Assembly (NCBI GenBank): GCA_041671305.1
Contig: JBAZBX010000001.1
Coordinates: 40,821-104,820 of the forward strand
Source of the DNA: Patescibacteria group bacterium
GTDB taxonomy: Bacteria; Patescibacteriota; Patescibacteriia; 2-01-FULL-39-33
Length of the DNA stretch: 64,000 nt
Reading direction: 5' to 3'
Made by a program: the position numbers and the translations under genes. How positions within the stretch are numbered: position 1 is the first letter of the stretch; each line of letters begins with the position of its first letter. Under the pieces are notes generated by a model. The model saw nothing but the letters and a program-made list of their open reading frames with translations, had not been told where the DNA came from and searched no databases. Below are positions 1 to 64,000 of this stretch, in pieces.

Positions 1-589
1 ACAACTAGACAATTTTATTGGCATGCTTTTTTCTAATTTTGCCACTTGGTCAATAATCGTTGTGGCTGCTACCGTGCTTCATGGCAATGGAATCTTCAAT
101 GTTAATTCGGCCGCAGATGCCGCCAGAGCCCTGGAACCTCTCGTCCAAACTTTTCCATATGCCGGATTTCTGGCTAAATTAATTTTTGCCACTGGCATTA
201 TCGGCCTAGGATTACTTGCGGTGCCAGTACTTTCCGGATCAGCCGCTTATGCTTTCTCGGAAGCCTTTGGCATGAAAGAAGGGCTAAATCTTAAATTAAA
301 AAAAGCTCATGGCTTCTATGGAGTCATTACCATTGCCACGCTTATTGGCTTGGCCATCAACTTCATAGGTATTGACCCGATTAAGGCATTGGTATTTACG
401 GCTGTGTTCAATGGTGTCGTCGCCGTACCTTTGATATTTCTCATTGCCCGCATTGCCGGAAACAAAAAAATTATGGGCAAATACAAAAGTGGTAAGCTTT
501 CTAGCACCCTCATCTGGATCACTTTTGGAATTATGGGCGCCTCGGCCATTGGCATGTTCTATACTTTATTTAGCGGATTAATCAAATAA
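1..589 (+). CDS. Nramp-family divalent metal cation transporter, C-terminal part (gene continues upstream of window)
   Basis: Frame is open from position 2 with no upstream stop. Multi-TM C-terminus with an ...EAFGMKEGLNLKLKK segment resembling the Nramp ...MEGFLNLR region. Confidence 0.5.
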   Translation, partial: QLDNFIGMLFSNFATWSIIVVAATVLHGNGIFNVNSAADAARALEPLVQTFPYAGFLAKLIFATGIIGLGLLAVPVLSGSAAYAFSEAFGMKEGLNLKLKKAHGFYGVITIATLIGLAINFIGIDPIKALVFTAVFNGVVAVPLIFLIARIAGNKKIMGKYKSGKLSSTLIWITFGIMGASAIGMFYTLFSGLIK

Positions 590-735
590 ATTTATGTCCA
601 TCAAATGGAATCAAGTGACTTGGTATTCTAAGTTGTTAGCTGTCATCGTATATGTCGCCACTCTAGGCATTGGCATATATCTTGGAATGCAACTTGAAAT
701 TATTCTATCAGCAATGAAATAACTTTCATAATTAA

Positions 736-766
736 AAAACGTCCCAAATTGGGACGTTTTTTATTA
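736..766. terminator. Bidirectional rho-independent terminator between convergent genes
   Basis: AACGTCCCAA / TTGGGACGTT perfect hairpin flanked by an A-run and a T-run. Confidence 0.7.
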
Positions 767-777
767 TCATTCAGTCG

Positions 778-2031
778 TTAAGACACTGCACTCTCCCCTG
801 CCACATACCCGGTACTCCAACAAATTTGCAAATTAAATCCTCCAGTCGGACCATCAAGATCCAAAATTTCTCCGGCCAGATATAAATTATCAATCAACTT
901 TGATTTCATAGTTTTGGGATCAATTTCTATTAATTTAACCCCGCCGGAAGTAACCATGGCCTTCTCAAAACCGCCTAAGCCGGATATTTCCAAATCAAAT
1001 TCTTTGAGCAAATGGACTAATTTTTTACGTTCTTCTTTGGTTACCAAATTGACTTGCTTCTCCGGATTAATTCCGAATAACTTCAAAATTACCATCGCTA
1101 ATTTTGGTTGCAATAACTTTTCCAAAAAATTTCTAAATAATTTATTATTATCATTTTGAAAATCAGCCTGAATTTTACGATCTAATTTATCAAAATCCAA
1201 TTGAGGATAAAAGTCTACTCTTAATTTCAAATTTTCTGATAAATTCTTCCCAACGATTCTGCTCATATTTAGAATCAATGGCCCGCTCATGCCATCTGAA
1301 GTGAAAATCGCCTCGCCGATTTGCGACTCTATCTTTTTATTATTTTTATATATAAAGATACTGACATCTTTCAGACTCACACCCTCCAATTCCTTCACAA
1401 ATTTATCTTTGAGCGCAATTGGCGTAAGTGCCGGCAAAGGCTCAACAATTTCATGACCCAATTTTTTGAGCCACTTATAGCCATCACCGCTGGAACCAGT
1501 CAAAGGATACGACTTACCGCCCGTACAAATTATATATTTATCTGCAATTATTTCTTCACCATTTGCCAAAATTAATTTTTCAATTTTCTTGCTCTTCTTG
1601 ATAATTTCTTTTATTTCTGAATTAACTTTCACCTCAACGCCAGAATCTTTTAAGTATCCAATCAGCACACCAAGCACATCCTGAGCTTTGTCACTCACGG
1701 GCAGAACACGATTACCTGGCTCTATTTTTGTTTCCATTCCCCTATTTTCAAAAAATTCCATGATTTCCTCCACACCAAATTTATTGAATGAAGAAAAAAG
1801 AAATTTACCATTGACACCATATTTTTCTACTAATTTTCTGATGTCATCAGTTTTGTTGGTAATATTGCATCTACCGTGTCCAGTCATGAGCAATTTAATT
1901 CCTAAGCTCTTATTTTTTTCAAGTAGAATCACACGAGCTCCCAACTCGCCTGCACGACCACTGGCCATCATTCCAGCCGGACCGCCTCCGATTACGGCTA
2001 TGTCATAGTTTTTGTTGCTTTTTGTGGCCAT
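778..2031 (-). CDS. HI0933-family FAD/NAD(P)-binding flavoprotein
   Basis: N-terminal DIAVIGGGPAGMMA Rossmann motif and HI0933-like TGHGRCNITN signature; 417 aa. Confidence 0.85.
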   Translation of the reverse strand: MATKSNKNYDIAVIGGGPAGMMASGRAGELGARVILLEKNKSLGIKLLMTGHGRCNITNKTDDIRKLVEKYGVNGKFLFSSFNKFGVEEIMEFFENRGMETKIEPGNRVLPVSDKAQDVLGVLIGYLKDSGVEVKVNSEIKEIIKKSKKIEKLILANGEEIIADKYIICTGGKSYPLTGSSGDGYKWLKKLGHEIVEPLPALTPIALKDKFVKELEGVSLKDVSIFIYKNNKKIESQIGEAIFTSDGMSGPLILNMSRIVGKNLSENLKLRVDFYPQLDFDKLDRKIQADFQNDNNKLFRNFLEKLLQPKLAMVILKLFGINPEKQVNLVTKEERKKLVHLLKEFDLEISGLGGFEKAMVTSGGVKLIEIDPKTMKSKLIDNLYLAGEILDLDGPTGGFNLQICWSTGYVAGESAVS

Positions 2032-2192
2032 TTTGATTATAATTAGGGCAAGAAATTTGTAATTTAATTAAAATTAGTAATGTGTATAATATACATTATT
2101 AATGATGATAATACAAAATAATTTGCATAAAAACAACCTAGATAAAACTCGATTCCGCTCAGAATAACTTATATGCAAAAAATTAAAATAAT

Positions 2193-3674
2193 ATGAATAA
2201 TAATTATAAATACTGGCAAACAATTACATATAGCGGCACCCATCACCCCATTCTTTTTATTGATACAGTGTTTCGTGGTTACCAAAATGGAATCATTGGT
2301 AAATTTTTTAATATACGATTCAATCCATCTCACTACCGACAGTTCAATGGAGCGCGTTGGTGGTTATCAGAAGAGGTAGATAAATATATATGTACTTTAA
2401 AAAATAAAAAAGAAAAATCACCAGGTACCTTACTGAAAAAAGCAAACGAATATTACCAGCTCAATAAAAATTTTCTAGCATGGGCAGAGAAAAATAGAAA
2501 AATAAATTTTAAAGGACTGACTAATCAAAAAATACTTCATGCATTTAGACAATGCGTTGATCAGTTAGCTACCATCAATGCTCTTGTATATACTGCCGTC
2601 TTTCTTGATAAATTTTATACCGATGATATTATTGAAATAGTCAACACAAAAACAACAGACCCAATAGCTCAACGTCACATTTTAACAGTAATCTTTTCAG
2701 TTCCATGGGGACTTGAATCGCACCTTGAAAAAGTCTCATTACTTCGCTTAGTTCAAAAAAAGCGGGATAAAATAAGCGAAGAAAAATTAAAACGACTCAT
2801 TAATTCATACCGTTTAAGATTCGGTTCCGTCTTTATGATGCCATTCCAATCAAACCCGTTGTCCATCACCACAGTTTTGCAAAAAGTTAATATGCTAGCT
2901 CGCAACGAAAAAAAATATAATCTCTTAAAATCAGAAATAAAAGAATTACAAGACACGGGAAAAAAATTTAGTAAAATATGCAAATCATTGAAGCTATCAA
3001 CTGAAGAAAAAAGGGAAATAGATACTTTGCGTCGTTGGACTTTTGTTGCCAATAATGATGATCCTTATGTTATGAAATCATTAAATCTCTTACAGCCGTT
3101 ATGGGATGAACTTGCCAGAAGACTTAATCTCACCTTTGAACAATTAATTGAACTACAAATACATGAAGTAGAAAAATTCATAGTGACTGGTGTTTCTGCA
3201 GAATTACGACAAGAATTAAAGTTAAGAAAAAACGCGGCGTTAGTGTGGGATCATTTAGGGACTCATCTATTTACTGGTCAAAAACTTAAAAGTTATATAA
3301 ACAAACAAGGGGCAACGAAAAAAATAAAACAAATAAACGCCGTGAAAGGATTGTCGGCATCGCCTGGAAAAGCCCGCGGGAGAGTCTTTATTCTACATTC
3401 TATTTATGATATTCCCAAAATAAAAAAAGGTGCTATTTTACTTGCGCCATATACATATCCCGCCATTGTTGCGGCTATGCGAAAAGCGAGTGCGATTGTC
3501 ACGGATCAAGGAGGATTACTATCCCACGCAGCAATAATATCGCGTGAAATGAAAAAGCCCTGTATTGTAGGGACCAATGTGGCGACACGGATTTTCCAAG
3601 ATGGGGATTTGGTAGAGGTTGATGCAGATAACGGGATAATAAAATTATTAAAAAAACGAGATAAAGAGCCTTGA
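2193..3674 (+). CDS. PEP-utilizing-enzyme mobile (phosphohistidine swivel) domain protein with an uncharacterized N-terminal domain
   Basis: C-terminal GGLLSHAAIISREMKKPCIVG motif typical of the PpsA/PPDK/RPH swivel His domain. The N-terminal ~350 aa are not recognizable. Confidence 0.6.
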   Translation: MNNNYKYWQTITYSGTHHPILFIDTVFRGYQNGIIGKFFNIRFNPSHYRQFNGARWWLSEEVDKYICTLKNKKEKSPGTLLKKANEYYQLNKNFLAWAEKNRKINFKGLTNQKILHAFRQCVDQLATINALVYTAVFLDKFYTDDIIEIVNTKTTDPIAQRHILTVIFSVPWGLESHLEKVSLLRLVQKKRDKISEEKLKRLINSYRLRFGSVFMMPFQSNPLSITTVLQKVNMLARNEKKYNLLKSEIKELQDTGKKFSKICKSLKLSTEEKREIDTLRRWTFVANNDDPYVMKSLNLLQPLWDELARRLNLTFEQLIELQIHEVEKFIVTGVSAELRQELKLRKNAALVWDHLGTHLFTGQKLKSYINKQGATKKIKQINAVKGLSASPGKARGRVFILHSIYDIPKIKKGAILLAPYTYPAIVAAMRKASAIVTDQGGLLSHAAIISREMKKPCIVGTNVATRIFQDGDLVEVDADNGIIKLLKKRDKEP

Positions 3675-3714
3675 TTTAGAAATGTTAATTAAAGTATTTA
3701 TTTAATTTAAACAT

Positions 3715-4395
3715 ATGAATAACATTTTTTTAATTTTCGGGTATGGGATACCCAAAAATATTTCAAAAGACGAGAATTATAATCTTTATTTAAAAACAAT
3801 TTTCAATAAAATTTACGATCTTAATACCAAAGACAAGCCAAAGAAATCTTTGATTATTTGCTGTGGCGGAAAAACTGATATGATACAGCCTTACGCGAGA
3901 AATGAGGCTGATGAAATAATTAAATTTTTCACAGAATTGATAAAACAAAGGCCGTTTTTGGCTCCGATAACCAAGAATTGGCTTTTTATTCCAGAGAAAA
4001 AATCTCTGTCCACCTTGGAAAACTTTATCAATAGTAGACAAATTATTGAAAAACAAAATATTAAAAAAGCCAATATTATAATTTTCTGCGAACAAACACG
4101 GGAGAAACGCATAAAAATTTTAGCCAAAAAAATATTTAATAAAAATTATAATTCTCAAGTTGTGCCGATTGATTTTGATGTTTCTTCAAACAGATACTTA
4201 TCACCGAATTTCCTTGCCAAAAAAGAGAAGGCTGAACTTGAACATTCTTTGTGGGCGCTAAAAAGTCCAGAAAATCTGAAAAGACATCACGAGGTGTTCG
4301 CGGAGAAGATTAAATACTTACGGAAAGCAGGATCAAAAATGCATGTTGAGGCTGTCCGAGATTGGTGGGAAGAAAAACTTAAGGAATTAAAATAA
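3715..4395 (+). CDS. Hypothetical protein, possibly DUF218/YdcF-like
   Basis: LIICCGG and SLSTLEN motifs weakly reminiscent of the DUF218 family; 226 aa. Confidence 0.3.
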   Translation: MNNIFLIFGYGIPKNISKDENYNLYLKTIFNKIYDLNTKDKPKKSLIICCGGKTDMIQPYARNEADEIIKFFTELIKQRPFLAPITKNWLFIPEKKSLSTLENFINSRQIIEKQNIKKANIIIFCEQTREKRIKILAKKIFNKNYNSQVVPIDFDVSSNRYLSPNFLAKKEKAELEHSLWALKSPENLKRHHEVFAEKIKYLRKAGSKMHVEAVRDWWEEKLKELK

Positions 4396-4410
4396 ATAAT
4401 AAAAATAATT

Positions 4411-4737
4411 ATGGCTTGTCTCATAGCACCAGCAACCGTGGCAGTAATTACTACGGTCGTCAGAAAAAAAATTCCCGCGAAGTACCACATTGAATGGCTC
4501 AATACCATGCTTTGGGGCGGAGTGATCATGCTGATAATTGATCATGTCATCAGCGGTGAAATTGTATTCTATCCCCCATTTCTGACAGCTATGCGAAGTC
4601 CTGCTGATACTATTGTCATGCTCAAAGAGATAGCTACTACGGGCGTAGCCATGACCATCGCGATTTTTCTATCCTGGACAGTGATGATCTTGATTGCAAA
4701 TAGAACTGAAAAGCTAAAACTAAAAAAATCAATTTAA
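4411..4737 (+). CDS. Small hypothetical membrane protein
   Basis: 108 aa with two or three hydrophobic helices. Confidence 0.35.
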   Translation: MACLIAPATVAVITTVVRKKIPAKYHIEWLNTMLWGGVIMLIIDHVISGEIVFYPPFLTAMRSPADTIVMLKEIATTGVAMTIAIFLSWTVMILIANRTEKLKLKKSI

Positions 4738-4740
4738 AAT

Positions 4741-4776
4741 AAAAAAATAAAAACGACCTCTTGTAGGCGGGTCGTT
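4741..4776 (-). terminator. Rho-independent terminator (minus strand)
   Basis: ACGACC...GGTCGT stem followed by a T-run on the minus strand, downstream of the 4846..5082 gene. Confidence 0.5.
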
Positions 4777-4845
4777 GTAGCCTTTGGCAAAACTTTACAG
4801 AAAAAAGTACTCTATGTTTTTTTACTTCTGCACTGCTCGTCTTTT

Positions 4846-5082
4846 TCATAAGTTATCCTCCCTTATCTCCTGTTCGGCCAATTCTTTCGTCGGAAAGACT
4901 TTGGCCTGGTTAATGCTCTCCGTCCACTTCCTTCTTTCGGACGGATCAGCGTACACGGTACGCCACTGGGCATCAAACAATCCTCCCCTTTGAATCACCC
5001 ATTCACCGCGGACTCGTTCCACATGAACAGGTTTCAAAGATGCGCCCATCGTTTTGGGCCTAGTCAACAACTCAATCATGAT
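4846..5082 (-). CDS. Small hypothetical protein encoded in a GC-rich island
   Basis: GC-rich ORF. The longest ORF runs to 5268, but its N-terminus overlaps the ABC-F terminator. GAAGGAGAG sits 6 nt upstream of the ATG (MIELL...), which favours a start at 5082. Confidence 0.4.
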   Translation of the reverse strand: MMIELLTRPKTMGASLKPVHVERVRGEWVIQRGGLFDAQWRTVYADPSERRKWTESINQAKVFPTKELAEQEIREDNL

Positions 5083-5220
5083 CTTCTCTCCTTCCATTTC
5101 TCCTTGTTGTTGCGCTCTCCCTCGGGTTTGAGCACCTAAATAAACAACGAATTTCACTCGGCCTATATCATAACACATCGCTAAATATCTGTCAATACCA
5201 TTTTTGACCAAATTAGCCAA

Positions 5221-5246
5221 AAACAACAAAACTCCCAAAAGGGAGC
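5221..5246 (-). terminator. Rho-independent terminator of the ABC-F gene
   Basis: GCTCCC-TTTT-GGGAGT hairpin followed by a T-run on the minus strand just after the stop at 5271. Confidence 0.6.
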
Positions 5247-5270
5247 TTTTATTAATTATTTTAATCAAAA

Positions 5271-6725
5271 TTAAACTTTATTCAGATCCAAATATTCGTC
5301 AATTCTAATCTGTTTGACAAAATCAGGCATGTGACTGACCAGAATCATCGCGCCCTCAAAATCATTAATTGCCTTAGCAATAACCGGAATATGCCGGAAA
5401 TTAATATGATTAGTCGGCTCATCCAGCACCAATAATCCCGGCCGCATCAGAACCAATCTGGCAAAGGACAAGAGTCCCTTTTGCCCCTCAGACAAACTCC
5501 CCACAGTATGATCCATTAACTCTCCGGTAATAAGTAATCCTGCCGCCGTAGATCTCATTTCCTGCTCCGTAATATCATCATCCAGGATAGCGCTCTTGAG
5601 AGAATTAAAAACAGTCTCATCAAAATTGAGCTGAGAGAAATCCTGACTATAATATCCAATTCTGACGCCTTCAGTAATAGTAGCGCCTTCAGCCTTGCCA
5701 GCCACAAGAAAACGCAAAAACGTGCTTTTGCCAATACCGTTGGGACCGGTTACTAGCAGATGCGTCTTCTTGCGAAGCACCACGTCCACATCTTTGAGCA
5801 ATGGCAAATGATTATAAAAAGACAAAACTGATTTGATCGTCACAACCTCGGTCTTAATATTTTGTTCAGGAATGGTAAAATTTCTAATGGTTTTGTCTTC
5901 TCGTCTGACATCCACAATATTGTCTTCTTGCTCTTCAATTTCATCTCTGAGTTTCTTGGCTAATTTTCTCATCTTACCACCTTTATTGGCAAAAAAATTA
6001 ACTTTTTCTTTGCGATCTCTGATTAATTTTTCCGCGCGGGCATTTTCCATCTGTTCTCTCTCAATCCTTTTGGAAATTTCTTCCACCACTGAGTAATAAT
6101 CGCCCACATAAGCCTCAATCTTGTGAGTAAAGACGTCTAAGTATATGACTCCTTCCGTAAAACAATTAAGAAAATCAGCGTCATGGGAAATTACTATAAC
6201 CGTCTTCTCGTACATCACCAGAAAAGTAATCAAGTGATCAATGCCGTCAGAATCAAGATTATTGGTCGGCTCATCAAGCAACAAAATATCCGGATCCTGA
6301 ATCAAAGCATAAGCCAAAAGTAACCTGGCCTGCTGTCCACCGCTCATATCCCCCACTTTCCTCTCCAAAGGCATATTCAAATTAACCGCTTCCAAAACCT
6401 TGCTAATCCTGCTTTTGAGATTGCCCGGAACCATAGTAAACGCCTTGGCAAAATATTTTTCCACGGTCAACTCCAAATCATCTCTATCCATAGTCTGTCT
6501 AGCCGTACCAATGGTGGCGTCGTTGGTGATAGAAATTCTCCCCTTTTGCGGTTTAATTTTTCCCTGGATGAGATTAAAAATCGTGCTTTTACCGGCACCA
6601 TTTTGGCCCATCAAAGTAATTTTCGCGCCCTTGCGCACACTGAAACTAGCCTCTTCCAAAAGAGGTTTTTTGTATGCGTATTCAAATGAAACTTCATCAA
6701 AACGAAGTATTACTTCTTCGGCCAT
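5271..6725 (-). CDS. ABC-F family ATPase (tandem ABC domains, no TMD; translation-associated)
   Basis: Two Walker A motifs (GQNGAGKST, GPNGIGKST) and two ABC signatures (LSGGQQARL, LSEGQKGLL). Confidence 0.85.
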   Translation of the reverse strand: MAEEVILRFDEVSFEYAYKKPLLEEASFSVRKGAKITLMGQNGAGKSTIFNLIQGKIKPQKGRISITNDATIGTARQTMDRDDLELTVEKYFAKAFTMVPGNLKSRISKVLEAVNLNMPLERKVGDMSGGQQARLLLAYALIQDPDILLLDEPTNNLDSDGIDHLITFLVMYEKTVIVISHDADFLNCFTEGVIYLDVFTHKIEAYVGDYYSVVEEISKRIEREQMENARAEKLIRDRKEKVNFFANKGGKMRKLAKKLRDEIEEQEDNIVDVRREDKTIRNFTIPEQNIKTEVVTIKSVLSFYNHLPLLKDVDVVLRKKTHLLVTGPNGIGKSTFLRFLVAGKAEGATITEGVRIGYYSQDFSQLNFDETVFNSLKSAILDDDITEQEMRSTAAGLLITGELMDHTVGSLSEGQKGLLSFARLVLMRPGLLVLDEPTNHINFRHIPVIAKAINDFEGAMILVSHMPDFVKQIRIDEYLDLNKV

Positions 6726-6879
6726 AATTTATATTATAAAAACCCAAGGATCTTCTTAGGTTTGTCTCTGCATTACTGCAGTATAATAGCATATTTTATA
6801 TAATCTTGCAACCACAAATCCCTGAAGCCCTAGAATACGCTTAAAATTTAATTTCAAAAATAGCGTAAAAAAAAGAGGG

Positions 6880-7320
6880 CCCGACGCGATGATCTTGGAG
6901 GGTGATCGCGTCGGGCGGGAGTTGGGACTCCGAGGGGGTTAGGTACACGACAAATTGACAATAGCGAGGGGGTGCTGGAAGAGGGTGTTCCTCTCGCCAT
7001 TACACAACTCGTCGTGCAAAAAAACTTTTTTGGAGGAAGGTGGACCGAAAAACAGCAATCACTCCCTTTTCATGCTAGTCGTCACATCACGCGCATTGTA
7101 CACAAAAAATGACTAGCATGTCACCGAATCGGTGATGTGGCGGGTGTTGTACACCACAGGATGATTCAACTAAATTCCGTCCACCTTCCTCACTACATAT
7201 ATGGCCGCCCTTATCATCAATCAACCGTTCCAACCGTTCGTGTTTCACAGACATAAGGGTCGAGCCAAGCCTCTTGGGATGAGGCATTTGGGGCTAAAGA
7301 AAGAACGACTCTAAAACAAT
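6880..7320. ncRNA. GC-rich, highly structured, apparently non-coding segment (candidate structured RNA of unknown class)
   Basis: About 55% GC in an AT-rich genome with almost no ORF. Hairpin 6883-6918. Long-range 13-bp helix GGAGGAAGGTGGAC (7031-7044) / GTCCACCTTCCTC (7178-7190). Crossing helices 7071-7079/7110-7118 and 7082-7089/7131-7138 form a pseudoknot. Confidence 0.3.
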
Positions 7321-7774
7321 TACATTATATTAAAATTAGATATAAAAGTCAAGATTTATACAACAAAATCTTTTTATTTCATTTTAAAAGCTAATTTAGA
7401 AGGTTAATTAGGCCAGCTATATCAAATTAACGATTAGTGTGCTAAGATTAAACTCTAATTAAGAACCTACGGGGAAATGGTCGTGACCACGTATTAAGTC
7501 CAGAAATGGATACTACTAGATACCAAATACCATGACAGAAGATACAACAGAAGAAACAACAGAGGAAACTCCTGAAGTTGCTACAGAAGAAAAAACAACA
7601 GAGGAAGCCGCTTCATAGACAATGAAAACGAAGCAAAAAAAGAAAAAATCCCCACTAAACTAGTGAGGCTTTTTTCTTTTGGGTAGAGAACTGGCTGAGT
7701 GAAACAAAATTTTCAAATTTTTGAGTGAGCCAAATTTGGGCTGGACTTCGGCGCTAAGCGCCGGAAATTCCGAA

Positions 7775-7892
7775 TGGCTGGGTGTTTATGAACAAATCCG
7801 AACCGAATTTAAACAAAAATCATGATCGGGCGGGCGGAATCCCCCCCAAACCCCTCCTTCCGCCCGACCTAAACATCTGGACGGCTGAGGCG
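7775..7892. repeat. 118-bp inverted repeat, left copy (IR-L)
   Basis: 100% identical to the reverse complement of 9326..9443. Contains an internal TCGGGCGG...CCGCCCGA hairpin. Confidence 0.9.
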
Positions 7893-7904
7893 AAATAGCA
7901 ATTT

Positions 7905-8951
7905 TCAATTTTTCTTTGGCGGCGAATTTTTTTCTCCTTCTTTAACTATTTCCCTTACTTCATTGTAACTTATCTGCCTTGGCCATAATAGATTGCCGTG
8001 AGCATCATAAATTGGCAGAAGAAAATCAACCCGGTCTCCATAAATCTTTCTCATTAATGTAGCTATTTCATTTGCTTTATTTTGTTTGCTTTCATCATCA
8101 TCAACTTCTTTATACCTATGTATTTTTCTTAAAACTTCTTGTGGGACATATGGTTGTTTTTTATATAAATTATCCATTTCCTCCTCTGTCTGTTCTGCCA
8201 TGGCTCTTATTACAATACCCTTAAACCGGTCTGGAGCAATTCGAAAAGACAAAGCGTAGCCCTCAGAATAGTCAGGAATCCTTCTGTCTCCTTCTTCAAA
8301 ATATTCTTCTCTTTCTGATCCTGGTCTAGCATGGGCTCCGAAAGTATTACTTTTATACTGTAATTTTTCTCTTTTGCCAAGGTCATAATCCAATGCATAA
8401 TTGGCAATTTCAGTATTTTCCTTAAAATCTGCTGTATCAAAAATTATTCCCAAGGAGGTTTGGCTTGTTCCAATGGGTCTAAACCAATGGGCGTCTTCGA
8501 TTTTTCTTAAATCCCGACCAACAATATTGAAAAAAACAACGGCCCCCATTTTTTTTCTAACAGCGCTAACCCAATCTTGTTCAGGACTGTTAGGATTCAA
8601 TTTTCCTAATAAACCCTTTCGAAGTATACCGCCTAATTTAATGGTGGAATTATCATCTTCAAGTATTCTAACAGAATGAAATCCTGTCCCCGGTTTATTT
8701 ATATCTTGTATTTTTTCCATTATTCTCTCAACCACTTCAGGTAGTAGTTCGGGAGGAATAGGGATGTCGGAATTATCAATATTTTGATCTGCATTTTCCA
8801 CGTCCAAAATATCGCTTTCGACTTGATAATCATCAGGAGAAAAATCCTCACCCTTCTCAGGATATTTTTCTTTCAATTTTTCTTGTAGCCTTTGGGCTTC
8901 TTTTAGAGCGTCATCGTTGTTTAATCGACCGCTTTCAAATCTTTTTTCCAT
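7905..8951 (-). CDS. Hypothetical 348-aa protein (cargo of the IR-flanked cassette)
   Basis: Long ORF 5 nt downstream of the XRE HTH gene on the same strand. No recognizable domain. Confidence 0.55.
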   Translation of the reverse strand: MEKRFESGRLNNDDALKEAQRLQEKLKEKYPEKGEDFSPDDYQVESDILDVENADQNIDNSDIPIPPELLPEVVERIMEKIQDINKPGTGFHSVRILEDDNSTIKLGGILRKGLLGKLNPNSPEQDWVSAVRKKMGAVVFFNIVGRDLRKIEDAHWFRPIGTSQTSLGIIFDTADFKENTEIANYALDYDLGKREKLQYKSNTFGAHARPGSEREEYFEEGDRRIPDYSEGYALSFRIAPDRFKGIVIRAMAEQTEEEMDNLYKKQPYVPQEVLRKIHRYKEVDDDESKQNKANEIATLMRKIYGDRVDFLLPIYDAHGNLLWPRQISYNEVREIVKEGEKNSPPKKN

Positions 8952-8955
8952 AAAT

Positions 8956-9162
8956 TTATTTCAATAACTCCCACGCCTCCACTCCTAAAGCGTGAGCTAG
9001 TCTATTTAAATTTTCTAATGTGGGATTAACTTGACCACTCTCGACTCGACATATATAGGCGCGATCTATTTTACTAGAACGAAAAACATCGCCTTGCGTA
9101 AGACTTTTTTCCTCTCTTATTCTCTTGAAATTATACGCTAATTTTTTACTTAATTTATGCAT
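8956..9162 (-). CDS. XRE/Cro-C1-type helix-turn-helix transcriptional regulator
   Basis: LTQGDVFRSSKIDRAYICRVESGQVNPTLENLNRLAHALGV, a classic HTH_3 pattern; 68 aa. Confidence 0.75.
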   Translation of the reverse strand: MHKLSKKLAYNFKRIREEKSLTQGDVFRSSKIDRAYICRVESGQVNPTLENLNRLAHALGVEAWELLK

Positions 9163-9245
9163 AGTTATCCACAGTCATTTTAACAATTATTGTATATCTT
9201 AACAATATTGTAGTATACTACAATATGTAAGTGAAATTTTGCATT

Positions 9246-9272
9246 AAGAAAAAGAAAAAGTTTGATTCTGGC
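9246..9272. repeat. 27-bp inverted repeat IR2-a (partner 9533..9559)
   Basis: AAGAAAAAGAAAAAGTTTGATTCTGGC is the exact reverse complement of 9533-9559. Confidence 0.85.
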
Positions 9273-9302
9273 CAAAATAAAGTTCGAGCCGATTTTTTTA
9301 AT
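9273..9302. repeat. 30-bp inverted duplicate (B') of the recombinase 3' coding segment 10901..10930
   Basis: CAAAATAAAGTTCGAGCCGATTTTTTTAAT equals the reverse complement of 10901-10930. Confidence 0.85.
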
Positions 9303-9325
9303 CTGGTTCTTTGGCGGTTTTATTC

Positions 9326-9443
9326 CGCCTCAGCCGTCCAGATGTTTAGGTCGGGCGGAAGGAGGGGTTTGGGGGGGATTCCGCCCGCCCGATCATGATT
9401 TTTGTTTAAATTCGGTTCGGATTTGTTCATAAACACCCAGCCA
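9326..9443. repeat. 118-bp inverted repeat, right copy (IR-R)
   Basis: Reverse complement is identical to 7775..7892. The outer end CACCCAGCCA resembles the tRNA-Gln 3' end CCCGCAGCCA. Confidence 0.9.
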
Positions 9444-9512
9444 GTTTCGTTTTTCATTTTTTAAAACCGAATCCCAACCGTTTTTTGGCTTAAATTCAAA
9501 TTTTTTGCCTTG
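9441..9512. repeat. 72-bp inverted duplicate (A') of the tRNA-Gln 3' end plus downstream flank (10931..11002)
   Basis: The reverse complement of 10931-10999 is identical to 9444-9512, and the CCA is also shared. Confidence 0.85.
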
Positions 9513-9532
9513 GTTCCGATTACAATCGGAAC
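9513..9532. promoter_or_regulatory. 20-bp perfect dyad site GTTCCGATT-AC-AATCGGAAC (candidate recombinase crossover site or HTH operator)
   Basis: Perfect 9-bp arms around a non-palindromic AC dinucleotide, 40 bp upstream of the serine recombinase start. Confidence 0.35.
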
Positions 9533-9559
9533 GCCAGAATCAAACTTTTTCTTTTTCTT
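9533..9559. repeat. 27-bp inverted repeat IR2-b
   Basis: Reverse complement of 9246-9272. Confidence 0.85.
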
Positions 9560-9574
9560 TAATTCAATACAAAT

Positions 9575-11062
9575 ATGAAATACTTTCTTTATGCCCGCAA
9601 GTCGACAGACGAAGAGGATCGTCAAGTTCTTTCAATTGAAGCCCAGCTCGCGGAGTTGAAGGAGTTAGCCGCCAAAGAAAAATTGGAAATTGCGGACTCG
9701 CTCTGCGAGTCCAAAACCGCCAAAGAACCAGGCCGAAAAATTTTCGGCGGAATGCTCGCTCGGATTGAAAAAGGTGAGGCCGACGGAATTTTAGCGTGGC
9801 ACCCAGATAGATTGGCCAGAAATAGCGTTGATGGTGGAAAAATTATCTACATGGTGGATATCGGCCAGATCAAAACGCTAAAATTCCCGACTTTTTGGTT
9901 TGAGAATACTCCGCAAGGGAAATTCATGCTCAATATCGCTTTCGGCCAAAGCAAATACTATGTTGATAATTTAAGCGAAAATGTTAAACGTGGTTTCAGG
10001 CAAAAGTTAAGGCGCGGCGAATATCCCAATAAAGCGCCCATCGGCTATCTTAACGACCGAACAGCTAAAACCGTGCTCATTGATCCTCTGCGCGCCAAGC
10101 TCGTGATAAAGATGTTTAAGATGTACAACACGGGAGAATTTTCGCTTAAATTTCTTAAAGATAAGTTTTGCGATATTGGCCTGACCAGCAAGCGCGGCAA
10201 AATCCTGACTGTCGGCATGATTTCTAACATATTGAATAATCCCTTTTATTGCGGAGTATTCAAGTTTAATGGCGAAATCTACCAAGGCAAGTACGAGCCA
10301 ATTATTTCCAAGAAGCTTTTTGATGAAGTTCAGGCGGTAATGAAAAACCGAGGACGGCCGCTCGGGCAAGACAAACACGATTATGCTTTTACTGGACTTA
10401 TGAAATGCAAGTGCGGCGCCTGCATTACCGCCGAACGGCAAAAAGGCCATATCTATTATCGCTGTACGAAAAAGCTTGGAGCCTGCGACGAAAAGTATAT
10501 CCGCGAAGAAAAACTGCTGGAGCAATTCCATGGCCTTTTTCAAAAAGTTTCTTTGCCAGATGACTGGATTGACAAGATGCTCGCTAAACTCGATGAGGAA
10601 CAAAAAAGCGACATGAAGTCATCGGTAGGTCTGATTGACGAGGTAAAAACGCAAATAGGAGCCATAGAGAGCAAGCTAGATAAGTTGCTCGATGATCGAT
10701 TAGAAGGATTACTCGATAAGGACGACTATTTGCGGAAGAAGGAACAACTCATCAATCAGAAAATTGCTTTTGAGGAGAAAATCCAGTCAATCAGGCAAAC
10801 GGGAAATAATTGGCTCGAACCGATGCGGGAATTCCTTTCCGCCAATAAACAAACCAAAAAAGTCGCCAATAGCGGCGACATTCTGGAAATCCGAGCATTC
10901 ATTAAAAAAATCGGCTCGAACTTTATTTTGCAAGGCAAAAAATTTGAATTTAAGCCAAAAAACGGTTGGGATTCGGTTTTAAAAAATGAAAAACGAAACT
11001 GGCTGCGGGACCTGGAGTCGAACCAAGATAACAGCTTTCAGAGAGCTGCGTCCTACCATTAG
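9575..11062 (+). CDS. Large serine recombinase (resolvase/invertase catalytic domain, recombinase domain and zinc-ribbon)
   Basis: YARKST catalytic-serine motif near the N-terminus; CKCGACITAERQKGHIYYRC zinc ribbon; 495 aa. The last ~20 codons are antisense to tRNA-Gln. Confidence 0.9.
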   Translation: MKYFLYARKSTDEEDRQVLSIEAQLAELKELAAKEKLEIADSLCESKTAKEPGRKIFGGMLARIEKGEADGILAWHPDRLARNSVDGGKIIYMVDIGQIKTLKFPTFWFENTPQGKFMLNIAFGQSKYYVDNLSENVKRGFRQKLRRGEYPNKAPIGYLNDRTAKTVLIDPLRAKLVIKMFKMYNTGEFSLKFLKDKFCDIGLTSKRGKILTVGMISNILNNPFYCGVFKFNGEIYQGKYEPIISKKLFDEVQAVMKNRGRPLGQDKHDYAFTGLMKCKCGACITAERQKGHIYYRCTKKLGACDEKYIREEKLLEQFHGLFQKVSLPDDWIDKMLAKLDEEQKSDMKSSVGLIDEVKTQIGAIESKLDKLLDDRLEGLLDKDDYLRKKEQLINQKIAFEEKIQSIRQTGNNWLEPMREFLSANKQTKKVANSGDILEIRAFIKKIGSNFILQGKKFEFKPKNGWDSVLKNEKRNWLRDLESNQDNSFQRAASYH

Positions 11063-11073
11063 ACGATCCCGCA
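11000..11073 (-). tRNA. tRNA-Gln (anticodon CUG)
   Basis: Manual fold gives U1-A72 acceptor pair, U8, D-stem GTCT/GGAC, anticodon loop CTCTGAA with U33 and A37, T-loop TTCGACT, discriminator G and an encoded CCA. Confidence 0.8.
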
Positions 11074-11098
11074 TTATATTAATTCATTAATCTTCTTT

Positions 11099-11353
11099 TT
11101 AAATATGCTCTTCCAAAACCAGTCTTAAGCTGTTTTTCCCTTTCAATTCAATAGCGTTTTGTTTACTTAAACACGCCTCATAATATACCAACTCGAGTGG
11201 TTGCCTTTCCTTTGTTGAATTTACTTGTCCACTATTATGCAAATAAATCCTTTTTCTTAAATCTTGAGTAAATCCAATATAATATCTTTCATCCGCCAAA
11301 CTCTTTAACACATAAGTGTAATAAAATTGCATATATCTATTAAACCTATCCAT
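11099..11353 (-). CDS. GIY-YIG nuclease-family protein (UPF0213-like)
   Basis: YYTYVLKS...YYIGFTQDLRKRIYLHNSG...LVYYE. The longest ORF extends to 11404 through a GC-rich palindromic stretch, so the start is uncertain. Confidence 0.65.
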   Translation of the reverse strand: MDRFNRYMQFYYTYVLKSLADERYYIGFTQDLRKRIYLHNSGQVNSTKERQPLELVYYEACLSKQNAIELKGKNSLRLVLEEHI

Positions 11354-11477
11354 TGGACGACCCGCCTGCAACGCTTTGCGTAGCAATGCGGGCAGGTCCC
11401 GCAAAATAATTTAATCCAAAAAAGCACTATAGTGCTTTCTATAAATTAACAAAAAATAGCAAAAAAATCAAGTGAGA

Positions 11478-13244
11478 TTAGAACATCCCTATCACATCAG
11501 CCACAACATCTGTAGGCACCGATGGTTTGGTTACTACAACATCAGCTTCAGCTTTGGATTTAAACATGGCAGGATCCGCACCAAATACTGGGCGATCCAC
11601 TTTCTCTTTCAACTCCGGAATAACCAAATCCTCCTGAACCACTCCTCTAATGCTTACTGGCGCCGATATGGCCTCAGATATCACATCCTCAACCACCTTG
11701 CGATTACTCGCGCATTCCAGCCTATCTTTGTAAAACTGGCTTTTGACGGCAATTTCCAAAACATTATCCTTGGCGCTAAGCGGCTGACTAATCCTAAGTA
11801 AAGATGACAAAGTAAAATTTTTCTCAAACAACTTTTCAGAAATCTGCACCCAATTTTCTTTTACTTTATTTAAATCTATCGGGGTTTTTGTTTTTTGTTT
11901 GTTTTCGTCATCTGACATCTTAATTTCTGAAACCTCTTCCATAATCTCATCTTCTTTCTTTAATTCTTCCGCCACTTCCTCAACCTTAGTCTTTTCAATC
12001 TTCTCAGCTTCTTGAATCCGATTTAAATTTTGAATTTTCTCCTTAGCTTTATCAAAAACCTCTTTTGGAGGTGTAGGCTCAGCACACTTGGCATCTTCTC
12101 TCATAACTACTCCCCTGCCAGTACTAGCCGGATTAATATCTCTATTCTCACACACTACATTTTTATCAAATTGAATAACCGCCATCTCCAAAGGAAATTG
12201 CACGATAGTGGCGCTTTTTAATTCTTGAGCTTTTTCCATGAACAATTCAATAATGGAAATTAATTTTTCATAAGTAAATACTTCTGCTAATTTTTCAGCA
12301 GACTTCTGACTATCTTCATCAAGCTCAATACCAAAGTCATTCAAATTATAATTAACCTTGAGAAGCAAAATCTTTCTGAGAAATTCTATAAGTCCATCTG
12401 CAAAAACCTGTAAATCCACACCGTCTTCCACTAATTTATTTATCAATTCAATAGCGGCAGTTGGATTTTTCTCACCCAAAAAACTCAAAAAGTCAGTGAT
12501 GCTTTTGAAATCCGTACGAGGCAGAACCAATTCCGCCGAATCCATATCTATATCATCGCCGAGAGTAAGAATTTTTCCCAAAAGACTTTCGGCATCACGA
12601 ACGCAACCCTCACTGTGTGTCACAATATTTTTGAGTACATCTTCTGTTACTTTTTTACCTTCTGATTTTACTACCAATTTGAGCAAATCAAGCATTTCTG
12701 CCATGGAAACTTTTTTGAAATCAAATCTTTGGCAACGAGAAATAATAGTCTGTGGCAGCTTGTGCGTTTCTGTAGTGCAGAGAATGAATATCACGTGAGC
12801 CGGCGGCTCTTCCAATGTCTTGAGCAAGGCATTAAAAGCCGCCGTAGAAAGCATGTGTACCTCATCAATAATAAATACCTTGTATTTGCTTTTGGTGGGT
12901 GTAAATCTGGCATTCTCAATAATATTTTCTCTGACATTATCCACACCGGTATGAGATGCCGCATCAATCTCAATCGTATCCACAGAACTGCTATTTATCA
13001 CATCCAAGCACGAAGAACACTCATTGCATGGCTCGCTCTCCCCTTCTTTGCGATTTTCGCAGTTTATCGCCTTGGCAAAAAGCCTAGCCGAAGTCGTCTT
13101 GCCCAAGCCTCTTGGCCCGCAAAAAAGATAAGCATGGCCGATTTCGCCAAGCTCTATTTCATTTTGCAAAGTGATTTTGATGTGATTTTGGCCAATCAAA
13201 TCTTTGAAAGTCTGAGGCCTGTATTTACGATATAATGCGGACAT
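11478..13244 (-). CDS. dnaX: DNA polymerase III subunit gamma/tau
   Basis: GPRGLGKTT Walker A, clamp-loader box motifs and a CxxC zinc module; 588 aa. Confidence 0.9.
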   Translation of the reverse strand: MSALYRKYRPQTFKDLIGQNHIKITLQNEIELGEIGHAYLFCGPRGLGKTTSARLFAKAINCENRKEGESEPCNECSSCLDVINSSSVDTIEIDAASHTGVDNVRENIIENARFTPTKSKYKVFIIDEVHMLSTAAFNALLKTLEEPPAHVIFILCTTETHKLPQTIISRCQRFDFKKVSMAEMLDLLKLVVKSEGKKVTEDVLKNIVTHSEGCVRDAESLLGKILTLGDDIDMDSAELVLPRTDFKSITDFLSFLGEKNPTAAIELINKLVEDGVDLQVFADGLIEFLRKILLLKVNYNLNDFGIELDEDSQKSAEKLAEVFTYEKLISIIELFMEKAQELKSATIVQFPLEMAVIQFDKNVVCENRDINPASTGRGVVMREDAKCAEPTPPKEVFDKAKEKIQNLNRIQEAEKIEKTKVEEVAEELKKEDEIMEEVSEIKMSDDENKQKTKTPIDLNKVKENWVQISEKLFEKNFTLSSLLRISQPLSAKDNVLEIAVKSQFYKDRLECASNRKVVEDVISEAISAPVSIRGVVQEDLVIPELKEKVDRPVFGADPAMFKSKAEADVVVTKPSVPTDVVADVIGMF

Positions 13245-13330
13245 CTATGATACGTGAGTTGTTTATAAGTCATTCATATTTTACTAAGATTAAGACGATA
13301 AGTCAAAAATGCAAAACAACATAATATTGA

Positions 13331-13507
13331 AGCAAGATTGGGGGTTTGGGGGAAGCACCTTTCGCCAAAGCGCGAGTGTAAGCCGAACCTCAGCCAGCAG
13401 GATGAGGTGAGCGAAACGAAGCGCGACTAAGCAAGATAAAAAACACTCCGAGCATAAGGCGAAATTGCGTCCCCCAAAACCTTTGGTTCTTTCAGTTATG
13501 AAAGAAC
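13331..13507 (+). ncRNA. Copy 1 of a ~180-nt GC-rich structured element (candidate sRNA or cis-regulatory leader)
   Basis: Near-identical to 23770..23945. Terminal GGGGGTTTGGGGGA / TCCCCCAAAACC pairing, internal helices, and a 3' hairpin GTTCTTTC-agttat-GAAAGAAC. Confidence 0.45.
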
Positions 13508-13680
13508 ATAAATTAAACTTTTTTAAAAAATGGGTTGAATATAAGAGAAATTATCCAAAATTAGATAAAATATAGGATTAATACTTCCTATCTATTGACA
13601 AAAGTACAAATATATACTATATTATAGGGTCACAATGAGTGACGGAAGCACATCACAACCAAAAAGGAGCATTGACTGTC

Positions 13681-14085
13681 ATGAGAATAATCATGAATAC
13701 CAACTTCGGGGACAGAGAATATGGCCCGGAACAAGACAAGGAGGCCTCTTTCCGACTAGTCCTCGCGACGATGACCTGGATATGGACACGATTCCTGCCG
13801 TTGGCCATGGAATTGGAATACATGAAAGAAGCGAAGGTGCATTCCTTGACATTCTCAATTCCCAGCTTTGAACCTTCGGGCATTCTTCTGACAATTGTTT
13901 TTACGAAGCATGGTAAAAAGCGGCATAGACACAAAGCTTTCAAATTGGATATTGACCAAAATGGCTTGGCGAAACTGGAGGTTCCCAAAAATCCGACACC
14001 GCCCACAACTGCCATATGGTCAGATCCGATGACACCCGAACAATTGATTGAGTCGATCAAGGCAACAATGGAGATTACGGTATGA
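13681..14085 (+). CDS. Hypothetical protein (GC-rich island, first of two coupled genes)
   Basis: AAGGAG lies 8 nt upstream of ATG 13681 (the ORF-track start at 13639 is probably too early). GC is about 50%. The stop overlaps the next start as ATGA. Confidence 0.45.
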   Translation: MRIIMNTNFGDREYGPEQDKEASFRLVLATMTWIWTRFLPLAMELEYMKEAKVHSLTFSIPSFEPSGILLTIVFTKHGKKRHRHKAFKLDIDQNGLAKLEVPKNPTPPTTAIWSDPMTPEQLIESIKATMEITV

Positions 14086-14552
14086 AGACATTTTTCTCTG
14101 TTAAGGCTGTGGATCTGGACAATGACCGCCTCTCCAGCCTAATGGCGTTCTGCCTTTGGCTCCAAGGCGAGTTTAACCAACTCCTCTCCGACAGTCTTGG
14201 CGATGCCTGTGACATAATGCGTTGGACGATTAAATATTCCTCCAAGGGATTTATTGAGGCGTTCGCCGAATTTACACACGATGGTGAACGCCAGGGTGGA
14301 TTATGGACACAATATCCTGGAACGGCCCGATGCCTGCTAAGGTACACCGATCCCGAGATTGAAGTCTATACCCATCTGCTTTTCTGCGGAGAAGGCATCG
14401 GATGGAAGGATAACGGTATTTCAGATCTCGTTTCACGTGACCCCACCGAGATTGTGAAGGTACTCTCCGACGCCATAACACAAGGTATTCTGGAGGATCG
14501 TCGTTACAACGAACTCCATAAAGACGATATTGTTGAATTTGAAGGTGTGTAA
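14082..14552 (+). CDS. Hypothetical protein (GC-rich island, second gene)
   Basis: 156-aa ORF translationally coupled to the upstream gene; no recognizable domain. Confidence 0.45.
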   Translation: MKTFFSVKAVDLDNDRLSSLMAFCLWLQGEFNQLLSDSLGDACDIMRWTIKYSSKGFIEAFAEFTHDGERQGGLWTQYPGTARCLLRYTDPEIEVYTHLLFCGEGIGWKDNGISDLVSRDPTEIVKVLSDAITQGILEDRRYNELHKDDIVEFEGV

Positions 14553-14650
14553 TGCGACCTTCACCAACCGGCAGAAGCACGATCGCCATCGTGACTTTCT
14601 GCCCCCAACTGAATTTACAAATTCTCATTTGCAACTTCTGAGGGTTATAA

Positions 14651-14684
14651 ACAAAAGACGGAATAATTCCGTCTTTTGTTTTAA
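14651..14684. terminator. Bidirectional rho-independent terminator
   Basis: AAAGACGGAAT-aa-ATTCCGTCTTT perfect hairpin followed by TTTGTTTT, between convergent genes. Confidence 0.7.
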
Positions 14685-14704
14685 ATTAAAAATTAAAAAT
14701 TAAC

Positions 14705-17248
14705 TCAGAATTTCGGCCTAGCCGGCATACCCATTTGCCCAATCCTGGATCTCTCCACAATTTCCCTGACTACAATTTTGCGATCACGTCCAAACTTGAG
14801 ACGCGACAATTCTTTGAGTGGCGCTACGATGCCTTTATCGGCCTGGAAATAATCCTTGAAATTATAAATCTTCATATTGAATGGATCGGAAGCGGCATTA
14901 TCAATTAAGAGACGCAGATAAACTGAGAATTTCTCCGTATTCATCACATCATATTCACTCACTTGCGGACCAAGCTGTTTGGCGATAGTCTCGGCATCAT
15001 CCACGCCGATTCTATATGCCGCCACAGTACCCACATTACCAAAAATAGCATCCCTTACCCTGGTGTCATTGTTCTGCACCAGTTGCGCTATGAATTGATG
15101 ACCCATGATCAAATTAAGTTTGTATTTTCTCGCTTCGGACAAAATAATAGAAATACTGTCGGTAATGAAATTTTGAAACTCATCAATGTAGAGATAGAAA
15201 TCATTTCTTTGATCCTCCGGCAAATCAGCGCGTCCCAAAGCCGCCATCTGCAACTTGGATACCGCAATTAAACCAAGTAAGTTGCTATTGGTCTCACCAA
15301 TTTTTCCTTTGCATAAATTCATGAGCAATATTTTGCCTTCATCCATGACCTGTCTGAAATTAATTCCTGATCTGGATTGGCCGATGATATTTCTCATCAA
15401 TTCATTTTCCACAAAACGTCCTGTTTTGGAAATAACATAGGAAAGCATATCGGATCCCGTAGAGCCTTTTTGCGAAGCCGGATATTCCCTTTCCCAGAAA
15501 TCCTTTACCAAAATATCGGTGACGTGCTCTAATTTTTGCTTGCGATAAGTTTCATCAGTAAAAATACGCGCCAATTCCACCAAAGTTCCAGGATCATCCT
15601 GATCGGCCATAAGTGCCAGAAGCGCGTTCCTCATATAATGCTCAAACATAGGTCCTGCCATGGCCGGATCCGGCAATAATTTGTAGAAAATATTAATCAT
15701 TTCCTGAGCCGCCATATCCATTTCATACGGCGTGTGCGCCTCTAGCATATTGAGCCCCATAGGTCTTTCCATGTCCGAAGGATCAAAAATTATCACATCA
15801 TCAAGACGATTTTTCGGGATATAAGGCAAAATGTCTTCCACAAAACTGCCATGCGGATCCACGATACAAACGCCCTTGCCGGCCGCAATATCCTGCAAAG
15901 CCATATGCGACATGAAATAACTTTTACCGGTACCGGTCATACCGACGATATACATATGTCTTCTCCTATCTTCATCCTTGATACGAACGATGTGTTTCAT
16001 GCCCCTGAAATCGTTTTCACCCAGGACAATTCCTGTTGCAGGCATATTTACCGGAGGCGCCAATCTTTTGGCTTGAAGCCACTTGATGCGAGGCACTTCC
16101 GTGTTGGGATATGGCAAGTGCCACAAGGAAGCCATTTCTTCAGAATTCAAAACGCAATAATTACTCTCATCAAAATTACGATAAATAAAATCTTGGATTA
16201 ATTTATTGCCTGAACCCTTGAGTACCGCCTTGAACGAGTTGGCATATTGATAACTGGAATATTGCGAAAAAGCGTTGGCTATGTGCCTCAGCACATCCTT
16301 GGCGAGATTTTCCACTGGCGCAAAAGTAATTATCCTAATATTTACATCCAATCCTGATTTAGCGGCTTTTTCTTCAATAAATTTAACCATCTGCTCTTCC
16401 ATGGGCGATAATTTATAAAGCTCTGGCGGTTTGCTGTCATCTTTTTTGGTAGAAGTCGGCAACCAATCTGACGGCTTGCCCAAAGTCTTGGAGAGTGCCG
16501 TAGAAGATGCCGAGGACATGGCGTCCTTCAATTTCTTACCCTGTTGCATTTCCGAAGCCACTTTGACACCTCTCTTTCTCCAATTAGGAGAAGCCGAACG
16601 CATGACAAATTGTATGGCCACCGTATGTCCCGGAGGCAATTTGGACAAAGTGCTCAGTATTCCCAGAATCGGATCCGTCTCCATTTGTTTGTAAGTCAAA
16701 ATAGGAAACATGGATTGCTTGGCTAACTTCAAATATCCGCCAGCCACATATCCTTGCTGATTAAAAATATTATAATCCTCCACTTCCTCAATCTGACAAT
16801 GCGGGAACTGTGACAGAATCTGCTGTTTGATATAATTTTCCAGATAAACAGGCACCGCCATATAGAAAGTGATAAGCCCATCAGAGCCAACCACCATCTC
16901 AAAAGACCAGCAGTCATAACGCCCAAAAAGCCAAGTCTTGAATCCTTTGTGAGGCATCAAACCGCCCAAACTGGCATAAAAGTTTTCCACACCGGCAAGC
17001 AATTCTTTGATATTTTTCACCTTATTCTCGTCATTTTTATCCAAATCAAATTCAGGAACAGTCAACATAAATATCTTTTTCTCAAAAATTGCCGGGTACA
17101 GCTTGTGTGAGGACAAAATTTTACGCAAAATAAAAACCAGGATAACCGCCGCCACGATAACGAAGATTATGATAAATAACCAAAAGATAATCTGATTCAG
17201 CAATGCTGATGAGATAATTTGTTCGTCAATAGGAATATTTAATTCCAT
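14705..17248 (-). CDS. Type IV coupling-protein-like ATPase (TraD/TrwB/VirD4 family, TraG-D_C-like) with an N-terminal membrane anchor
   Basis: N-terminal TM helix; Walker A GMTGTGKS as in TrwB; Walker B region YLYIDEFQNF followed by ARKYKLNLIMGHQ; 847 aa. Confidence 0.6.
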   Translation of the reverse strand: MELNIPIDEQIISSALLNQIIFWLFIIIFVIVAAVILVFILRKILSSHKLYPAIFEKKIFMLTVPEFDLDKNDENKVKNIKELLAGVENFYASLGGLMPHKGFKTWLFGRYDCWSFEMVVGSDGLITFYMAVPVYLENYIKQQILSQFPHCQIEEVEDYNIFNQQGYVAGGYLKLAKQSMFPILTYKQMETDPILGILSTLSKLPPGHTVAIQFVMRSASPNWRKRGVKVASEMQQGKKLKDAMSSASSTALSKTLGKPSDWLPTSTKKDDSKPPELYKLSPMEEQMVKFIEEKAAKSGLDVNIRIITFAPVENLAKDVLRHIANAFSQYSSYQYANSFKAVLKGSGNKLIQDFIYRNFDESNYCVLNSEEMASLWHLPYPNTEVPRIKWLQAKRLAPPVNMPATGIVLGENDFRGMKHIVRIKDEDRRRHMYIVGMTGTGKSYFMSHMALQDIAAGKGVCIVDPHGSFVEDILPYIPKNRLDDVIIFDPSDMERPMGLNMLEAHTPYEMDMAAQEMINIFYKLLPDPAMAGPMFEHYMRNALLALMADQDDPGTLVELARIFTDETYRKQKLEHVTDILVKDFWEREYPASQKGSTGSDMLSYVISKTGRFVENELMRNIIGQSRSGINFRQVMDEGKILLMNLCKGKIGETNSNLLGLIAVSKLQMAALGRADLPEDQRNDFYLYIDEFQNFITDSISIILSEARKYKLNLIMGHQFIAQLVQNNDTRVRDAIFGNVGTVAAYRIGVDDAETIAKQLGPQVSEYDVMNTEKFSVYLRLLIDNAASDPFNMKIYNFKDYFQADKGIVAPLKELSRLKFGRDRKIVVREIVERSRIGQMGMPARPKF

Positions 17249-17730
17249 AGATTGTTTTGATTTTTTTCCTCTTTGGCTTGCGCCAAAATTTTATCGGTTT
17301 TAATTTTTGCCGTTTGCTCCAGAAAAAACTTATTGATTCCTGGAATCATTTTGAGCCAATCTTTGATCAGCTGGAAAATCTTTTTAATTTTAATTTTGGG
17401 CTGATGCATGAGCCTGATAATCAAATTTGTGGCTTCCTCGCCCTTAACCTTGAATTTTTGCTGTTCAATAGGCATCATTTTGACATACATGTCCTCCAAA
17501 CCTTCTTCAAGTATAAATTCCACTTTCTTAAATTCTTGTTCTTGTGGCGTAAGAGGAGCCGGAGGCGCAGAAAAATGCTGAGGCAATTCCATACCCACAG
17601 TCTCTTCGGCCTGCTCTCTGGAACCGCCGATCTCATGCATGCCTTCTGGACGAAAATTACTTTCACCGCTATCGGGCACTTCCGGCGTTGGCAACTGCTC
17701 AATTATTTTTTCTGGATTTGGATTAACCAT
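17239..17730 (-). CDS. Hypothetical protein overlapping the coupling-protein start by 10 nt (probably co-transcribed)
   Basis: 163-aa ORF, acidic and Pro-rich; the stop overlaps the downstream start. Confidence 0.4.
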   Translation of the reverse strand: MVNPNPEKIIEQLPTPEVPDSGESNFRPEGMHEIGGSREQAEETVGMELPQHFSAPPAPLTPQEQEFKKVEFILEEGLEDMYVKMMPIEQQKFKVKGEEATNLIIRLMHQPKIKIKKIFQLIKDWLKMIPGINKFFLEQTAKIKTDKILAQAKEEKNQNNLWN

Positions 17731-17784
17731 TTTTTATTTCTGAAAGTTATTAACATTAATATTATAGCATAAAATAATTATTTA

Positions 17785-18768
17785 TTGTATAATATTTATA
17801 TGAGTAAAAATATTGCCATACGTCCAGAGCACAGAAATATTTCCAACCTTCAATCCACGGCTGGCAAGTTGAGTTGGATAAATATTACTAATGCCAAAAC
17901 CAAGGAAATTGATTATTTAAAACGTAAATTTAAATTTTTGGATTGCGATCTCAAAGATACTCATTCCAAAAGAATTTCTCAACGCCCCAAATTTTATGTG
18001 AGAAACAATTATTGTTTTCTCATACTCCAATTTCCTATCTATAATCCCAAAACCAGGACCATAGACGCCGAAGAAATAGATTTTTTTATCGGCTCTGACT
18101 ATATTATTTCTATTCATAGAGACGTCTTGCCTCCATTGGTTGAGCTCTTCAACAAATGCAGTAACGATCGCTTTTTTAAGGATCAATACCTCAACAGTAC
18201 GAATTCAATCCTGTTGTATGAAATTCTTACCCGCCTTCATGAATATTGCTATCCCATATTGGATCACATCAGCCTGGATATCAAAAATTTAGAAGGCAAC
18301 ATTTTTACTGGCAGAGAGCGCCGAATGGTGACAGAAATCCTTTTTATCAGAAGAAATCTATTGAATTTCCGAAAAATGATGCAGCCGCACAAAACCATTA
18401 TTCAAAAAATAGCCAAAAAAGAAATTTCTTTCTTGTCCATGACCGGCAGCAAGGAATATTTTGACGATCTCATAGAAAACACCAAGGATATTTGGGATAA
18501 TTTAAACAGCCAAAAGGAAACATTGGAAGCGCTTGAAGACACCAACACCTCGCTGGTCTCTTTCAAGCTAAACGATATTATGCGCACGCTGACTATTTTC
18601 TCGGTCATAATTTTTCCGCTTACCCTCTTTGCTGGTATTTTCAGCATGGGTATTCGCGGTGGCATGCCTTTTTCAGAATCACCTTATGGTTTTTGGATTA
18701 TAATAGGAATTATGGCCATGGGAGCTATTACCATGTTTGTTTTCTTCAAAAAAAGAAAATGGATGTAA
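17785..18768 (+). CDS. CorA-family magnesium/cation transporter-like protein with a non-canonical GMN loop
   Basis: 327 aa; two C-terminal TM helices; KKRKWM tail; the loop reads AGIFSMGIRGGMPF instead of AGIYGMNF. Confidence 0.55.
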   Translation: MYNIYMSKNIAIRPEHRNISNLQSTAGKLSWINITNAKTKEIDYLKRKFKFLDCDLKDTHSKRISQRPKFYVRNNYCFLILQFPIYNPKTRTIDAEEIDFFIGSDYIISIHRDVLPPLVELFNKCSNDRFFKDQYLNSTNSILLYEILTRLHEYCYPILDHISLDIKNLEGNIFTGRERRMVTEILFIRRNLLNFRKMMQPHKTIIQKIAKKEISFLSMTGSKEYFDDLIENTKDIWDNLNSQKETLEALEDTNTSLVSFKLNDIMRTLTIFSVIIFPLTLFAGIFSMGIRGGMPFSESPYGFWIIIGIMAMGAITMFVFFKKRKWM

Positions 18769-18778
18769 ATTGTTAATT

Positions 18779-18808
18779 CAAAAAACCGCCTTTTGGGCGG
18801 ATTTTTTT
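18779..18808. terminator. Bidirectional terminator hairpin
   Basis: AACCGCC-TTTT-GGGCGGA followed by a run of T, between convergent genes. Confidence 0.55.
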
Positions 18809-19430
18809 ATTCCTTTTCTGGATGTTTTGTAATTATCATTCTGTAATCTCTGCCGGGAACTGATTCCAACACAATATCGGCCTGTTCCCTAAAATCAGAA
18901 ATTATTTTTCTGAATGTTTTATCCTCTTGCAATAGAGAGAGTATAGGATAAAAATAAGCACTCCCACCTGGCTTAAGAGTTCGAATAACTTCACTAAAAG
19001 TATCCCTATATTCCTGCTCATGCGTCTGCAAAAAAAACGGTATTGCCAAATAAGATATTTCAAAGTCAAAAGTATCATCTTTAAATGGCATTTCCTGCAC
19101 TAATCCAGATATGACATCGCCATGATGCTTCTTTCTTTCGTTAGAACTAAATAATGTGCCCAAGGCTGGATTTAAAGATATCACCTCAATGCCGTGCTTT
19201 TCCGCCTCTTTGGAAAATACGCCCTCTGACCCGGAGCCAATATCTAATCCACACATACCCTTCATATCGTCGATTGGTAAATTAAGTATTTCACGAGTCT
19301 CCTCAAAGGACCAATTTGTTTGGGCTTCTCTTCTTTTAAGCGGATCCTTGAAATCTTCAATCCGAGTCTTTCTATTAAATGGCTTTTCTTCGTTGGTAGC
19401 TAAAAAACTAGTCTCTCTATTTTCTATCAT
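18807..19430 (-). CDS. Class I SAM-dependent methyltransferase
   Basis: Motif I LDIGSGSEG plus acidic motif II. Confidence 0.65.
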   Translation of the reverse strand: MIENRETSFLATNEEKPFNRKTRIEDFKDPLKRREAQTNWSFEETREILNLPIDDMKGMCGLDIGSGSEGVFSKEAEKHGIEVISLNPALGTLFSSNERKKHHGDVISGLVQEMPFKDDTFDFEISYLAIPFFLQTHEQEYRDTFSEVIRTLKPGGSAYFYPILSLLQEDKTFRKIISDFREQADIVLESVPGRDYRMIITKHPEKE

Positions 19431-20497
19431 ATATTTTTACAAACATTTTTTATATCTTTCAACGACTCCACTGTCACGAGCTGACTTCGCAATTCCTTGG
19501 CATTTTCCCAGCCCTTCACATACCACAGCAGATGTTTTCTCAACTCTATTATACCATGAGTGTCTTTGGATTTAAATGCCGCTTCGGCGTGCTGGATTAT
19601 GACCTTCTTAATTTTGGCTTTATCAAATTTCTGATATTTTCCCGTATTTAGATAATCCTTGATCTGCTTAAATATCCAAGGCTTGCCATAAACTCCGCGA
19701 GCAATGCCGAATCCATCAACTCCGGTTTTTTCCCACATGATTTTTGCATCCATAGGAACATTTATGCCACCATTTCCAAGTACTATGCCTGGAAATTCTT
19801 TTTTGATCTTTTTTATCATCTCATAATCAATCTCGGCATTAAACGGATTTTCATACGGCCGGCCGTGAATCATAATGGCGGAAATATTTAATCCTTTCAT
19901 TTTTTTGACAAAATCAAGCGCGGTTATAATCTTATTATCTTTTTTATAATTGTCATCCCGAGGGAGGATGTAATCAGCCGACCGTGGGGATCCCGCGGGA
20001 TTGCCACACTTCGCCCTTGAGGGCTCGCTCGCAATGACATTGATACTAGATCTTATTTTGACAGAAACTGGCAATTTTGTCCCCGAGAGAACCGCTTCTA
20101 CTATTTCTCTACATTTTTCTAAATCTCGCATCAAAGTCACCCCACCGCCATGTCCAGCAACTTTCTTGGCTGGACAGCCAAAATTAATGTCTATGCCATC
20201 AAAACCGGCCTTTTCTGCCAGTTGTGCCGCCTTAGTAAATTTCTCCGGATGTTTACCGAATAATTGAATTACAATCGGACGTTCATCTTTGGAAAATTTT
20301 AAAAATTCCAAAGTCTTTTTGGAATCATAGTGCAAACCGTCGGCCGAAACCATTTCCGTATAAACCACATCAGCGCCGTATTTCCTGCAGATTTGGCGAA
20401 AAGCCGAATCAGTCACTCCCGCCATAGGAGCAAGCGCTAGAATTGGTTTTTTCTTTAGTCCGCCTGTGGCAGAAAGTTTTGACCAAAAATTTTTCAT
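19427..20497 (-). CDS. tRNA-dihydrouridine synthase (Dus family) carrying an in-frame 30-codon insertion
   Basis: ALAPMAGVTDSAFR...FDGIDINFGCPAKKV...GGGVTLM TIM-barrel Dus motifs. The extra SINVIASEPSRAKCGNPAGSPRSADYILPRDDNYKK segment is encoded by the palindrome at 19951-20039. Confidence 0.85.
   Translation of the reverse strand: MKNFWSKLSATGGLKKKPILALAPMAGVTDSAFRQICRKYGADVVYTEMVSADGLHYDSKKTLEFLKFSKDERPIVIQLFGKHPEKFTKAAQLAEKAGFDGIDINFGCPAKKVAGHGGGVTLMRDLEKCREIVEAVLSGTKLPVSVKIRSSINVIASEPSRAKCGNPAGSPRSADYILPRDDNYKKDNKIITALDFVKKMKGLNISAIMIHGRPYENPFNAEIDYEMIKKIKKEFPGIVLGNGGINVPMDAKIMWEKTGVDGFGIARGVYGKPWIFKQIKDYLNTGKYQKFDKAKIKKVIIQHAEAAFKSKDTHGIIELRKHLLWYVKGWENAKELRSQLVTVESLKDIKNVCKNI
19951..20039. 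repeat. 89-bp GC-rich imperfect palindromic element inserted in-frame in dus (RPE/MITE-like)
   Basis: TGTCAT...ATCCCGCGGGAT...ATGACA. About 60% GC against AT-rich flanks. The length is a multiple of 3 and the reading frame is preserved. Confidence 0.6.
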
Positions 20498-20579
20498 TAT
20501 TATATATTGACAGAATATTTAATTTAAAATAAGGTAAATTATAGTACACTTAACAATTCACCCTGAGGGAGAAAAAAAC

Positions 20580-20741
20580 ATGAAATCTGTTCCATGGGAC
20601 TTCAAACTTATGCTGGGATTTTTGGGATTATTTCTCCTGGTCATTATAGTACAGGAGGCATGGGAGCTTATCCACATCCCGTGGGTTTACAACCTGCTCA
20701 TGAGAATAGGCGAAGGTTTGTCGGCTCTCAATCGCAGTTAA
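20580..20741 (+). CDS. Possible small membrane protein (53 aa), not in the ORF track
   Basis: GAGGGAG lies 8 nt upstream of the ATG; hydrophobic core FLGLFLLVIIV. Confidence 0.25.
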   Translation: MKSVPWDFKLMLGFLGLFLLVIIVQEAWELIHIPWVYNLLMRIGEGLSALNRS

Positions 20742-20802
20742 ATCTGCGGCCACACGACGACAACTTGCACCTGGAGCGACACCCTCTCGCTTCCGGTGCT
20801 TT

Positions 20803-22170
20803 TTATTTTTTCTTCAAATTATACCCTTCGGGAGTATCTTCAATAATATATCCGAGTTTATTTATCTCATCTCTTAACTCATCAGATTTCTTAAAATCCT
20901 TGGACTTCTTCGCTTCTATTCTCTGTTCGGCTAGATCAGTTACTTTTTGAGGGATTTCTTCTATCTCAATTTTATCCAAATTTAATCCTAAAACTCTATC
21001 AAAATCCAAAAGTGTGGCTTTCTTGTCTTCGTCGGCAATATCGCTTTTTATAACCTCCCAAACCAAGGCCATCACCTGTGGCATCGCCAAATCATCATTT
21101 ATTAATCCAATAAATTTATTCTGAAATTCTTTATTAATTTTTCCTACCTTATCAATTCCCGCTACAAAATCATTCAACTTCATTCTGGCTGTCTTGGCGC
21201 CTTCAAGCCCTGCCCAAGTGAAGTTCAATTGGCTACGATAATGCGATGTTAAAAATAAATATCTTAAATCAAGAGCCACGAAGCCTTTTTCTTCCAAATC
21301 CTGCAACCGATAAAAATTATTTTTTGACTTGCTCATTTTTTCACCTTCAACCATCAAAAATCTAGTGTGAAACCAATAATCAACAAACTTGACCCCATTA
21401 GCGCACTCGCTTTGAGCAATTTCACATTCATGATGCGGAAAAATATTATCCTCACCGCCAGTATGAACATCAAAGGTTTTTCCCAAATACTTCATGGACA
21501 TAGCACTACATTCAATATGCCAACCAGGAAATCCTTTATGGCCGAATGCATCCCACTCCATCTGTCTTTTTTCACCCTCAGCTGAAAATTTCCATAATGC
21601 AAAATCGGTTGGATTTTTCTTTTCCGGATTAATCTCCACTCTGGCGCCTTCTTTCAATTTATCCAAAGTATTGCCAGATAATTGGCCATATTGTGAAAAC
21701 TTACTAGTATCAAAATAAATACCGTCGGATGTTTGATATCCATAACCCTTATCAATCAAGACTTGGACTAATTCAATCATTTCTTGAATGTGATCAGTCG
21801 CCTTGCAAATTACATTCGGTTCCAAAAAATTCAACTTTTTTCTATTGGCCAAATAAATCTCAGTAAAATATTCAGCAATTTCATGAGCGCTTTTACCGCC
21901 AGCTTTGGCCGCTTTTTCCAATTTATCCTCACCTGTATCGCCATCAGAAGTTAAGTGCCCCACATCGGTAATATTCATTACGTGCCCAACATTATATCCG
22001 CTATATTCAAAGACACGACGCAAAATATCGGAATTAAAATAATTCCAAGCGTGCCCCAAATGATCATAGCTATAAACGGTCGGACCGCAAGTATACATGC
22101 CAACCTGGCCTTTTTTGAGCGGTTTAAAGTCTTCTTTCTTTCTACTTAAGGTATTGTAAATCTGAAGCAT
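20803..22170 (-). CDS. cysS: Cysteine--tRNA ligase
   Basis: HLGHA (HIGH) and KMSKS motifs with a CysRS Zn-binding cysteine pattern; 455 aa. Confidence 0.95.
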   Translation of the reverse strand: MLQIYNTLSRKKEDFKPLKKGQVGMYTCGPTVYSYDHLGHAWNYFNSDILRRVFEYSGYNVGHVMNITDVGHLTSDGDTGEDKLEKAAKAGGKSAHEIAEYFTEIYLANRKKLNFLEPNVICKATDHIQEMIELVQVLIDKGYGYQTSDGIYFDTSKFSQYGQLSGNTLDKLKEGARVEINPEKKNPTDFALWKFSAEGEKRQMEWDAFGHKGFPGWHIECSAMSMKYLGKTFDVHTGGEDNIFPHHECEIAQSECANGVKFVDYWFHTRFLMVEGEKMSKSKNNFYRLQDLEEKGFVALDLRYLFLTSHYRSQLNFTWAGLEGAKTARMKLNDFVAGIDKVGKINKEFQNKFIGLINDDLAMPQVMALVWEVIKSDIADEDKKATLLDFDRVLGLNLDKIEIEEIPQKVTDLAEQRIEAKKSKDFKKSDELRDEINKLGYIIEDTPEGYNLKKK

Positions 22171-22311
22171 ATTTGATTTTTATTAATTAAACTAATTTTA
22201 GAATTTTTTGGGCTTTTTGGCAAGTTTTGTCAAATAAAAAGAAGGCTTGAGTAAGGATTATCGTCTCCAATACTCAAGCCTCAAAAAGGGGGCTACCAGC
22301 GGATTATCCAC

Positions 22312-22692
22312 CTACCTCACTGCCAGCTCGTGAGCCGGCCGTTGTGCTTTGTGATACATCCCAGTCATCACCTTCTCTCCGTCCGTCAAGCTGCACACAG
22401 CACACAGCACATACTTCGGGAAAATTTGACTTCCCCTGAATTGTCCACACGCATCACAAAGTTCCATTGCAGCCCGAAGATTGGCCTGAGCATGCTCCTT
22501 TGCTCCCTCCGAGCCAAATTCAACTATCCACTGAGCTGCCCGACGCAACCGAGAGTTATTGATACAGGGATCTTCAACGCCGTCCCTGTCCGGACTATTC
22601 AATAGCTCCTCCGCCTTGTCCAAACAACCAAGAACTCCGCGCGCGTCTTGAATGCGCTTCTGTTTCTCATCACAACAAACCAACTCCGACAT
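22312..22692 (-). CDS. Cysteine-rich hypothetical protein (GC-rich island)
   Basis: GGAAGGAG lies 8 nt upstream of the ATG; 126 aa with about 9 Cys including CDACG and CAVC pairs; GC about 55%. Confidence 0.5.
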   Translation of the reverse strand: MSELVCCDEKQKRIQDARGVLGCLDKAEELLNSPDRDGVEDPCINNSRLRRAAQWIVEFGSEGAKEHAQANLRAAMELCDACGQFRGSQIFPKYVLCAVCSLTDGEKVMTGMYHKAQRPAHELAVR

Positions 22693-23152
22693 GTTTCATT
22701 CTCCTTCCAACGTCTGAACCCTAAAATGTACGACACAAAACAAAAAATCAGCTCCGACCGACAGGGTGGGCTGACTGACTCTCTTATCTAAATTCTTCTA
22801 GACAACGTCAATACTTCCACCCCTGGGCAAGAGTAGCAACAAGCCTAACAAATTTTGAGTGAAAGTTTTATTCATATACTTATATAAGTATAATAGCAAA
22901 TATATCAGAAAAGTCAAATACCTTCTTTATCTCAAAGCCACTTTTCTAGAAAAGTGGCGCAAAAGTCGCAAGCAGACAAAATCATGGCCAAATTTTCTCT
23001 GCATTCGCTAAGCCACATGCGCCACTGCTGTGGCTATATGTTGGCTTTTAACGCTCATGCTTAGAGAAAATTGGCACCCGCCCGAACGTACCGTTCGGTA
23101 CGGGCGGGCAATATTTTGTAATGCTTGCATGGGTGCAGAAAGTTGAATTTGA

Positions 23153-23186
23153 ATAAAAACCCGCACCCTAAATCGATGGGTGCGGA
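23153..23186 (-). terminator. Rho-independent terminator (minus strand)
   Basis: CCGCACCC-taaatcgat-GGGTGCGG followed by a T-run on the minus strand, after the stop at 23212. Confidence 0.65.
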
Positions 23187-23211
23187 CTGTAACGCGTGTT
23201 GAAATGTTTCA

Positions 23212-23553
23212 CTATTGGGCGAAGAAAGCCTTGCGGATTTTCCGTCCCACGGAGGAAAGTATCTTCTCGAGATCATGGGGCATGTCTTCACAGGACATAG
23301 TGAGGGCAAAATAATTTCCGCTCTTCTGCTCGATGAAGCTTTCAAGATTGATTGACTCGCCATTGTTTGTCATGGAGTCAAGGGCGAGTTTGATTTTTGC
23401 CCAATTTTCCATATTTTGCGGATGCAGTTCGAAATACATGATCCATTTATCCGCACTTGGGCGCCTGGAAGCTGCAACGACTCGCCACTCTTCAGATCCG
23501 CCCACACTACAGACGGGAGCTATCCTCAAATTGCCAATTTTTCGTATTCGCAT
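23212..23553 (-). CDS. Hypothetical protein (GC-rich island)
   Basis: AAGGAGG lies 7 nt upstream of the internal ATG (MRIRKIG...). The longest ORF extends to 23673. Confidence 0.4.
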   Translation of the reverse strand: MRIRKIGNLRIAPVCSVGGSEEWRVVAASRRPSADKWIMYFELHPQNMENWAKIKLALDSMTNNGESINLESFIEQKSGNYFALTMSCEDMPHDLEKILSSVGRKIRKAFFAQ

Positions 23554-23769
23554 CGCTTGTTCCTCCTTTGGTTGTGCGACGGAATCTCGTATGTTTTGAG
23601 AGCACGGCTGCTCTAAGGAACTATTCCTCGGAAAAGCAGTTAATTTAACGACCTTACCGAGAAATGGTTTCATATTATAATATAATAAATTTAGACAAAT
23701 GTCAAAATTCTCGTAAGTTGTAATTAAATATTTTTATATTATGTATTTTTTAAAAAGCACAAATATCTA

Positions 23770-23945
23770 AGCAAGATTGGGGTTTGGGGGAAGCACCTTT
23801 CGCCAAAGCGCGAGTGTAAGCCGAACCTCAGCCAGCAGGATGAGGTGAGCGAAACGAAGCGCGACTAAGCAAGATAAAGAACACTCCGAGCATAAGGCGA
23901 AATTGCGTCCCCCAAAAGCTTTGGTCCTTTCGCTTACGAAAGGAC
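23770..23945 (+). ncRNA. Copy 2 of the ~180-nt structured element, about 75 nt upstream of metA
   Basis: About 98% identical to copy 1 over the body. The 3' hairpin GTCCTTTC-gcttac-GAAAGGAC carries compensatory T>C and A>G changes relative to copy 1. Confidence 0.45.
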
Positions 23946-24019
23946 AGAAGAAATATTTGACCAAATCCGGAAACCATTGATATAATTAACTAGATTTAGT
24001 TAATAATCCATTATTCATT

Positions 24020-24928
24020 ATGCCAGTAAACGTCCCCGACAGTCTCCCAGCCGTAGGAATCCTAAAAAAGGAAAATATTTTTGTCATGGAGCAATCACGC
24101 GCCTCACATCAAGATATTCGTCCACTACGTATTGCCATTGTAAATATCATGCCTCTCAAATTAGTCACGGAAACACAACTTCTGCGCCAGCTTTCTAATT
24201 CCCCGCTTCAAGTGGAAATTGACTTGGTTCATATGGCCGAACACCAGTCCAAAAACACTCCCAAAGAACATTTGGATTTTTTCTACAAAACATTTGATCA
24301 AATCAAAAATCAGAAATACGACGGCCTGATTATTACCGGCGCGCCAGTGGAAATGATAAATTTTGAGGAAGTTGATTATTGGCCGGGCATCACAAAAATA
24401 ATGGAATGGAGCAAAACCAACGTGACTTCTACACTCCACATCTGCTGGAGCGCGCAAGCCGGATTATATTATCATTACGGAATCAACAAACATCCCCTGG
24501 AGGAGAAAATGTTCGGGGTTTTCTGGCACAAAGTCAATGATTCAAAATGTTTGCTGATGAGAGGATTTGATGATCAATTTCTGGCGCCTCACTCCAGACA
24601 TACTGGCCTAGACCGTAATGATATTATAAATAATAAAAACATTAAGCTTGTCGCCGAGTCAATTGAAGCTGGGCCGTACATTATTGTATCGCGCGATCAT
24701 AAACAAATCTTTGTGACTGGACACAGCGAATATGACGCGCTCACCCTCAAAGGAGAATATAATAGAGACATTGAAAGAGGATTAAACATAAATATTCCCA
24801 ACAATTATTTTCCTAATGACGATCCGACCAGACAGCCGGAAGTGCTTTGGCGCTCTCATGCCAATCTGCTTTTTTCCAATTGGCTTAATTATTACGTTTA
24901 TCAAGAAACTCCATTTGATTGGAGTTAA
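24020..24928 (+). CDS. metA: Homoserine O-acyltransferase (MetA family, HTS/HTA)
   Basis: Near-colinear with E. coli MetA: [23 protein letters not shown]...ITGAPVE...[12 protein letters not shown]...FLAPHSRH. Confidence 0.9.
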
Positions 24929-24939
24929 ATTAAAAATAT

Positions 24940-25464
24940 ATGACCAAATCAATTGACTTGGAATTTGAAAAAGCAATACGATTTCTAGTTAAATATATGC
25001 CAGTTTCTGACAAGAATAGCCGAAAACCTATTTTAGCCCATGGTATCCGCGTTGGAGTTTATCTTTATGAAAATAATTATTCACAAGATATTATTATAGC
25101 TGGACTTTTACATGACACTATAGAATGGTCCAAAGCTAGCAAAGGTATAATAAAAAAAGAATTCGGCAATAATATAACTAAGCTGATTTTAGCCAACACT
25201 AAAAAAGATTCCATCATAGATAAAGAAGAAAAAACCAACGAACTTATCAAACGTTGCATTAAAAACGGCCAAGACGCTTTGATTGTCAAAACGGCTGATA
25301 TAATTGATAGTTTCAAATGGTATTCAAAACAGAATAATAAGGATCAGCTAGGATATTGCATGAGAAATGCCAATGCAATTCTTAAATTCAAACCGAGTAA
25401 TTTTCATGACAACATATTTGGCGAACTAAAAAAGTGGCAAAAAAAATTTAATAATCTAAGCTAA
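24940..25464 (+). CDS. HD-domain phosphohydrolase-like protein
   Basis: H...HD motif (LAHGIRV...GLLHDTIEW); 174 aa. Confidence 0.55.
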   Translation: MTKSIDLEFEKAIRFLVKYMPVSDKNSRKPILAHGIRVGVYLYENNYSQDIIIAGLLHDTIEWSKASKGIIKKEFGNNITKLILANTKKDSIIDKEEKTNELIKRCIKNGQDALIVKTADIIDSFKWYSKQNNKDQLGYCMRNANAILKFKPSNFHDNIFGELKKWQKKFNNLS

Positions 25465-27000
25465 TTTCTCAATTACCGCTAATTTATAAATATACCCGCT
25501 CAGGAGCGCCTCCCAAGAGGCTTCTTCTATATTCTCTTTAACTCCAACGGTCTCCCAAGTGTGCTGTCCATCAGAAAATTGAATTAGTACTCTCACTTTG
25601 GCCGCCGTACCACGAAAAGCGTCAACCGTTCTCACACTGAAATCAACCAGCTTCAGATGATCAATTTTCTCAGTGTAGCCATTGAGCGACTGACGCAAAA
25701 CATTATCCAGAGCATTGACCGGGCCATCGCCAGAAGCATTGAGCCATTTCTCTTGTCCGTGGATATTTATTTTCAGACTGGCCACGCACTCGCTCCCCTC
25801 TCCTGATTCTTGCTTGTTGAGTATCTGCCACATATTAACTTTGAAATACTCCGGCAAACTACCCAGTTCTTTAATTAAAAACAAATGAAAGGAAGCGTCC
25901 GCCAACCCAAAATTAATTCCTTCATCAACTAAATTCTGATAATTTTTGGCAATCTCGCTGACCTTATCTTCTGGAATTTCTATGGCTAATTCCTGAGCCT
26001 TGGACAAAAGATTGGATTTGCCTGATTGCTCGGTAATTCCAGTAGTAGCAAAATTGCCAAACATCGCCGGATCAGCATGGAGATAACTGCCCGGATCTCT
26101 TTGCTGTCCGGATTCGTGCATGCCCGCCTCGGTATAAAAAGCGGCATCGCCCACGTATGGTTTCTTGGCATCGGGCACGGTATTGACACAGTCGCAAACT
26201 TGGAGGTAGACATCCTTGAGTTTGGCTAATTTTTCCTCGCCAAATCCTTGAGCTTCATGATCAAGGCACAAATTGGGAATTAGCGTCATCAAATCTAAAT
26301 TTCCAGTTCTCTCGCCGAAACCGCCCACCACGCCTTGAATGTGCCTCACGCCAGCCACCCAAGCGGCCTCAGCATTGGCCAGAGCGCGTCCACGGTCATT
26401 GTGAGTATGAATGCCCAACATTTCCATGGGAACGTGCTTGGCGGTCTCAGCTATGGCCTCAGCCACTTTCTCCGGCGTCATTTTGCCGTTGGTATCGCAA
26501 AGTACCAATCTAGTGACACCGCAATCCCAAGCGAGCTTCAAAACTTTCAAAGCATACTCTCTGTCGTCTTCAAAAAATGCTTGAAAATAATGCTCGGCGT
26601 CAAAAATTACTTCTATACTATTTTCTACTAATTTTTTGATTGATTCTCGGATCAAATCCAAATTTTCCTGAGCAGTTTTGAGTAATGATTTCTCCACATC
26701 CCTAAGCCTCACCTTGCCAACTAGCACACCGACTGGCACTTTCAGATCCAAAATAGCACCCACATCGGTCGCATGAGTCCGGCCAAAAGCAGCCACCTTG
26801 GCATTCAAATCCAATTCCAAAGCTTTTCTAATTCTTTCCTGAGCAGAAAAATTAGACGAAGCAAAGCCTAATTCTAAATACTTTACACCCAAATCATCAA
26901 TAGTCCTGATGGCGTGCATGGCGTCATCAATATTGGTCACTTCAATCCCCCTACCCTGTACTCCATCACGAAAAGTCGTGTCTAGAATTTCTAGATTCAT
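25456..27000 (-). CDS. 2-isopropylmalate synthase / citramalate synthase family (LeuA/CimA)
   Basis: LDTTFRDGVQ and HTHNDRGRALANAEAA DRE-TIM metallolyase motifs plus a C-terminal regulatory domain; 514 aa. Confidence 0.85.
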   Translation of the reverse strand: MNLEILDTTFRDGVQGRGIEVTNIDDAMHAIRTIDDLGVKYLELGFASSNFSAQERIRKALELDLNAKVAAFGRTHATDVGAILDLKVPVGVLVGKVRLRDVEKSLLKTAQENLDLIRESIKKLVENSIEVIFDAEHYFQAFFEDDREYALKVLKLAWDCGVTRLVLCDTNGKMTPEKVAEAIAETAKHVPMEMLGIHTHNDRGRALANAEAAWVAGVRHIQGVVGGFGERTGNLDLMTLIPNLCLDHEAQGFGEEKLAKLKDVYLQVCDCVNTVPDAKKPYVGDAAFYTEAGMHESGQQRDPGSYLHADPAMFGNFATTGITEQSGKSNLLSKAQELAIEIPEDKVSEIAKNYQNLVDEGINFGLADASFHLFLIKELGSLPEYFKVNMWQILNKQESGEGSECVASLKINIHGQEKWLNASGDGPVNALDNVLRQSLNGYTEKIDHLKLVDFSVRTVDAFRGTAAKVRVLIQFSDGQHTWETVGVKENIEEASWEALLSGYIYKLAVIEKLA

Positions 27001-27016
27001 AATTTTATTTTATAAT

Positions 27017-27044
27017 TTAAAAAACCCACTCTTGCGAGTGGGCG
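27017..27044 (-). terminator. Rho-independent terminator ending the mraZ-to-murF operon
   Basis: CCCACTC-gcaa-GAGTGGG followed by TTTTTT on the minus strand, downstream of the murF stop. Confidence 0.75.
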
Positions 27045-27176
27045 ATTGACTTTTAAGCAATTCAACACTTCCCACTCAAAAACTGGATAATAATAATGCT
27101 AATAATGTTTGTTCTTGTGGAATGCATAAATTTAAATAAATTATATACAAATATATCCAAAATGTCAAAAAATAAA

Positions 27177-28451
27177 CTAAATCCAAGGTTTTTCCTGCCT
27201 GACCAATAATTCTTTCGCTCTAAGAGGCTCAGCCATAATTTCTTTGACCACTTTTTCCATTCTAGCGCCTTGTGAACCTTTAATTAAAATATAATCGCCC
27301 TGCCTGATTCTCTTTTGGACAAATTTTCCCGCTTCCAAATTTTTGGAAAAAGAAAATACTTTGTCTTTTGGCATTTTCAGCCTGATAGCCTCACCAGCAA
27401 TTATTCTCGCCCTTTCTCCGACAGTTATGAGATAATCAACCTCTGACATCGCCAAAGCCTTGGCCACTTTTTTGTGCCCTTCCTCGGTAAATTCTCCCAG
27501 TTCCAACATATCACCCAAAACCACATACTTCTCATGCTTTGTTTTGATTTTACCTAGAGCATTTATAGCACCAATCATGGATTCAGGGCTGGCATTATAA
27601 CTGTCGTCAATAATAATTGTACCTTTAATTCCGTTTACAATATTCATCCTGCCCTTGGGCGCGGAAAAATGCATTAAATTTTGAGCTATATCCACCAAAT
27701 TCATTTTGTATATCAATCCTATGGCTGAAGCAGCCAAAGCGGAATAAATCAAATGCTCACCCAAAATATGAGGCAAAAGTATGGGCACCGTACTGCCCTC
27801 ATAAGAAAGCTTGAAACTTAAACCCCGGGTATCTCCCTCATTGCCCTGTGAAATATTAACTTCCTGGGCAGTTACATCCGCTCCTTGATCAAAACCATAA
27901 GTCATAATCCTGCCTTTGACATATTTATCCATGCCAGCAACATACTCATTATCCGCATTGAGCACTCCCCAACCATTTTTGTCCAGATGAGAAAGCAAAA
28001 CTGCTTTTTCTTTGGCAATTTTTTCTATGGATTTGAAATGTTCCAAATGGACAGTGCTGACATTAGTCACTACTCCAATTTTGCATGGCGCCAACTCCGT
28101 GAGATATTTCATATCACCAGGATGGTCAACAGCCATTTCCAAAATTAATATTTTGGGATAATTTGGATTTTTGACAATAATTAATCCGATGGCTTTGATA
28201 AATACTCCTAGCCAGCTAAGTGGCGAACGACCGCCTGAATTAGCGCCGATGATGGAAAGAGGCAAGCCGATTTCATTATTATAATTTTTAATATTCCTGC
28301 GAACGTTAAAATTGGAGCTAAGTACCGCGTAAATTGCTTCTTTGGTGGAAGTCTTGCCCACACTTCCTGTCACGCCAATAATATCCGGCTGATATTTTTT
28401 CAAGACGGATTTAGCAAAAGTTTTTAATATTTTTTGTATTAACTTTCTCAT
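27177..28451 (-). CDS. murF: UDP-N-acetylmuramoyl-tripeptide--D-alanyl-D-alanine ligase
   Basis: Mur ligase P-loop GVTGSVGKTSTKE and a C-terminal ILIKGSQGARMEKVV. Confidence 0.8.
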   Translation of the reverse strand: MRKLIQKILKTFAKSVLKKYQPDIIGVTGSVGKTSTKEAIYAVLSSNFNVRRNIKNYNNEIGLPLSIIGANSGGRSPLSWLGVFIKAIGLIIVKNPNYPKILILEMAVDHPGDMKYLTELAPCKIGVVTNVSTVHLEHFKSIEKIAKEKAVLLSHLDKNGWGVLNADNEYVAGMDKYVKGRIMTYGFDQGADVTAQEVNISQGNEGDTRGLSFKLSYEGSTVPILLPHILGEHLIYSALAASAIGLIYKMNLVDIAQNLMHFSAPKGRMNIVNGIKGTIIIDDSYNASPESMIGAINALGKIKTKHEKYVVLGDMLELGEFTEEGHKKVAKALAMSEVDYLITVGERARIIAGEAIRLKMPKDKVFSFSKNLEAGKFVQKRIRQGDYILIKGSQGARMEKVVKEIMAEPLRAKELLVRQEKPWI

Positions 28452-28460
28452 TTTTAATTA

Positions 28461-30365
28461 TTACTTTTTGAGAGCCGGATCGTCTGCGCGATCATAGGGC
28501 ACATTATAATACTGAAGAATGAACTTTCCCACATTGGCAAATACTGGAGCAGCCGAATATTCTCCTGTCTTTCCATATTGAGGCTCTTTTATCACAACGA
28601 ACATAACAAATTTAGGATTAGTAAAAGGAGCATAACCGATAAATGAAGCATTAACCACACTATCAGGCATATATCCTCCGCCATTTTTTGGCACTTGAGC
28701 AGTACCAGTTTTACCAGCCACATGATATCCAGGAATCTGAGCTGTTTTGGCATGGCCATTTTCCGTAACACTAACCATCATACCAGACAACATCATAGCG
28801 GTTTTAGAAGATACCACTTGCTTTAAAACTTTTGGCTGGGTTGAGGAAACCACTTCTTTGCCGGAAAGTATTTGGGATACAATATATGGATGCATAAGTT
28901 TTCCACCGTTAGCAATAGCACCTACTGCTGTAATCATTTGAAGGGGCGTAACCGTAATGCCTTGCCCGAAAGTAGCGGTAGCGGCGTTTATCTCTCCGCG
29001 CAAATTTAAATTGGAAATATCTCCAGGCATTTCTTTGTCTAATTCAATTCCTGTCTTCACTCCAAAGCCGAAATTTTTGACGTAATTGACAAAAACTTTC
29101 TGCGTGGCTTGTTGCATGGCATAGATGACTCCGGTATTAATGGAAGTTTCCAAAACCTGAGTCATGGTTTGAAGTCCATATGATTTATCATTATAATTCC
29201 CTATTTTATACTTACCATAATCCACCACTCCCGTATCCACATAAGTCGTATCCGGTTTAACTTTGCCAACGTCCAAAGCGGCGGCCATGGTTATCGGTTT
29301 AAACACCGATCCCGGCTCATAAGCTTCAAAAATGGCAGGATTATTATATACAGAGATATTGTCTACCTGATTGTACTTATCGGGACTATAATCGGGATAA
29401 GAGCACATGGCCAAAATCGCGCCGGTTTTAGGATCCATAACGATGGCGGAACCGCCCTTGGCTTTTTGTCCCTGAACCATCAGATAAAGCTCTTGGCAAG
29501 TTTTGAATTGTATAGCTCGATCTATAGTCAAAACCAAATCCTGTCCATCTGTTTTTTCTTTGATGGAATTATTACCGACCGCCACGATATTGCCCCAAGC
29601 ATCCCGCTCAGAATGGATTTCTCCCATAGTTCCGGAAAGGATTGAATCAAAGTAACTCTCTAGTCCGTATTTTCCCTTTCGACTATCCCCTGAAAAACCC
29701 CAAAATCCGAATATGTGCCCGCCCATTCCCTGCTCAGGATAAAATCTCCAATCTTCTTCTTTGAATTCTAAGCCTTTTATGTTTAGGGCTTTTATCGCCT
29801 CTACCTGTTTATCAGAAAGTTTGGATCTAATCGGCGCGTATAATTTATTGGGCTGCGAGAGAATGCCGGTAAGCCGAACTAATTCTTTGCTTTTTTGCTC
29901 TTGAAACCACTGTTCTTGCTGAGTCTTGTTATTTTTCTGCATCAGATCATCTACGGTACTAGATGAGCTGGTAACGGCAATTATCGGGGATAAATTTTCA
30001 TATTTTATTCCATCCGACAAACCCAGAATTCCAAATAATTTATCCGCCGTGCTACTAGCGTCTTCTACACTTACCGGCACAGCGTAAAGCATATTTAATT
30101 TCTGATTTGTTACCAAGGGGAAAAGCGTCTTGCCGGTAATTGTGCTTTCAGAGACATAGATAGATCCTCGTTCTGGAAAAAGTTTTTGATACAAATCATG
30201 CTGACCTGCCGCCAAAGCCGAATAAAATCCGCCACGGATGATTTGTAAAGTAAAAAGCCGCGCCACAATACACAAAGAAAAAATAATAAAAAAAACAGCC
30301 AACACTGTTATTCTTTTTTTCTCGCTATATTGTTTCTTTTTTAAGAGTGAAGAGCGCCAATCCAT
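28461..30365 (-). CDS. ftsI: Penicillin-binding protein 2/3 class transpeptidase
   Basis: N-terminal TM, dimerization domain, and transpeptidase S*xxK, SxN and KTG(T) motifs (GSVFKP, KTGTAQ); 634 aa; dcw position. Confidence 0.9.
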   Translation of the reverse strand: MDWRSSLLKKKQYSEKKRITVLAVFFIIFSLCIVARLFTLQIIRGGFYSALAAGQHDLYQKLFPERGSIYVSESTITGKTLFPLVTNQKLNMLYAVPVSVEDASSTADKLFGILGLSDGIKYENLSPIIAVTSSSSTVDDLMQKNNKTQQEQWFQEQKSKELVRLTGILSQPNKLYAPIRSKLSDKQVEAIKALNIKGLEFKEEDWRFYPEQGMGGHIFGFWGFSGDSRKGKYGLESYFDSILSGTMGEIHSERDAWGNIVAVGNNSIKEKTDGQDLVLTIDRAIQFKTCQELYLMVQGQKAKGGSAIVMDPKTGAILAMCSYPDYSPDKYNQVDNISVYNNPAIFEAYEPGSVFKPITMAAALDVGKVKPDTTYVDTGVVDYGKYKIGNYNDKSYGLQTMTQVLETSINTGVIYAMQQATQKVFVNYVKNFGFGVKTGIELDKEMPGDISNLNLRGEINAATATFGQGITVTPLQMITAVGAIANGGKLMHPYIVSQILSGKEVVSSTQPKVLKQVVSSKTAMMLSGMMVSVTENGHAKTAQIPGYHVAGKTGTAQVPKNGGGYMPDSVVNASFIGYAPFTNPKFVMFVVIKEPQYGKTGEYSAAPVFANVGKFILQYYNVPYDRADDPALKK

Positions 30366-30401
30366 AGTTTTTTAATTATCATCGCAATGACTCTTTTTGC
30401 T

Positions 30402-30773
30402 CTATTTCATGGCTACGATAGATCCAACTGGTGATATAACCTCAACTCTGGAAATAGGCACTAAATCTGATTTGGAAGCCCCGTTTACTATATTAGCCAT
30501 TGACTGTAATTGAATATAATTCAAATTAAGTTTGGTACTTACTTCCTGCAAGTCGGATAACTGCCTTTGCAAATCATTGACTTGATATCCTTTGGTGGCT
30601 GTAATATTAGTCTGCATCAGATATGCCACTCCGACTAAAACCGTTATAACTACCACGAGCGAGGTGCCTTTCATGCCACAGAGAAAACAAGCGGCCAAAG
30701 ATCCAAATCCTTTTTTCGGATTCAATTCAGGAAAATGATGATTAGATTTTTCGTGCTTCCAAAACCTTCCCAT
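30402..30773 (-). CDS. FtsL/DivIC-like cell-division protein (assigned by position)
   Basis: Small bitopic protein with one TM followed by a coiled-coil (LQRQLSDLQE), between rsmH and ftsI. Confidence 0.5.
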   Translation of the reverse strand: MGRFWKHEKSNHHFPELNPKKGFGSLAACFLCGMKGTSLVVVITVLVGVAYLMQTNITATKGYQVNDLQRQLSDLQEVSTKLNLNYIQLQSMANIVNGASKSDLVPISRVEVISPVGSIVAMK

Positions 30774-30785
30774 ATATGATTATGA

Positions 30786-31691
30786 TTAGTTAAAAGTTTT
30801 CTCAATGACTCGCAGTTTTGCGCTTCTGCTACGCGGATTCTCCTGGCTTTCTTGCTCCGTAGCGACTATCGGCTTCTTGGTGATAATTTTTATTCTTGGC
30901 TTATCCTGCTTGGATTCGTCTCTGAAATAATTCTTGATTATCCTATCTTCTCCTGAATGGAAAGAAATTACCGCCAATCTTCCTCCGGACTTAAGTAATT
31001 CTATGGCTTGAGGAAGTACCGTATGGATATTGCCGAATTCATCATTAACCGCAATACGCAACGCCTGAAATACTTTGGTGGCGGGCGATTTTTTGGATTT
31101 AGCACGGTAATGCCTGCCATAAACGCCTTCAACTAGTTGCACCAAAGCCTCTACCGTCTCTATTTTATTTCCTGCCTCTCTTTCCGCAACGATCTTCTTG
31201 GCTATAGGCCAAGCTAGAGGCTCCTCTCCGTATTCCTTAAATATTCTGAATAATTCTTTTTGATTGTATGATTGCAAAATCTCCGCTGCCGTCATCTGAT
31301 CAGATGAGGCATTATATCTCATGTCAAGAGTTCCGCTATCTTGGAAACTAAATCCCCGACTCCTTGCGCCGAGCTGATCTGATGATAGCCCAAGGTCAAG
31401 TAGAACACCGTCAATTTTGCCAATTCGCTTATCATCGCTTAATTTTTTATAAATATTTTTTAAATTCCGATAATTATCATTTACCAGAATTAAATTTTTA
31501 TTACTACTGGTCTGAATGACACTGGGATCCAAATCAATTCCGATAAGCTTGCCATCAGGTTTTATGCGCTCCAAAATTTCCAATGAATGACCACCGCCTC
31601 CAAAAGTACAATCTATAAAATTCTGTCCAGGCTGAGGGTCTAAATACTGCAATACCTCCTGCAAGAGCACTGGCTCATGGATCGTGGCCAT
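30786..31691 (-). CDS. rsmH: 16S rRNA (cytosine1402-N4)-methyltransferase
   Basis: MraW family; FIDCTFGGGGHS SAM-binding motif. Confidence 0.9.
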   Translation of the reverse strand: MATIHEPVLLQEVLQYLDPQPGQNFIDCTFGGGGHSLEILERIKPDGKLIGIDLDPSVIQTSSNKNLILVNDNYRNLKNIYKKLSDDKRIGKIDGVLLDLGLSSDQLGARSRGFSFQDSGTLDMRYNASSDQMTAAEILQSYNQKELFRIFKEYGEEPLAWPIAKKIVAEREAGNKIETVEALVQLVEGVYGRHYRAKSKKSPATKVFQALRIAVNDEFGNIHTVLPQAIELLKSGGRLAVISFHSGEDRIIKNYFRDESKQDKPRIKIITKKPIVATEQESQENPRSRSAKLRVIEKTFN

Positions 31692-31710
31692 ATCTATATA
31701 AAATTATATT

Positions 31711-32139
31711 TTAGGTACCCAGACTACTGAGAGCTTCAGCAATATTATTATAATTTTTTTCACTCTCTTCCTTGTAATTATTCCATCTGTCTTCATCCCA
31801 GATTTCCAATCTATTATATAATCCAGCGATAATAACATTCTTACTGATACCGGCAAACCTTCTCAAATATTCAGGCAAAATAATTCTTCCCTGTTTATCA
31901 AACTCCACTTCCATCGCTCCGGCAAGTATTGCCCTGGAAAAAGCGCGATTATCTGACTTGTCTATAGATAGAGAAGCTATTTTGGTAGCCATTTTATCCC
32001 ATTCTTTTTGTGGATAAAGAAAAAGACAATTATCCAAGCCCTTAGTTACAACTGCCTTTTTTAATTCAGACCTAAATTTCGCAGGAACTGCAACCCGCCC
32101 CTTATTATCCAAGCTATGAGTGTACTGGCCTATAAACAT
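31711..32139 (-). CDS. mraZ: Transcriptional regulator MraZ
   Basis: Two DxxxR-type MraZ repeats (LDNKGRVAVPAKFR and DKQGRIILPEYLR); 142 aa; head of the dcw cluster. Confidence 0.9.
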   Translation of the reverse strand: MFIGQYTHSLDNKGRVAVPAKFRSELKKAVVTKGLDNCLFLYPQKEWDKMATKIASLSIDKSDNRAFSRAILAGAMEVEFDKQGRIILPEYLRRFAGISKNVIIAGLYNRLEIWDEDRWNNYKEESEKNYNNIAEALSSLGT

Positions 32140-32250
32140 GTTTTTTGTTGTTTGTGAAATTCACCACTTTTCACCATTTGTATTCATTATACACCACCAA
32201 CACACCACCGTCAAACATTATTCTGCATAAATTCTACATAATTATGTAAT

Positions 32251-32280
32251 TAAAAATGCCCGAAAATCGGGCATTTTTAT
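32251..32280. terminator. Bidirectional terminator hairpin
   Basis: AAAAATGCCCG-aaaat-CGGGCATTTTT. Confidence 0.65.
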
Positions 32281-32475
32281 TAATCCAAATAAACTAAGTG
32301 GAAAACGTGGGGATAATTTTAATTTTTCTCTACTTAAATAATCCCATCAGTACAGCAGAAGAAATAATTATCAACATGTACACCGTCAAAATAATTACAC
32401 TAATTCCGGAAGAGATGGTGACCTTGGTTTTGGTTTGAGTTTCAGTTTGAAGTTTTGGTTTTTGCATATTGTAAT

Positions 32476-32874
32476 TTAAGTTATATTTGGTTCTCTATCA
32501 TAGAATGGCAAAACAATACTTCCCTTTTTAACTTTTTTAATTTTAATCAATAGCTTACTAATTAAATCATCATTATTTTCAAATTCATCCTTTCTAATTC
32601 CAGCAACCGGGACTTTCCAGGCATAGCCAAGCGTATTGGCCACCACTACTCCAATTCTGACCGATGTAAATCCACCCGGTCCAGAAACAACGCCAATCCC
32701 CTTCAATTGAGAAAATTTTATCTTCTGCGTGGTTATAATTTTCTCAATACCAACGAGTAATTTCTCCGATTGCTTTCGCTCACCGATAATTTTCTTGTGC
32801 CAAAAATTAACCTTGTCTTTGACAAGAAATATTTCAATGCCCTTATCGTCTGTGGTATTAATTATTAAATACAT
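32476..32874 (-). CDS. tsaB: tRNA t6A biosynthesis protein TsaB-like (YeaZ family, short form)
   Basis: GIGVVSGPGGFTSVRIGVVVANTLGYAWKVP, typical of the YeaZ N-terminal domain; only 132 aa. Confidence 0.6.
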   Translation of the reverse strand: MYLIINTTDDKGIEIFLVKDKVNFWHKKIIGERKQSEKLLVGIEKIITTQKIKFSQLKGIGVVSGPGGFTSVRIGVVVANTLGYAWKVPVAGIRKDEFENNDDLISKLLIKIKKVKKGSIVLPFYDREPNIT

Positions 32875-32877
32875 AAA

Positions 32878-34251
32878 TTAATATATTATAACCTTTGTCC
32901 CAATATCAACCCAATCATAAATCAACTTAGCCTGCGCCGTCAACATATTTACGCAACCATGGCTCATCACATGCCCAAAATTACTGTGCCAATAAGTTCC
33001 ATGAATTGTATACGCTCCCTTAAACGACGCTACCCAAGGCACATTGGGCAAATTATAATCCGTTCCAACCATATTTACTTTTGGCCTTTTTTTGAATATA
33101 GAGAATAATCCTTTTGGCGTCGGTTTACTGGCTAACCCAGAAGAAATCAAAAATGTATCTAATTTTCTCCCATCTTGCCAATATGTCAATTTCTGATTTT
33201 TTAAATCAACATCAATAAATTTGTAATCACCGCTTCTATAGCTATCAAAAGTTCTCTCCGGTAAAGTCACGATTTCATTTTTTCCGTCACCGTCTATATC
33301 GCCCACTGCATTTTTTATTCCACCCAGATAGTTATCCAACTCATACGGCTTAAATTCTTTCAATAAAGTCCCCTTGGTGTCAAAAACTCTTACTACGGCA
33401 AAGCCATGGAAACTGGGACTAACTACGATTTCCGAATTTCCATCACCATTTAAATCTCCGCCGGAAACATTTATTCCTCCATTATATTTATCATCAAAGG
33501 CCGCAAACCTCCCTGTCTCTGCCAAATCAGAATTCAAAATTAGCACTTCTGGCTTATTGCCATAACCCGGAGAAATCAAAATAGCTTCTTTACTGCCGAA
33601 AAGAGGTAATTTTCCCAAGTTCACCCCTCCCGCATTACCAAAATCCAATTTTTTATTTTTTAATATCTTTCCTTGCGTGTCATAGACAGCAATCTGAGCC
33701 GGCTGATTGAGGTTTGAACCGGTTACTATTTCAGACTTATTGTCGCCATTTAAATCAACAACCAAGACCTTGATCCCGCTTCGGCCATTATTATCGCCGG
33801 AGAAAAAATTAAAGAAATTATTTCCATCGCCATAAAATCCTCGCACCTGAGGTCCGCCTCTATATCCCGCTCCGGTCGCAATCTCAGATTTCCCGTCCCC
33901 ATCTATATCTCCAGCAGAAATAAAGACTCCGCCTTTAAAAGACTCCGCATAAGCCATAAACTCTCCCATCTTCTGACCATTGTCTGACCATATTTCTACC
34001 CTGGGAGAATTTCCACTGCCCGTAGAAACAATAATTTCCTCCTTGCCGTCATTATCAATATCGCCCAGACTCAGATCAGTATTTCCCAGATAAATATTGC
34101 CACCCAATACTTCAAAACTTGTTTTCAACTTTCCCTCAGAATCAAATATCTTTATTTGTGGAGAAATAACATTGCCAGCCTTGGTTATAGCAGGAAATAT
34201 TATTAAGCCCAGCACTATCATTAAAAATGATACAAAAAATATTTTTTTCAT
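32878..34251 (-). CDS. Secreted FG-GAP/VCBS-repeat protein with a C-terminal L,D-transpeptidase (YkuD) domain
   Basis: Signal peptide; repeated GDIDGDGKxEI motifs; C-terminal HGTYWHSNFGHVMSHGCVNM catalytic His/Cys motif. Confidence 0.75.
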   Translation of the reverse strand: MKKIFFVSFLMIVLGLIIFPAITKAGNVISPQIKIFDSEGKLKTSFEVLGGNIYLGNTDLSLGDIDNDGKEEIIVSTGSGNSPRVEIWSDNGQKMGEFMAYAESFKGGVFISAGDIDGDGKSEIATGAGYRGGPQVRGFYGDGNNFFNFFSGDNNGRSGIKVLVVDLNGDNKSEIVTGSNLNQPAQIAVYDTQGKILKNKKLDFGNAGGVNLGKLPLFGSKEAILISPGYGNKPEVLILNSDLAETGRFAAFDDKYNGGINVSGGDLNGDGNSEIVVSPSFHGFAVVRVFDTKGTLLKEFKPYELDNYLGGIKNAVGDIDGDGKNEIVTLPERTFDSYRSGDYKFIDVDLKNQKLTYWQDGRKLDTFLISSGLASKPTPKGLFSIFKKRPKVNMVGTDYNLPNVPWVASFKGAYTIHGTYWHSNFGHVMSHGCVNMLTAQAKLIYDWVDIGTKVIIY

Positions 34252-34850
34252 CGCTGAGTTTTTAATTTATCAACAAGAATCAAATTCTTGTGCTCAAGCA
34301 GGTCATAAAGGAACTTATCAGTCAGACCTCTTCTATACAAGAAATCAGCCTTGGTTAAAATAGTATAGTTGATAGATCGTCCTAATTCTTTCTCAAATCC
34401 GCGAATAATCTTCTGAAAATTAGCTTTTTTAACATTTCCGACCACAAGTACATCTGCCGGAGCATCTTCCCAGCCCACAAACACACCAGAGAGAAGGAAA
34501 AAATAGATATCGCCCATCTTATCCACTTTCTGAAGCAATGACTGATCCATAATCAAATTAGACTTAACCAAAAGCGACCGTAATTCATCTACAAAGATAA
34601 AATTTCTATTGAGTTTATAGTATTTTTTATTGTCTTTTAACTCTTTCTCCACCTCCTTTTCAAAATCTTCCTTGGTAGAAGCTTCAATAATGCCAATACT
34701 TTCCAAATTATTGAGTTCCCTGCGTACTGAATTTAAATGGAGATCCAAATTCCTGGCCATTTCCCTGACAAAATAAAATTTTTCTGGATTATTAATAAAA
34801 AGCCGAAGCAATAACACTCTGGCCTTTGATCCAAAAATTTGTTCAAGCAT
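34248..34850 (-). CDS. Winged-helix DNA-binding-like protein (hypothetical regulator)
   Basis: N-terminal ARVLLLRLF...FYFVREMARNL...NSVRRELNNLESIGII wHTH-like segment; 200 aa. Confidence 0.35.
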   Translation of the reverse strand: MLEQIFGSKARVLLLRLFINNPEKFYFVREMARNLDLHLNSVRRELNNLESIGIIEASTKEDFEKEVEKELKDNKKYYKLNRNFIFVDELRSLLVKSNLIMDQSLLQKVDKMGDIYFFLLSGVFVGWEDAPADVLVVGNVKKANFQKIIRGFEKELGRSINYTILTKADFLYRRGLTDKFLYDLLEHKNLILVDKLKTQR

Positions 34851-34951
34851 AATATGTGTTTGTGCCTTAGTTAAATTGGCGCGATTTTGTGTTTGTGATA
34901 CTTTTATTGTATAATAATATAATTAAACTGTAAAGAAAAAGACTGCCCCAA

Positions 34952-37207
34952 ATGGAAAATTTCTCCACCAAAATAAGCAAGCTATCCTTAGAAGCCGATC
35001 CATCAGTAATCGGCGAGGCTTTTGTTGCAAAAACAGAAAGAAATTTAGCCAAAAACCTTGGTTTACTTTTTGGAGTTACTGATTTGTGCGATCTTCCGGA
35101 CGGCTTTGTGGATAAATTCACTGAGATGATTTCCGATCTTAAAACAGAATATTATCTGCCCCCATTTGATATTGAAGAAGGGTTGGAAAAAAGATTTGAG
35201 GAATGTCTGCAAAGAGCCAACAGAAGACTGAATAAAATAATCAACGAATCATTTGAGGAAATTAATCTTTCCGGCATTCATGCCATTATCGGACTTATCC
35301 ACAAGAACAAAATTTATTTGAGCCAGATAGGTCATATCAGCGCTTTCCTGTTCCACCAGAGGAAACAGTTTGATCGTATCATTATAGATATCCTGGGCGT
35401 TGGCGCTGACAAAAAAGCCAAGATAGACCATGAAAAAATGTTTTCTAATATTGTCAGCGGAGCCATAAGCGAAAAAGATGACATCATCATCTGCAATTCA
35501 AAAGTTTTGGAAGCTGTTTCGCAATATGATCTTCTTGGACTATTTTCCGAATCCCAGGCAGAAGAAGTCATTCCAGTCAAGCTGGAAAAACTCATTGAGT
35601 CAATCGGACAAAAAAGCAATTTTTATGCCATTATTATCCAACCTGATATTGAAGAAGTCACTCAGCAATCTACAGGATCGTTGCCTATAAACAAAAATAA
35701 TCAAGTTCCATCTCTCCCCTCGCAAAATTCCATAAATAAATTGCTCCGGACCCAAGAGAAAACCGAGAAATACTTGACCCCATCGCTCATGCCTTCATGG
35801 CAAAAAATTCTAATTCTACTAGGCCGAGGAATCAAAAAAACATCAATTTTTATTTGGAAATATCTCAAGATAGTTTTGATTTATATCAATAATTATGCGA
35901 GAAAGCTTTTTATAATAATTAAAAACAAATTATTCAAAAAATCCGCCGCCAAAGAGATTATGCCAATTATTCCTGGCGGAGCAAGCTCCCAAATAGAGCC
36001 CATGAAACCTAGTGAAAAATTTTCCGAAATTACTCAGCCTGATTTCCAACAAATGCCTGCCACCAACCCGCTAAACATAATTAGCAATTGGGTTAATGGG
36101 CAGATTGCCAAGATAATACGATTAAACAAACTTCAAAAAGCGCTGCTGATTTTGGCCTTAATCTTAATTTTTGCCTTCAGCGAAAGTATTGTTTGGATGG
36201 GACAAGCTTCTTCCAATAAAAAATCTCCCAACGATCCTCAAGTAATTTCCCTGCAGATTGAGGATAAATTAAGTCTCGCAGAGGCACAAAACATCTTCAA
36301 CGACGAAGTTGGCGCCAAAAGTTATCTGCAACAAGCCAGGGATTTACTGGCCAAAATACCAGAGAAAAAGAAATATCAATCCATGAGATCGGACTTGCTA
36401 AGCAAAATAGAAAAATTAAGCCAAACTATACAAAAAATATCCTATCTGGAAAATCCTCAATTAATAACTGACCTAACTGCCGATAACGCACAGATAAAAA
36501 GCATGGCTCTTTCCGGCAGAATCCTTTTTGTCTATGGCAACGGCAATCAAATATTGTATCAAATAGATTTGGACAAAAAACAAATTAATAAATCTAATAT
36601 TCCTCAAAATTTAAATATTATCAAAATTGCTTCTCTGGATGCCAAAAATTTAATTATATTGGACAATTCCGGTAATTTATTCAAATATACCCTCAAAGCA
36701 TCTACGACTGATCCACTACTTTCCGGAAGCGCCAGCGACGTCTCCCTCTATGCCGGCAAAATCTATATTCTTCAAAAAGACAAAAATCAAATCATCAAAT
36801 ATAGTCTAGTCAAAAATAAACTGTCCACTCCCAGTTCCCTTATCAAAAATAACTACAATCTTGCCAATACTTCAGCCATTTCTGCCACGGTAAGCGGTGT
36901 GTTGTCTTTTGACAATTCCGGCCAAATTAAATATTTCAAAAAGGGAATCCCCGATAACATGCCTTTTACAGTAATTGATCCGGCAGTCAAGCCTCCCGTC
37001 CAAATATATGGCGATTCAGCCGGATACATTTATCTACTGGATCAAACCAATAAAAAAGTAATTATATATGACAAAAAAGGCGAGTTAAAAGTTCAAATTA
37101 CTTCTACTCAATTTAATTCTTTGGATGGCATGGCCGTATCCGAGAAAGACAAGAAGATTTATCTTCTTTCCGGAAGCAAAATATTTGCCATCAATACTAA
37201 TTTATAA
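34952..37207 (+). CDS. Large hypothetical membrane-anchored protein (751 aa)
   Basis: Cytosolic N-terminal domain, a central TM (LLILALILIFAF), and a C-terminal region with a beta-rich repeat character. Confidence 0.45.
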   Translation: MENFSTKISKLSLEADPSVIGEAFVAKTERNLAKNLGLLFGVTDLCDLPDGFVDKFTEMISDLKTEYYLPPFDIEEGLEKRFEECLQRANRRLNKIINESFEEINLSGIHAIIGLIHKNKIYLSQIGHISAFLFHQRKQFDRIIIDILGVGADKKAKIDHEKMFSNIVSGAISEKDDIIICNSKVLEAVSQYDLLGLFSESQAEEVIPVKLEKLIESIGQKSNFYAIIIQPDIEEVTQQSTGSLPINKNNQVPSLPSQNSINKLLRTQEKTEKYLTPSLMPSWQKILILLGRGIKKTSIFIWKYLKIVLIYINNYARKLFIIIKNKLFKKSAAKEIMPIIPGGASSQIEPMKPSEKFSEITQPDFQQMPATNPLNIISNWVNGQIAKIIRLNKLQKALLILALILIFAFSESIVWMGQASSNKKSPNDPQVISLQIEDKLSLAEAQNIFNDEVGAKSYLQQARDLLAKIPEKKKYQSMRSDLLSKIEKLSQTIQKISYLENPQLITDLTADNAQIKSMALSGRILFVYGNGNQILYQIDLDKKQINKSNIPQNLNIIKIASLDAKNLIILDNSGNLFKYTLKASTTDPLLSGSASDVSLYAGKIYILQKDKNQIIKYSLVKNKLSTPSSLIKNNYNLANTSAISATVSGVLSFDNSGQIKYFKKGIPDNMPFTVIDPAVKPPVQIYGDSAGYIYLLDQTNKKVIIYDKKGELKVQITSTQFNSLDGMAVSEKDKKIYLLSGSKIFAINTNL

Positions 37208-37214
37208 ATTTCTC

Positions 37215-37254
37215 ATAAAAAAATTCCCTCGGATATCCGAGGGAATTTTTTTAC
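37215..37254. terminator. Bidirectional terminator
   Basis: ATTCCCTCGGAT / ATCCGAGGGAAT perfect hairpin flanked by A- and T-runs, between convergent genes. Confidence 0.75.
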
Positions 37255-37277
37255 TTCAGCAATATAGAGTAATTTCC

Positions 37278-37673
37278 TTATTTCAAAGTAACTGTAGCGC
37301 CAGCGGTTTCCAATTCTTTCTTGATCTTTTCTGCTTCTTCTTTCTTTACGCCTTCTCTTACTACTTTTGGAGCTCCATCAACCAAATCCTTGGCTTCTTT
37401 GAGGCCAAGTTCAGTAATAGTTCTGACTGCCTTAATAACAGCAATCTTGTTGGCTCCGGCATTGGTGATTTCAATATCAAAGAAATCTTTTTCCTCTGCG
37501 GCTTCAGCAGCTCCGCCAGCAGCAGCCATCATGACAGGGGCAGCAGCAGAAACACCAAACTTTTCTTCCAACACCTTAACTAATTCAGCCAAATCAACGA
37601 CTGAAAGCTTATCAATTTGTTCCACCAAAGATTTGAACTTTTCTGGAACAATAACTTCTTTTTGTTCGTCCAT
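37278..37673 (-). CDS. rplL: 50S ribosomal protein L7/L12
   Basis: [13 protein letters not shown]...[20 protein letters not shown]...[14 protein letters not shown]. Confidence 0.95.
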
Positions 37674-37709
37674 ATTATTGTTTTATTTTAAATTTGTTAA
37701 TTAATTCTA

Positions 37710-38213
37710 TTAAACGGCTTGTCCTTCTTTGCTTTCTTTAATTGCATTTATAACTCTCACGATGCCCGACAAAGGATTGGAAAGGCAACCAACGAGTTTT
37801 GACAAAAGTTCTTTTCTGGAAGGAATCTTGGATAATTCCGTTACTTTTACAGCATCAATATAATTACCTTCAAAAATACCGCCAATAAACTTCAATTTGT
37901 TGTTCTCCTTGGCAAGTCCTGCTACGATTCTAGCTGGAGCAATCTCGTCTTCATAACCGAAAACGGTTGCGATTTCTCCTGATAGTTCTTGACTATCTAT
38001 CTCAGAAATACCTCTTTTCTTCAAAACATTTTTGAGTAAGGTCTTTTTGGTGGCCATATACTCAGCGCCCTCATCACGGCATTTATTTCTCAAAACATCT
38101 ATTTCTTTGACTGGAATTCCGGAATAATTGATGAAAACTGCGGATTTCATTTTTTCCGCCTTTTCCTCCAAAGAACCGATAATGGCAGCCTTTTTGGATC
38201 TTGTTTTTGGCAT
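37710..38213 (-). CDS. rplJ: 50S ribosomal protein L10
   Basis: L10 fold signature and position immediately upstream of rplL. Confidence 0.9.
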   Translation of the reverse strand: MPKTRSKKAAIIGSLEEKAEKMKSAVFINYSGIPVKEIDVLRNKCRDEGAEYMATKKTLLKNVLKKRGISEIDSQELSGEIATVFGYEDEIAPARIVAGLAKENNKLKFIGGIFEGNYIDAVKVTELSKIPSRKELLSKLVGCLSNPLSGIVRVINAIKESKEGQAV

Positions 38214-38397
38214 ATTTGTAATAATTAAAATTACGAATTAATAATTGAAAAAATAAAAACTGTGGTTTTCCACAGGGTAAAATAGCTAAATCTAGCTAAT
38301 TCCTCGGTAGGTCTTATGTCTTTAATGACGCCTACTGTCTGTGGAAAATTAAGTTATGCATAAATTATAACAAAATATAAAGAAAAGTCAACATTTA

Positions 38398-38961
38398 TTA
38401 TCCAATGGTTTGTTCGCTGAACTTTATTACACTATATTTATAAAATTCTATCCCTTCTTCCAAATAAGCATTTTCCTCCAATCCAGCCTTAAGGCAAAGA
38501 CTCTTAATAAACTCTTCCTTGGGCGACATAGCCTTAGCGAAGTCGGCCCACACCTGAGGCAAATAAGTTGCTCCATTAAGCCCGCTTTTTATAACTACGC
38601 CATCTCCCGTTCCAATATCATCAAAAGCTGTCCTTTCCAATTCGCTCAAAATAGAAATTTCAATATTAATATCCCCCAACTCCCCTCTTTCAATCGGATC
38701 AAAACGGGAATCTTTGGCAGCCGATATGGTGTTATCCCTTACAGCCAACATCAACGGCTCAATCGGTTCAGTGTAACCGATGCATCCTCTGAGATCGCCG
38801 TTTTTAGTAAGCGTCACAAACACTCCCATTTTTTCCCATAATTTAGAATTGACGGTCTGAGGTTCACACCTCTCACCCTCAGTGACAAACTTTTCCAGCG
38901 TTGTCCTGGCAATTTTGAGCAAAAATTCCTTTTCCCCTCTAGTAAAATAATCCTCTGTCAT
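38398..38961 (-). CDS. AMMECR1-domain protein
   Basis: Conserved LRGCIGY motif; 187 aa. Confidence 0.75.
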   Translation of the reverse strand: MTEDYFTRGEKEFLLKIARTTLEKFVTEGERCEPQTVNSKLWEKMGVFVTLTKNGDLRGCIGYTEPIEPLMLAVRDNTISAAKDSRFDPIERGELGDINIEISILSELERTAFDDIGTGDGVVIKSGLNGATYLPQVWADFAKAMSPKEEFIKSLCLKAGLEENAYLEEGIEFYKYSVIKFSEQTIG

Positions 38962-38965
38962 AATA

Positions 38966-39967
38966 TTATTCTAAATATTTTGCAATATTCAATTTATGCT
39001 GTTCAAATGTCTTGGCAAATACTGCATGTCCGCCCTCATCAGTCAAGAAATAATAATAATCATTTTTAATCGGATAAAGCGCGGCAGAAATAGAGCTGAG
39101 TCCTGGACTAGAAATAGGCCCAGGCGTAAGTCCACGGTATTTATAGGTATTGTATGGAGAATCTGTTTCTAGATCCGCACCGCTAGGACGCAAAGAACTT
39201 TTTTTGGTCACATAATTTACCGTAGCATCAGATTGCAAACCCATACCGATATCAATCCTCTTCCAAAAAATATCTGAAACCATTTTTCTATCCTGAGCAA
39301 ATTTAGCTTCTCTTTCAATAATTGAAGCCATAGTTACTATCTCAAAAATACTCTTATTTTGTGATAAAGCGTCATTTCTCATGCTAGCGCTAAACTTATG
39401 ATCAAAATTATCCAACATCTTGACGACAATATCATCCGCCGTTGCATCTTCAAAAATTCTATATGTATCTGGGAATAAAAATCCTTCAACCGTATCTCCC
39501 TTAACATCTTTCAAAAAATCATATTTATTCTTCCAGTTTTTCAGCTTAACTGCATTTATAAAATCGGAACTAGATACTATTGCCTGCTTATCTAGATAAT
39601 TTGCCATATCTACAATTGTCCAACCTTCAATAATAGTAATAGTTTTCTCTTTTGATAAATTTCTACTACTATTTAATTCATCCAAAACCGCAACGATACT
39701 CATATTTTTGGACAAAGGATGTTCTCCGGCGACGATTTTCCTCTTTTGCGCGATCAGAGAATACCATTTGAAAGATAATTTATTATCAATAATTCCAGCG
39801 TCTTTTAATTTATCCGCAACTTTTTGAATGCCGTCTCCTTTATCAATTTTAAATATTACTTTCTGCGCGCTGCCTGATTTGGGCTGATATGCCGGAATTA
39901 AAACAAAAAACGCTGCCAAAGAGATTAGCAGTATCAAAATTACAATAGTTGTTATGAATTTCCGCAT
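38966..39967 (-). CDS. mltG: Endolytic murein transglycosylase (YceG family)
   Basis: N-terminal TM and a YceG-like domain ending ...YYYFLTDEGGHAVFAKTFEQH. Confidence 0.8.
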   Translation of the reverse strand: MRKFITTIVILILLISLAAFFVLIPAYQPKSGSAQKVIFKIDKGDGIQKVADKLKDAGIIDNKLSFKWYSLIAQKRKIVAGEHPLSKNMSIVAVLDELNSSRNLSKEKTITIIEGWTIVDMANYLDKQAIVSSSDFINAVKLKNWKNKYDFLKDVKGDTVEGFLFPDTYRIFEDATADDIVVKMLDNFDHKFSASMRNDALSQNKSIFEIVTMASIIEREAKFAQDRKMVSDIFWKRIDIGMGLQSDATVNYVTKKSSLRPSGADLETDSPYNTYKYRGLTPGPISSPGLSSISAALYPIKNDYYYFLTDEGGHAVFAKTFEQHKLNIAKYLE

Positions 39968-40043
39968 ATTTATATTTTAATTATAGCAATAGCGTTTTAT
40001 TATAACAAGCCCTTGAATATGTTATAATTAATATTAGTAATTT

Positions 40044-40811
40044 ATGGACAAACTTCAAAAAATATTTTTGGTCATCGTTATTTCACTCGTCGCATTCAAA
40101 GCCATTATCGGTTTTGGCATATTTTTCTATCCTCTCTCTACTGCCAGCAACAATATTGAAGTCAGCTCCAAGGAGCTTATCAATTTGACAAATCAATACC
40201 GCATCAATAGAGGGCTCAAGCCATTGGCCCAAAACCCGCGGCTGACTCAGGCAGCTCTCAATCATGCCAATGATCTTCTGACCAAAAACTATTTTGATCA
40301 TACCTCACCTGACGGCCGTAAGTTTTCTCAGTGGATAAATGATGTCAATTACAAATATTTTTATGTCGGCGAGAATCTAGCTATTGATTTTGATGACGAT
40401 AAGCGCGCTTTTCAAGCTTGGGTGGACAGCCCGGAACATCTGGCAAATCTTGAGAAACCGCAATATCAAGAAATAGGCATTGCGGTAGTTAAAGGAGAAA
40501 TGAAAGGACAAGACACTACCGTCATGGTACAAATGTTCGGATCAAGAGTCATGGGCGCGAATGAAGAGAATAATTATAATTTTTCAGGTAGCTCAGGTAG
40601 CGTCGCTCAAAATTATTTCTACCCGGAAAACGGCCTTGAAAAATACCTTGAACCAAAAAATCTTCAAAAGTTAAACATTATAAATGATTTTCTGCTGATA
40701 ATTTTCATTATTCTAGTACTAATTGCCTACAAACCTCTGAAAAGAAAAAACCAACCGAGTATAAAAAGTCCCATGACTAGACGATACCAGGCAAAAACAT
40801 TCAAAGAATGA
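40044..40811 (+). CDS. CAP (SCP/PR-1, YkwD-like) domain protein, membrane anchored
   Basis: NQYRINRGLKPL...HANDLLTKNYFDHTSPDG...GENLA CAP motifs; TM at both ends. Confidence 0.65.
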   Translation: MDKLQKIFLVIVISLVAFKAIIGFGIFFYPLSTASNNIEVSSKELINLTNQYRINRGLKPLAQNPRLTQAALNHANDLLTKNYFDHTSPDGRKFSQWINDVNYKYFYVGENLAIDFDDDKRAFQAWVDSPEHLANLEKPQYQEIGIAVVKGEMKGQDTTVMVQMFGSRVMGANEENNYNFSGSSGSVAQNYFYPENGLEKYLEPKNLQKLNIINDFLLIIFIILVLIAYKPLKRKNQPSIKSPMTRRYQAKTFKE

Positions 40812-41557
40812 TTACCGAGGAATTTCATTAGAAACTTGATAGAGAAATATCCGGTTATGGCCGCGGAAAGAAAACCTATAATCAAAATCATTATAGGAAT
40901 TTGGAACCAATCCGTGACATCCAAAAATGACTTAAGTCCCGCTCCCAAAATTACTGGAACCGAAAGCAAAAAAGAAAATCTAGCCGCCTCTGATCTTTTT
41001 AAATTTCTCCACAAACCTGTTATAATAGTAATACCTGATCTTGAAGTTCCAGGAATTAGTGCCAACGCTTGAGCGCAACCAAGAATAAAAGAATCAACCT
41101 TGGTCATTTCTCGCAAGTCTTTCTGTTGAGTGGCATATTTTTCCACTACCCAGAATAGAATTGCCACGCCGATAAGCATAAAAGCGACCACAAGTGGAGC
41201 AATGGAGTTATTGTGCAAAGTATTGGTGATAAAATGATCAAAAGTAAATCCAAGAATTCCCGCGGGAATCGTGCCGATAATAACCATCCAAGACAAGCGC
41301 TGATTAAAATTATTGGATAAATTAAAATTTACCAGACTAGAAAAAAATCCGCGAATAATCTTGATAATATCTTTGTAAAAAACCAGTAAGATTGCTACCA
41401 GACTTCCAAGGTGCAGTACCACGTCAAATAAAACATTATCCGGAAGATTAAAATTAAACATATCGTGAAATATCACCAAATGCCCGGAACTGGATATTGG
41501 CAGAAATTCAGTTATGCCCTGGATAGCGCCCGCCAAGATGGCAAAAAGATAACTCAT
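40727..41557 (-). CDS. uppP: Undecaprenyl-diphosphatase
   Basis: BacA family; GITEFLPISSSGHL and PGTSRSG motifs; 276 aa. Confidence 0.9.
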   Translation of the reverse strand: MSYLFAILAGAIQGITEFLPISSSGHLVIFHDMFNFNLPDNVLFDVVLHLGSLVAILLVFYKDIIKIIRGFFSSLVNFNLSNNFNQRLSWMVIIGTIPAGILGFTFDHFITNTLHNNSIAPLVVAFMLIGVAILFWVVEKYATQQKDLREMTKVDSFILGCAQALALIPGTSRSGITIITGLWRNLKRSEAARFSFLLSVPVILGAGLKSFLDVTDWFQIPIMILIIGFLSAAITGYFSIKFLMKFLGNHSLNVFAWYRLVMGLFILGWFFLFRGL

Positions 41558-41582
41558 ATTTATTATTAATAATATTTATTAA

Positions 41583-42020
41583 ATGTATCAATTAATCATC
41601 ATCCCGATTGTGGTCGGAGCCATAACCCAGATTATTAAGCTCATTATTGATGGTATACCAAATAACTTAAATTGGCAACATATCTACAACGACTACGGCG
41701 GTATGCCTTCATCTCATACTGCGTTTGTCGTTTCCCTGGTCACGGCCGTGGGTTTTCGTGAAGGATTAGATAGTGCTGCTTTTGCCATTGCTCTCATTTT
41801 GATGTTAATTGTAGTTCGGGATGCCATCGGATTTAGGAGAGAAATCGGAAGAAACGCCACGATGACGAATTTGCTGGCCAAAGAGGTTTTCAAAAGCAAA
41901 AAAGTTCTTGTCCCTCATCTGCGCGAAAGAATCGGTCACAGCATACCGGAAGTAATTGCCGGCGCCTTGCTCGGATTTTCTCTGACTTCCATCTTATATT
42001 TAGTCTTTTTCTTTCAATAA
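41583..42020 (+). CDS. Divergent PAP2-family (DUF212) membrane protein
   Basis: YGGMPSSHTA motif. Confidence 0.65.
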   Translation: MYQLIIIPIVVGAITQIIKLIIDGIPNNLNWQHIYNDYGGMPSSHTAFVVSLVTAVGFREGLDSAAFAIALILMLIVVRDAIGFRREIGRNATMTNLLAKEVFKSKKVLVPHLRERIGHSIPEVIAGALLGFSLTSILYLVFFFQ

Positions 42021-42256
42021 ACCTCTATTCTTGACTTTTTTAATATTTTGTATAAAATAGAGAACGGCGGTTATATTTTAAAAGGACAGAAACGCAATCC
42101 CAGCGAGGGACCCAAAAAACTCAAACGAGCAAATCTCAGCCACAAATACTGAGCAGCCTCAGCTGAGTCAAGGGACCCACCTATTGAGGAAACGGTTTCT
42201 CGTCTTTTAAAAATATAACCCCTTTTTCATTTGAACTTCAAAACCGAGTAATTTTT

Positions 42257-43123
42257 TTATTTCTGGCAATCTTCACAAAAAAATGTTCCTCGGCCGTTCA
42301 ACTTGATTCTCTTGATTGTTCCTTTCTTGCATCTCTTGCATTTCTGTCCGTGTCTCTGATAAACATTTAAATATTCTACCATGGCGCCCTTGCTGCCATC
42401 AGTGGTGACATAAGTATTGGATGACGTTCCTTTCTTGCTGATAGAAAATTTCAAAACTTCTGGAATACAAGTAAAAAACGCCTTAATCTCTTTGGCGGTT
42501 AAACTAGAAACTTTTCGCATCGGCAAAACTTTGGCACAGAAACAAATCTCATCATTATAAATATTTCCGATTCCGGCGATAAGCGACTGATCAAGCAGAA
42601 CCTGTTTTATCTTCCTGTTCGGATATCTGCCAATTATCTCTCTAAAATTATCCAAAGTGAATTCACGCGATAACGGCTCCAAGCCGTATTTTTTTGTCTC
42701 TATTTTTAATTCTTCACTGTCCACTAATTTCATCCAACCGAATTTACGGATGTCATTAAAAAATAACTTGGAACCATTCTTAAATTTAAGAGTGATGTGC
42801 GAAAATTTGTTCGGAAGTTTTCCAATATCCCCTATCGGATGTCCGCCTACTATTATTTTTCCGTCCTTTGCCGGCTGATAAATCAATTGGCCGGTCATCT
42901 TCAGATGAATCAAAAGATAATTTCCATCACTTAGATCCCAAATCATCATCTTGCCACGCCTTTCTAATTTGATAATTTTCTGGCCTTTTAACTTTTTGGC
43001 AAAATCTAAAAAGGGCAGATTTATCATTCTACCCACCTTCACTTCAATACTGCTTATGATATGATTCCTAATTTTCGCCTGCAGTTCCCGATTAATTGTT
43101 TCCACTTCTGGGAGTTCCGGCAT
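42257..43123 (-). CDS. mutM: Formamidopyrimidine-DNA glycosylase
   Basis: N-terminal MPELPEVE with catalytic Pro2/Glu3, an H2TH domain, and a C-terminal CxxC...CxxC zinc finger. Confidence 0.85.
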   Translation of the reverse strand: MPELPEVETINRELQAKIRNHIISSIEVKVGRMINLPFLDFAKKLKGQKIIKLERRGKMMIWDLSDGNYLLIHLKMTGQLIYQPAKDGKIIVGGHPIGDIGKLPNKFSHITLKFKNGSKLFFNDIRKFGWMKLVDSEELKIETKKYGLEPLSREFTLDNFREIIGRYPNRKIKQVLLDQSLIAGIGNIYNDEICFCAKVLPMRKVSSLTAKEIKAFFTCIPEVLKFSISKKGTSSNTYVTTDGSKGAMVEYLNVYQRHGQKCKRCKKGTIKRIKLNGRGTFFCEDCQK

Positions 43124-43133
43124 AATACTTAAA

Positions 43134-43313
43134 TTAATTTAATTTTAAAGCCCCCATGGGACAAAACTGAACGCATTGTCCGCACTCTATGCACTTATCA
43201 TAATTAATAATCGGCAGACCATGTCCAACCTGAGAAATGGCTCCAACCGGACAAACTGTGATTGCCGGACAAACGTGGTTTTGCGGACATAAATTTTTAT
43301 CTACTGTTATCAT
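43134..43313 (-). CDS. Small 4Fe-4S ferredoxin-like protein (59 aa), not in the ORF track
   Basis: MITVDKNLCPQNHVCPAITVCP...CIECGQCVQFCP has two Cys clusters, the second a canonical CxxCxxCxxxCP. Confidence 0.45.
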   Translation of the reverse strand: MITVDKNLCPQNHVCPAITVCPVGAISQVGHGLPIINYDKCIECGQCVQFCPMGALKLN

Positions 43314-43329
43314 ATTTTAAATTCAATAT

Positions 43330-43677
43330 TTAAATCTCTTCCTCTTTTTTACTATAGCCTCCAACAACGATATTACCCAGTCCAGCATCGCTTAAGGCTT
43401 CAACAACCCTTAGACGGTTGGGATCTTCCCACTTTTCAAAACCGTTAGTAAATGAAATTTTCAAGCCAGACCCCGTATCATATGAATACCTAATGCCATC
43501 ACAACCATCGGAAACTAAGGGGGTAGCAAACTCTTCCATATATTCTTTTTTTAATAATCTATCGGTTACATCGAAACCCAGGCCCCTAATTATCTCGGCC
43601 GCCTGCAATAACTTTTGCCAAGCTTCTTCTTTTTTTTCCTCCACTTCTAAATTTTTTAAAATTCTAGATTCATTCAT
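43330..43677 (-). CDS. Hypothetical protein
   Basis: 115-aa ORF with no recognizable motif. Confidence 0.35.
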   Translation of the reverse strand: MNESRILKNLEVEEKKEEAWQKLLQAAEIIRGLGFDVTDRLLKKEYMEEFATPLVSDGCDGIRYSYDTGSGLKISFTNGFEKWEDPNRLRVVEALSDAGLGNIVVGGYSKKEEEI

Positions 43678-43700
43678 AGATATATCTATTATTGATTATT

Positions 43701-44219
43701 TTATAATAAATTATCAACCTGGATTAAATCATAATTCTCAACTGATTCATCTTCCCTGAATAAAAATTTCCCCTTGAATTTCTTACCCTGCAATAGCAAC
43801 GGCATCCAATATGGATCATCAGTCCACATATCCGTAAAAGGAATATCATCAATACGAAACCACTGGGGCTTCATCTCCTCTGATTCAACCAAATCTCCGC
43901 TGAACTTATCCACTCGGAAAACATGAACAATTATAATTTCCTTAAAATGGTCGGCATCAAATTCCAATACGCCAACCTTCTCCATTTCACTTATTTCCAA
44001 TCCGCATTCTTCCCTCATCTCCCTTACTGTCGCTTCCTCAATAGTTTCATCTTCTTTGACCTTTCCACCAAAACCATTCCACCTACCTTCTCCAAATCCC
44101 CGTTTCTTCATGCCAAGCAAAATTTCTGGATGATTGTAAACCAGGCATAGTGTTGTTTGCTTCTTGGGCTTAGAATATTCCATATGTTGCGGACATGAGC
44201 TTTTGTCTACAATTATCAT
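43701..44219 (-). CDS. NUDIX hydrolase
   Basis: Nudix box GGKVKEDETIEEATVREMREECG. Confidence 0.75.
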   Translation of the reverse strand: MIIVDKSSCPQHMEYSKPKKQTTLCLVYNHPEILLGMKKRGFGEGRWNGFGGKVKEDETIEEATVREMREECGLEISEMEKVGVLEFDADHFKEIIIVHVFRVDKFSGDLVESEEMKPQWFRIDDIPFTDMWTDDPYWMPLLLQGKKFKGKFLFREDESVENYDLIQVDNLL

Positions 44220-44222
44220 ATT

Positions 44223-44825
44223 TCAATTTTGATTTCTTTTAATCAAGCCGTCAAATTTAAATTCTATATAATCCAACATTTTAATTCCTTTCAGGGCATA
44301 AATCTGCGAGGCGGAAAAAATCTTTTTGTCTTCCGGATTTAAACCCAAAAGTTTTATTCCTCTATCCACATTTTCCCACGAGCTGGATTCTATTTCCAAA
44401 AAAGGATCCAGAGCCGGCATCAAGTCAATATCAAATTCTATCTCATCCAAAATATACCTAATGCGCCTTTTTTCTTCATAAAATTTAATCATCAATCCCA
44501 GAGAAAGAAAAATATCGCTTGTCCTGTCAAAATTATCAACGACTACTTCCAATTCCTCCATGCCCTGATCATTGACTCCGGCTACCTGAGAAACTCCCAG
44601 TCTCCTTTTGAAAGCTACCGTGACTTTGTCACCCTCATCTCTTAATCTTAGCCATGATTTACGATCATTCAAGCGTAAATCGGGATAATCAAAAATCCTG
44701 ATTTTATAAATTTTATCAAAAACCTTTTTGGCGCCGATATTTTTCAGCTTGGCCTCTATTTCTTCTATATTGATGTTGAGAAATTTTACTTCAATCTCTT
44801 CCATAATTTTATTTATTTTCTTCAA
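44223..44825 (-). CDS. CYTH-domain protein (class IV adenylate cyclase / triphosphatase-like)
   Basis: N-terminal EIEVKFLNI motif typical of the CYTH family. Confidence 0.55.
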   Translation of the reverse strand: MKKINKIMEEIEVKFLNINIEEIEAKLKNIGAKKVFDKIYKIRIFDYPDLRLNDRKSWLRLRDEGDKVTVAFKRRLGVSQVAGVNDQGMEELEVVVDNFDRTSDIFLSLGLMIKFYEEKRRIRYILDEIEFDIDLMPALDPFLEIESSSWENVDRGIKLLGLNPEDKKIFSASQIYALKGIKMLDYIEFKFDGLIKRNQN

Positions 44826-45057
44826 CGTACTTAAATCTCGGGCTCCTTCGTCCTAAATATTCCACCTCGTCAAAAAATTCATCCAGTGGCCTAGCCCAAT
44901 AATTATGCTCTCCATATTGCGCTTGATAAATCACCATTTCCTGCAAAGTCTCGCTATGAAAAGCCACGCCAATAACACGATACCTTCCGCCTTTATAATG
45001 TTCATAAATCCCAAGCTTCAAGCCCTTTGCTTGGTCTGATAATTTTATATCGCTCAT
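44809..45057 (-). CDS. DUF1653-family protein
   Basis: YEHYKGGRYRVIGVA...MVIYQ pattern. Confidence 0.55.
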   Translation of the reverse strand: MSDIKLSDQAKGLKLGIYEHYKGGRYRVIGVAFHSETLQEMVIYQAQYGEHNYWARPLDEFFDEVEYLGRRSPRFKYVEENK

Positions 45058-45062
45058 ATTAT

Positions 45063-45575
45063 TTATTCTTTAAAAAGCTTAATTGTTTTAATCACTTCAT
45101 CTTGAATTCCGCCAATACAATCATAATTTTTTACTTCATCTTCATTGACCCAAACAAAATTAGTAAAGCCATCCTCCTCCAACTTTACCTCTCCGCTTTT
45201 ATACTTCATCGCCAATTTTACCATGGCAACAGGAGTTTCATCCGGCCGAATGAAAGCATTGCTATTGATGAAAATCGGCGTTCCATAAATTTCTATACCG
45301 GCTTCTTCCATTACCTCGCGCTCCAATAATTTTTCTACCGTACCCTCAAAATCCAACACCTCGCCATTTATTCTTCCTGGATTATTTATGTCCAAATCAC
45401 TCCAATCCAATTTTCCGCCAGGTACGCAATATTTGCCAGGATGAACTTTTTCATTTTCACTGCGTTTTAAGATCAAACATCTCGCGTCGTCTTCGCGATA
45501 GATGACAACATTAGCTACAAAATAAAAAAGATGATTGATTTTTGCATTATCAATGCTTATTTTAGTAGCTGGCAT
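45063..45575 (-). CDS. NUDIX hydrolase
   Basis: Nudix box GGKLDW...VEKLLEREVMEEAGIEI. Confidence 0.75.
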   Translation of the reverse strand: MPATKISIDNAKINHLFYFVANVVIYREDDARCLILKRSENEKVHPGKYCVPGGKLDWSDLDINNPGRINGEVLDFEGTVEKLLEREVMEEAGIEIYGTPIFINSNAFIRPDETPVAMVKLAMKYKSGEVKLEEDGFTNFVWVNEDEVKNYDCIGGIQDEVIKTIKLFKE

Positions 45576-45590
45576 AATATTAATTTTTAT

Positions 45591-46172
45591 TTAAAAAATC
45601 TTATACTCTCCCTCTTTCAAAGTAATAATCGGCAAATCTTCTTCATAATTTTTTAATTCTTCATAAGCCCTATCCCAATCAATGTTGGGAGAGTTATAAT
45701 TTGATTGATAGTGGACTATAATTTTAATCTGAAGAATTCCCAAACCTTCAGCAAGTTTTAAATTGTCCAAATCATAAAAATATTTAGATATGGCATCAGA
45801 CCCGGCGGATGTGCCAACCAAAACTTTTCCGTCCAGCTCATTTAGCCATGACCCATCTCGGCTTAAATATTCTATCAATGTTCCCTCTTCATCTCCGCCA
45901 CGAAGATAAATCACGTCAGCCCATCTCGCCTGCCGAGAAAATTTTTCCAATTCAGCCGTCTCTAACACAAATTCTTTTCCGGTCAAATTCCTGGCCAAAA
46001 ACATTTTGTCATCTTCCAAAGCTTTTTCCCACGTCTCCTTCGGCCGAGCGAAAAGACAATCCAAAATTTTTACCGGTTCTGCAAAACCATTCACCATTTC
46101 TTCGCAAAAAGCCTTTCCTCCATCAGAAGCAACTTTGGGATATCCGCCGACTAGAATATATTTGGTGGACAT
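45591..46172 (-). CDS. Peptidase S51 (dipeptidase E / cyanophycinase-like) family protein
   Basis: VGTSAGS nucleophile-elbow-like motif in a class-I glutamine-amidotransferase-like fold context. Confidence 0.5.
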   Translation of the reverse strand: MSTKYILVGGYPKVASDGGKAFCEEMVNGFAEPVKILDCLFARPKETWEKALEDDKMFLARNLTGKEFVLETAELEKFSRQARWADVIYLRGGDEEGTLIEYLSRDGSWLNELDGKVLVGTSAGSDAISKYFYDLDNLKLAEGLGILQIKIIVHYQSNYNSPNIDWDRAYEELKNYEEDLPIITLKEGEYKIF

Positions 46173-46175
46173 AAA

Positions 46176-46490
46176 TCAATTTGAAATTTTTTTGTCTAAT
46201 TCATCCATATTCACAAAAAAATCTTTTTCTAAATCAATTGCTAATTTATCAGCTATCATAATTATTGACCACAAGCAATCAGACAATTCCTCAGAAAGTT
46301 TTTTGTCTACGTCTTCCTTTTTACGAAATCTATTTTTGGCCATCACCAACTTACACAAATCTCCCACATCTCCAACAAAACCTTGAGTGTATTCTGAAAG
46401 TTCCCATAATCTATTGCCAATATGCTTATTTAATAAAGTATATTTATCATCAATCTCCTTGGCTTTTTTAATAAATTCTTTTAATTCCAT
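46176..46490 (-). CDS. MazG-like nucleotide pyrophosphohydrolase domain protein
   Basis: EL.E...D..LWE...E.GD pattern (RLWELSEYTQGFVGDVGDL); 104 aa. Confidence 0.55.
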   Translation of the reverse strand: MELKEFIKKAKEIDDKYTLLNKHIGNRLWELSEYTQGFVGDVGDLCKLVMAKNRFRKKEDVDKKLSEELSDCLWSIIMIADKLAIDLEKDFFVNMDELDKKISN

Positions 46491-46499
46491 AATTAAAAA

Positions 46500-49217
46500 T
46501 TATTTCCCATGGCAATTCTTAAACTTTTTCCCGCTACCGCAAGGACACGGATCATTGCGGCCGACTTTTTCGCCATCATAGTGTGAGGAGTCTTTGATGA
46601 TTTTATCGGCCTTGCGCGCTTCCAGACCTTCATCACCAGCCATGGGAGATTGCATGCTGGATTCCTTGCTGGGCGCAGAGAATTGTAAATTGTGCTGTTG
46701 CATTTCATCTTGGGGCATCTCTTGAGGCGTCACCATGCCAATTTTATAGATACTAAAGGCAATCTGCTGATCAATCATAGAGAGCAATTCCTTAAACATA
46801 TTAAATGATTCTCTCTTATATTCCACCAATGGATCTCTCTGGCCGTAACCGCGCAGACCGATACCGGTTCTCATATATTGCATAGAGTCCAGATGTTCAA
46901 TCCACAAAGCATCAATGACTCGCAAAAGCATGCCCTGTTCCACCTGCCTCATCAATGGCGCTTCCGGACGTTGATTGGGCAACAAATTTATATGCTCTTC
47001 CAATTCATTATACTTTATAACTGCTTGCTTGATCAGATAACCAGTCAAAGCATCCTGGCCAGCTTCGTTCTGGCCATTATCATTTTCACGTCTTATTTCT
47101 TCCAATGTCTTCCTGGCTTCTTTTGGCAACGGGAAAATAGTGTCTGCCAGATTGTACAGTTCTTCCATATTCCATCTGCTTTCTTCCGGATCTTGCGTGT
47201 TAGACAAAACTATATTCTCAATCTCTTTTTCAATCGCTGAGAGAACTGCTTCCTTGGTATCGCCGCCATCAAGAATCAAACGCCTCTTTTTGTAAATCGT
47301 CTCTCTGTGCTTATTCATGACATCGTCATATTCCACCAGATGTTTTCTGATATCAAAATTATTGGTTTCCACTTTCTTCTGCGCCTGCTCAATGGATTTG
47401 GAAATCATCTTGTTTTCTATAGGCATATCATCCGGCATGCCCAAAGTCGTCATGATGGATTTCATTCTGTCTGAACCGAAAATTCTCATCAAATCATCAT
47501 CCATGGAAATATAAAATTGCGTGTCTCCAGGATCGCCTTGTCTTCCGGCGCGGCCTCTGAGCTGATTATCAATTCTTCTGGACTCATGCCGTTCAGTGCC
47601 GATAACACACAAACCTCCGACCTCTACCACTTTCCGATATTCTTCTTCATTGAATGGATATCCGCCAAGAATAATATCTACGCCACGACCAGCCATATTG
47701 GTCGCCACAGTCACAGCGCCGAATTTTCCGGCTTGAGCAATGATGTGCGCTTCTTTCTCATGATGCTTGGCATTGAGGATTTGGCAATCCACGCCCTCAC
47801 GAGCCAGAAGCTCTGCCAACAATTCATTTTTTTCAATAGAAACCGTACCGATAAGAATCGGCTGTCCCTTCTCGTGCCTTTCTTTTATCTCCCGCGCCAA
47901 GGCCTGGAACTTTCCGCTTTCATTCTTATAGACCCTGTCATTTAGATCGTACCTCACCATGGGCTTATTGGTCGGAATAATGACCACTTCCAATTTATAA
48001 ATTTTGGAAAATTCTTCCGCTTCGGTTGCAGCTGTTCCGGTCATGCCGGATAATTTCTCATACAAACGGAAATAATTTTGAAAGGACACGGTCGCCAAGG
48101 TTTTGCTTTCTTTCTGAACTTTCACTCCTTCTTTGGCTTCAATGGCCTGATGCAAACCTTCACTATATCTACGGCCAAACATCATCCTGCCAGTAAACTC
48201 ATCAATAATAATTATCTCGCCGTCTTGGACTACATAATCTTTGTCTTTTTTAAATAATGCCTGCGCTTTCAAAGCCTGTTCAATGTGATGCACTTCGCCT
48301 ATTCCTCGCTCGGTATAAATATTTCCCAAACCAAGCAACTTCTCCACCTTGGCGATTCCTTCTTCGGTCAAAGTCGCCGCTCTCATTTTCTCATCAATTT
48401 TATAATCTTCTTCCGGTACTAGTTTTTTTACTAATTGCGAGAACTGATAATACTTGTCGGTTGATTCCATGTCCGGAGCGGAAATGATGAGTGGCGTTCT
48501 GGCTTCATCAATTAAAATAGAATCAACTTCATCAACAATGGAATAATACAAATCACGCTGAACCATATCTTCTCTGGACTGAACCATATTGTCACGCAGG
48601 TAGTCAAAGCCGAATTCGTTGTTGGTGCCATAAAGAATGTCGCAGTTGTAAGCCTCTTTGCGAGCGCAAGGAACCAAATTTTGGACATCAAGCATCTCAT
48701 CTCCTTCTTGCTTGCCTCGCGCGCTGTCAAACTTGAAAGCGCTTTCATGCTGGATACAACCCACGCTCATGCCCAAAAAATCATAAACCCGTCCCATCCA
48801 GTCAGCATGGATTCTGGACAGATAATCATTGACTGTCACCAAATGCGCTCCCTTGCCGGCCAAAGCATTGAGATACATGGGACTGGTAGCGGTAAGAGTT
48901 TTTCCTTCACCAGTTCTCATTTCCGCAATCTGCCCGCGGTGAAGCACGATACCGCCGATAAGCTGAACATCAAAATGCCTTTGACCCAGAACTCTCTTGG
49001 AAGCTTCTCTCACCGTGGCGAAAGCTTCCGGTAAAATTTCATCCAAAGTTTTGCCTTCGGAGAGCATTTTACGAAGCTTGGGAGTCTGTGCTCTCAACTC
49101 TTCATCTGAGAGCTTCACCATCTCCGGTTCCAGTGCGTTTATCTCCTCAATTACGGGTCGCATGGACTTGACCACTTTCTCATTCGGATCACCAAAAACT
49201 TTGCTAATTATAGACAT
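46500..49217 (-). CDS. secA: Preprotein translocase ATPase SecA
   Basis: DEAD-like motor motifs (MRTGEGKTL, DEVDSILIDEARTPL), preprotein cross-linking domain, and a C-terminal Zn-finger CPCGSGKKFKNCHG; 905 aa. Confidence 0.95.
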   Translation of the reverse strand: MSIISKVFGDPNEKVVKSMRPVIEEINALEPEMVKLSDEELRAQTPKLRKMLSEGKTLDEILPEAFATVREASKRVLGQRHFDVQLIGGIVLHRGQIAEMRTGEGKTLTATSPMYLNALAGKGAHLVTVNDYLSRIHADWMGRVYDFLGMSVGCIQHESAFKFDSARGKQEGDEMLDVQNLVPCARKEAYNCDILYGTNNEFGFDYLRDNMVQSREDMVQRDLYYSIVDEVDSILIDEARTPLIISAPDMESTDKYYQFSQLVKKLVPEEDYKIDEKMRAATLTEEGIAKVEKLLGLGNIYTERGIGEVHHIEQALKAQALFKKDKDYVVQDGEIIIIDEFTGRMMFGRRYSEGLHQAIEAKEGVKVQKESKTLATVSFQNYFRLYEKLSGMTGTAATEAEEFSKIYKLEVVIIPTNKPMVRYDLNDRVYKNESGKFQALAREIKERHEKGQPILIGTVSIEKNELLAELLAREGVDCQILNAKHHEKEAHIIAQAGKFGAVTVATNMAGRGVDIILGGYPFNEEEYRKVVEVGGLCVIGTERHESRRIDNQLRGRAGRQGDPGDTQFYISMDDDLMRIFGSDRMKSIMTTLGMPDDMPIENKMISKSIEQAQKKVETNNFDIRKHLVEYDDVMNKHRETIYKKRRLILDGGDTKEAVLSAIEKEIENIVLSNTQDPEESRWNMEELYNLADTIFPLPKEARKTLEEIRRENDNGQNEAGQDALTGYLIKQAVIKYNELEEHINLLPNQRPEAPLMRQVEQGMLLRVIDALWIEHLDSMQYMRTGIGLRGYGQRDPLVEYKRESFNMFKELLSMIDQQIAFSIYKIGMVTPQEMPQDEMQQHNLQFSAPSKESSMQSPMAGDEGLEARKADKIIKDSSHYDGEKVGRNDPCPCGSGKKFKNCHGK

Positions 49218-49290
49218 ATTTTATAATAATATTAGTTTATAAGATCAAATATATTCTACCAGAGAACGGTATTAATTTCAAATTTTAGTA

Positions 49291-49328
49291 AAAAAAATAT
49301 GGGGGCTCCTGACGGCAGGCGCTCCCCA
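49291..49328 (-). terminator. Rho-independent terminator (minus strand)
   Basis: GGGGAGCGCC...GGAGCCCCC imperfect hairpin followed by a T-run on the minus strand. Confidence 0.5.
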
Positions 49329-49353
49329 AATAAATTGTCCAATATGTTCGCGT

Positions 49354-49704
49354 TCACTCTTTTACAGTGAACATCAGCGGATTGGTGAACATCAGCGGAT
49401 TGTATGAACGCGGCTTACCGTGATATCCATCATGACCCTGGAATATCAACGTACCATGCTTGGTAATTTCTGCGATGACATACTCCGCTTTTGTATCGCG
49501 GTGGACGACGATTACGCCGACTGCCATCTTTTGTTTATCTATCCACTGTTGCATGGAATATTGCGCATTGGCGCAATTCTGAGCAGTGGAGTTAGTCTCT
49601 TCTCGCATAGCCACCGCCGCGAAATGCGTACTTATGGATCCGCTCTGACAAGTCATGCTTCCACCACGATACACCATCGCTTTTGCCAAACCCAGTTTTG
49701 ACAT
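49354..49704 (-). CDS. Hypothetical protein in a GC-rich island with a C-terminal tandem NPLMFT repeat
   Basis: GGGAGG lies 6 nt upstream of the internal ATG (MSKLGLAK...). The longest ORF extends to 49731. Confidence 0.4.
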   Translation of the reverse strand: MSKLGLAKAMVYRGGSMTCQSGSISTHFAAVAMREETNSTAQNCANAQYSMQQWIDKQKMAVGVIVVHRDTKAEYVIAEITKHGTLIFQGHDGYHGKPRSYNPLMFTNPLMFTVKE

Positions 49705-49810
49705 TTGGAACCTCCCTTCTCCCTTATCCATCTTCTCGTTGTTTGAAGACCATTCTTACAAAGAATAGAACCAATTTATTATACCATAATATTATAAACT
49801 TTGCAAGACA

Positions 49811-49850
49811 AAAATAATCCACCCAGACGTTACGCTGAGGTGGATTATTT
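49811..49850. terminator. Bidirectional terminator
   Basis: ATAATCCACC...GGTGGATTAT perfect 10-bp stem followed by a T-run on the minus strand, after the hpf stop. Confidence 0.65.
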
Positions 49851-49859
49851 TAGAATAAT

Positions 49860-50162
49860 TTATTCCTGCTTTTTTTCTTTGTATTTTATCAATTCTTGTT
49901 TCATTTTGTCTTTTGCCTCGTTTATAGATTTTTCAATATTATCTGTTTCGGCTTCAGCTCTTAATACCGTGCCAGGAACCGTCAGATTAATTTCTGCACG
50001 GAAATTATCTCCATTTCTGTGATGAAAAGAAATAAGCCCTATTTCCACATCAACTTCAATAATATTGTCAAAATATTTAGTTAATCCTCCAACTTTTTCA
50101 TTGATCATCTCGTGAGCTTCCGGAGTGAGCTTGGCATTAGTGGCCTTGATATTAATTTTCAT
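49860..50162 (-). CDS. hpf: Ribosome hibernation promoting factor (short HPF/RaiA)
   Basis: MKINIKATN...LTPE...KYFD fold signature; 100 aa. Confidence 0.85.
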   Translation of the reverse strand: MKINIKATNAKLTPEAHEMINEKVGGLTKYFDNIIEVDVEIGLISFHHRNGDNFRAEINLTVPGTVLRAEAETDNIEKSINEAKDKMKQELIKYKEKKQE

Positions 50163-50192
50163 GATTTTGTATTTTATTAATTAATTTAATAT

Positions 50193-51158
50193 TTAAAATC
50201 CCAGATATTCTATTTCCTCCATCAATTGCAAATCAAAAGTGTCTCTCACTTTCTGTTTTATAATGCTAATTAGCATAATTACGTTTTCCGCCGTCGCCCC
50301 TCCGATATTAATAATAATACCAGCATGATTTTCAAAAACTTTGGCATGGCCGATTTCTTTGCCTTTGAGTTCGCATTTATCAATCAACCAAGCAACTGGA
50401 ATTTTCCGATATTTTACATATTGATCGGGAAAATTCGGAAATTTTTCCTGAAACAGTTTAATTTCTTCTGCGCTAGTTTCTATATTCTTGAAAACACAAC
50501 CTGCCGAAAAACCCGCAAACTTCGGAGCCCTTTCGCTGATAATTTTTTTTACTCTTTCTCTAGCTTGATTAGTATCACTTTTTTGCAGTTTCATGGTGAC
50601 AGACAAAATTACATCTTTATTGCCATTCTTTTTGAAAACGCTTTCCCGATAACCAAATTCACAATCAGAAACGGACAAAGATTTGATCTTGCCATCACGC
50701 AAAACTTTTACTTCTATGATGTTTCTGCTCATATCACTGCCATAAGCTCCGGCATTTCCCCTGACTGCTCCTCCTATTGTGCCGGGAATTCCTGCCGCCC
50801 ACTCCAGACCGGAAAGACCTTCAGCCAATGACTGACTGAGCGCTTTGGCCAGAATTACTCCAGCCTCGCATTCAACAATTTCATCTTTTATGTTTAGACG
50901 ATCTCCGGACATCTTTATTACTAGTCCCGGATAGCCGTTATCACTGACTAATATATTGCTTCCGCCACCCAGGACGACATACGAAATCGCATTTTTCTCC
51001 GCCCAGGACAACACCTCCTGAAACTCTTCTAAATTTTGAATAACGGCGAAATACCTGGCCGGTCCGCCGATACGAAATGTGGTATGAGAAGACAACGGCT
51101 CATTTTCCATAAATCTTTCATTCAAAATTTCCTTTATTTTACTAGTATCTGAATTCAT
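50193..51158 (-). CDS. murB: UDP-N-acetylenolpyruvoylglucosamine reductase
   Basis: FAD-binding HTTFRIGGPARYF...VLGGGSNILV. Confidence 0.9.
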   Translation of the reverse strand: MNSDTSKIKEILNERFMENEPLSSHTTFRIGGPARYFAVIQNLEEFQEVLSWAEKNAISYVVLGGGSNILVSDNGYPGLVIKMSGDRLNIKDEIVECEAGVILAKALSQSLAEGLSGLEWAAGIPGTIGGAVRGNAGAYGSDMSRNIIEVKVLRDGKIKSLSVSDCEFGYRESVFKKNGNKDVILSVTMKLQKSDTNQARERVKKIISERAPKFAGFSAGCVFKNIETSAEEIKLFQEKFPNFPDQYVKYRKIPVAWLIDKCELKGKEIGHAKVFENHAGIIINIGGATAENVIMLISIIKQKVRDTFDLQLMEEIEYLGF

Positions 51159-51343
51159 TATTTTTTTCTTTTATCAATTAATTTAATTTCTTTCTTTTTT
51201 TTGGTCTTAATATAATATCCGGATTGTTCCATCACCTGCCGTTGCTTGGCAAAACCAGTGCCTTTGACTTTCCGTTTCGGGCGCTTTTCCTGCTCTAGCT
51301 TGTTTTGTAAATTATATAAATCTTTTTCCATATAGACAAGCAA
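51158..51343 (-). CDS. Small lysine-rich hypothetical protein
   Basis: 61-aa ORF between murC and murB. Confidence 0.3.
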   Translation of the reverse strand: MLVYMEKDLYNLQNKLEQEKRPKRKVKGTGFAKQRQVMEQSGYYIKTKKKKEIKLIDKRKK

Positions 51344-51349
51344 CTTGAA

Positions 51350-52726
51350 TTATTTTTTCACTAGATTTTGGGCCACGTCATAGATATTACCTGCCCCCAT
51401 AATAAGTATTACGTCAAAATCACCTGCTTTGGTTCTAATTAAATTCTCGGTTTCGTTTAAACTGCCTCCGTAAACGGCATTAGCGCCTGAATTTTTGGCC
51501 TCTTCCGCCAACACCACGGAATTAATATCAAAATCCTCGGGCCTTTCCCGACCTTCTACATAGTAGATGTCGGAAATAATAGCCATATCCGCCAAGGAGA
51601 AACTCTGGACAAATTCATTGAACAAATTTTTTGTTCGCGCAAATTGGTGGGGCTGGAACACGACCAAAATCTTTTGGGAAGGAAAAAATTCCTTGGTTGC
51701 CTCAATGGTTTTATATACTGCGTCCGGCGTATGAGCATAATCGGTGATAAGAAGCGCCTTACCCAGATGACCAAGCTTTTCAAATCGTCTCCAAGCACCA
51801 TTAAATCCAGCCAAAGACGACCTAATCACTTCCCACCTAATGTTAAACTGCCTGGCAACCGCAATGGAGGCCAAAGCATCATAAACATTAAATCTGCCAG
51901 GGATATTAATAAAAAAATTCTCCCCAAAATTACCCCTCTGGAAAACATCAAAATATTGTTTACCGTTATTTAAGTGAATGCACTTGGCAGTAAAATCAGA
52001 TTCATTATCCAACCCGTAAGTTATTATTCTAGCCTGGCATTTTGCAGAAGCTTGGCTGGAATTTGAATCATCATTATTGATAACTAGCATGCCGTCGCCA
52101 GGCAATTTTTCAAAATACTTTTTGAAAGCCATCTTTATTTCTTTCGCATTTTTATAATAATCCAAATGATCTTCTCCAATATAAGTATTTACCGCCACCT
52201 TGGGATTGTAATTATCAAAGGCTCTTCTATATTCATCGCTTTCAAAAATAAAATATTTACTATTTCCGACCCTGGAATTGCCCCCAAGATAATCAGCTTT
52301 GCTTCCCAATATAATAGTTGGATCCATCCCGGCATCTACAAAAATTTTTCCCAGCATGGCGGTGGTAGTCGTTTTGCCATTGGTGCCGGAAATTCCTATA
52401 GCGTATTTATCTTTCATCAAAAATCCCAAAAGATCAGGATAAGTCAGGGTATTTATTTTTAACTTCCTGGCTTCCTGCCGTTCACAATTATCTTCCGGCA
52501 CAGCCACGCTATAAACCACCAGATCAATATCGTCTTTTATATTCTCGGATCTGTGTCCGATAATAATATTTATCCCTTCCTTGGATAATTGTTCCGTTAT
52601 CTCGCTTTCTGTGGCATCACTGCCGGAGACTTCCTTTTTTTGAAAATTCAAAACACGCGCCACCGCCGAAATGCCAATTCCACCAATGCCGACAAAATGT
52701 ATTTTTTTTATTTCCGATAAATCCAT
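51350..52726 (-). CDS. murC: UDP-N-acetylmuramate--L-alanine ligase
   Basis: HFVGIGGIGISAVA Rossmann motif and GISGTNGKTTTTAM P-loop. Confidence 0.9.
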   Translation of the reverse strand: MDLSEIKKIHFVGIGGIGISAVARVLNFQKKEVSGSDATESEITEQLSKEGINIIIGHRSENIKDDIDLVVYSVAVPEDNCERQEARKLKINTLTYPDLLGFLMKDKYAIGISGTNGKTTTTAMLGKIFVDAGMDPTIILGSKADYLGGNSRVGNSKYFIFESDEYRRAFDNYNPKVAVNTYIGEDHLDYYKNAKEIKMAFKKYFEKLPGDGMLVINNDDSNSSQASAKCQARIITYGLDNESDFTAKCIHLNNGKQYFDVFQRGNFGENFFINIPGRFNVYDALASIAVARQFNIRWEVIRSSLAGFNGAWRRFEKLGHLGKALLITDYAHTPDAVYKTIEATKEFFPSQKILVVFQPHQFARTKNLFNEFVQSFSLADMAIISDIYYVEGRERPEDFDINSVVLAEEAKNSGANAVYGGSLNETENLIRTKAGDFDVILIMGAGNIYDVAQNLVKK

Positions 52727-52732
52727 GCTGAT

Positions 52733-53803
52733 TTATTTATCTTTGACTATTGATTTAATTAAGCCGACCACATTTTTGGCTCCATCTTTGGCCATAATAT
52801 GAGATATATTTTCAGACAATAATTCGCTCTGACTCTTGCGGTTAGAAAACAAGTCTTTGATCACTCCAACAAACATAGCCGGCGTCAGGCTTTCTTGAGA
52901 AAGCACCAAAGCCGCTTCATGTTTTTGATAATAATGAGCGTTTAATTCTTGATGACTGTGAGGCATGGGTATTAAAATTGCCACCTTGCCCATTATAGAT
53001 AGCTCCGACAAAGTTGAAATGCCACACCTAGACACGACGATATCAGCCACGCACAAGGCCTCAATTAATTCTGAAGTCAAAAATTCAAATTGATGATAAT
53101 TATCAGACTGGACATCAATCTTTTTGCCATGACCAGTGACATGGATTATCTGGCAAAATTTAATCAAATCAGCAATAGCTTTTTCCATAATTTCATTAAT
53201 GCCCTTGGCTCCCGTGCCTCCCCCCATCACCAGAAGAATCGGGAGATCCGAATTCAATTTAAAAAATTCTCTGCTCTCGTCACGATTGCAATAATAAAAT
53301 TCTTGTCGCACCGGATTTCCGGTAAGCACCGTCTTTTTAGGATTAAAATCTTTGAGCGACACATCAAATGAAACCGTTATTTTCCTAGAAATATTGGCCA
53401 TCAACTTATTGGCTAAGCCGGCTACAATATCCTGCTGATGAACAATAACCGGAATATGGAGAAGCCATGCTGCATAAGCGACCGGTACGCCTACAAAAGC
53501 GCCAGCGACCATTACCGCCTCCGGTCTGAATTTCCAGACAATACCAAAGGCCTGAAAAAATCCCAAAATTATTTTGAATGGATCTGTAAAATTCTGCCAA
53601 CTGAAATATCTGCGAAATTTTCCTGATGAAATGGATTTAAACGGTATCTTGTAACTTTCTACGGCCTTCCTCTCCGGCCCGCTTTCCGTACCAATAAAAA
53701 GAAACTTATCACTGCCATGGCTACTTTTTTTAAACTCTTCATAAACTGCAATAAGCGGACTGACTGATCCCATGGTTCCACCGCCTGATAATAATATTTT
53801 CAT
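52733..53803 (-). CDS. murG: Undecaprenyldiphospho-muramoylpentapeptide beta-N-acetylglucosaminyltransferase
   Basis: GT28; SGGGTMGSVSP and GGGTGA motifs. Confidence 0.9.
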   Translation of the reverse strand: MKILLSGGGTMGSVSPLIAVYEEFKKSSHGSDKFLFIGTESGPERKAVESYKIPFKSISSGKFRRYFSWQNFTDPFKIILGFFQAFGIVWKFRPEAVMVAGAFVGVPVAYAAWLLHIPVIVHQQDIVAGLANKLMANISRKITVSFDVSLKDFNPKKTVLTGNPVRQEFYYCNRDESREFFKLNSDLPILLVMGGGTGAKGINEIMEKAIADLIKFCQIIHVTGHGKKIDVQSDNYHQFEFLTSELIEALCVADIVVSRCGISTLSELSIMGKVAILIPMPHSHQELNAHYYQKHEAALVLSQESLTPAMFVGVIKDLFSNRKSQSELLSENISHIMAKDGAKNVVGLIKSIVKDK

Positions 53804-53817
53804 ATGAATTTATTTAA

Positions 53818-54966
53818 TTAGCGATATGAATTCTGTTTGGATATATTAACCAAAATTCCGGCTGCTGCCAAGGAGGCCATAATGGAAGTGCCTCCGTATG
53901 AGATAAATGGCAAAGTCACTCCGGTAAGCGGTAAGATACCGACCATGGCGCCGATATTAAAAAATGCTTGGAATGCAAACCAAGAAATAATACCTACGAC
54001 CAACAATTTACCAAAAGTATCTTCACATCTTTGCGCCAGCTTGAGGCCTCTTATTGCCAAAAAGATAAAAACTGCCACAATAATTGAAGCGAAGATAAAT
54101 CCTAATTCTTCAGACACCACGGCAAATATGGAATCTCCGGTTACCTCGGGAAGATAATTGAACTTTTGTATAGAATGGCCATATCCCTTGCCAAACCATC
54201 CGCCGGATCCGACAGCCAGAAGCGCTTGGTTGATATGATACCCGGTTCCCAAAGGATCAAGTTCCGGATGCAAGAAAGTTGTAAATCTCTCTCCTCTATA
54301 CGGAGAGAATTTTATAAGTAAGGCCAAAGCACCCGCTCCCAAAACTCCGAGCCAGGTCAGATGAAGGACTTTTCCGCCAGCCGTAAAATATACCGACAGG
54401 GACATGAGAATTATAATCATCATAGTTCCGGTATCTGGCTCCAAAACAGTCAGCAGGGAAATTATTCCTAATACAAATAGAAACGGCACGAAACCATACT
54501 GAAAATTTTTGAGATGACTTTCCTCTTTGGATGAGAGCCAGGAAGCTAAATACAAAAGAAATGTCAGCTTTACTATTTCAGACGGCTGAATGGAAAAACC
54601 AAAAATATAAATCCAACTTCGTGAGGTTCCCCAACTGGCGCCGATACCTGGGATAAACACCAAAACCAAAAGCGCAATAGAAAACAAAAGAAGTCCAGGA
54701 GCATAATTTTTCAGTTTGCGATAATCAAACTTAGAAAAAAGAAACATCAAAATCAGACCCGGAATAACGCCGACTAATAATTGATGCTTAAAATAATAAT
54801 ATGGATCATGAAATTTCTGCCAACCTACGGCTACTCCGGCTGAACAAAGCATGATCAACCCGAAAGCGGTCAAGAATAAAATCGTACCAACCAAATACCA
54901 ATCTGGCTCATTAGTATCATGAAAAAAATATTTTTTTATCTTTTCAATTAATTTTTTGATAAGCAT
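53818..54966 (-). CDS. ftsW: SEDS-family peptidoglycan glycosyltransferase / cell division protein FtsW
   Basis: Ten TM helices; conserved PEVTGDSIFAVVSEELG region. Confidence 0.85.
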   Translation of the reverse strand: MLIKKLIEKIKKYFFHDTNEPDWYLVGTILFLTAFGLIMLCSAGVAVGWQKFHDPYYYFKHQLLVGVIPGLILMFLFSKFDYRKLKNYAPGLLLFSIALLVLVFIPGIGASWGTSRSWIYIFGFSIQPSEIVKLTFLLYLASWLSSKEESHLKNFQYGFVPFLFVLGIISLLTVLEPDTGTMMIIILMSLSVYFTAGGKVLHLTWLGVLGAGALALLIKFSPYRGERFTTFLHPELDPLGTGYHINQALLAVGSGGWFGKGYGHSIQKFNYLPEVTGDSIFAVVSEELGFIFASIIVAVFIFLAIRGLKLAQRCEDTFGKLLVVGIISWFAFQAFFNIGAMVGILPLTGVTLPFISYGGTSIMASLAAAGILVNISKQNSYR

Positions 54967-55005
54967 ATTTTAATAATTACCTGCATTTGCAATGAGAGCA
55001 TTATG

Positions 55006-57504
55006 TTATTTACTTTTTGATAATTTTTTAATTATAGCTTGAAACTGGTTTCCTTTTTCTTCAAAATTTTTCCATAAGCTATAACTGGGCGAAGCCGTGG
55101 AAAGCAGGCATATCTCCCCCGCCTTGGTACTTACATAAGCGAATTTAACCGCCTCAGCCATGCTATCCGTAGACAAAATATTTAGTTTATTTTTTTGTTT
55201 GAATATCCTCTGACCACTATCCGGGAACAGCACCACATTCTTTATTCCGGATTTGATAATTATACCTTCTAATTCTTTAAAATCATATCCTCTATCTTCA
55301 CCGCCGAGAAAAATTGTGCCGACTCTCGGCAAAGATTTAATGGCCATTATGGTTGATTCCGGCGTAGTGGAAATGGCGTCATCATAAAATTTGATTTCGT
55401 TATATTCTCCCACAAATTCCAAACGATGCGACAATGGCCGAAAAGTCTTGATCGCTTTTTTTATTATCACATCTGAAATGCCCAAAATTTTTACTGCTTT
55501 AACGGCGGCTAGGATATTGTCTTGATTATGCTTGCCCAAAAGAACTGTCTCATAATTCGCTCTACCATTATTATAAGCAAAAATTTGAGCAATGGATTCT
55601 TTCGCCCATAATTTCAAACCGGCAAACTTGGAATTATAAATAAAATAATCAGACGGACTTTGATACTTGATAATATTTCTCTTGGCATCATGGTACTTTT
55701 CTACTCCACCATGATAAGTCATGTGATCGGCGTATAAATTCAAAACCACAGCAATATTGGGTGAGTATTCTATGTCATCCAATTGATAAGAGGATAATTC
55801 CAAAACAAAAATTTCTTTCGGATTAATCGGTTTCATCAGAACCTCCAACATGGGATTGCCAATATTACCCAACAAACGGACTTTCTTGCCGGCGGTCTTC
55901 AAAATATGATAAATGAGCGACGCGGTGGTTGATTTACCTTTGGTACCAGTAACCCCGATAGTGAAATTGCTGATTTGTGACAGAAAAATATTGGTAGCCG
56001 TGGTATAAGGAATGGTTAATTTTTCTTTGGTGAGTCCCGGGGTTCTGATGGCAAAATCATAATCTTTCTGCTTTTCTAAATAATCTTTACCCTGCTTTTG
56101 ATCCGCGATACCGATATTTAACCATGGATATTTCTTCGCCAAATACTGTTTGGTTATTTTTCCTTCATTTTCATAACCCATAATTAAAATATTCTTCAGT
56201 CCCAACAGTCTCTGTGAAACTGGCATATTTTTTACGTCCTGAAATTTCAATAATTCTTCTAGTTTCCCAGACTGAACAATTTTTGTGTTCAGATTTTTTA
56301 TAACATAATCAGACTTAAATTTGGGACTAGCCAAACGCATCGCCAACTTTATTTCCTCAAAAGTGCCCACACATTCAAACGGCTTCATCTTCCCCTCTCC
56401 AATCAAATCTTGATATAGGGGCAAAAGCAACTCGTCCGCATATAAATTCTTGCCAAATATTTTGATAACTTTATCCTTTGGCAGATATGCCGACAAAAGC
56501 GCAAAAACAAAGGCGCATTTCGGGCACTCTCCACACCACAATGTTTTCTGGCGTTCCTTGTTCGCTTTAAAATTTAAATTACAACTGGAGAATAAATGAT
56601 GGTATTTCTTATGCTGAGCAAACATCTGAGCTATGCGAATTTCGTAATATGGACGAAGCAAAGAATAATACTGAATATCCGGCGTGATAAATTTCCGGCA
56701 ATAATTTTGAAACAACTGTTCAAATTCCAAGGACTTGCTCCACTGGTGATTAATTTCCAATCCTTTGTATTTAATATTGCCAAAATTACTAGAATACTCA
56801 TTACCCACAACTACCTCGCCATAATCATATAATACTGCGCCCAAAAGTCCCATAAACGCGACTATAGCGCTAAAGGGAACATGACCATTATAAGCCTCAG
56901 GAAAAGTTTGAAATATCTTCGGATCTAATTTACGAATAATTGCCAGTTTGTCCGTACCGAGAGCTTTTATGGTTTTATCAATAATCGGCGAACCTTTTTC
57001 CGTTTCCATCACAAAAGAAGAAAACTTTTGTCCGGCTCGCTTCATGAGTTCTGCCACCACTATTGAATCCTTTCCTCCTCCGATGCCAACCAACGCCCTT
57101 TTCTGCCTCGGATATTTAATTGCCTGCGCCTGCGCTTTATTGTCGCTGGCAAAAACCGGAGAATTATTCGGATCCAAGTGATTGCGATAATAAAATTCTC
57201 CCAATCCCTTTTTGTAAACAATACCAAAAAATTCTGCCTGTTCTGATGTTAATTTGTACGGATGTATAACCTTCTTCGGGCAATATAATTTGTAATAGCT
57301 CAACCCCAAAATCAAGTGTAGAGAAGACAATAAATTCTTGAGTAATGGCTGAGGTACTGACTGAGGCGTCTTTGGTAGAATAATAGTTTCCGTAAACAAT
57401 AGTGGTTTGCCACTGAAAAAATTAATTTGGTAATTAAAATAAACCCGCCTTTGCGCCGGCTTAAATTGGTATGAGACAAATTCAAAACTTTTGGGTTTGG
57501 TCAT
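55006..57504 (-). CDS. murD: UDP-N-acetylmuramoylalanine--D-glutamate ligase fused to an N-terminal PP-loop ATP-pyrophosphatase-like domain
   Basis: The C-terminal ~400 aa are MurD (GVTGTKGKSTTASL P-loop). The N-terminal ~420 aa have GIGGGKDS (PP-loop SGGxDS-like) and C-x13-CGECPKC. One continuous 832-aa ORF. Confidence 0.75.
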   Translation of the reverse strand: MTKPKSFEFVSYQFKPAQRRVYFNYQINFFSGKPLLFTETIILPKTPQSVPQPLLKNLLSSLHLILGLSYYKLYCPKKVIHPYKLTSEQAEFFGIVYKKGLGEFYYRNHLDPNNSPVFASDNKAQAQAIKYPRQKRALVGIGGGKDSIVVAELMKRAGQKFSSFVMETEKGSPIIDKTIKALGTDKLAIIRKLDPKIFQTFPEAYNGHVPFSAIVAFMGLLGAVLYDYGEVVVGNEYSSNFGNIKYKGLEINHQWSKSLEFEQLFQNYCRKFITPDIQYYSLLRPYYEIRIAQMFAQHKKYHHLFSSCNLNFKANKERQKTLWCGECPKCAFVFALLSAYLPKDKVIKIFGKNLYADELLLPLYQDLIGEGKMKPFECVGTFEEIKLAMRLASPKFKSDYVIKNLNTKIVQSGKLEELLKFQDVKNMPVSQRLLGLKNILIMGYENEGKITKQYLAKKYPWLNIGIADQKQGKDYLEKQKDYDFAIRTPGLTKEKLTIPYTTATNIFLSQISNFTIGVTGTKGKSTTASLIYHILKTAGKKVRLLGNIGNPMLEVLMKPINPKEIFVLELSSYQLDDIEYSPNIAVVLNLYADHMTYHGGVEKYHDAKRNIIKYQSPSDYFIYNSKFAGLKLWAKESIAQIFAYNNGRANYETVLLGKHNQDNILAAVKAVKILGISDVIIKKAIKTFRPLSHRLEFVGEYNEIKFYDDAISTTPESTIMAIKSLPRVGTIFLGGEDRGYDFKELEGIIIKSGIKNVVLFPDSGQRIFKQKNKLNILSTDSMAEAVKFAYVSTKAGEICLLSTASPSYSLWKNFEEKGNQFQAIIKKLSKSK

Positions 57505-57543
57505 TTTGTCTTTTAATTCTTAATTGCCCATTCTTAATTAATC

Positions 57544-58599
57544 CTAGTGCCACCCTCCCCTATCCATTAGAAAAATTACCAAGCCAATAACGGAAGTCAT
57601 GGCAGAAATGACCCAAAAACGCATGACCACTTTGGCTTCCGGCCAGCCTTTGGCTTCAAAATGATGATGAATCGGAGTAGAGAGAAAAACCTTTTTGCCT
57701 TTACGTAATTTTTTGGAAATCACTTGGATGATGACCGAGCCGGATTCCACCACAAACATAAATCCAATTATGGGCAAAAGTAAAATGGAATTAGTGAGAA
57801 TGGCGATAATCGCCAGTGTCACACCAAGAGCCATCGCTCCGGTATCGCCCATAAAAAACCTGGCCGGCGTAATATTGAACCACAAGAAAGCAAGAAGCGC
57901 GCCAATTATAACTGCACAGAATGTAGCTAGATCATATTTGCCTTGAGCAAAAGCTATAGCGCCGAAGGACGCAAACGCGGCCAAAAGCGTCCCGCCAGAC
58001 AAACCGTCAAGTCCGTCAATTTCATTGACCGAGAAAGCCGTGCCTACGATGACAAAAATTACAAAAGGAATAAACCACCAGCCAATTTCAAAATTTCCCA
58101 CAAAAGGAATTCTGACTATATCCCAATCCAACCGGAAATAAAACCACAGTGCCGCGATAACCGCTATGGTCGTATACACCGCCAACCTATACTTTACTGA
58201 CAGACCTCCACCATAAAGACCAATTTTTCTGACATTGAGATAATCATCAAAAAGTCCTACGATGGCGGCGGCAATTAAAGCGCCCAAAGGAAGCAAGGTC
58301 TGCGGTCTGGTTAGAAAATTCAAATCCGTAAAAACATGATCAAACCACTTGCCAAAATAAAAGAAAAAAACTGACATCAGAAGCACGGTCAGCCAAATAA
58401 GAATTCCGCCCATGGTCGGCGTGCCCGATTTTTTCTGATGGAGAGAGAAAAAAATAGGAGCCTTGTCCGAAGTCCTTATCTGTTTTCCTAATTTATATTT
58501 ATACAAAAAATGCGTCAGGATGGGCGTCATAGCAAAAGCAATCGCAAAAGAAAGAAAAGCGAGCAAAAAAATCCTCATGACGGCGAAGTTTAAGTCCAT
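57544..58599 (-). CDS. mraY: Phospho-N-acetylmuramoyl-pentapeptide-transferase
   Basis: TPTMGG motif; multi-TM; HHHFE; 351 aa. Confidence 0.95.
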   Translation of the reverse strand: MDLNFAVMRIFLLAFLSFAIAFAMTPILTHFLYKYKLGKQIRTSDKAPIFFSLHQKKSGTPTMGGILIWLTVLLMSVFFFYFGKWFDHVFTDLNFLTRPQTLLPLGALIAAAIVGLFDDYLNVRKIGLYGGGLSVKYRLAVYTTIAVIAALWFYFRLDWDIVRIPFVGNFEIGWWFIPFVIFVIVGTAFSVNEIDGLDGLSGGTLLAAFASFGAIAFAQGKYDLATFCAVIIGALLAFLWFNITPARFFMGDTGAMALGVTLAIIAILTNSILLLPIIGFMFVVESGSVIIQVISKKLRKGKKVFLSTPIHHHFEAKGWPEAKVVMRFWVISAMTSVIGLVIFLMDRGGWH

Positions 58600-58601
58600 A
58601 T

Positions 58602-58976
58602 TTAGAGATTTATATATATTAGAAGGAAGCAGGCTAAAGCCAAAATTAAATTAAAAATCAAAGCTGAAACTGACAAAAAATGGCTCAACGCCTGTTTTTT
58701 CAAATAAAAGTAAAAAGACAACAAGAAGTTTACACCGATAACAAGCAATCCCAAAAATGGCGGAATTAAAATCTTGTACCAAATATCCAAATCACTGATT
58801 CCGAAATATACATTATAATGCAAGATTATATACTCTGGGGCGCTAAAAAATTTGACCAAATAAGCCGCCCAAACGGCTATATTGATTATTAATGCTAAAA
58901 TTAGGCTAATTAGAATAATCCTATCCCTTTTGGCCGGACTAGTGGTGATTAATTCCCTAAATTTGAAAAAAATCAT
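58602..58976 (-). CDS. Hypothetical polytopic membrane protein
   Basis: 124 aa with four hydrophobic helices, immediately upstream of mraY. Confidence 0.35.
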   Translation of the reverse strand: MIFFKFRELITTSPAKRDRIILISLILALIINIAVWAAYLVKFFSAPEYIILHYNVYFGISDLDIWYKILIPPFLGLLVIGVNFLLSFYFYLKKQALSHFLSVSALIFNLILALACFLLIYINL

Positions 58977-59132
58977 ATTGTTGATAAATGTTTAAATATA
59001 TTATAAATGTTTTTAGCATTTTCTTCAACTATTGACATTTTTTGATATTTATGTTAATCTCAAAAGTTGACTTTTCATTCCAACTGTTAATTACTTAATT
59101 TAATATAAATATTATCTAAATTTACAAATTAT

Positions 59133-59900
59133 ATGCATAAAGATTCTGCCATAAATACTAGAAATATATTGACTATTATATTCATAGCCATCTTGGTTAT
59201 GGGTATAACTTTGGGAACTAGCATTTTTATAACTCCCAAATACAAAGCCACTTCCAAATTAATCGTTGTTTTTAACCAGGGCAATATTGATGCTTATACC
59301 GCCTCCAAAAACTCCAGTTACATCACCAGCATTTTGGCCGAAGTAGTATACTCCAATTCATTTATTGGAGATGTCTTGACCAATAATTATAATCTCAAAG
59401 ATAATCTGGGCATGACCAATGAAGCCAGACAGAAATCTTGGAAAAAAATGATTAAAATTTCCACTCTTGATGCGCAAGGCATAATCATCGTTGATTCTTA
59501 CAACAACGACAAATATCAGGCTTATCAGTTCGCTCAATCCGTGAGCGCCGTACTTATGAGCAGTCATGGCCAGTATGATGGATTCGGCGACAAGGTTATT
59601 ATCAAGCAAATTGATAATTCCAGCTTAAGCGACAACTGGTATCCTTTGCAAATAATCAAAAACACTATCTTGGGATTTTTGGCCGGATTGTTTTTGGGCA
59701 TTACTTTCATTGTAATTTTTCCTCAACAGCAAATATTTAAAATCTTCTCGTTTAATCTTGATAGAATCAGAGAAAATGAAACTATCGGACTTGAGCAGTA
59801 TAATTACAATAGCAACATCCAGCCATACAGCGCAGATTGGATGAATTATAATCAGTCTCAACCAAAAGAACAGGATCAAGAATCAAATCGGGATTCCTAA
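59133..59900 (+). CDS. Wzz-like polysaccharide chain-length determinant / co-polymerase-like protein
   Basis: Bitopic: N-terminal TM, ~170-aa exposed domain, C-terminal TM (GFLAGLFLGITFIVIF). Located in a polysaccharide locus. Confidence 0.5.
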   Translation: MHKDSAINTRNILTIIFIAILVMGITLGTSIFITPKYKATSKLIVVFNQGNIDAYTASKNSSYITSILAEVVYSNSFIGDVLTNNYNLKDNLGMTNEARQKSWKKMIKISTLDAQGIIIVDSYNNDKYQAYQFAQSVSAVLMSSHGQYDGFGDKVIIKQIDNSSLSDNWYPLQIIKNTILGFLAGLFLGITFIVIFPQQQIFKIFSFNLDRIRENETIGLEQYNYNSNIQPYSADWMNYNQSQPKEQDQESNRDS

Positions 59901-59912
59901 ATTGCAAATTCC

Positions 59913-61412
59913 ATGAATATACTACGCAGCACAATGATTGGCCCGAATGAGTCAGTCAATTCTTTGAGCAAGCAAGCGGTAATCGCCTTTATTTATCTGG
60001 CCATTATTACTGTGCTGTATTTGTATTTCGGACTTTCACTTCCTCTTTATCTTCTCTTCATCCTGATGTCGGCCATATTTATCATGCCGTCATCCTATTA
60101 TCTTGGCCTGTCCCTGATGGTGGTTCTAACCATGGTTTTTGAAAAATTCTTTACCTTGGAATCGCTTACTATCGGCAGAGAAATTTATAAATTATATCCG
60201 ATAGACATAATTATGGCTTTTACTATTCTGGCTCTATTTATAGCAGTCAGAATAAACAAAGAAAAAATAAAATGGCTTTTTGGGTGGCCGGAAAAATTAT
60301 TGGTATTTTTCCTCTTTTTGGTAGCCGCTTATCTGATCAGATCCTTCTTTGATATTAATGCCAACTTCGCTTCCGCCTTCTCCTCATTCAAAAATTATTT
60401 TTGGTACCCGCTCATATACTTTATGGTTATCTATGCCATACAAACGCCACAGAGACTCAAAAATTTTGTCCACATCATGTTGCTTTGCGGAATAGGTATC
60501 ATCGGATTTCTAGCTTACGGTATTATAAACGGCCAGGGTCTTTGGACAGAATTTACTCCCCTATCTACCTCCGGTATTAGAATCTTGGCGGGCACTCATG
60601 CTTTTTATCTTTGCATCACTTTTGTCATTGCGCTGAGCCTACTTACATTTGAAAGATTTCAAAACAAAAATTTTACCCAAGCCATACTTTGGATTTGGGC
60701 CATAGGAATTATCGGTTCCATGATGAGACATCTATGGCTAGGTTTTGGCGTAGGATTGATAATTCTATTTGCCTTCCTACCCAAAAAAAATAAGAAAAAC
60801 TTGATAAGCTATGGCGCAAAAAATATATTAATCGCCTTAACTGTAATCTTATTGATAATTCTATTATCTAGTGTAATTGTCACCGGCGGATCTACTTCTG
60901 GAAATGATCAATTTTTTACCAGTTTGCAAAATCGTGCCGTATCATTTCTCAATACCAGCGATGACACCAGTGCCACTTGGAGACTTGATCTGTGGCGTGA
61001 TGCCAAAAACAAATGGCTAGACAACCCTTTATGGGGCGTAGGCTATGGAAAAACTTTATCACTAGAGACATTTGACTGGCACACCTATGAGGAAATCAGA
61101 AACTTGCATAATTCTCCTTTGGCTATCGCCGTACAGATGGGCGCTTTGGGACTAGTGGCTTTCTTGATATTCTGTGTCGGCGTGCTAGTATCCAGTTTCA
61201 AATACATCTACAAAGATCCGGAACTAACTCCGTATTATATTGGAATTATTGCCGCCATTGCCATTATGGGTTTTGCCAGTTTATTCCAGCCGTATCTGGA
61301 AGCCAACTTTACGGGAATCTTTTTGTGGCTAATGCTAGGATTACTAGGAACCAGCAGAATAATTAATTCTTCAAAAGATAAGGAATTAGAAACAGATCAA
61401 AAGACAAATTAA
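59913..61412 (+). CDS. O-antigen ligase / Wzy_C-family polymerase-like membrane protein
   Basis: About 12 TM helices and a large exposed loop with a NLHNSPLAIAVQMGALG (Wzy_C-like) segment. Confidence 0.65.
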   Translation: MNILRSTMIGPNESVNSLSKQAVIAFIYLAIITVLYLYFGLSLPLYLLFILMSAIFIMPSSYYLGLSLMVVLTMVFEKFFTLESLTIGREIYKLYPIDIIMAFTILALFIAVRINKEKIKWLFGWPEKLLVFFLFLVAAYLIRSFFDINANFASAFSSFKNYFWYPLIYFMVIYAIQTPQRLKNFVHIMLLCGIGIIGFLAYGIINGQGLWTEFTPLSTSGIRILAGTHAFYLCITFVIALSLLTFERFQNKNFTQAILWIWAIGIIGSMMRHLWLGFGVGLIILFAFLPKKNKKNLISYGAKNILIALTVILLIILLSSVIVTGGSTSGNDQFFTSLQNRAVSFLNTSDDTSATWRLDLWRDAKNKWLDNPLWGVGYGKTLSLETFDWHTYEEIRNLHNSPLAIAVQMGALGLVAFLIFCVGVLVSSFKYIYKDPELTPYYIGIIAAIAIMGFASLFQPYLEANFTGIFLWLMLGLLGTSRIINSSKDKELETDQKTN

Positions 61413-61416
61413 TCAT

Positions 61417-62595
61417 ATGAAAATACTTCAAATTAATAAATTTCTTTATCCGCATGGCGGAGCAGAAACTTATCTTCTCAACCTAAGCCGTCTTCTTGAG
61501 CAAAACGGCCATGAGGTGATTTATTTTTCACAAAAAATTTCCAAAAATATTCCTTGTTCTCAAGAAAAATATTTTTTATCTAATTTGGAACTGGATAAAT
61601 TCCACTGGAAGACTCTTTGGAGATTGGGAAGAATTTTCTGGTCCTTTGAAGCCAGCAGAAAAATTAAAAAGTTAATTGACCAGGAAAAGCCGGACATAGT
61701 TCACATCCACAATATCTATCATCAAATTTCACCTTCTATCTTGCATGTGATTAAACGCGCCGGCATACCAATTGTGATGACCGCTCATGATTACAAATTA
61801 ATCAGACCGGATTACATCTTGCGAGCAGACGGCAAAAAGGTAAAGCCCAAGGACTCCACTCTGGTACAAATTCTTTTGTCAGCTGAATTTTATTTCCATA
61901 GAATAATTAATGTCTATTCCAAAAATATAAAACTATTCCTTACGCCTTCAAAATTTTTGAAAGATAAATTAATAAAAAAGGATTATTTGTCTGTGGAAGC
62001 TGTCCCATTATTCATTGATTTGGCCGATTACCCGGAATTTGAGACTGACCGAATCAGTCCATATATCATTTTTTTCGGAAGACTACATGAAAGCAAAGGC
62101 GCTGACGTTTTGATTAATGCTCTAGCCAAAGTACGTAATAAAGATATAAAATTAAAGTTAGCAGGAGCCGGACCGGAAGAAGACGGTTTGAAAGCCTTAG
62201 CTGACGAACTGAAAATATCCGATCGCGTAGAATTTACGGGACATAAAAGCAAAAAAGAGCTGATAGAGCTTATCGGCAAAAGCATGTTTGCCGTGGTGCC
62301 ATCAAGATTTCATGAAACCTTCGGGCTAAGCGTTTTGGAGAGTTTTGCCTGTGGCAAACCGGTTATTGCCACGAGAGCTGGCGCCGTTCCAGAACTGATA
62401 AATGAGAACAACGGCATATTGTTTGAAGTGGATAATGTGAAAGAATTGTCACTTGCCATAGACAAAATATTGGACGATCCCATCCTGTTGGAAAAAATGT
62501 CTCAAGAAGGCAAAAAGACTGCTCAAGAATTTTCACCCGAAAAGCATTACCAGAAAATAAACGAAATATATAATGAAGCTGTCAGAAATAAATAA
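61417..62595 (+). CDS. GT4-family glycosyltransferase
   Basis: E-x7-E region VPSRFHETFGLSVLESFACGKPVIAT. Confidence 0.85.
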   Translation: MKILQINKFLYPHGGAETYLLNLSRLLEQNGHEVIYFSQKISKNIPCSQEKYFLSNLELDKFHWKTLWRLGRIFWSFEASRKIKKLIDQEKPDIVHIHNIYHQISPSILHVIKRAGIPIVMTAHDYKLIRPDYILRADGKKVKPKDSTLVQILLSAEFYFHRIINVYSKNIKLFLTPSKFLKDKLIKKDYLSVEAVPLFIDLADYPEFETDRISPYIIFFGRLHESKGADVLINALAKVRNKDIKLKLAGAGPEEDGLKALADELKISDRVEFTGHKSKKELIELIGKSMFAVVPSRFHETFGLSVLESFACGKPVIATRAGAVPELINENNGILFEVDNVKELSLAIDKILDDPILLEKMSQEGKKTAQEFSPEKHYQKINEIYNEAVRNK

Positions 62596-64000
62596 AAAAG
62601 AGTGGTTTAGAATTATTCTCCTGATAATCATTTTTATAGGAGCGATAATTTATTTCCTTCATCCTACTCTATTTGTTGAACCGGGATTGTCTTATAATGC
62701 TCCAACTCATGACTATCCTCGTATTGCTAATTTGTATTGGAAAGCTCCCATTACCACAGCCACTGCCGAGGAATTATCCAAGTGGGATTTATTGGTACTG
62801 GATCTCTCGGCGCAAAATGAAAGCGCCGAAGCCATCAGATATTTGCGCAAATTGAATCCAAATATAATTATCCTGGCATACGCTTCAGCTACTGAAGAGC
62901 CCAAAGAGAGACTTTCCATCAGGGAACCAAAGGGCGTGGGAGTTTGGTGCGATTTGACTTCGGGCATAAAATCTCAGTGGCAACTCAAAACCTGCCAGGG
63001 ACAAGATATTTCTTGGTGGCCGGGCAACACCTCTCTTAACCTCTGCGCCAAAGATGAAAACAATAGAACTTACGCTGATTATTTGTCTCAATTTTTGAAT
63101 GACAAAGTTTTGAGTACGGGATTGTGGGATGGAATTATTTTTGATACCACCTGGGATGAGATTGCTTGGAAAAACAACAACATAGATATTGACGGCGACG
63201 GACGCAAAGACAGTGTAGAAAAAATAAATTCCATGTGGCGATCGTGCCATAATAATTTTTTTGACCAACTTCGCAAAAAAGCCGGATCCAAATATTTATT
63301 GCTAAGCAATGGCAATGGATCATATTCCAGCAAGCTCAACGGCCGAATGTTTGAAGGCTTTCCGGAAATTTCAGAAGGCGCCTGGGTCGGCTCAGTTCAA
63401 AAATATGCTCAAACCAATAATAACGGACTGTCTCCTCGCATAAATATTATTAATTCCGATACCAATAACACCGGCAATAGTAAAAATTACCAAGCCATGA
63501 GACTGGGACTGGGAAGCGCCTTGCTATACAACGGTTATTTCAGTTTTGATTATGGCACACAGCTTAGAGAACAATTATGGTATTATGATGAATATGACGC
63601 CAATCTGGGACAACCCAAAAGCCAGCCTTTTAATTTATTGGATCAGAATAATTCCACAATCAAAGAAGGTCTCTGGCAAAGAGATTTTGCTAATGGCTTA
63701 GTGATAGTAAATGCTACCAGCAAGAAACAAAGCGTTAAATTTGACAGCGAATATGAAAAAATCCATGGCACTCAGGATACTATAATTAATGACGGTTCCA
63801 TTGTGGACTCTCTTTCCCTTAATCCCTGGGACTCCATCATATTACTTCGTCCCATAAATCAGATAGATAATCAGGTATTTGTTAATGGTTCTTTTGTCAG
63901 AGTTTTCAATAAATCAGGAGTAAATACCAGAACCGGTTTTTTCGCTTATAATTCCAAATTCCGAGGCGGAACCAAAATAATTTCTACCGACATAGATAAT
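62574..64000 (+). CDS. Membrane-anchored extracytoplasmic protein, possibly glycoside-hydrolase-like; 3' partial, not in the ORF track
   Basis: Frame open by manual translation from ATG 62574 to the end of the window (at least 475 codons). N-terminal TM (IILLIIIFIGAIIYF). Overlaps the GT4 stop by 22 nt. Confidence 0.5.

What the first reader, a model, noticed from the sequence alone, without database searches (positions are those of the whole stretch)
9246..11005. Nested and order-swapped inverted duplications tie the recombinase 3' end and tRNA-Gln flank to the right inverted repeat
Three repeat relationships were seen here. (1) 9246-9272 and 9533-9559 are exact 27-bp inverted repeats bracketing the right 118-bp repeat. 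(2) 9273-9302 is the reverse complement of 10901-10930, which lies inside the recombinase C-terminal coding region. (3) 9441-9512 is the reverse complement of 10931-11002, which is the tRNA-Gln CCA end plus 69 bp of flank. In the recombinase/tRNA copy these two blocks are contiguous. Near the right repeat they appear in swapped order and are split by the 118-bp repeat plus 23 bp. The outer end of the right repeat (CACCCAGCCA) also mimics the tRNA 3' end (CCCGCAGCCA). This looks like the footprint of repeated site-specific recombination events, for example att-site duplication, inversion, or a circular junction, rather than a single insertion.
Basis: seen in the sequence. Interest (0 to 1): 0.8.

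Follow-up and report, generated by a model that had tools for sequence, protein, structure and literature searches.

The report
Self-inverting recombinase element at tRNA
The odd repeats belong to a 3.2-kb mobile element inserted at the end of a tRNA gene; its recombinase gene and its cargo genes are each bracketed by inverted repeats that stay identical and let them flip, a layout shared by many related elements across bacterial phyla that I could not find described.

Summary
All three repeat relationships are real and exact, and far beyond chance. They are not a local scar. Window 7775-11005 is an integrative element driven by a large serine recombinase (LSR) whose ORF reads across the crossover point into tRNA-Gln. 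The "69-bp flank" is really the recombinase C-terminal coding region. The 123-nt repeat L/R' is a tRNA-3'-end mimic. R'+y' is an internal, inverted copy of the junction that excision would create (Y|L). Two more repeats were missed: g1 (9303-9321 = rc 9713-9731) and h (7898-7926 ~ rc 9665-9693). They flank a hairpin inside the recombinase gene whose stem covaries at synonymous sites.

In 156 related loci (recombinases 46-92% identical, at least 15 tRNA species), 87 of 100 informative loci carry the y'/Y repeat. Thirty-eight carry the order-swapped layout. Arms stay about 99% identical within a genome while diverging between genomes, which is concerted evolution. Flipped isomers exist. L099 and L100 are 100% identical except that the recombinase segment is inverted. 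L007 and L086 show each arc flipped.

The best reading is a two-module, flip-flopping LSR element. The role of the four short repeats is unresolved. I found no published description.

The parts
7715..7774 (+). Y*: degenerate recombinase C-terminal / P-arm remnant forming the left flank of the element (B arm of attL in this lineage)
   Evidence: Translates as KFLSEPNLGWTSALSAGNSEW, matching family consensus KFxF..GW...W. Window 7728-7774 is 91% identical to the Y variable part of L005. In most other loci the flank is not Y-like.
7775..7897 (+). L: left 123-nt repeat. Its outer 6 nt (TGGCTG) are the shared core. It then carries a tRNA T-loop/acceptor mimic and a GC-rich hairpin. Inferred P' arm of the att site and left end of the element.
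   Evidence: Inverted repeat with 9321-9443 at 99%. The outer end abuts different DNA in L165/L166. No Rfam family matches.
7898..7926 (+). h: inverted copy of recombinase codons 31-40 (h', 9665-9693), directly abutting the inner end of L
   Evidence: 27/29 complementary. The equivalent repeat (17-38 nt, mostly 100%) is found in 23 type-A loci.
7905..9162 (-). Cargo: 348-aa protein of unknown family (7905-8951) and 68-aa XRE-type HTH protein (8956-9162)
   Evidence: ORFs. Pfam HTH_3 for the small protein and no family for the 348-aa protein. L005 and L084 carry different cargo between the same boundaries. Cargo is hypervariable across the family.
9246..9272 (+). a: inverted copy of a' (9533-9559)
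   Evidence: 27 nt at 100%. Present in 29 type-A loci. The sequence differs between lineages but matches within each.
9273..9302 (+). x': inverted copy of X (recombinase codons 443-452)
   Evidence: 30 nt at 100%. Present in 36 type-A loci at the same relative position.
9303..9321 (+). g1: inverted copy of g1' (recombinase codons 47-52), abutting the inner end of R'
   Evidence: Exact 19 nt. Present in 34 type-A loci.
9321..9443 (+). R': right 123-nt repeat. A tRNA-3'-end mimic ending ...CACCCAGCCA, with a GC hairpin followed by a T-run.
   Evidence: The 3' end copies the last nucleotides of the target tRNA in every lineage. The mismatch rate is lowest in the core-proximal half.
9438..9512 (+). 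y': inverted copy of Y. Together with R' it forms S2, an internal inverted copy of the Y|L (attP-like) junction.
   Evidence: 75 nt at 100%. Also 100% within L001, L002, L004 and L005 although the sequence differs between genomes.
9513..9532 (+). g2: 20-nt perfect palindrome between y' and a'
   Evidence: Read directly from the sequence. Among close relatives it is replaced by unrelated palindromes or is absent.
9533..9559 (+). a': partner of a, ending 16 nt upstream of the recombinase start codon
9575..11062 (+). Large serine recombinase gene (495 aa); the ORF runs into tRNA-Gln on the opposite strand
   Evidence: Pfam Resolvase + Recombinase + Zn_ribbon_recom. The family alignment shows C-termini that translate the reverse complement of various tRNAs.
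9665..9693 (+). h': partner of h, inside recombinase codons 31-40
9694..9712 (+). N2: hairpin GGACTCGC-TCT-GCGAGTCC inside recombinase codons 41-46, bounded exactly by h' and g1'
   Evidence: 42 of 48 distinct family versions are fully paired. Third-codon-position covariation: C:G 36, T:A 10, mismatch 2.
9713..9731 (+). g1': partner of g1
10901..10930 (+). X: recombinase codons 443-452 (IKKIGSNFIL), partner of x'
10931..11005 (+). Y: recombinase codons 453-477 plus the last 6 nt of tRNA-Gln. Inferred P arm plus crossover core of attR (S3).
   Evidence: In 47 of 80 tabulated tRNA-adjacent loci the arm ends exactly 6 nt inside the tRNA.
11000..11073 (-). tRNA-Gln(CTG), the integration target
   Evidence: ARAGORN. 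Rfam tRNA at 58 bits. A promoter-like site lies at 11102-11073 on the minus strand.

Best explanation
Window 7775-11005 is a 3.2-kb integrative element of a large, widespread family driven by a distinct clade of large serine recombinases (LSRs). These elements insert at the 3' end of tRNA genes.

Site model. Each recombination site is a Y-type arm (the last ~70 bp of the recombinase gene) joined to a tRNA-type arm, either the real tRNA or the mimic L/R'. The join is a core that I infer lies at about tRNA positions 71-72. The integrated element carries three such sites in alternating orientation:
- S1 at 7775: flank|L.
- S2 at 9438-9443: R'|y', the inverted copy of the junction an excised circle would have.
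- S3 at 11000: Y|tRNA-Gln.

Consequences. The cargo module (7898-9320) is bracketed by the L/R' inverted repeats, and the recombinase module (9513-10930) by y'/Y. Each module can flip without changing any site sequence. S1 x S3 would excise both modules as a circle with two inverted att copies (a 192-nt inverted repeat and arcs of 1418 and 1423 bp). Frequent pairing and recombination between the arms keeps them identical.

Shown: the element boundaries, the family-wide architecture, concerted evolution of the arms, natural isomers with either module inverted, and stronger conservation next to the core.

Inferred: that the LSR rather than homologous recombination performs the flips, the exact crossover position, that a circular form exists, and that flipping places the recombinase gene directly downstream of the tRNA promoter and so acts as an ON/OFF switch.

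The four short repeats (a, x', g1, h) are conserved, identity-maintained inverted copies of four segments of the recombinase region. With the hairpins g2 and N2 they lie at the two places where three repeat pairs meet (a|x', X|Y, y'-g2-a'; and L|h, h'-N2-g1', g1|R'). They look like the gutted, circularly permuted remains of a second recombinase copy into which cargo is inserted. Their present function is not established. My best guess is that they are identity-dependent recombination or pairing sites that couple the cargo module to the recombinase gene.
For: Recombinase identity:
- LSR domains are present.
- The ORF reads into tRNA-Gln.
- Homolog C-termini translate the reverse complement of different tRNAs.

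Target and boundaries:
- 102 of 132 loci with enough sequence after the match have a convergent abutting tRNA, from 15 tRNA species.
- Some apparent exceptions are tRNAs split by a group I intron.
- The repeat arm ends 6 nt inside the tRNA in 47 of 80 tabulated loci, and R' copies the target's terminal nucleotides.
- The DNA left of L is generally not Y-like.
- L+h abut different DNA in L165/L166.
- L164 has a tRNA-Gln without an element.

Family-wide architecture:
- 87 of 100 informative loci have the y'/Y repeat, 45 of them at 100%.
- 38 loci have the order-swapped type-A layout, and 14 show all six repeat pairs.

Concerted evolution:
- Y versus y' is 75/75 within genomes and 53-74/75 between genomes.
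- Pooled arm divergence is 0.5-1.6%.
- There is no G:U strand bias among mismatches.
- Mismatch rates are lowest next to the core.

Natural isomers:
- L099 and L100 are 100% identical with the recombinase segment inverted relative to tRNA-Asn plus 6.4 kb of flank.
- L007 has the tRNA upstream and Y-L-g1'-X as direct repeats downstream of the recombinase, which is the predicted arc-1 flip product.
- L086 has X, a' and h' as direct repeats, which is the arc-2 flip product.
- 47 of 156 contigs break less than 450 nt upstream of the recombinase.

Other:
- The N2 hairpin covaries at synonymous sites.
- Cargo replacement boundaries coincide with the end of h and the start of a.
Against: - No read-level data exist for this genome, so inversion here is inferred from relatives.
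- No circular form was recovered.
- Canonical LSRs recombine only attP x attB without an accessory factor. A flip between Y|L and Y|tRNA is not a canonical pairing, and RecA-type recombination across 75-160 nt could equally produce the isomers.
- A crossover at the core would swap whole arms without homogenising them, so some homologous process must act as well.
- Isolated 17-30-nt repeats are too short for efficient RecA-mediated gene conversion, yet they are as uniform as the long ones. This model does not explain that.
- A simple sigma-70 consensus scan found no promoter between R' and the recombinase start, and nothing is known about expression.
Confidence: 0.7

Rival explanations
1. Inactive fossil. 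A one-off complex rearrangement (for example template-switch repair that stitched short inverted copies of nearby sequence together) occurred at this locus and is now decaying.
For: The patchwork of 19-30-nt inverted copies joined without microhomology (a|x'|g1) resembles templated-insertion repair. Such an event may well explain the ancient ORIGIN of the layout.
Against: The same layout with the same boundaries occurs in 38 loci with recombinases 50-91% identical to this one. The arms stay ~99% identical while lineages diverge. Flipped isomers exist.
Confidence: 0.03
2. Assembly artefact: chimeric joining of reads from alternative orientations, or from circular and integrated forms.
For: Many contigs of the family break at the repeats (47 of 156 end less than 450 nt upstream of the recombinase), which shows that assemblers struggle here.
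Against: An identical architecture appears in many independent assemblies made with different pipelines, including 0.58-1.8 Mb contigs and a record titled 'complete genome' (CP174360.1 = L038; L021, L055). It is also present in close relatives L005 and L084.
Confidence: 0.02
3. Two separate TIR-bounded transposon-like units rather than one integrative element. The first is a recombinase unit (y'...Y) that behaves like an insertion sequence with long terminal inverted repeats. The second is a non-autonomous cargo unit (L...R'). Each inserts next to the other's ends, and the 'att sites' are simply their abutted termini.
For: Each unit is bracketed by its own perfect inverted repeats. Cargo units differ between elements that share the same recombinase unit. 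The recombinase unit is found in both orientations. L150 and L157 show the recombinase unit between two different L-type sequences.
Against: Among the 156 loci examined the recombinase unit was not found free of a tRNA or tRNA-mimic partner. Sites always pair one Y-type arm with one tRNA-type arm. Recombination between inverted sites cannot excise a unit.
Confidence: 0.15
4. The short repeats (a, x', g1, and perhaps y' and h) act at the RNA level. One version is a plus-strand transcript through a-x'-g1 that ends at the R' hairpin/T-run and is antisense to the recombinase 5' leader, codons 47-52 and codons 443-452. The other version is a long recombinase leader that folds back on its own mRNA. 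Either would set recombinase expression.
For: a, x' and g1 are contiguous (76 nt) and are followed inside R' by a GC hairpin and a T-run in many lineages. A promoter-like site lies at 9180-9209 on the plus strand. a/a' covaries between lineages. The N2 hairpin covaries. Single-strand folding of 9246-9575 is far more stable than shuffles (z = -8).
Against: Arm mismatches show no G:U-tolerant strand bias (57 versus 46, and about a third are transversions). Homology between close relatives begins exactly at a, so any promoter would lie in non-conserved cargo DNA. The six pairings are mutually crossing and cannot all form in one strand.
Confidence: 0.2
5. A host-domesticated phase-variation switch. 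The recombinase only flips the cargo and its own gene to vary expression, and the locus is no longer mobile.
For: State 1 (recombinase convergent with the tRNA) predominates: 102 loci against 6 with the tRNA upstream. Orientation isomers exist.
Against: Close relatives of the recombinase sit at the same tRNA in different host contexts and with different cargo. The family is spread over many phyla and at least 15 tRNA species. The syntenic relative L164 lacks the element.
Confidence: 0.07

Closest known systems
Large-serine-recombinase integrative elements (phage integrases phiC31, Bxb1 and A118; SCCmec CcrA/B; XisF; TnpX of Tn4451)
   Same: Same enzyme class and domain order: resolvase catalytic domain, recombinase domain, zinc ribbon. 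The element is bounded by hybrid sites without long direct repeats. A small element carries cargo.
   Different: Only weak similarity to CcrB, XisF and CcrA models, far below their cut-offs, and no full-length PDB relative. The target is the extreme 3' end of tRNA genes; the Islander database paper's abstract attributes tRNA/tmRNA-gene integration to tyrosine integrases (PMC4383910, seen). The P arm lies in the recombinase's own C-terminal codons and the ORF reads into the tRNA. The element carries an internal inverted copy of its own att junction plus four further inverted copies of recombinase segments. I know of none of these features in the named systems (own knowledge).
Hin-type invertible segment (Salmonella H segment; Gin/Cin/Pin relatives)
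   Same: A serine recombinase gene lies inside a segment bracketed by inverted recombination sites and can invert together with it. In Hin and Gin a cis-acting element (the enhancer) lies inside the 5' coding region of the recombinase gene (own knowledge). The conserved N2 hairpin region at codons 31-52 is a loose analogue.
   Different: Hin and Gin are ~190-aa small serine recombinases with 26-bp sites and a Fis-dependent enhancer. Here the enzyme is a 495-aa LSR, the repeats are 75-160 nt and overlap its C-terminal codons, one site is a tRNA gene end, and the unit is part of a mobile element.
Yeast 2-micron plasmid and plastid genomes (two large inverted repeats splitting a circle into two flip-flopping arcs, with copy correction)
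   Same: The predicted circular form would have a 192-nt inverted repeat separating arcs of 1418 and 1423 bp, with the recombinase gene in one arc and its target inside the repeat. Repeat copies are kept identical, as in those systems.
   Different: FLP is a tyrosine recombinase. No circular form, origin or replication gene was seen here. The element is integrated at a tRNA.
Tycheposons and other tRNA-targeting cargo-carrying integrative elements
   Same: Small elements with hypervariable cargo that sit next to tRNA genes, with the integrase gene proximal to the tRNA. In that study 910 of 937 elements encode a tyrosine recombinase and the remainder a large serine recombinase (10.1101/2020.12.28.424599).
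   Different: Tycheposons are overwhelmingly tyrosine-recombinase elements. That paper's single 'inverted repeat' hit is a reference-list entry, and it describes no internal inverted att copy.
Shufflons and other multiple-inversion systems (R64 Rci)
   Same: Several interleaved inverted-repeat pairs in one short region next to a recombinase gene.
   Different: Shufflon repeats are copies of one site for a tyrosine recombinase and shuffle protein C-termini. Here the six pairs have six unrelated sequences, and four of them are copies of recombinase-gene segments.

Membership tests
Large serine recombinase (LSR) integrative element | N-terminal resolvase-type catalytic domain with the serine nucleophile | tested here: met
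   PF00239 at 3.6e-19. YARKST motif with S10 invariant in a 20-sequence alignment.
Large serine recombinase (LSR) integrative element | Recombinase domain plus zinc-ribbon domain (with coiled-coil insert) C-terminal to the catalytic domain | tested here: met
   PF07508 at 2.4e-13 and PF13408 at 3.6e-07. The coiled coil was not examined separately.
Large serine recombinase (LSR) integrative element | Element bounded by hybrid attL/attR sites that share only a short core, next to an intact target | tested here: met
   L and the tRNA share 6 nt (TGGCTG). The same rule holds in 47 of 80 tabulated loci. L's outer flank varies between relatives.
Large serine recombinase (LSR) integrative element | Conservative crossover at a 2-bp central dinucleotide; attP x attB unidirectional; excision needs a directionality factor | not testable with these tools
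   The crossover is inferred at about tRNA positions 71-72 from where identity ends. There is no biochemical data and no directionality factor was identified.
Large serine recombinase (LSR) integrative element | Existence of an empty target site and/or a circular form | tested here: inconclusive
   L164 (related host) has tRNA-Gln with no element, but it is followed by ~33 nt of Y-arm-like sequence, so it is either an empty site or a scar. No circular contig was found, and only 2 relatives occur in IMG/VR.
Hin/Gin-type DNA invertase system | Small (~190 aa) serine recombinase with a C-terminal helix-turn-helix domain | tested here: not met
   495-aa LSR architecture.
Hin/Gin-type DNA invertase system | Segment bracketed by inverted recombination sites that is found in both orientations | tested here: met
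   y'/Y bracket the recombinase gene. The L099/L100 isomers, L007 and L086 show both orientations. This was shown in relatives, not in this genome.
tRNA-gene genomic island of the tyrosine-integrase type | Tyrosine recombinase; direct repeat of the tRNA 3' portion (tens of nt) at the distal end | tested here: not met
   The recombinase is serine-type. Only 6 nt are shared in direct orientation, and the long repeats are inverted.
2-micron-like flip-flop circle | Autonomous circular replicon with two inverted repeats containing the recombinase target | tested here: inconclusive
   The geometry fits: a 192-nt repeat with arcs of 1418 and 1423 bp, derived. No circle or replication function was observed.
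Shufflon | Multiple copies of one recombination site, in both orientations, recognised by one (tyrosine) recombinase | tested here: not met
   The six repeat pairs have unrelated sequences.

The most novel reading that the evidence does not exclude
The six mutually interleaved inverted-repeat pairs and the two junction hairpins form a functional, identity-dependent device. The non-coding copies (a, x', g1, h) pair with, or recombine with, their counterparts in the recombinase gene. This reversibly splits, silences or re-routes the recombinase and separates the composite into a recombinase circle and a cargo circle, each carrying an att site. On this reading the family is a new kind of modular, cassette-exchanging LSR mobile system that uses tRNA mimicry to retarget among tRNA species.
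Probability: 0.2. Interest if true: 0.9.

Novelty: new variant of a known kind. Interest (0 to 1): 0.75.

Why it matters
- It identifies a very abundant LSR family. Protein searches were capped at ~8000 scored candidates and DNA scans at 600 matched stretches, across Patescibacteria and several other phyla. The family targets the last nucleotides of many different tRNA genes, a niche usually credited to tyrosine integrases.
- Target choice appears to be encoded partly in a short tRNA-mimic (L/R') that changes with the target. That is of interest for retargetable serine integrases as genome-engineering tools.
- A recombinase that sits inside its own invertible cassette, next to a strong tRNA promoter, would be a simple self-regulating mobility switch.
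- The perfectly maintained 17-30-nt inverted copies of recombinase-gene segments are too short for ordinary gene conversion. They pose a clear, testable question about identity-dependent DNA or RNA interactions in mobile elements.
- In practice, these repeats are a frequent cause of contig breaks in candidate-phyla-radiation genomes.

Tried and rejected
- X|Y and a|g2 as serine-recombinase crossover points: rejected. The junctions share no core dinucleotide in the window and only 0-1 nt in other loci.
- The 240-bp block x'-g1-R'-y' as a minicircle integrated through its att core: rejected. The block is opened between X and Y, not between Y and L.
- L/R' as a tRNA or a known RNA: ARAGORN and Rfam find nothing. 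Only the 3' ~35 nt are conserved, as a T-loop/acceptor mimic.
- A palindromic core dinucleotide that would allow both inversion and deletion: not general. The inferred cores are CA, CC, GC, CT and GT, depending on the tRNA.
- RNA-level pairing as the reason for arm identity: no G:U strand bias.
- A single planar secondary structure using all six pairings: impossible, because the three helix groups cross each other.
- Recombinase remnants in 6730-7715: only the Y* remnant at 7715-7780 was found.
- A Y-like flank left of L as a family rule: not found.
- An empty site via ABC-F neighbours: synteny is not conserved. Only L164 was informative.
- Circular forms in IMG/VR: none.
- Literature: five full-text searches found no description of this architecture.
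- A step-by-step evolutionary path from the simple 'type B' layout to the swapped 'type A' layout could not be reconstructed.


Full report
OBSERVATION

The three repeat relationships are present as described:
- a/a': 9246-9272 / 9533-9559, 27 nt, 100%.
- x'/X: 9273-9302 / 10901-10930, 30 nt, 100%.
- y'/Y: 9438-9512 / 10931-11005, 75 nt, 100%.
- L/R': 7775-7897 / 9321-9443, 123 nt, 99%.

X and Y are contiguous. Their copies are in swapped order and separated by 135 nt. The longest exact inverted repeat in 6000-12000 is 118 nt, against a maximum of 18 in 100 dinucleotide shuffles. tRNA-Gln(CTG) occupies 11000-11073 on the minus strand.

- The 69 bp next to the tRNA are recombinase codons. The 495-aa ORF (9575-11062) reads into the tRNA.
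- 9513-9532 (g2) is a perfect palindrome.
- g1, 9303-9321, is the exact reverse complement of 9713-9731.
- h, 7898-7926, matches the reverse complement of 9665-9693 in 27 of 29 positions.

The partners h' and g1' flank, to the base, a 19-nt hairpin (N2, 9694-9712) inside recombinase codons 41-46.

WHAT THE LOCUS IS

The ORF is a large serine recombinase with Resolvase, Recombinase and Zn_ribbon_recom domains. It is only distantly related to characterised ones: CcrB, XisF and CcrA models score far below their cut-offs, and only an N-terminal PDB match exists. In a 20-sequence alignment the protein is conserved through ...KNIGSNFILKGKKFxF..GW. About 10 variable residues follow, then a W that corresponds to the CCA end. 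After that the C-termini are simply the translated reverse complement of whichever tRNA lies downstream. The whole family therefore sits convergent on a tRNA 3' end, and X and most of Y are element DNA.

I collected 156 non-redundant related loci from genomes and metagenomes. Of the 132 with enough sequence after the match, 102 have an abutting convergent tRNA, drawn from 15 tRNA species. Some apparent exceptions are tRNAs split by a group I intron.

The identity between the upstream copy and the tRNA side ends 6 nt inside the tRNA in 47 of 80 tabulated tRNA-adjacent loci, and 4 nt inside when CCA is not encoded. The 3' end of R' always copies the last nucleotides of that lineage's target tRNA and is preceded by a T-loop-like GTTCGRA motif. 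I infer a crossover at about tRNA positions 71-72, with L/R' serving as the tRNA-mimicking arm of the element's att site.

The DNA left of L is generally unrelated to Y. L+h abut different DNA in relatives L165/L166. A related host (L164) has tRNA-Gln without an element. The element is therefore 7775-11005.

In this lineage the left flank (7715-7774) is a degenerate Y-type remnant that resembles the Y of relative L005. This suggests integration next to the scar of an earlier occupant.

R'+y' is the reverse complement of Y+L. It is an internal, inverted copy (S2) of the junction an excised circle would carry.

THE ARCHITECTURE IS A FAMILY DESIGN, NOT A LOCAL SCAR

Of 100 loci with enough flanking sequence, 87 have the y'/Y repeat (40-160 nt). 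In 45 it is 100% identical and in 69 at least 98%.

Two layouts exist:
- Type B has a single long repeat. Its inner end falls in the GGCT|CGAAC of the IGSN codons. A small hairpin follows, then a 13-nt continuation in unswapped order.
- Type A occurs in 38 loci, with recombinases 50-91% identical to this one. X - Y) | tRNA. All six repeat pairs were detected in 14 of these loci.

Written as blocks alpha = a'..h', beta = g1'..X and I = Y-L, the predicted circle reads alpha beta I alpha^ beta^ I^. Every block has an inverted partner in the same order, so all three pairs interleave. Equivalently, the cargo arc is a gutted, circularly permuted copy of the recombinase arc. Cargo replaces the leader plus the first 30 codons, the gene body is deleted, and the permutation point is exactly N2.

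Repeat pairs meet three at a time at two places: a|x', X|Y and y'-g2-a'; and L|h, h'-N2-g1' and g1|R'.

N2 is under nucleic-acid-level selection. Of 48 distinct versions, 42 are fully paired. Third-codon positions covary: C:G 36, T:A 10, mismatched 2. In contrast, g2 is replaced by unrelated palindromes or is absent among close relatives.

CONCERTED EVOLUTION

In the window's clade, Y versus y' is 75/75 in four genomes and 74/75 in a fifth, while Y differs between genomes at 1-22 of 75 positions.

Pooled over the family, arm divergence is:
- Y: 1.2%
- L/R': 1.6%
- X: 1.5%
- a: 0.5%
- g1: 0.6%
- h: 0.8%

Mismatches show no G:U-compatible strand bias (57 versus 46), and about a third are transversions. 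This points to identity maintained at the DNA level rather than to wobble-tolerant RNA pairing. Mismatch rates are lowest next to the core: 0.3-0.8% there, against 2-4% distally. That is what functional half-sites in both copies would produce.

ALTERNATIVE ARRANGEMENTS EXIST

- L099 and L100 come from different samples and are 100% identical over 6440 + 1562 nt. The recombinase segment is inverted relative to tRNA-Asn and its flank, and the switch region is the 129-nt repeat.
- L007, L028, L070 and L131 have the tRNA upstream of the recombinase on the same strand.
- L007, a type-A element, shows Y-L-g1'-X as direct repeats downstream of the recombinase. This is exactly the predicted product of flipping the recombinase arc.
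- L086 shows X, a' and h' as direct repeats with the cargo between a' and h'. This is the product of flipping the cargo arc.
- 47 of 156 contigs end less than 450 nt upstream of the recombinase.
- In the contigs checked (L004, L008, L011, L014, L032, L034) the break lies about 85-126 nt left of y', in or at R', as expected for a repeat or a polymorphic junction.

CARGO

The window carries an XRE-type HTH protein and a 348-aa protein with no family match. Relatives carry, among others, a methylase plus an Mrr nuclease, a multicopper oxidase and an FAD-binding protein. Almost every cargo protein is a singleton. Between the window, L005 and L084 (~90% identical elements) the cargo is replaced exactly between the end of h and the start of a.

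MECHANISM

Best supported: a two-module LSR element with three equivalent sites (Y-type arm + core + tRNA-type arm) in alternating orientation. Inversion of either module regenerates the same site sequences. S1 x S3 would release a circle with a 192-nt inverted repeat and arcs of 1418 and 1423 bp.

Inferred only:
- Whether the LSR or homologous recombination performs the flips.
- That flipping places the recombinase directly downstream of the tRNA gene, so that the tRNA promoter (promoter-like site at 11102-11073) would read tRNA -> y' -> g2 -> a' -> recombinase. The predominant orientation (102 versus 6 loci) would then be the quiet state.

Not explained: the function, and the unusually faithful maintenance, of the isolated 17-30-nt repeats. 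Ordinary gene conversion should be inefficient at that length. Candidate roles are identity-dependent recombination sites that reversibly split the recombinase gene or separate a cargo circle from a recombinase circle, or RNA-level regulation. Neither is demonstrated.

COMPARISON AND NOVELTY

The enzyme and the integration logic place the element among LSR integrative elements. The invertible recombinase cassette resembles the Hin segment. The predicted circle resembles the 2-micron plasmid in geometry. [quoted passage not shown]

The following features appeared in none of the five literature searches, and I know of no description:
- tRNA-3'-end targeting by an LSR whose own C-terminal codons form one site arm.
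- A tRNA mimic as the other arm.
- An internal inverted att copy.
- Four more inverted copies of recombinase segments meeting at covarying or variable hairpins.
- Concerted evolution of all of them.

I rate it a new variant of a known kind, of high interest.

Noticed in passing
window 6860-7300: A GC-rich, repeat-containing non-coding stretch lies between the ABC-F gene and the element. It includes a 17-nt inverted repeat at 7033-7049/7175-7191. Segment 6910-6940 resembles the GC hairpin of L/R' (71%). It may be debris of older elements at this tRNA hot spot. No Rfam family matches.
   Followed up: partly
window 7533-7680: A tiny acidic ORF with T-E-E repeats (direct repeats at 7531-7606) is followed by a terminator-like hairpin at 7638-7680. 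There is only a weak sub-threshold Rfam 'Thr_leader' match (26.6 bits; gathering score 55).
   Followed up: no
window 11099-11404: A 101-aa GIY-YIG domain gene sits immediately beyond tRNA-Gln. The corresponding interval in the syntenic relative L004 is ~125 bp shorter and shows no homology, so this may be an independent small mobile insertion.
   Followed up: partly
L003:165-2762: An 865-aa recombinase homolog in which an in-frame ~1.1-kb insertion splits the recombinase sequence. A 56-nt inverted repeat (1-56/1584-1639) links the contig start to the insertion end. It could be a nested insertion or an intein-like element inside the recombinase gene.
   Followed up: no
L038:7460-7750 (also L040, L083, L094, L098, L114, L124): The recombinase abuts tRNA-like 3' ends that ARAGORN does not call. 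In L038 a group I intron (RF00028, 69 bits) interrupts the tRNA, so this element family also targets intron-containing tRNA genes.
   Followed up: partly
R' region of L021 and L068 versus window 9347-9392: The loop of the conserved GC-rich hairpin inside R' (GGGCGGGCGG...CCGCCCGCCC) is present in the opposite orientation in L021 and L068. It looks as if the ~22-nt loop had flipped between the stem arms.
   Followed up: no
L164:1-130: In a related host the tRNA-Gln gene lacks an encoded CCA and is followed by ~33 nt resembling the start of y' (TTTTAAAACCGAAT motif), then by ordinary host genes. It is either the natural attB arm or the scar of a lost element.
   Followed up: partly
L013:1-51 and L013 near 4586-4636: A 51-nt direct copy of Y, 100% identical, lies ~260 nt to the left of L. 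It is a second example, besides the window's Y*, of a Y-type arm on the far side of the cargo module.
   Followed up: no
window 9176-9191: A perfect 16-nt palindrome, TTGTAGTATACTACAA, lies in the 83 nt between a and the start of the HTH gene. It overlaps promoter-like sites on both strands and is a likely operator for the HTH protein.
   Followed up: no

What the first reader, a model, noticed from the sequence alone, without database searches (positions are those of the whole stretch)
9575..11073. Serine recombinase 3' end overlaps tRNA-Gln on the opposite strand
The last ~20 codons of the 495-aa recombinase ORF are antisense to most of a well-formed tRNA-Gln(CUG) at 11000-11073. tRNA 3' ends are classic integration targets. 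The overlap suggests an element that integrated at, and now reconstitutes, the tRNA gene, or a recombinase ORF whose true stop is earlier. Part of the duplicated segments described above includes the tRNA CCA end.
Basis: partly seen in the sequence, partly recalled or inferred. Interest (0 to 1): 0.55.

Follow-up and report, generated by a model that had tools for sequence, protein, structure and literature searches.

The report
Serine-integrase island inserted in tRNA-Gln
The overlap is the right-hand junction of a 3.2-kb mobile island whose large serine recombinase inserts into the 3' end of tRNA genes, a target hardly documented for this enzyme class, and the island carries perfect inverted copies of its own attachment site that I could not explain.

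Summary
A 495-aa large serine recombinase (LSR) ORF (9575-11062, +) runs 63 nt into an intact tRNA-Gln(CUG) (11000-11073, -).

This is the attR junction of an integrated element (about 7775-11005). attP sits at the very 3' end of the LSR gene. The crossover lies in TGGCTG, the complement of the tRNA's ...CAGCCA-3'. The last 20 codons are an accidental read-through of the tRNA antisense.

The whole LSR family behaves this way. In 108 of 134 related loci a convergent tRNA of at least 13 isotypes abuts the gene. In 67 of 69 loci the element's P' arm carries a T-loop-like CGAAC motif exactly 5 nt further from the crossover than in the tRNA, which is the classic LSR attP/attB geometry.

The LSR gene and the cargo (mostly restriction/defence genes) are each flanked by about 99-100% identical inverted repeats that meet at an internal, inverted, complete attP. 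One subfamily, including this window, adds a mosaic of exact reverse-complement patches of the LSR gene.

L140 shows that the internal attP recombines. L099 and L100 show the LSR cassette in both orientations, though assembler mis-orientation is not excluded.

How these copies stay identical, and what they are for, is unexplained. I found no published description.

The parts
7712..7774 (+). Left flank of site 1. It resembles the P arm (LSR 3' end) of a related element: either a remnant of earlier occupancy or a third, decayed P arm.
   Evidence: 45/55 nt identical to the L005 LSR 3' end, against 32/55 to the window's own P arm. It translates as FKFLSEPNLGWTSALSAGNSEW.
7775..7780 (+). Site 1 core TGGCTG (attL-type junction, left end of the element).
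   Evidence: Same hexamer as at 11000-11005 and, inverted, at 9438-9443. It is the boundary of the 123-nt inverted repeat.
7781..7897 (+). X' (the P' arm of attP). It holds the T-loop-like motif AAATCCGAACC, the codons of the alternative LSR tail, and a GC-rich hairpin.
   Evidence: 99% reverse complement of 9321-9437. Motif geometry; hairpin; tail.
7898..7926 (+). Patch b: reverse complement of LSR codons 31-40.
   Evidence: 27/29 complementary to 9665-9693. The same position is occupied in 22 Type I loci, with a 0-5 nt gap from X'.
7905..8951 (-). Cargo ORF, 348 aa, no Pfam family.
8956..9162 (-). Cargo-side HTH_3 (XRE-type) regulator, first gene of the cargo operon.
   Evidence: Pfam HTH_3 E 8e-11. 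The same first gene appears in several related elements.
9246..9272 (+). Patch c: reverse complement of the LSR 5' UTR (9533-9559).
   Evidence: 27 nt, 100%
9273..9302 (+). Patch d: reverse complement of LSR codons 443-452 (10901-10930).
   Evidence: 30 nt, 100%
9303..9321 (+). Patch e: reverse complement of LSR codons 47-52 (9713-9731).
   Evidence: 19 nt, 100%
9321..9437 (+). X: inverted copy of the P' arm, with a terminator-like hairpin followed by TTTTTGTTT.
9438..9443 (+). Site 2 core CAGCCA (inverted). Together with X and P1' it forms a complete inverted attP.
9444..9512 (+). P1': inverted copy of the P arm (the last 23 conserved LSR codons).
   Evidence: 100% reverse complement of 10931-10999. 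The arms co-vary between lineages.
9512..9531 (.). Palindrome Y (GTTCCGATTACAATCGGAAC) between P1' and the LSR 5' UTR. Possible operator or -10 region (inferred only).
9575..11062 (+). Large serine recombinase ORF, 495 aa. Conserved to W475; residues 476-495 are tRNA-antisense read-through.
9694..9712 (+). Hairpin 'pal' inside the LSR coding sequence (8-bp stem, 3-nt loop), flanked by b' (9665-9693) and e' (9713-9731).
   Evidence: -14.3 kcal/mol, z -5.3. It co-varies across Type I loci: stem of 7 or more in 56/144 loci against 7/864 control windows.
10931..10999 (+). P1: the P arm of attP, lying inside the LSR 3' coding end.
11000..11005 (+). Site 3 core TGGCTG (attR crossover region). It is the complement of the tRNA's 3' CAGCCA.
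11000..11073 (-). tRNA-Gln(CUG), intact, with CCA encoded.

Best explanation
Window 7775-11005 is a small integrated mobile island. It consists of an XRE regulator, one unknown cargo gene and a large serine recombinase (LSR), and it sits in the 3' end of tRNA-Gln(CUG). Its attP lies at the extreme 3' end of the LSR gene: the P arm is the last 23 conserved codons, and the crossover falls within TGGCTG, the complement of the tRNA's discriminator and CCA region. The P' arm imitates the tRNA T arm but places its CGAAC motif 5 bp further out. Integration joined the P arm to the tRNA body, giving attR at 11000-11005, so the LSR ORF now reads on through the antisense tRNA to the first stop. That read-through is the observed overlap. 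The tRNA is restored because the exchanged nucleotides are identical. These steps are shown by sequence anatomy and family comparison. Catalysis itself is inferred from what is known of LSRs. The element also keeps a complete inverted attP (9321-9512) between cargo and LSR, so each module is bracketed by perfect inverted repeats. I infer that this internal attP is a live site. It can recombine with a tRNA-type site, which would invert the LSR cassette against the adjacent tRNA junction, or capture a second tRNA. The orientation convergent with the tRNA is the quiescent state that accumulates.
For: Anatomy. Three sites share the core. Site 2 read in reverse equals the left half of site 3 plus the right half of site 1, as expected for attP, attR and attL.

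Family. 108 of 134 loci have a convergent tRNA at the LSR 3' end, covering at least 13 isotypes. Homologue C-termini keep W (TGG, the complement of CCA) and then D/E-S-N-P/Q (the T loop read antisense).

Geometry. CGARY lies exactly 5 nt further from the crossover in P' than in the tRNA arm in 67 of 69 loci. This matches the known attP versus attB half-site offset of LSRs.

Domains. Resolvase, Recombinase and Zn ribbon are present. Ser10 and Arg8 are invariant.

Cargo. It differs between close relatives while the arms are conserved. Across loci it is mostly restriction-modification and other defence genes.

Internal attP is active. In L140 two different full-length tRNA-Ser genes, in inverted orientation, are each joined precisely at ...GCCA to a P arm flanking one LSR gene.

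Inversion. L099 and L100 are 100% identical over about 8 kb, but the LSR cassette has opposite orientation relative to tRNA-Asn and the host flank. L007 and L131 are also flipped.
Against: No empty tRNA-Gln site and no excised circle were recovered. The exact tRNA 3' sequence gave no metagenome hit.

The left flank of site 1 is not clearly native DNA, so the true left boundary is uncertain.

No recombination directionality factor (RDF) candidate was identified.

Flipped orientations are rare (about 6 of roughly 160 loci). For perfect repeats of about 130 nt they could be assembler mis-orientation. Only L007 (diverged arm) and L140 (97% arms) escape that objection.

A crossover at the core does not explain why the repeat arms and the 19-30-nt patches stay about 99-100% identical.

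attP x attR recombination is not canonical for characterised LSRs.
Confidence: 0.85

Rival explanations
1. The ORF is over-extended. The real recombinase ends before the tRNA, and the overlap is an annotation accident with no mobile-element meaning.
For: Residues 476-495 are not conserved as protein and have pLDDT below 50.
Against: There is no in-frame stop before 11060. Conservation runs to W475, whose codon is the complement of CCA. The same read-through occurs at 108 of 134 loci with different tRNAs. The att-site triad defines an inserted element.
Confidence: 0.03
2. The inverted repeats and patches are assembly or amplification chimeras rather than real genome structure.
For: All copies are reverse complements of nearby sequence at about 100% identity, a pattern that MDA or graph errors can produce. 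Many contigs break at the arms.
Against: The same layout occurs in more than 120 loci from unrelated projects and assemblers, including what appear from their length (0.77 and 1.8 Mb) to be long-read contigs (L021, L055) and a complete genome (L038). The arms differ between lineages yet match within each genome. A k141 contig spans the 75-nt arm.
Confidence: 0.02
3. The internal inverted attP and patches are not recombination substrates. They act at the RNA level. A small RNA (about 9226-9410: c-d-e plus the X hairpin and U tract) would be antisense to the LSR 5' UTR, codons 47-52 and codons 443-452, and would silence the recombinase.
For: c, d and e are contiguous, all antisense to the LSR mRNA, and sit just 5' of a terminator-like hairpin. 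Type II genes instead pair their 5' UTR with an internal CDS stretch.
Against: There is no G:U excess among mismatches (9 G:T against 13 A:C in patches). The promoter scan is not above background. The fold is not better than shuffles (z -1.2). This model does not explain the full attP copy or L140.
Confidence: 0.15
4. The repeats matter in a single-stranded DNA stage, for example uptake by competence. One strand folds so that the internal attP splints the two element ends, and the patches form two perfect multi-helix junctions. This rebuilds a duplex attP or promoter and lets repair homogenise all copies.
For: The abutments are exact: c|d, d'|P1, P1'-(Y)-c' and e|X, X'|b, b'-pal-e'. Hairpins Y and pal lie exactly at the junction points. 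Divergence is equal for 19-nt patches and 300-nt arms, which fits copying or repair in one folded molecule.
Against: No serine recombinase is known to use folded ssDNA. Type II elements lack the patches yet keep the same life style. There is no direct evidence of an ssDNA stage.
Confidence: 0.1
5. The arrangement is a frozen accident: a second, gutted copy of the LSR unit into which cargo was inserted, kept in inverted orientation only because direct repeats would be deleted.
For: The left part reads as blocks of the LSR unit (c'-cargo-b', e'-d', P1-core-X'), each inverted in place. Inverted repeats cannot delete cargo. A few loci (L125, L126) manage without an inverted attP.
Against: Patch positions and near-perfect identity persist across LSRs only 50-60% identical. 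The pal hairpin co-varies. The internal attP has demonstrably recombined.
Confidence: 0.15

Closest known systems
Phage-type large serine integrases (Bxb1, phiC31, A118/LI, SPbeta, phiFC1)
   Same: Domain order of Resolvase, Recombinase and Zn ribbon with a long helical insert. A short shared core. The attP half-site motif lies 5 bp further out than the attB half-site motif. Recombination is conservative, with no long direct repeats.
   Different: At most 28% identity to any phage or plasmid LSR in the collections searched. Only the catalytic domain hits the PDB. The family is almost absent from viral contigs: 2 relatives in 2.9 million. The target is a tRNA 3' end. attP lies inside the integrase gene. 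There is a second, inverted attP. No RDF candidate was seen.
Tyrosine-integrase genomic islands in tRNA/tmRNA genes (Islander/TIGER class; Williams 2002)
   Same: Insertion at the tRNA 3' end with restoration of the gene. The integrase gene sits next to the tRNA. Accessory and defence cargo. Serial occupancy of one tRNA.
   Different: The enzyme is a serine recombinase, not a tyrosine recombinase. The shared core is only 3-9 nt rather than a long duplicated tRNA segment. Mageeney et al. [quoted passage not shown]
SSV1-type (fusellovirus) integrases whose gene contains attP
   Same: attP lies within the integrase ORF, so integration changes the gene's 3' end. The target is a tRNA gene.
   Different: Those are archaeal tyrosine recombinases split roughly in the middle. 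Here only about 16-20 terminal codons are swapped in a bacterial serine recombinase.
Hin/Gin/Pin invertible segments that carry their own invertase
   Same: The recombinase gene lies inside a segment bounded by inverted repeats. Both orientations are seen.
   Different: Those use small serine invertases (about 190 aa) with 26-bp hix/gix sites and a Fis enhancer, and they switch an adjacent gene. Here the repeats are 68-159-nt att arms of a large integrase, and orientation is strongly biased (about 96:4).
Yeast 2-micron plasmid, and engineered inverted-attP landing pads used for recombinase-mediated cassette exchange (RMCE)
   Same: If excised, the element would be a circle with two unique segments separated by two identical inverted repeats, each holding the recombinase's own site. 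L140 looks like the product of both attPs recombining with two inverted attBs, as in RMCE.
   Different: No replication genes are present. 2-micron uses the tyrosine recombinase Flp. RMCE is an artificial design. A natural counterpart did not turn up in my literature searches.

Membership tests
Large serine recombinase (serine integrase) | N-terminal resolvase-type catalytic domain with a Ser nucleophile | tested here: met
   PF00239 E 3.6e-19. R8, S10 and other residues are invariant in 27 sequences. PDB 3g13 catalytic domain E 5.6e-08.
Large serine recombinase (serine integrase) | Recombinase domain plus zinc-ribbon domain C-terminal to the catalytic domain | tested here: met
   PF07508 E 2.4e-13 and PF13408 E 3.6e-07. 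Conserved Cys residues C278, C280, C297 and C304.
Large serine recombinase (serine integrase) | Coiled-coil motif inserted in the zinc-ribbon domain | tested here: inconclusive
   The AF2 model shows long helices at 311-446 followed by two strands at 450-459, but mean pLDDT is 64 and pTM 0.31.
Large serine recombinase (serine integrase) | attP half-sites longer than attB half-sites (distal motif about 5 bp further from the centre) | tested here: met
   CGARY offset of +5 nt in 67 of 69 loci.
Large serine recombinase (serine integrase) | 2-nt staggered double-strand cleavage at a central dinucleotide; unidirectional attP x attB reaction reversed by an RDF | not testable with these tools
   Only a 3-9 nt shared core can be read from sequence. 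No RDF candidate was recognised among the cargo.
tRNA-integrating genomic island (tyrosine-integrase class) | Tyrosine recombinase (Phage_integrase domain) | tested here: not met
   The only recombinase in the element is a serine recombinase.
tRNA-integrating genomic island (tyrosine-integrase class) | Island flanked by a direct repeat of a tRNA 3' segment; tRNA restored | tested here: inconclusive
   The tRNA is restored, but the direct repeat is only the 6-nt core.
Hin/Gin-type DNA invertase switch | Small serine invertase with a C-terminal HTH, about 26-bp inverted sites and a recombinational enhancer | tested here: not met
   The protein is a 495-aa LSR. The repeats are 75-nt att arms. An enhancer was not tested.
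Hin/Gin-type DNA invertase switch | The segment is found in both orientations within a population | tested here: inconclusive
   L099 and L100 are identical over about 8 kb with opposite cassette orientation, but mis-orientation by an assembler across 129-nt perfect repeats cannot be excluded.
2-micron-like amplifying plasmid | Autonomous replication origin or Rep functions plus inverted repeats carrying the recombinase target | tested here: not met
   Inverted repeats with the target are present. No replication genes were found in 93 cargo ORFs.
IS607-type serine transposon | Small serine recombinase with an N-terminal MerR-like HTH; low target specificity | tested here: not met
   The domain order is LSR-type. 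Targets are specific tRNA 3' ends.

The most novel reading that the evidence does not exclude
This is a previously undescribed class of compact mobile islands, widespread in Patescibacteria and other uncultured phyla, built on a tRNA-T-loop-reading serine integrase. The element carries two identical inverted attP sites. Because the tRNA junction it creates (P arm-core-tRNA) still works as an attB, the integrase would get a reversible self-inversion and cassette-exchange capability without any directionality factor. In one subfamily, a conserved junction-forming mosaic of gene patches would reveal a so far unknown nucleic-acid-level step (a folded single strand or RNA) that keeps all copies identical.
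Probability: 0.3. Interest if true: 0.85.

Novelty: new variant of a known kind. Interest (0 to 1): 0.7.

Why it matters
1. Serine integrases are the workhorses of genome engineering and are regarded as targeting protein genes or intergenic sites. A large natural family that reads the universally conserved tRNA T arm, and has retargeted to at least 13 isoacceptors by changing a few core nucleotides, would offer portable landing sites in almost any bacterium, including the genetically intractable candidate phyla radiation.

2. It fills a gap noted in the literature: tRNA use by serine integrases was flagged as unreported and unproven in 2020 (PMC7192596).

3. The elements ferry restriction and other defence genes in organisms with tiny genomes. 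They therefore bear on how Patescibacteria exchange immunity.

4. The dual inverted attP looks like a natural version of cassette exchange. The perfectly maintained 19-30-nt mosaic is a concrete, testable puzzle about how repeats are kept identical.

Tried and rejected
- Exact look-up of the window's LSR found no contig on record.
- A metagenome scan for the tRNA-Gln 3' end, meant to find empty sites, gave 0 hits. No attB or excised circle was obtained.
- Viral contigs held only two family members. The phage and plasmid collections held only relatives at 28% identity or less. I dropped a prophage or plasmid origin.
- I tested whether a mini-ORF could express the duplicated LSR C-terminus from the inverted copy. 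There is no start codon in frame.
- I tested an RNA-pairing signature (G:U excess) in repeat mismatches and found none. Promoter and terminator scans and folding of the putative small RNA were not above background.
- I tested whether site 1 left flanks are generally P-arm-like. This was not significant in 40 loci. It holds only for the window/L005 lineage.
- ARAGORN in tmRNA mode found no tmRNA targets.
- Rfam found nothing in the GC-rich region at 6860-7300.
- I tried to derive the patch mosaic from simple series of reciprocal exchanges, circular permutations or deletions of a dimer. No parsimonious path emerged. Only two descriptions fit: 'blocks inverted in place' and 'junction fold'.
- Literature searches found no description of this family or architecture.
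Full report
OBSERVATION

ARAGORN finds a single tRNA in the window: tRNA-Gln(ctg) at 11000-11073 on the minus strand. Rfam's tRNA model scores 58 bits against a gathering score of 29. The plus-strand ORF at 9575-11062 encodes 495 aa with Resolvase, Recombinase and Zn_ribbon_recom domains, so it is a large serine recombinase (LSR). The two features overlap by 63 nt, which is 20 codons plus the stop.

WHAT THE JUNCTION IS

Repeat searches show three sites sharing the hexamer TGGCTG, the complement of the tRNA's 3' CAGCCA:
- Site 1 at 7775-7780.
- Site 2 at 9438-9443, inverted.
- Site 3 at 11000-11005, inside the tRNA.

9438-9512 is the exact reverse complement of 10931-11005 (75 nt). 9321-9443 is the 99% reverse complement of 7775-7897 (123 nt). 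Read in reverse, site 2 therefore equals the left half of site 3 plus the right half of site 1. This is the relation expected between an intact attP (P1-core-X'), an attR (P1-core-tRNA) and an attL (flank-core-X').

The P arm (P1) is the last 23 conserved codons of the LSR. Beyond the crossover the ORF simply continues through the antisense tRNA. In the attP form the protein would end ...NWLGVYEQIRTEFKQKS*. Between site 1 and site 3 lie an unknown 348-aa ORF, an XRE-type HTH gene and the LSR.

THE WHOLE FAMILY DOES THIS

The LSR has thousands of homologues, mostly from Patescibacteria MAGs. In an alignment of 27, conservation runs to ...IGSNFILKGKKFxFxxKxGW, then a variable stretch, then W. 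After that come tails such as LRDLESNQ, LPGSDSNRRP and LGDRESNPDC. W is TGG, the complement of CCA. D/E-S-N-P/Q is the T loop (GGTTCGAATCC) read antisense.

I fetched 80 loci from reference genomes and 80 from JGI metagenomes. Of 134 loci with at least 150 nt after the LSR match, 108 have a convergent tRNA at the LSR 3' end. The isotypes are Gln, Asn, Ser, Leu, Arg, Trp, Glu, Ala, His, Tyr, Lys, Met and Val, and also Gly and Pro. At least one 'tRNA-less' locus (L083) abuts the 3' exon of a tRNA split by a group I intron. This fits the report that such tRNAs escape standard tools in Patescibacteria (PMC13011429).

ATT-SITE GEOMETRY

The element's P' arm carries a family-wide motif, AAATCCGAAC(C), that resembles the tRNA T arm read antisense (GAGTCGAACC). 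In 67 of 69 loci the CGARY pentamer lies exactly 5 nt further from the crossover in P' than in the tRNA arm. This is the established difference between attP and attB half-sites of serine integrases, where the zinc-ribbon-domain motif is displaced outward at attP. That point rests on published LSR structural work recalled from memory, not re-read here. The enzyme thus appears to read the conserved T arm. That explains how the family has spread over many isoacceptors while the shared core (3-9 nt) tracks each tRNA's acceptor end.

RELATION TO KNOWN ENZYMES

- The nearest phage or plasmid LSRs are at most 28% identical.
- Only the catalytic domain finds a PDB relative.
- Only two family members occur in 2.9 million viral contigs.
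- Mageeney et al. 2020 found t(m)RNA use by serine integrases in 14 of 297 islands. [quoted passage not shown]
- The large LSR survey by Durrant et al. does not mention tRNA.
- My other searches found no description of this family.

CARGO

27 genome loci and 18 metagenome loci show both repeat pairs. In the 27 genome loci the cargo is 0.8-7.4 kb. The 93 cargo ORFs fall into 79 clusters.

A first gene encoding a small (~70-aa) protein, confirmed as HTH_3 in the window and L012, recurs in several elements, followed by:
- type I restriction-modification subunits, Res plus methylase pairs, GmrSD, Mrr, or SNF2 plus DUF2779;
- or metabolic genes (multicopper oxidase, radical SAM, aminotransferases).

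There are no replication, conjugation or virion genes. L005 shares the window's LSR (88% at DNA level), arms and left flank but has an unrelated 3.9-kb cargo.

THE UNEXPECTED ARCHITECTURE

In 127 of about 163 loci the LSR gene is bracketed by an inverted repeat of 42-159 nt (median 94). The mean identity is 99.0%, and 71 are perfect. Its outer end is the crossover core. In 45 loci with enough sequence, a second repeat pair of 68-330 nt (98.75% identity) brackets the cargo and meets the first pair at site 2.

The arms differ between lineages yet match within each genome. For example, L001 differs from the window at 8 of 75 positions in both arms.

The layout is not an assembly artefact. It occurs in what appear from their length (0.77 and 1.8 Mb) to be long-read contigs (L021, L055), in a complete genome (L038) and in a k141 contig that spans a 75-nt arm.

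TWO SUBFAMILIES

Type II (48 loci) has only the two long repeat pairs.

Type I (40 loci, including the window) has shorter arms plus four exact patches:
- c is the reverse complement of the LSR 5' UTR.
- d is the reverse complement of the 10 codons just before the P arm.
- e is the reverse complement of codons 47-52.
- b is the reverse complement of codons 31-40.

The order is always [site 1 core-X'-b ... cargo ... c-d-e-X-core-P1'-(Y)-c'-LSR]. The abutments are almost gap-free: c|d 0-3 nt, d|e 0-5, e|X 0-3, d'|P1 -1 to 5, X'|b -1 to 5. Between b' and e' there are always 17-19 nt.

Those 17-19 nt are a hairpin inside the coding sequence (codons for ASLCEA and the like) that co-varies. Examples are GGACTCGC/GCGAGTCC in the window, GCTTCCT/AGGAAGC and GCCTCTT/AAGAGGC elsewhere. 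A stem of 7 or more occurs in 56 of 144 loci against 7 of 864 control windows.

On a single strand these abutments would give two perfect multi-helix junctions:
- J1 holds f (the 75-nt P1':P1 repeat), Y, c:c' and d:d'.
- J2 holds e:e', X:X', b:b' and pal.

An equivalent description is that the left part is a gutted second copy of the LSR unit whose three blocks are each inverted in place.

Mismatch rates are alike for the LSR arms (0.87%), the cargo arms (0.71%) and the patches (0.94%). There is no G:U excess. This argues for DNA-level copying rather than RNA-level selection or length-dependent gene conversion. I cannot name the mechanism.

IS THE INTERNAL attP ALIVE?

In L140 the LSR gene lies between two different, full-length tRNA-Ser genes (GCT and TGA) in inverted orientation. 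Each is joined at ...GCCA to a P arm. That is what results if both attPs of such an element recombine with two tRNA sites.

L099 and L100 come from different samples and are 100% identical over about 8 kb, except that the LSR cassette is inverted relative to tRNA-Asn and 6.4 kb of host DNA. This may be a true inversion polymorphism. It may also be mis-orientation across 129-nt perfect repeats.

L007 is flipped with a diverged upstream arm, and its patches e' and d' are direct repeats right after an intact attP, so flipping has happened in evolution. L131, L070 and L028 are also flipped.

Orientation is nevertheless about 96% 'LSR convergent with tRNA'.

In the window and in L005, the 55 nt left of site 1 are 82-84% identical to L005's LSR 3' end. 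This suggests that an attR (P arm-core-tRNA) can itself serve as a target.

WORKING MODEL (inferred)

The junction P-core-tRNA retains the tRNA half-site and so behaves as an attB. The internal attP can then recombine with it. Because both partners carry the same P arm, the products are again an attP and an attB-like site. This would give a reversible inversion without a directionality factor. The orientation in which the LSR is convergent with the strongly transcribed tRNA would be the silent, accumulating state. A few loci (L125, L126) lack an inverted attP, so it is not required for integration.

CAVEATS

- No empty site or excised circle was recovered.
- The left boundary is uncertain.
- No RDF is evident.
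- The AF2 model is of modest quality.
- Nothing here tests catalysis.

VERDICT

The finding is real. Its first interpretation is right: it is the attR of an LSR island in tRNA-Gln. It also opens onto a large, apparently undescribed family with an unusual and partly unexplained architecture.

Noticed in passing
window 6860-7300: A GC-rich stretch of about 440 nt between an ABC-F-like gene and the element. It has many local hairpins and no convincing ORF, and Rfam gives no hit even at E<=1. It may be an unknown structured RNA.
   Followed up: partly
window 13341-13511 and 23779-23949: A 171-nt direct repeat, 95% identical, with the two copies 10.4 kb apart.
   Followed up: no
window 11099-11404 (-): A GIY-YIG nuclease-domain ORF lies immediately beyond the tRNA-Gln. 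Its 5' end is a GC-rich sequence unlike the surrounding DNA.
   Followed up: no
window 38245-38362 (-): Ribosomal protein L10 leader (Rfam 57.6 bits). An ordinary feature.
   Followed up: no
L083 9468-9852: The LSR abuts the 3' exon of a tRNA gene interrupted by a group I intron (Intron_gpI 89 bits). The flanks of L038 and L040 look similar. Integration therefore also targets intron-containing tRNAs that ARAGORN misses.
   Followed up: partly
L140 33-1940: One LSR cassette lies between two inverted, different tRNA-Ser genes, both joined to P arms. This looks like a natural cassette-exchange or chromosomal-inversion product.
   Followed up: partly
L045 7970-7988/8343-8361; L030 7968-7989/8261-8282: In Type II genes the LSR 5' UTR (-33 to -12) is perfectly complementary to an internal coding stretch of 19-22 nt. 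This could occlude the ribosome-binding region.
   Followed up: no
P0003, P0026, P0117; L003: Unusually long family members: 865 and 817 aa, plus a 559-aa HTH-LSR fusion. L003 reads into two tandem tRNA-Ser genes.
   Followed up: no
L125/L126 about 2457-9541: Family members with a direct attL-like site 5.5 kb upstream and no inverted attP. A simple single-attP architecture also exists in the family.
   Followed up: partly
window 7688-7711: A further degenerate TGGCTG plus P'-like stretch lies just left of the P-arm-like flank. This suggests a stack of older att scars at this tRNA.
   Followed up: partly

Follow-up and report, generated by a model that had tools for sequence, protein, structure and literature searches.

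The 64,000-nt stretch of DNA analysed here (the window) contains two copies, both on the plus strand, of a non-coding structured element of about 180-195 nt, named E. The element is filed as a new addition to the interspersed intergenic repeats; it is rare and highly conserved, and in the few Patescibacteria (CPR) genomes that carry it, it occupies insertion sites that vary between strains. With a probability of about 0.5, E is a module of a mosaic repeat family resembling ERIC, BOX and MITE elements, that is, mobile DNA lacking its own enzyme, moved in trans and sometimes carrying cargo genes. It sits upstream of pre-existing promoters and does not regulate metA, and a false riboswitch lead upstream of that gene is removed from the annotation. 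Few repeats are expected in the small, streamlined genomes of CPR bacteria. E marks the entry points of strain-specific ORFans into otherwise syntenic housekeeping regions, and the sites of E and of its partner module X offer a handle on accessory-gene acquisition by episymbionts.

Structure and extent of the element

An earlier note on this DNA had described a structured element in two copies, which is confirmed: a repeat search of the window returned a single 171-nt direct-repeat pair (13341-13511 / 23779-23949) with 95% identity, and the plus-strand RNA of copy 1 folds at -68.7 kcal/mol (z = -5.4, with 0/200 shuffles as good). The copies had been placed at 13331-13507 and 23770-23945; the location was right, and the conserved unit is slightly longer, at about 13319-13518 and 23758-23954. 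Copy 1 was recovered by reading of the window, pairwise alignment, the repeat search and nhmmer (13322-13513, E-value = 2e-67), and copy 2 by alignment, the repeat search and nhmmer. The parts of the two copies are:

13319-13518, plus strand: E copy 1
13340-13366, plus strand: 5' arm of the long inverted repeat in copy 1, GGGGGTTTGGGGGA-A-GCA-CC-TTTCGCC (23779-23804 in copy 2)
13367-13426, plus strand: apical domain of copy 1, containing the hairpin ACCTCAGCC-AGCA-GGATGAGGT (23805-23864 in copy 2)
13427-13448, plus strand: variable linker J of copy 1, CTAAGCAAGATAAAAAACACTC (23865-23886 in copy 2)
13458-13484, plus strand: 3' arm of the long inverted repeat in copy 1, GGCGAAA-T-TGC-G-TCCCCC-A-AAACCTTT (23896-23922 in copy 2)
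13486-13507, plus strand: 3' hairpin of copy 1, GTTCTTTCA-GTTA-TGAAAGAAC, with no U-tract after it
23758-23954, plus strand: E copy 2, at the right end of a 1035-bp insertion
23924-23945, plus strand: 3' hairpin of copy 2, GTCCTTTCG-CTTA-CGAAAGGAC, ending 9 nt short of the insertion boundary

Copy 1 thus runs from an A/T-rich leader through the long imperfect inverted repeat, the apical domain, the linker and the 3' hairpin to a 9-nt A-rich tail; the first 11 nt of linker J repeat the leader sequence. Over the core of about 150 nt the two copies differ exactly three times, as many as the earlier note had counted. The first G run is one G longer in one of them, and the other two differences are A/G at 13441 and C/G at 13481. 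The 3' hairpin is far more diverged than the core in the pairwise alignment, and similarity is gone past it. The minus strand of copy 1 is predicted to fold about as well as the plus strand (-66.8 kcal/mol, z = -5.7), and E folded as ssDNA has a z of -6.1.

E is non-coding, as every reading frame is shifted by indels and no synonymous-type variation is present. The longest open frame, on the minus strand, had 0 matches among 5.8 billion proteins, a search that was also meant to catch spurious gene calls. No further partial copies were found in the window with nhmmer --max or with searches for the hairpin and leader motifs.

Other copies and host range

The search for further copies that had been suggested in the earlier note was productive, with four found in other assemblies. 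An exact-word scan of 185,579 species genomes (GTDB) placed E in one MAG only, Buchananbacteria bin-902, with copies on two separate contigs (L020, 195-387, and L032, 2387-2579), and a scan of 241 million JGI metagenome contigs added one copy each on L059 and L062. These genome- and collection-wide scans used exact patterns rather than covariance models. The six full copies (two in the window, two in bin-902 and two on JGI contigs) are 93-98% identical and all are intergenic, while their flanks are non-homologous and nothing else in the other four loci resembles the window. Presence in four independent assemblies rules out an assembly artefact. In the same population, contigs built from short reads stop within E or X, as is expected of repeats, and E and X explain the fragmentation of short-read assemblies at these sites.

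The neighbours are dnaX and two ORFans (copy 1), metA (copy 2), ileS (L020), SLT-infB-rbfA (L059), pheS (L062), and a 172-aa ORFan with rpmB/M50/rpsL (L032, where the next gene, rpmB, is convergent). The orientation of E relative to the housekeeping genes is mixed, four against two. There are two copies in the whole bin-902 MAG and two to three in the window organism. The third would be that of L059, which comes from the same sample as L091, a contig 99.8% identical to the window, and so is probably a third copy of the window organism. The DnaX of the window has its best named relatives in Falkowbacteria and Buchananbacteria MAGs, and among the collections searched the family is, as far as seen, confined to a narrow Buchananbacteria-like clade of Patescibacteria.

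No match to E came up by BLAST among 50,697 phage and 72,556 plasmid records, and exact-pattern scans of IMG/VR returned nothing for three E patterns and chance hits only for one X pattern. The Rfam scan proposed in the earlier note yielded no family: Rfam 15 has nothing over E or X at gathering thresholds in the window, nor at E<=10 for both copies and the adjoining X and E of L062. Its only matches within the window are a tRNA-Gln and an L10 leader. The Rfam searches rule out SRP RNA, which the dnaX neighbourhood had suggested, as well as 6S, tmRNA, RNase P, T-box, SAM and ykkC RNAs.

Insertions at the two window loci

Both copies lie at the edge of blocks that are absent from the orthologous sites of relatives. 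The features of the two sites are:

13313-14632: insertion between dnaX and an 847-aa coupling-protein-like gene (849 aa in relatives), absent from L001, L002 and L006; the right boundary is approximate
13595-13623, plus strand: promoter-like site, TTGACA-17-TATATT (11/12), between E copy 1 and the ORFan operon
13681-14085 and 14082-14552: two ORFans, translationally coupled, GC 0.47
22920-23954: insertion of 1035 bp, absent from L006, in the order X, ORFan gene, E
22920-23149, plus strand: module X, a second conserved palindromic non-coding module and the partner of E
23212-23673, minus strand: cargo ORFan gene of GC 0.47, coding for 153 aa if read from its first start codon and for 113 aa in the gene call made elsewhere
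23957-23986, plus strand: metA promoter, TTGACC-18-TATAAT (11/12), downstream of E copy 2 and conserved in L006, which has no E

At the dnaX locus the block is about 1.3 kb, with E at its left end followed by the two ORFans. The gap between dnaX and the coupling-protein gene is 1460 nt in the window versus 107-253 nt in L001, L002 and L006, whose DnaX proteins are 75-82% identical, and homology with these relatives resumes at about 13312, some 10 nt from the 5' edge of E. A contig from another sample spans exactly 13483-14632, suggesting that the right boundary lies near 14632. The two copies of E are not attL and attR of a 10.4-kb island, since the interval between them is syntenic in relatives that lack E. 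A 21-nt A/T-rich sequence, AAATTATCYAAAATTAGAYAA, is common to 13560-13580 (after copy 1) and, as the reverse complement, to L059 (about 190 nt past E); its distance from E differs between the two, and it may be a small module or a chance match.

At the metA locus, the counterparts of window positions 22919 and about 23955 are contiguous in L006. Two back-to-back -35 boxes make up the empty site, GTCAAAT|TTGACC. The junctions allow a target duplication of 0, 1 (T) or 2 (AT) bp, none of them unambiguous.

X consists of a short hairpin and a long imperfect palindrome, in which compensatory changes are seen between copies (fold z = -6.1). It is more widespread than E, with two subtypes, and was also located at L032 1498-1668, L020 1-179, L062 1337-1518, L002 4769-4943 and L004 4333-4498. 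X and E adjoin directly in L020 and L062. The window and L032 have a minus-strand ORFan between the modules, of 153 and 172 aa respectively, and these proteins are unrelated. The arrangements seen comprise X-E, X-ORFan-E, E alone, X alone, an inverted X with a Y module, and a nested hairpin. The adjoining modules of L062 are bracketed by an inverted repeat of 32-36 bp that the other copies lack. X without E occurs beside dnaX/tRNA-Gln in relatives, in both orientations and also alongside a further X-like module. The X-ORFan-E block could stem from several events rather than one.

The 153-aa ORFan has its own promoter (23705>23677) and terminator, and a single near-identical relative in the protein database. 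The cargo ORFs have a GC content of 0.47-0.50 versus 0.39 for the genome, and their proteins match nothing in Pfam, NCBIfam or PADLOC. A cargo protein as the functional partner of E was rejected, as there are no family matches and the cargos of the window and L032 are unrelated.

Several smaller observations concern the same region. A 32-nt perfect GC-rich hairpin, CCCGCCCGAACGTACCGTTCGGTACGGGCGGG, is nested in X at 23077-23108 in this genome only, a mini-palindrome insertion. L002 (4690-5053) and L004 (4068-4499) have identical DnaX and different DNA downstream of dnaX: one strain has X on the plus strand, tRNA-Gln and the recombinase, the other the X-like Y module and then X inverted. L089 (ENA ERZ27249449) is 100% identical to the window over 22722-23691 and about 70% identical over a 126-aa ORF (22312-22692, GC 0.53), which places a sharp allele-replacement breakpoint at about 22720, beside the X-ORFan-E block.

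Constraint on the core

Variation and structure were assessed on the alignment of the six copies (the two window copies, L020, L032, L059 and L062). In the structure drawn in the earlier note 46/54 pairs are invariant, and as they never vary they are uninformative for or against structure. All the helices quoted there are present in copy 1, but GAGUGU/ACACUC is broken in 3/6 copies ("type B"). An alternative rod (GCGC/GCGC, UGU/ACG, GC/GC and the apical hairpin) fits all copies but is invariant. Invariance also extends to 21/24 pairs of the long inverted repeat, and only 2/60 columns of the apical domain vary. Compensatory change is limited to the 3' hairpin, where copy 2 differs from all other copies at two pairs (U-A>C-G and A-U>G-C); the earlier note was correct that pairing is preserved there, but had counted one pair. 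The suggested covariation analysis thus gives two pairs in the hairpin of one copy and none in the core. The hairpin kept by compensatory change is consistent with the "selection on RNA structure" that had been proposed, but the case is thin, as it consists of two pairs in one sequence, with the other helices invariant and one broken. Of the one-sided changes a single one is informative, A-U to G-U at column 26/144, and only the plus strand tolerates it.

Sequence conservation is more telling. Variable columns make up 8/22 of linker J versus 5/123 of the rest of the core (Fisher p = 6e-5), and substitutions seen in one copy alone occur about ten times less often in the core than in the hairpin or the linker. 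The two copies of bin-902 have identical cores (123/123), whereas their linkers match at only 16/22 positions. Gene conversion could not easily skip 22 nt in mid-tract, so every copy seems to be under sequence-level constraint. Nor would one expect such a contrast between core and linker if dead MITE copies were passively decaying; it points to each copy being under selection, as a functional RNA or DNA site would be. The contrast argues for functional constraint on the core and, with the linker free to vary, suggests a real molecular function. It is the main argument against a purely passive MITE, and it keeps a functional RNA or a protein-binding reading alive.

Two explanations of the variable segment were rejected. 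Linker J does not appear to be a guide matching the flanks, since its only match is the internal leader repeat and it shows no co-variation. A template/variable repeat of a DGR does not fit either: the differences are not restricted to adenines, both copies lie between genes and there is no reverse transcriptase in the vicinity. The copy 2 allele from another sample (L092 1-40, equivalent to window 23891-23930) has GCGTACCCC at the position that pairs with the outer-stem G; this base is typical of the other E subtype, and reflects a recurrent change or an exchange between E copies.

Mobility and likeness to known repeats

Mobility is suggested by the absence of E from the orthologous sites of relatives at both window loci, by its different intergenic sites in different genomes, by its place at the edge of inserted blocks, by its modular combination with X and by its association with ORFan cargo. 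The cis-acting features would be the long imperfect inverted repeat and the hairpin situated 9 nt from the end; a recombinase or transposase encoded elsewhere may read them as folded ssDNA, duplex DNA or transcript. E would thereby spread among co-resident relatives, and this would explain copies that are 93-98% identical in unrelated flanks. Against mobility, no terminal inverted repeat is common to all copies, and the imperfect inverted repeat of 24-27 bp is set back from the conserved edges, by 20 nt on the 5' side and by 35 nt on the 3' side. The copy number, two to three per genome, is low, and no transposase or autonomous element with E or X ends was found in the window, where a large serine recombinase, 2.3 kb from copy 1, is the only recombinase. 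AAATAW motifs at both ends of E were rejected as target duplications, as they show no co-variation between copies.

The closest analogues are ERIC/IRU, the BOX/BIME mosaic repeats and MITE/MIC pairs, a likeness in behaviour and not in sequence; low copy number and a large invariant core set E apart from all of them. ERIC/IRU elements (Hulton 1991; Wilson & Sharp 2006) are reportedly 127-bp imperfect palindromes with tens to hundreds of copies in Enterobacteria. E resembles them as an intergenic imperfect palindrome of 100-200 bp, non-coding and without its own transposase, that is kept in sequence between species at differing positions and is conserved above the expectation for junk DNA. It differs in having two to three copies per genome, in its Patescibacteria hosts, in sharing no sequence similarity with ERIC, in its large conserved apical domain and separate 3' hairpin, and in lying upstream of predicted promoters where ERIC lies inside transcription units.

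BOX elements of pneumococcus and the BIMEs/REPs of E. coli are mosaic repeats made of modules. X, E and the small hairpins are likewise intergenic modules in varying order and orientation, and nesting is seen in the 32-nt hairpin within X. However, E and X are much longer (about 180-200 nt) and of very low copy number, and no RAYT-type transposase or GTAG-type motif was identified. MITEs and MICs (e.g. MIC231 of Bacillus cereus) are IS ends with or without passenger genes that are mobilised in trans. Adjacent X-E may be compared to a MITE and X-ORFan-E to a MIC, with insertion polymorphism and no encoded transposase in common, but E and X lack terminal inverted repeats like those of a known IS and show no clear duplication of the target site, no parent IS was found, and the two ends are mutually unrelated.

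In IS608 the subterminal hairpins lie 19 and 10 nt from the ends. The copy 2 block is similar to this IS200/IS605/PATE type, at a single site, in having hairpins about 17 nt (X, left) and 9 nt (E, right) from its ends and a junction compatible with no duplication. The 150-nt conserved core has no counterpart in these elements, there is no strand bias, and no Y1_Tnp domain, TnpA or TnpB was found in the scan of 30 window ORFs, roughly half of those of at least 90 aa. The left flanks of the E copies are not conserved, and no conserved target tetranucleotide was established.

Alternative explanations

That E controls metA and the two-gene island as a riboswitch or other cis-regulatory leader, the reading favoured in the earlier note, is now very improbable. 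E does have a complex stable fold, it is upstream of the next gene on the same strand in 5/6 copies, and three neighbours (metA, ileS, pheS) are amino-acid related. However, in all four testable cases (copy 1, copy 2, L062 pheS and L020 ileS) E is separated from the gene by a promoter-like site (9-11 of 12), and L006 has the same TTGACC-N18-TATAAT metA promoter without E. A methionine riboswitch upstream of metA was rejected accordingly: the promoter is downstream of E, and E is an insertion missing in L006. The note had also asked whether copies precede methionine or SAM genes, and the other neighbours (ileS, pheS, rpmB, SLT-infB) are functionally unrelated, so that near-identical sequence stands before genes with no consistent pathway; in L032 the next gene is convergent. 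The 3' hairpin, 75-170 nt from the start codons, has no U-tract and therefore offers no expression platform, either as a terminator or by sequestering a Shine-Dalgarno (SD) sequence, and no Rfam family matches. E thus shares a multi-helix fold upstream of metA with SAM-I/S-box-type leaders but differs from them in lying outside the 5' UTR, in its unrelated downstream genes, in the lack of an Rfam match and in being an insertion absent from relatives. The small RNA gene or mobile element that the note gave as fallbacks was the right direction. A mobile small-RNA gene is a serious rival to the mobile repeat, though a tentative one. E would then be a functional RNA, acting as a protein scaffold or trans-acting regulator, present in two to three copies per genome and moving between loci and species on tiny mobile DNA; the core would be the RNA proper, the 22-nt linker unconstrained, and the 3' stem-loop a stabiliser of the 3' end. 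This would account for the contrast between core and linker, including the two same-genome copies that are identical outside the linker, for the hairpin kept by two compensatory pairs, for the G-U pair tolerated on the plus strand only, for the fold z-score and for a conserved block spanning the A/T-rich box to the hairpin. That box had been described as a conserved -10-like box, but is merely a loosely conserved A/T-rich stretch with no -35, and no sigma-70-like site of at least 9/12 precedes E at any of the five loci scanned, although consensus promoters are common in the genome. The hairpin lacks the U-tract of the genome's real terminators (e.g. 14653-14682). The core has no covariation and one predicted helix is broken in half of the copies, both strands fold equally well, no Rfam family was found, and E has no synteny and is lacking at the orthologous sites of relatives.

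A site that captures foreign cassettes was also considered. E with X would be the recombination site or homology anchor for ORFan cassettes, captured either by a site-specific recombinase, for which the large serine recombinase nearby is a candidate, or through homology-facilitated recombination once DNA has been taken up, and conservation would reflect protein-binding or crossover requirements. This is quite unlikely, even though two genomes have different GC-rich ORFans precisely between X and E, and copy 1 is immediately followed on its 3' side by others. The copy 2 junctions are compatible with a 2-bp "AT" crossover in the dyad-symmetric GTCAA-AT-TTGAC, of the kind that serine recombinases use, but also allow more than one crossover placement. 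A 495-aa serine recombinase with nested inverted repeats is encoded at 9575-11062, X adjoins that gene in relatives in both orientations, and strain L089 has a sharp recombination breakpoint at about 22720; however, there are relatives with the recombinase and without E, the orientation of the cargo relative to E is not fixed, and 170 bp is far longer than known serine-recombinase sites. Integron attC sites carry R'' (RYYYAAC) and R' (GTTRRRY) boxes and form cassette arrays with intI nearby. The ends of E, GGGGTTTGGGGGA / TCCCCCAAAACC, do not fit these motifs; there is no array and no intI, nor any tyrosine integrase among the ORFs scanned, and an attC identity was rejected. By analogy with attC/integron or guide-RNA-assisted recombination, E might also serve a still undescribed CPR cassette-mobilising system as its conserved scaffold, RNA or DNA, and jointly with X mark and mediate the capture or exchange of small GC-rich ORFans next to housekeeping promoters; no recognisable enzyme is nearby, and this too is unlikely. 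The mosaic mobile repeat remains the preferred reading.

Other features of the window

The large serine recombinase gene (9575-11062, plus strand) is surrounded by nested inverted repeats within 7775-11073, and its 3' end overlaps a tRNA-Gln (11000-11073, minus strand). The inverted-repeat pairs are:

7775-7897 / 9321-9443: 123 nt, 99% identity
9438-9512 / 10931-11005: 75 nt, 100% identity
9273-9302 / 10901-10930
9246-9272 / 9533-9559

The region 7775-11073 looks like an invertible (shufflon-like) or integrase-att region. GTCAAATTTGAC and the predicted junction of the E tail with the outer end of X are candidate substrates of the recombinase.

The metA gene (homoserine O-acyltransferase family, Pfam HTS) is followed after 12 nt by a gene for a 174-aa HD_4 protein (RelA/SpoT-hydrolase-like), the two spanning 24020-25464. 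The pair is unusual for a CPR genome, and metA is kept at the same site in L006. The L10 leader is at 38245-38362 on the minus strand (Rfam RF00557, 57.6 bits, above the gathering score).
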